Origin: a virus
Lineage: Duplodnaviria; Heunggongvirae; Uroviricota; Caudoviricetes
Reading direction: 5' to 3' (one strand)
DNA: 11,490 bases
Virus record (IMG/VR): IMGVR_UViG_2778261058_000014
Span: 1-11,490 of that record
Positions 1 to 11,490 of the stretch are shown one piece after another; the first letter of the stretch is position 1; every line of letters begins with the position of its first letter. The notes under the pieces were generated by a model. The model saw only the letters and a program-made list of their open reading frames with translations, was not told the origin of the DNA and did not search any database. A program made the translations under genes and the position numbers.

Positions 1-7461: not shown

Positions 7462-7687
7462 GGCTTACATCCTCCGTGAATTTTCTTCTGTAACGCGTCT
7501 CTGCCACATATTCCGCATAGTCCGACGCAATACTAAGAATCATTTCACCCTCTGACTTGTAGCCACTGGTATTGATAAGAAAATATGCAGCTTTCATCAT
7601 GTCAGCAACGCTCAACAATGCGCCCGCTGCATCTTCCGGTGCGCCATCAAATTCCCGTTTCAGGGAATTAAAACGATCATCACGCAT
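7454..7687 (-). CDS. hypothetical protein, 77 aa
   Basis: Small ORF in the operon with overlapping start/stop junctions on both sides. Confidence 0.45.
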   Translation of the reverse strand: MRDDRFNSLKREFDGAPEDAAGALLSVADMMKAAYFLINTSGYKSEGEMILSIASDYAEYVAETRYRRKFTEDVSHA

Positions 7688-8045
7688 GTTTACCCCCCTG
7701 AATGACCTGATAACCGCAACTGGTCAGCAACTCGATAAATTCCGGCAGTGTGCCGAAACAGCAATCATCACGCAGCCGTTCGCGGGATACTTCAACGCCG
7801 TTTTCGTAGTGACTCACCATACACCCGGTAAAATGCAGATCATCATCGTGATGGCTCGTTGACGGCTTAATCAGTCGCGCACGTTCCGCCAGTTCCAGCA
7901 ATGCTTCAACGCTTCCGGCAATTGCACCATCCGGCAGGTGGTAATTACGCACTATGCGCCCGTTCTCCACATTGACCAGCAACTGCCCGGTAAATTTCTC
8001 GTCAAACTGAATGCTGTTAAGGTCAGAAATTGACAGGTTATGCAT
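7680..8045 (-). CDS. hypothetical protein, 121 aa (ATG at 8045; ORF-track start at 8063 rejected)
   Basis: ATG at 8045 preceded by AGGAGGTG 4 nt upstream; overlaps the TAA of the upstream gene. Confidence 0.55.
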   Translation of the reverse strand: MHNLSISDLNSIQFDEKFTGQLLVNVENGRIVRNYHLPDGAIAGSVEALLELAERARLIKPSTSHHDDDLHFTGCMVSHYENGVEVSRERLRDDCCFGTLPEFIELLTSCGYQVIQGGKHA

Positions 8046-8262
8046 GGTGCACCTCCTGCACATCAGCCATGATAATTTTTCCGGTCTTATCCAGTGCCTG
8101 ATCGGCTTTTAGCTGCACAAATGCTAAATAATGGGAGATGCATTCTGATTCTCTGGCTGCGTGTTTATGCGCCACACCAGCGATAGCAGAAATCTCAATA
8201 AGTGAATCCATCAGCGTTTTGATAGCGTCTACCGCTGCATCAGGCCATGTTGCATTACACAT
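8038..8262 (-). CDS. hypothetical protein, 74 aa
   Basis: ATG at 8262 preceded by AGGAGGTGG; overlaps the stop of the upstream gene. Confidence 0.5.
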   Translation of the reverse strand: MCNATWPDAAVDAIKTLMDSLIEISAIAGVAHKHAARESECISHYLAFVQLKADQALDKTGKIIMADVQEVHHA

Positions 8263-8620
8263 GCTCCACCTCCTGGCGAATACGGGCAGCGAATACCATC
8301 ACGCAGCCATCAGGAGATTGCTGGCGTGCTTCCTGTTCGCTGGTGACCTCGATGTGAATCACGCGCGGTTGTGCCGTACTCAGGGCGATAAAACGCCAGA
8401 TAAAATTGTTTTCGCATTTCTGAATAAACAGCGTGTTTTCTTCGCGCCCTTTCCATGTTGCCGAGATATAGCCCATGTCATTGAGCATCTCGCAGGCATC
8501 AACCAGCGTATCGGCGGCTACGTGTACAGTGTTTTTACCGTCAGCTATGCAATCACGGTGCACCGCCAGGAAGGTGTATATAAATTTAGGGTGAGTTTGG
8601 GTATGCTGTGTTCCAGCCAT
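8255..8620 (-). CDS. hypothetical protein, 121 aa, first gene of the replication operon
   Basis: Internal ATG at 8620 of the 598-aa ORF frame, preceded by AGGAG; the downstream sequence is protein-like, unlike the Ser/Cys-rich upstream part of that frame. Confidence 0.5.
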   Translation of the reverse strand: MAGTQHTQTHPKFIYTFLAVHRDCIADGKNTVHVAADTLVDACEMLNDMGYISATWKGREENTLFIQKCENNFIWRFIALSTAQPRVIHIEVTSEQEARQQSPDGCVMVFAARIRQEVEHV

Positions 8621-8819
8621 AATCGTTACTCCTGTTAACGGTTTGGTTAGAAGCCCCGTTACTGCTCCAACAGTGCGGGGCTTCGTCGTTTCAATTGCTG
8701 AATTGCATGTATCAGCCCTTGTGGTATTCAGATTACATTTTGGTGAATACCATTTCAAGTCTTTTTTGGTATTCACTTTTGTATTACACTGCATCCCGTT
8801 ATTAATCGGAGGTGCAAAC
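8621..8819. promoter_or_regulatory. divergent intergenic control region with a 13-bp-stem palindrome/hairpin and three GGTATTCA half-sites
   Basis: Inverted repeat GAAGCCCCG...CGGGGCTTC at 8650-8684; half-sites at 8723-8730 (direct), 8744-8751 (inverted), 8768-8775 (direct), spaced about two helical turns. Flanked by divergent genes with strong RBSs. Confidence 0.5.
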
Positions 8820-9119
8820 ATGTCCACGAGTTCTGTTAACAATAAGTCACAGCAACTGAATGCCAGATTTCCACATGAAGTAGTGAGTGGCATTGAGGCA
8901 TCCCTACAGCCAGGGGAAACTAAAGCGAATTTTATAGTTACGGCTGTGCGCGGTGAAATCGCCCGCCGCCAGGCAGAAGGAAGCGGAGAAAATCCCCTGG
9001 TTTCTTCGCTCGATGCGCTGGAACAAATGGAAAAAATAGGGGTCGAACTCGCCGAAAATATAGAGCAGCTTGTTTCCGTTGCTCGTGAAGAACTCCAGCG
9101 GCGCAAGGCCAAAGGGTAG
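8820..9119 (+). CDS. hypothetical protein, 99 aa; possible ribbon-helix-helix-type regulator
   Basis: ATG at 8820 preceded by GGAGGTG 5 nt upstream (track ORF starts further upstream at 8643). Sequence LNARFPHEVVSGIEA...KANFIVTAVRGEIARRQ is compatible with an RHH layout; acidic helical C-terminus. Confidence 0.55.
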   Translation: MSTSSVNNKSQQLNARFPHEVVSGIEASLQPGETKANFIVTAVRGEIARRQAEGSGENPLVSSLDALEQMEKIGVELAENIEQLVSVAREELQRRKAKG

Positions 9120-9188
9120 CCAGAATAATCACCATTCGCGCCAGAGCCTAAGGAACTCGAGCGCCAGACTGTAAGCAGGGGGCGAACC

Positions 9189-9368
9189 ATGCCTAAATTA
9201 AAAGATTTTTTAGCCCAGCAAATGGCGAAAGAAATTGCACAAGAAACCGAACAGGGAAAGGTTAAAACCTTCCACCTTGAGCAATTTCTTAAAACGCACA
9301 AGCGCACAAAAATGGGGCTATATACCTGGAAAACATCACGACATGGTGATGTTGAAGAGCAGAAATAA
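9189..9368 (+). CDS. small hypothetical protein, 59 aa
   Basis: ATG at 9189 with a G-rich SD-like stretch upstream; hand translation MPKLKDFLAQQMAKEIAQETEQGK... looks amphipathic. Competes with the track ORF 9235-9429 in another frame. Confidence 0.3.
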   Translation: MPKLKDFLAQQMAKEIAQETEQGKVKTFHLEQFLKTHKRTKMGLYTWKTSRHGDVEEQK

Positions 9369-9425
9369 CCACTATCAGCGCCGTGGTGTGAGGATCCATG
9401 GCACAAAGAAGTATCCAAGAGAAAA

Positions 9426-9608
9426 ATGATGGACGCACAGAAACTAGATATACTCACCTCCTTTCTGGAAGAACGTAAACGAAAATGGGGGATAAAACCC
9501 CATCCTTCCACCAGAGAATTACCAAGAGCATCAACAGAGTGTTTTTTGCTTGAGGATTTCATCAAAAAAAGCAGTCCTGTTTTGTGCAGGAATACGCGAT
9601 ACAAGTAA
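9426..9608 (+). CDS. small hypothetical protein, 60 aa
   Basis: ORF-track entry with a weak SD (AAGAGA); lies upstream of the plus-strand terminator. Low confidence. Confidence 0.25.
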   Translation: MMDAQKLDILTSFLEERKRKWGIKPHPSTRELPRASTECFLLEDFIKKSSPVLCRNTRYK

Positions 9609-9720
9609 CCATTACCCAGTGCAGGCAACAGGGAAAAAATTCCACTAAAGATTTGCCCACCAGCCACAAATGCAGCATTGTTGGCGATGCATTCAGGTTT
9701 GATTTGCCGTAATACCCACT

Positions 9721-9748
9721 GGCGACCCTCTGCGGTCGCCTTTGTTTT
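9721..9748 (+). terminator. rho-independent terminator for the plus-strand cassette
   Basis: GGCGACC-ctctgc-GGTCGCC stem (9721-9740) followed by TTTGTTTT (9741-9748); no U-run on the other strand. Confidence 0.6.
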
Positions 9749-10043
9749 ATCCAGAACGAAACCAGACATCAGATTGATCAGCACCGGACGACCAGAAAAA
9801 ATTGCATCAGTCGCGCCACCAGCAGTATTTTTTGCTTTCCGGACAGCTTGGCCAACGGCATTTTGCAGCAAAATATTCTGCATTTCTGGTGTGCTGTAGT
9901 AACGGTGATCAGTGCCTTCACTCTGTGCGACCACAACGCTATAATCTGCCTCGTAGACAGTAAGCAATATGGCGCAGTAGGCTATTCGTTCACAAAGGCG
10001 CTCCGGCAACGGGGCGCTTTCTCTTTTTGTAACGGTCAGAGCG

Positions 10044-10844
10044 TTACACATGGCTGTTTTCCTCCATGCGACGGGCTAACCAACGCTGCGAAAGACGAAT
10101 TAATTCAGCTTTCCGCTGGTGGTAGCCCTGGCCTAACTCAATCAGCGTGATATTGCTCTGCTCAAGGTAAGAAAGGTGCTCAAGCTGCAACTTGCTCATG
10201 TGGTCGCGTGGTTCGCCTGTGATGCCGTTCGCCTGCGCCCACTGTTTTGCAGTCATGCCACCCAGCACGATACGCGCCAGCATATTGGCTTCCGTGGTGT
10301 AGTGGTGCTGGAACGTGTTTTTACCCAGTTCAGCCCGGTACGCCTCCAGCGCGGCACACATTGGCTTAAAGTAGCTGGCAACGGTGATACGGGCTTTCAG
10401 TTCCCGGCGTAATGCTGCGGAACGCACTGGCGCTACCTTGTGTAGCTCCTCCTCGCATTTGATAAAGTACTGGCGAACGGCGCGGCCCTGTTCGGTACGT
10501 TCGACCATCGCCAGTTCTTTCGCCATGTTCACTGTGATGATGTACTCAAGAGCGGTTTGCTGGCGAGATTTTGCGCTCACCGGATCGGGTCGGCTCAAAT
10601 ATTCAACAACCTCATAATCCACGCCTTCCGTGAACCCGTATTCTTCAATGCGCCCCTTGATCCACGAACGGAAAACGCGCCCTACACCTAACGCCTTATG
10701 TAACGCTCTGGCGCTAACAATAGTGGTTTCACGCCCACCAATAACGCCGGAAATAACCGGAATAATTTCAGCGAAATTTTGCAGATTCTGTTTTTCAGGC
10801 CGAACGAAGCCCCGCCCCTGTACAGGCGTATATCCAGTATTCAT
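10044..10844 (-). CDS. phage antirepressor-like protein (AntA-type N-terminal domain), 266 aa
   Basis: N-terminal segment SARALHKALGVGRVFRSWIKGRIEEYGFTEGVDYEV matches the antirepressor N-terminal signature (from memory). Lies directly downstream of the AlpA gene. Confidence 0.7.
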   Translation of the reverse strand: MNTGYTPVQGRGFVRPEKQNLQNFAEIIPVISGVIGGRETTIVSARALHKALGVGRVFRSWIKGRIEEYGFTEGVDYEVVEYLSRPDPVSAKSRQQTALEYIITVNMAKELAMVERTEQGRAVRQYFIKCEEELHKVAPVRSAALRRELKARITVASYFKPMCAALEAYRAELGKNTFQHHYTTEANMLARIVLGGMTAKQWAQANGITGEPRDHMSKLQLEHLSYLEQSNITLIELGQGYHQRKAELIRLSQRWLARRMEENSHV

Positions 10845-10896
10845 GGTTAAATCTCTGTATTAGTGGATGGGAGGCGGCTGTGTGCCGCCAGCCTGA

Positions 10897-11085
10897 TTAG
10901 TGAACTGCCTCGCGGCTGTCCTTCCATGCCAGAACTTCGGATAAAGACCAGCCAACGGAACGACCACCGAGTTTACGCCGTGATGGGAATTGTCCGGCTT
11001 TTTCCAGGCGGTAGCGGCATGAACGGCTCAGGCCTGTAAGTTGCTGACATTCTTTTTCACGTATAAAGCGATCTGTGCTTAACAC
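10897..11085 (-). CDS. alpA: AlpA-family (prophage CP4-57-type / P4 Vis-like) HTH transcriptional regulator, 62 aa
   Basis: RFIREKECQQLTGLSRSCRYRLEKAGQFP...GGRSVGWSLSEVLAW matches the AlpA-family HTH pattern (from memory). GTG start with GGGGG SD 5 nt upstream. Confidence 0.7.
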   Translation of the reverse strand: MLSTDRFIREKECQQLTGLSRSCRYRLEKAGQFPSRRKLGGRSVGWSLSEVLAWKDSREAVH

Positions 11086-11370
11086 AATTCCCCCTTTGTT
11101 GTTTCTTAAAGAGTCATTGGGTGGATTATTGGGTTGGGTCGGATTGTGTCAGGGTGTTTATGGAATGGCAAACACTGGTGGCGGTCGTTTTACAGAAGTG
11201 GGGTAATGAGAATAAAAACTCTTTTAATTCATTGTGATGCGGTAGCGTAAAATTCTGTTTTTACGCCTTTTTTACATGTTTTTAAGAGTGATTCGCCAAT
11301 GTACAAAAAGCCAGTAAAACGACTGAAAATCAACTTTTTAGGGTGTCGGTCAGATGATAATCAAGTTTGT

Positions 11371-11430
11371 TCCAGATTGTTCGCCGTTGTTCGTCGTTGT
11401 GTCTCGTTGTTTCACGTTGTGTCCGTTCTG
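11371..11430. repeat. six tandem 10-bp units, consensus tnnnCGTTGT, in the region upstream of alpA
   Basis: Read directly: tccagattgt / tcgccgttgt / tcgtcgttgt / gtctcgttgt / ttcacgttgt / gtccgttctg, exactly 10-bp phased. Confidence 0.6.
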
Positions 11431-11490
11431 AAAAATCGCGAAAAAAATTATATTTCTCTGGCTATTGGCAGTGTGGTTACGTTTTCGTGA

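What the first reader, a model, noticed from the sequence alone, without database searches (positions are those of the whole stretch)
8621..9748. Oppositely oriented cassette with its own operator-bearing promoter and terminator inside an otherwise minus-strand island
A plus-strand gene with a strong RBS (8820), one or two following small ORFs and a clean terminator (9721-9748) is transcribed divergently from the replication operon. The shared 200-bp intergenic region has a 13-bp-stem palindrome and three GGTATTCA half-sites at about two-turn spacing, which looks like the island's master switch: a repressor/RHH-type regulator controlling the replication operon. A small toxin-antitoxin-like or regulator-plus-effector pair is an alternative.
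Basis: partly seen in the sequence, partly recalled or inferred. Interest (0 to 1): 0.55.

Follow-up and report, generated by a model that had tools for sequence, protein, structure and literature searches.

The report
Phage satellite repressor-operator switch cassette
A small gene pointing the "wrong" way in an E. coli phage-satellite island most likely encodes a DNA-binding repressor that shuts off the island's replication genes through matching sites in the shared promoter region. No such repressor appears in the papers I could search for this class of satellites, and the same cassette is present in their laboratory prototype.

Summary
A plus-strand cassette lies between antA and the replication operon of a Gram-negative PICI: a YlcI/YnfO-family gene (8820-9119), a small conserved partner ORF (9189-9368) and an intrinsic terminator (9721-9748). 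The 199-bp intergenic region holds three exact TGGTATTCA copies spaced 22-23 bp apart, which are the only exact copies in the window.

In about 13 lineages from five genera the intergenic scaffold is conserved, but the four repeat sites change together with the N-terminal segment of YlcI. They do not follow Icd, AlpA or ORF2. The sites overlap both core promoters. YlcI is therefore most likely a ribbon-helix-helix-type repressor of the replication operon and of itself.

The palindrome (8650-8684) is a plus-strand RNA hairpin, probably the terminator of an antisense RNA covering the start region of the first operon gene; it is not an operator. The whole cassette also lies antisense inside a stop-free minus-strand ORF (8255-10051). 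This ORF is coupled to the antA stop and is in frame with the icd/kil-like gene, matching phage P4's eta/kil read-through device.

The prototype EcCICFT073 has the same module. All functions are inferred from sequence.

The parts
8820..9119 (+). ylcI-like gene (99 aa): a putative RHH N-domain (residues about 8-53) plus a long C-terminal helix (59-98). Candidate repressor.
8808..8812 (+). Shine-Dalgarno GGAGG of ylcI
   Evidence: Read from the sequence. An SD-like purine run is present in every lineage.
8722..8730 (+). Operator site 1 (TGGTATTCA), at the predicted start site of the leftward promoter
   Evidence: Its position is conserved at about -98 from the ATG, and its sequence changes with YlcI class.
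8744..8752 (-). Operator site 2 (TGGTATTCA on minus), inside the 17-nt spacer of the leftward promoter
8767..8775 (+). Operator site 3 (TGGTATTCA), just upstream of the rightward -10
8790..8798 (-). Operator site 4, degenerate here (TGCATCCCG on plus, 6 of 9 to TGAATACCA). It is intact in other lineages, for example Yersinia CTGAATACCAC.
   Evidence: Positional homology.
8730..8758 (-). Leftward promoter P_L of the icd/kil-like to primase operon: -35 TTGAAA (8758-8753), 17-nt spacer, -10 TAATCT (8735-8730)
   Evidence: Read from the sequence, 8 of 12 to consensus. The homologous site is called by the scan tool at 10 of 12 in L024, L025 and EcCICFT073. It is below the tool's threshold in the window.
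8785..8790 (+). Rightward promoter -10 (TACACT), aligned with TATACT of other lineages. The -35 is poor.
   Evidence: Alignment of lineages. Inference.
8650..8684 (+). The 'palindrome' (HP2): a GC-rich plus-strand RNA hairpin followed by a U-rich tail (8685-8697). Candidate terminator of an antisense RNA.
   Evidence: 6 pairs carry compensatory changes. 96.6% of cells are paired on plus against 87.7% on minus. 16 G.U cells are tolerated only on plus. The scan tool does not call it a terminator because the T-run is interrupted.
8615..8648 (+). HP1: a plus-strand hairpin complementary to the start codon and Shine-Dalgarno of the icd/kil-like gene. Its loop contains CUCCU.
   Evidence: The two-hairpin fold is -35.7 kcal/mol, z -5.7, against -27.4 on the minus strand. 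The plus strand is 3-16 kcal/mol more stable in all 14 lineages. Stems vary as CGTTA/TAACG and CGATA/TATCG.
8602..8607 (+). -10-like hexamer TATGCT for the candidate antisense RNA. It is weak here and has no good -35.
   Evidence: The same position holds TGgTATAAT or TGaTATGAT (extended -10) in L025, L031, L040, L041 and EcCICFT073.
8255..8620 (-). icd/kil-like gene, first gene of the replication operon
   Evidence: NCBIfam phage_ICD_like 77 bits. Its N-terminus resembles P4 Kil (blastp E 1e-4).
8255..10051 (-). eta-like read-through ORF (598 codons). It runs antisense through the whole cassette and the promoter region, in frame with the icd/kil-like gene.
   Evidence: 0 stops against 22 and 28 in the other two frames; 0 of 20000 shuffles are open. 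The same holds in 12 of 14 lineages and, with one stop, in EcCICFT073. Substitutions are 34/38/37 by codon position and indels are 3 and 6 nt. P4 eta has the same layout.
10049..10065 (-). GGAGG (10065-10061) and ATG (10051-10049) of the eta-like ORF. The ATG overlaps the antA stop (10046-10044) by 8 nt.
   Evidence: Read from the sequence. Identical in all antA-bearing lineages. The same overlap occurs in L003, L005, L006 and L041.
9189..9368 (+). ORF2, a small basic protein that recurs after ylcI in E. coli PICIs. Function unknown.
   Evidence: phrog_21027, E 7e-13. Homologues lie downstream of ylcI in L002, L005, L006, L048, L024 and EcCICFT073.
9426..9608 (+). ORF3, probably not a gene
   Evidence: No hit in any library, not annotated, no homologue. 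It lies in the rare 9120-9652 segment.
9721..9748 (+). Intrinsic terminator T1 of the cassette, plus strand only
   Evidence: It has no T-run on the minus strand.
9995..10030 (+). Second plus-strand terminator T2, just before the convergent antA end
   Evidence: 11-pair stem followed by CTCTTTTTGT. Conserved in all lineages aligned.
10044..11085 (-). Context: antA (10044-10844) and alpA (10897-11085), the upstream operon from which read-through would come
   Evidence: Pfam AntA 2.5e-23 and Phage_AlpA 3e-18.

Best explanation
The cassette is the immunity (repressor) module of an enterobacterial phage-inducible chromosomal island. Every functional step below is inferred from sequence; none has been tested.

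1. YlcI is a small DNA-binding protein: a probable ribbon-helix-helix N-domain plus a C-terminal helix that could join dimers.
2. It binds four 9-bp sites spaced about 23 bp apart in the 199-bp divergent promoter region.
3. Sites 1 and 2 cover the start site and spacer of the leftward promoter, so YlcI represses the icd/kil-like to primase (replication) operon.
4. Sites 3 and 4 flank the -10 of its own promoter, so it autoregulates.
5. A second, less certain lock is an antisense RNA of about 85 nt on the plus strand. It consists of the anti-Shine-Dalgarno hairpin HP1 plus the 'palindrome' HP2 as terminator, and covers the ribosome-binding site of the first operon gene.
6. On induction, AlpA-driven transcription of alpA-antA continues leftward. 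A stop-free ORF coupled to the antA stop is translated antisense across the cassette and the operators into the icd/kil-like gene.
7. As shown for P4 eta, this translation would keep the transcript from being terminated. It would also bypass both locks while interfering with ylcI expression.
For: Family and fold:
- YlcI/YnfO match of 60 bits against a cut-off of 30.
- A GE(S/T) turn and invariant R16 and P18.

Operators:
- Three exact 9-mers within 54 bp, found nowhere else in the window.
- In about 13 lineages (E. coli, Yersinia, Klebsiella, Enterobacter, a Serratia-like metagenome contig and other metagenomes) the scaffold and site positions are conserved (-98, -75, -53, -29 from the ATG).
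- The site sequence is lineage-specific and repeated within each locus. The cross-scan is block-diagonal by the residues of the putative beta-strand.
- The same class gives the same sites across genera, despite diverged spacers.
- QQLNARF to QQIGARF goes with ATTCA to GTTCA.
- Icd is identical in L001, L003, L005 and L006, although the first two carry class A sites, L005 class D and L006 class B. AlpA is identical in L005 and L006, and ORF2 is 95% identical in L002 and L005, while in each pair the sites differ.
- The C-terminal half of YlcI recombines independently of the N-terminal half (P0009).

Promoter overlap:
- P_L is called at 10 of 12 at the homologous place in L024, L025 and EcCICFT073.

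Antisense RNA.

Read-through ORF. The P4 precedent was checked and is described in PMC10111431 (section 20, citing Forti 1999).

The prototype EcCICFT073 has the module. Its authors state that a global repressor in Gram-negative PICIs is 'unclear' and that AlpA is the activator (PMC6092414).
Against: - There is no experimental evidence for binding, repression, the RNA or translation of the long ORF.
- The full-length AF2 model places a low-confidence helix where the strand should be.
- Covariation of the sites with the adjacent 5' half of ylcI could partly reflect physical linkage in a recombining block.
- In this window P_L is weak (8 of 12, not called) and site 4 is degenerate.
- The antisense-RNA promoter is poor in this lineage, and the HP2 tail is not a clean T-run.
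- AlpA over-expression alone induces EcCICFT073 (PMC6092414). Any repressor must therefore be bypassable or weak.
Confidence: 0.62

Rival explanations
1. The repeats are operators, but for another factor such as AlpA, the Icd/Kil-like protein, ORF2 or a host protein. YlcI would then do something else.
For: No binding data exist. AlpA is a known DNA-binding activator of these islands (PMC6092414).
Against: Identical Icd (WP_000929266) is found with different sites: class A in L001 and L003, class D in L005, class B in L006. Identical AlpA (WP_000072422) is found with different sites in L005 and L006. ORF2 is 95% identical in L002 and L005, which also have different sites. A host factor cannot explain lineage-specific sites within a single species.
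Confidence: 0.08
2. YlcI and ORF2 form a toxin-antitoxin or regulator-plus-effector pair. The repeats would serve only autoregulation and would not control the replication operon.
For: An RHH antitoxin followed by a small ORF is a common layout. There is a weak Pfam hit to an RHH-clan antitoxin-like family (PSK_trans_fac, E 0.011).
Against: ORF2 is missing in many lineages that keep ylcI and the sites (L003, L019, L031). It has no toxin or defence family hit. Sites 1 and 2 sit on the leftward promoter, not on ylcI's own promoter.
Confidence: 0.05
3. YlcI has the unknown role of its lambdoid-prophage relatives, which by my recollection sit next to the small terminase gene. That role might be in packaging or cos recognition, and the promoter-region repeats would be unrelated or structural.
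For: The family name comes from the prophage genes ylcI and ynfO, whose function is unknown. Short family members occur outside satellites.
Against: The position divergent from the replication operon is conserved across islands with different integrases, primases and late regions. The concerted change of sites with protein class is hard to explain without sequence-specific binding.
Confidence: 0.1
4. The 598-codon minus-strand ORF encodes a genuine functional protein, for example a Bro-network protein fused to Icd. In that case the plus-strand ORFs would be shadows.
For: Gene callers sometimes call it (428 aa in L029; 495 aa with a Bro-N hit in L043). PGAP annotates extended Icd-like proteins and a BRO-N pseudogene in this region.
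Against: In the conserved 400-nt part, substitutions are equal at the three codon positions, 34/38/37. The translation is Ser/Cys/Arg-rich and has no family hit. YlcI and ORF2 show protein-like conservation and have their own Shine-Dalgarno sequences.
Confidence: 0.04
5. The palindrome is a protein operator or a 5'-UTR element of the leftward mRNA, and not a plus-strand RNA hairpin.
For: It lies in the leftward 5' UTR. The minus-strand RNA can also fold (-27.4 kcal/mol, z -2.9).
Against: All 16 wobble cells fit the plus strand only. Pairing is 96.6% on plus against 87.7% on minus. The consensus fold is -20.3 against -9.8 kcal/mol. The loop and stem sequences vary freely, unlike a protein-binding site.
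Confidence: 0.1

Closest known systems
Phage P4 immunity region: vis - eta/kil nested genes spanning P_LE and the CI RNA (Forti et al. 1999, as summarised in PMC10111431)
   Same: An alpA/vis-family gene lies upstream. A long ORF is coupled to the upstream operon and is in frame with a short kil/icd-like gene. It spans the internal constitutive promoter and the immunity determinants. I verified this layout on P4 itself. The Kil and Icd-like N-termini are similar (E 1e-4).
   Different: P4 immunity is a same-strand processed RNA (CI/C4). No C4 or isrK match exists here. In this island the eta-like ORF is 3 to 7 times longer than P4's gap and contains, antisense, a protein repressor gene with its own promoter, operators and terminators.
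Phage P22 immI: Mnt and Arc ribbon-helix-helix repressors, divergent Pmnt/Pant promoters, sar antisense RNA (from my own knowledge)
   Same: A small RHH-type repressor with a C-terminal oligomerisation helix is transcribed divergently from an operon it represses. An antirepressor (Ant) gene is in the neighbourhood. An antisense RNA covers a ribosome-binding site. The strand motif xNxRxPxEV resembles Arc and Mnt.
   Different: No significant sequence homology was shown. There are four separate sites about 23 bp apart instead of one compact operator. The regulated operon is for replication, not for an antirepressor.
SaPI / Gram-positive PICI Stl (Rpr) master repressor with the divergent stl-str promoters
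   Same: It is the functional analogue: a repressor gene divergent from the excision/replication operon of a phage satellite (PMC6092414, introduction).
   Different: Stl proteins are larger HTH repressors relieved by binding a helper protein. Here the island also has the AlpA activator and a read-through bypass, and how the helper relieves YlcI is unknown.
YlcI/YnfO (DUF3950) proteins of lambdoid prophages DLP12 and Qin
   Same: Same NCBIfam family. The N-terminal 50 residues are shared.
   Different: The prophage members are about 60 aa, lack the C-terminal helix and have no assigned function. By my recollection they sit beside the terminase gene, not at a divergent promoter.
FinP/FinO-traJ and other cis-antisense RNAs that mask a ribosome-binding site
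   Same: A two-hairpin antisense RNA complementary to the Shine-Dalgarno and start codon of the first gene of an operon. This island encodes a ProQ/FinO-family protein (4252-4794).
   Different: Expression has not been shown. No ProQ/FinO gene is annotated in EcCICFT073, so the link is not general. There is no Rfam match.

Membership tests
YlcI/YnfO family (NCBIfam NF041551) | HMM score above the curated cut-off | tested here: met
   60.4 bits against a cut-off of 30, residues 9-50.
Pfam DUF3950 (PF13132) | Pfam HMM match | tested here: not met
   Not listed at E <= 0.1 for the window protein or at E <= 10 for 20 N-domains.
Ribbon-helix-helix (Arc/MetJ) superfamily | Significant sequence or profile similarity to an RHH family | tested here: not met
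   Pfam and PDB profile searches give nothing significant. hhalign to Arc covers 23 columns at 23% probability; to Mnt the probability is 1%.
Ribbon-helix-helix (Arc/MetJ) superfamily | N-terminal strand followed by two helices with a G-x-S/T/N turn; structural match to RHH folds | tested here: inconclusive
Ribbon-helix-helix (Arc/MetJ) superfamily | Dimer that inserts a beta-sheet into the major groove | not testable with these tools
   Only monomers could be predicted. The indirect evidence is covariation between the strand residues and the sites.
Gram-negative PICI | alpA, pri-rep with a downstream iteron origin, same-strand operon, island size | tested here: met
   AlpA, D5_N/DUF5906 primase, PerC and DUF4222. 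Iterons at 4800-5140. The 97%-identical island has int at the end, inserted in yifB. The same module is in EcCICFT073.
Gram-negative PICI | Induction and packaging by a helper phage | not testable with these tools
   Known for EcCICFT073 and EcCIMP1 only (PMC6092414, PMC11773190).
P4 eta/kil-type nested read-through ORF | Long ORF in frame with a kil/icd-like gene, starting at the end of the upstream alpA-operon gene | tested here: met
   Window ORF 8255-10051, with an ATG that overlaps the antA stop by 8 nt and has its own GGAGG. 0 stops against 22 and 28 in the other frames. 12 of 14 lineages have zero stops. P4 has the same layout.
P4 eta/kil-type nested read-through ORF | Translation of the long ORF prevents transcription termination | not testable with these tools
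   Inferred from selection for an open frame without amino-acid constraint: substitutions 34/38/37 by codon position, indels of 3 and 6 nt.
C4/CI immunity RNA (Rfam C4, isrK) | Covariance-model match | tested here: not met
   No hit at E <= 1 on the window or at E <= 10 on 8450-10120.
Type II toxin-antitoxin pair | Conserved toxin partner adjacent to the antitoxin | tested here: not met
   ORF2 has no toxin or defence hit and is absent in several lineages.
cis-antisense regulatory RNA | Conserved structure on the antisense strand with covariation | tested here: met
   HP2 has 6 covarying pairs, 0 of 500 shuffles reach the observed values, and plus exceeds minus. The plus strand is more stable in 14 of 14 lineages.
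cis-antisense regulatory RNA | Own promoter and terminator; detectable transcript | tested here: inconclusive
   An extended -10 is present in L025, L031, L040, L041 and EcCICFT073, but the window has only TATGCT. The U-tail is interrupted and not called by the scan. No expression data are available.

The most novel reading that the evidence does not exclude
Enterobacterial PICIs, including the prototype EcCICFT073, carry an undescribed switch with up to three layers.

1. A family of YlcI-type RHH repressors that come in heteroimmune specificity classes, each with its own four-site operator.
2. A cis-antisense RNA that masks the first gene of the replication operon.
3. An AlpA-driven bypass in which a P4-eta-like ORF, selected only to stay open, is translated antisense straight through the repressor gene and its operators.

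In short, P4's RNA immunity would have been replaced by an inverted protein-repressor cassette nested inside the read-through gene.
Probability: 0.35. Interest if true: 0.8.

Novelty: new variant of a known kind. Interest (0 to 1): 0.68.

Why it matters

This cassette is a concrete, testable repressor candidate. It is present in the model island EcCICFT073 and in more than a thousand E. coli genomes.

The specificity classes would explain how several islands can coexist in one cell without cross-repression. They also provide a natural set of orthogonal repressor-operator pairs.

The nested antisense arrangement links PICI regulation mechanistically to P4. It would also be an unusually clear case of an ORF kept open for the act of translation and not for its product.

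Tried and rejected
- **C4/CI or isrK immunity RNA upstream of icd**, as in P1 and P4: no Rfam match.
- **Distant family members from the 1.8-billion-protein search** (80 proteins): they carry no RHH Pfam domains.
- **Toxin-antitoxin or defence reading**: no PADLOC or Pfam support.
- **ORF3 as a gene**: no support.
- **The 598-aa ORF as a real protein**: rejected on the codon-position test.
- **Antisense openness as an artefact of YlcI composition**: partly true. Phage-type ylcI genes are also open in that phase in 10 of 12 loci, and synonymous resampling leaves it open 8-32% of the time. This cannot explain the open intergenic region (1% of shuffles) or the open 929-nt downstream part (0 of 20000 shuffles).
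- **A ProQ/FinO partner for the antisense RNA**: not general, because no such gene is annotated in EcCICFT073.
- **The original P4 eta paper (PMC94026)**: not available to read.
Full report
**Context**

The window is most of a Gram-negative phage-inducible chromosomal island (PICI). Every gene except the cassette lies on the minus strand:
- alpA (10897-11085) and antA (10044-10844);
- an icd-like gene (8255-8620), small ORFs, DUF4222 and a D5_N/DUF5906 primase (5164-6969);
- ProQ/FinO, PerC, DUF2213 and DUF4747.

An iteron-rich origin lies at 4800-5140. The closest E. coli relative is 97% identical over 8200-10100. It has a tyrosine integrase at the alpA end and is inserted in yifB beside ilvL.

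**Observation**

- GGAGG is followed after 7 nt by the ATG at 8820 of a 99-aa ORF.
- Two further small ORFs follow.
- A plus-strand intrinsic terminator lies at 9721-9748.
- The intergenic region is 199 bp.
- A 14-pair hairpin lies at 8650-8684.
- Three exact TGGTATTCA copies lie at 8722 (+), 8744 (-) and 8767 (+), and they are the only exact copies in the window.

**The protein**

It belongs to the YlcI/YnfO family (60 bits against a cut-off of 30). The family is small and largely enterobacterial: 80 clusters at 50% identity among 1.8 billion proteins.

An alignment of 35 members shows a conserved core (R16, P18, a GE(S/T) turn, F38, and RGEIARRQ). Variability is concentrated in residues 2-15 and 20-32. 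The C-terminal half recombines independently of the N-terminal half.

**The operators**

I collected the same module from about 45 loci, using RefSeq E. coli genomes and exact-protein look-ups. Everywhere ylcI is divergent from the first gene of the replication operon. The integrases, AlpA types, primase types and late regions differ between these islands.

The intergenic region has a fixed scaffold, read on the plus strand:
- a hairpin followed by TTCGTCGTTT;
- site 1, an AT-rich stretch, then site 2;
- GTCAAG and a T-run, then site 3;
- TTTTGTGTATACTG, then site 4;
- the Shine-Dalgarno sequence and the ATG.

The four sites sit at about -98, -75, -53 and -29 from the ATG. Within a locus they resemble each other. 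Between lineages they differ, and the difference follows residues 11-17 of YlcI:

| Residues 11-17 | Lineages | Site |
|---|---|---|
| QQLNARF | window, Yersinia | (G/C)(T/G)ATTCA |
| QQIGARF | Enterobacter | GGTTCAC |
| K/RQISIRI | E. coli and a metagenome contig | TGTGATT(C/T)A |
| QLTTVRV | E. coli | GTGTTTCA |
| QSLTARI | E. coli and Klebsiella | TGTAAG |
| QMKNIRF, QIKNVRV | E. coli and a metagenome contig | GTGTGCA |

A cross-scan of each lineage's best 8-mer against all regions is block-diagonal by class. The sites survive between genera while the spacers diverge.

The sites do not follow any other protein:
- Icd is identical in L001, L003, L005 and L006, yet L001 and L003 carry class A sites, L005 class D and L006 class B.
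- AlpA is identical in L005 and L006, which have different sites.
- ORF2 is 95% identical in L002 and L005, which have different sites.

Physical linkage could explain co-inheritance of the sites with the 5' half of ylcI. It does not explain why four sites per locus change in concert inside an otherwise conserved scaffold.

**Promoter geometry (inference from sequence)**

On the minus strand the scaffold reads TTGAC(n), a 17-nt spacer and TAnnnT in every lineage. The scan tool calls this promoter at 10 of 12 in L024, L025 and EcCICFT073. In the window it is TTGAAA-17-TAATCT (8 of 12) and falls below the tool's threshold.

Site 2 fills the spacer and site 1 lies at the predicted start site. Sites 3 and 4 flank the rightward -10 (TACACT at 8785-8790, which aligns with TATACT elsewhere). 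This layout predicts repression of the replication operon together with autoregulation.

**The palindrome**

In 14 lineages the plus-strand RNA of this region folds 3-16 kcal/mol better than the minus-strand RNA. The consensus folds are -20.3 against -9.8 kcal/mol.

For the hairpin itself:
- Six pairs carry compensatory changes.
- 96.6% of cells pair on the plus strand against 87.7% on the minus strand.
- All 16 wobble cells are G.U on the plus strand, which would be A.C on the minus strand.

The hairpin is followed by a U-rich tail. It is preceded by a second hairpin (8615-8648) that is the complement of the start codon and Shine-Dalgarno of the icd-like gene. The two-hairpin RNA folds at -35.7 kcal/mol with z -5.7.

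A -10-like hexamer sits just upstream of these hairpins, on the plus strand, inside the first codons of the leftward gene:
- TATGCT in the window, which is weak;
- TGgTATAAT or TGaTATGAT, a full extended -10, in L025, L031, L040, L041 and EcCICFT073.

I read this as a candidate cis-antisense RNA of about 85 nt and not as an operator. Its expression is untested.

**The rest of the cassette**

ORF2 has homologues after ylcI in several E. coli lineages and in EcCICFT073. They share the C-terminal motif F-x-LEQFLK, and the closer ones also RTKMG..TWKTSRHG. Several lineages lack ORF2 altogether. ORF3 has no support.

Segment 9120-9652 is rare, found in only two genomes. Segment 9653-10043 is common, found in roughly 250 genomes, and contains T1 and a second plus-strand terminator T2 at 9995-10030. 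Neither terminator has a T-run on the minus strand.

**The minus-strand ORF**

One minus-strand frame is stop-free from 10051 to 8255, a span of 598 codons. It passes through the antisense of everything described above and runs in frame into the icd-like gene.
- The other two frames carry 22 and 28 stops.
- 0 of 20000 shuffles are open over the whole gap. For the 198-nt intergenic part alone, 1% of shuffles are open.
- Its ATG has its own GGAGG and overlaps the antA stop by 8 nt.

The same holds in 12 of 14 lineages, with 0 stops against 9-28 in the other frames. The start overlaps or abuts the stop of whatever gene lies upstream (antA, Bro-N, DUF4222 or alpA). In the two exceptions the frame closes 5-10 nt before the leftward ATG. 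EcCICFT073 shows 1, 19 and 28 stops in the three frames.

In the conserved segment, substitutions are equal at the three codon positions (34/38/37), and both indel events are multiples of three. The frame, and not the protein, therefore appears to be under selection.

Part of the openness inside ylcI itself is compositional.

This is the layout of phage P4 eta/kil. As summarised in PMC10111431 (section 20, citing Forti 1999):
- it spans the internal constitutive promoter and the immunity RNA;

I confirmed the P4 layout directly. I also found similarity between the N-termini of P4 Kil and the window's icd-like protein.

**Model**

Shown by sequence analysis:
- the anatomy of the region;
- conservation of the module across islands;
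- covariation between the sites and the YlcI N-terminal segment;
- strand-specific RNA structure;
- selection for an open frame.

Inferred:
- YlcI represses P_L and its own promoter.
- The antisense RNA blocks translation of the first operon gene.
- AlpA-driven transcription, with the eta-like ORF translated, crosses the cassette, escapes termination, delivers ribosomes into the operon and interferes with ylcI.

How the helper phage acts on YlcI, if it does, is unknown.

**Comparison and novelty**

The module works like P22 immI (Mnt) or the SaPI stl/str switch. It is built into a P4-type eta/kil frame, with a protein repressor cassette where P4 has RNA immunity; there is no C4 or isrK match here.

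The papers I could search do not describe it:
- The founding PICI paper calls a global repressor 'unclear' (PMC6092414).
- The 'Bro zone' description mentions Bro proteins and immunity RNAs only (PMC10111431).
- A 2026 survey merely lists YlcI/YnfO among PICI genes (PMC13612085).
- A search combining PICI with ribbon-helix-helix found nothing relevant.

I rate it a new variant of known kinds, of real interest to the satellite field. It remains entirely inferential.

Noticed in passing
window 9917-10030 (+): A promoter-like site (TTCACT-17-TATAAT, 9917-9945) is followed by the strong plus-strand terminator T2 (9995-10030). In the alternative allele of a hypervariable 55-nt patch the hexamers stay promoter-like (TTCACA-17-TAAAAT). 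This could be an RNA of about 80 nt, antisense to the first ~30 codons of the eta-like ORF. The plus-strand fold is -25.1 kcal/mol (z -2.7) against -15.0 (z 0.1) on the minus strand.
   Followed up: partly
window 4800-5140: Iterons (AACTGTCTACC) in both orientations surround an AT-rich core between the primase and the ProQ/FinO gene. This is probably the island's replication origin.
   Followed up: partly
L047 1035-1214 and L024 3312-3491: A different 59-aa protein with an RHH-like pattern (PFQFRLDPDLREKMEKA...SLAAWIKRIIRKEL). In L047 it occupies the ylcI position beside the icd-like gene. Its similarity to the YlcI N-domain is weak (hhalign P 3e-4).
   Followed up: partly
window 8596-8620 (-) and homologous loci: The first codons of the leftward gene (MAGTQHT, MKNHITH, MFDHITP, MACSHDT) almost always include a His codon CAT (one lineage, MADNQST, lacks it). 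Its complement supplies the -10-like hexamer of the candidate antisense RNA, so the N-terminal peptide may be constrained by an embedded promoter.
   Followed up: no
window 1-894 (-): A DUF4747 protein (327 bits) sits at the far end of the island. It looks like an accessory gene of unknown function and has no PADLOC hit.
   Followed up: no
window 10044-10844 (-): The C-terminal part of AntA matches the PADLOC candidate defence family PDC-S22 (E 4e-9).
   Followed up: no
window 3895-3964 (-): Two tandem GC-rich hairpins with U-runs lie directly after perC. They look like a double intrinsic terminator inside the minus-strand gene array.
   Followed up: no
window 8857-8865 (-) and 8290-8298 (-): One-mismatch copies of the operator 9-mer lie inside ylcI codons 13-15 and inside the icd-like gene. 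They could be auxiliary sites or chance matches: 8 matches with at most one mismatch were found in the window, against 2.5 expected.
   Followed up: no
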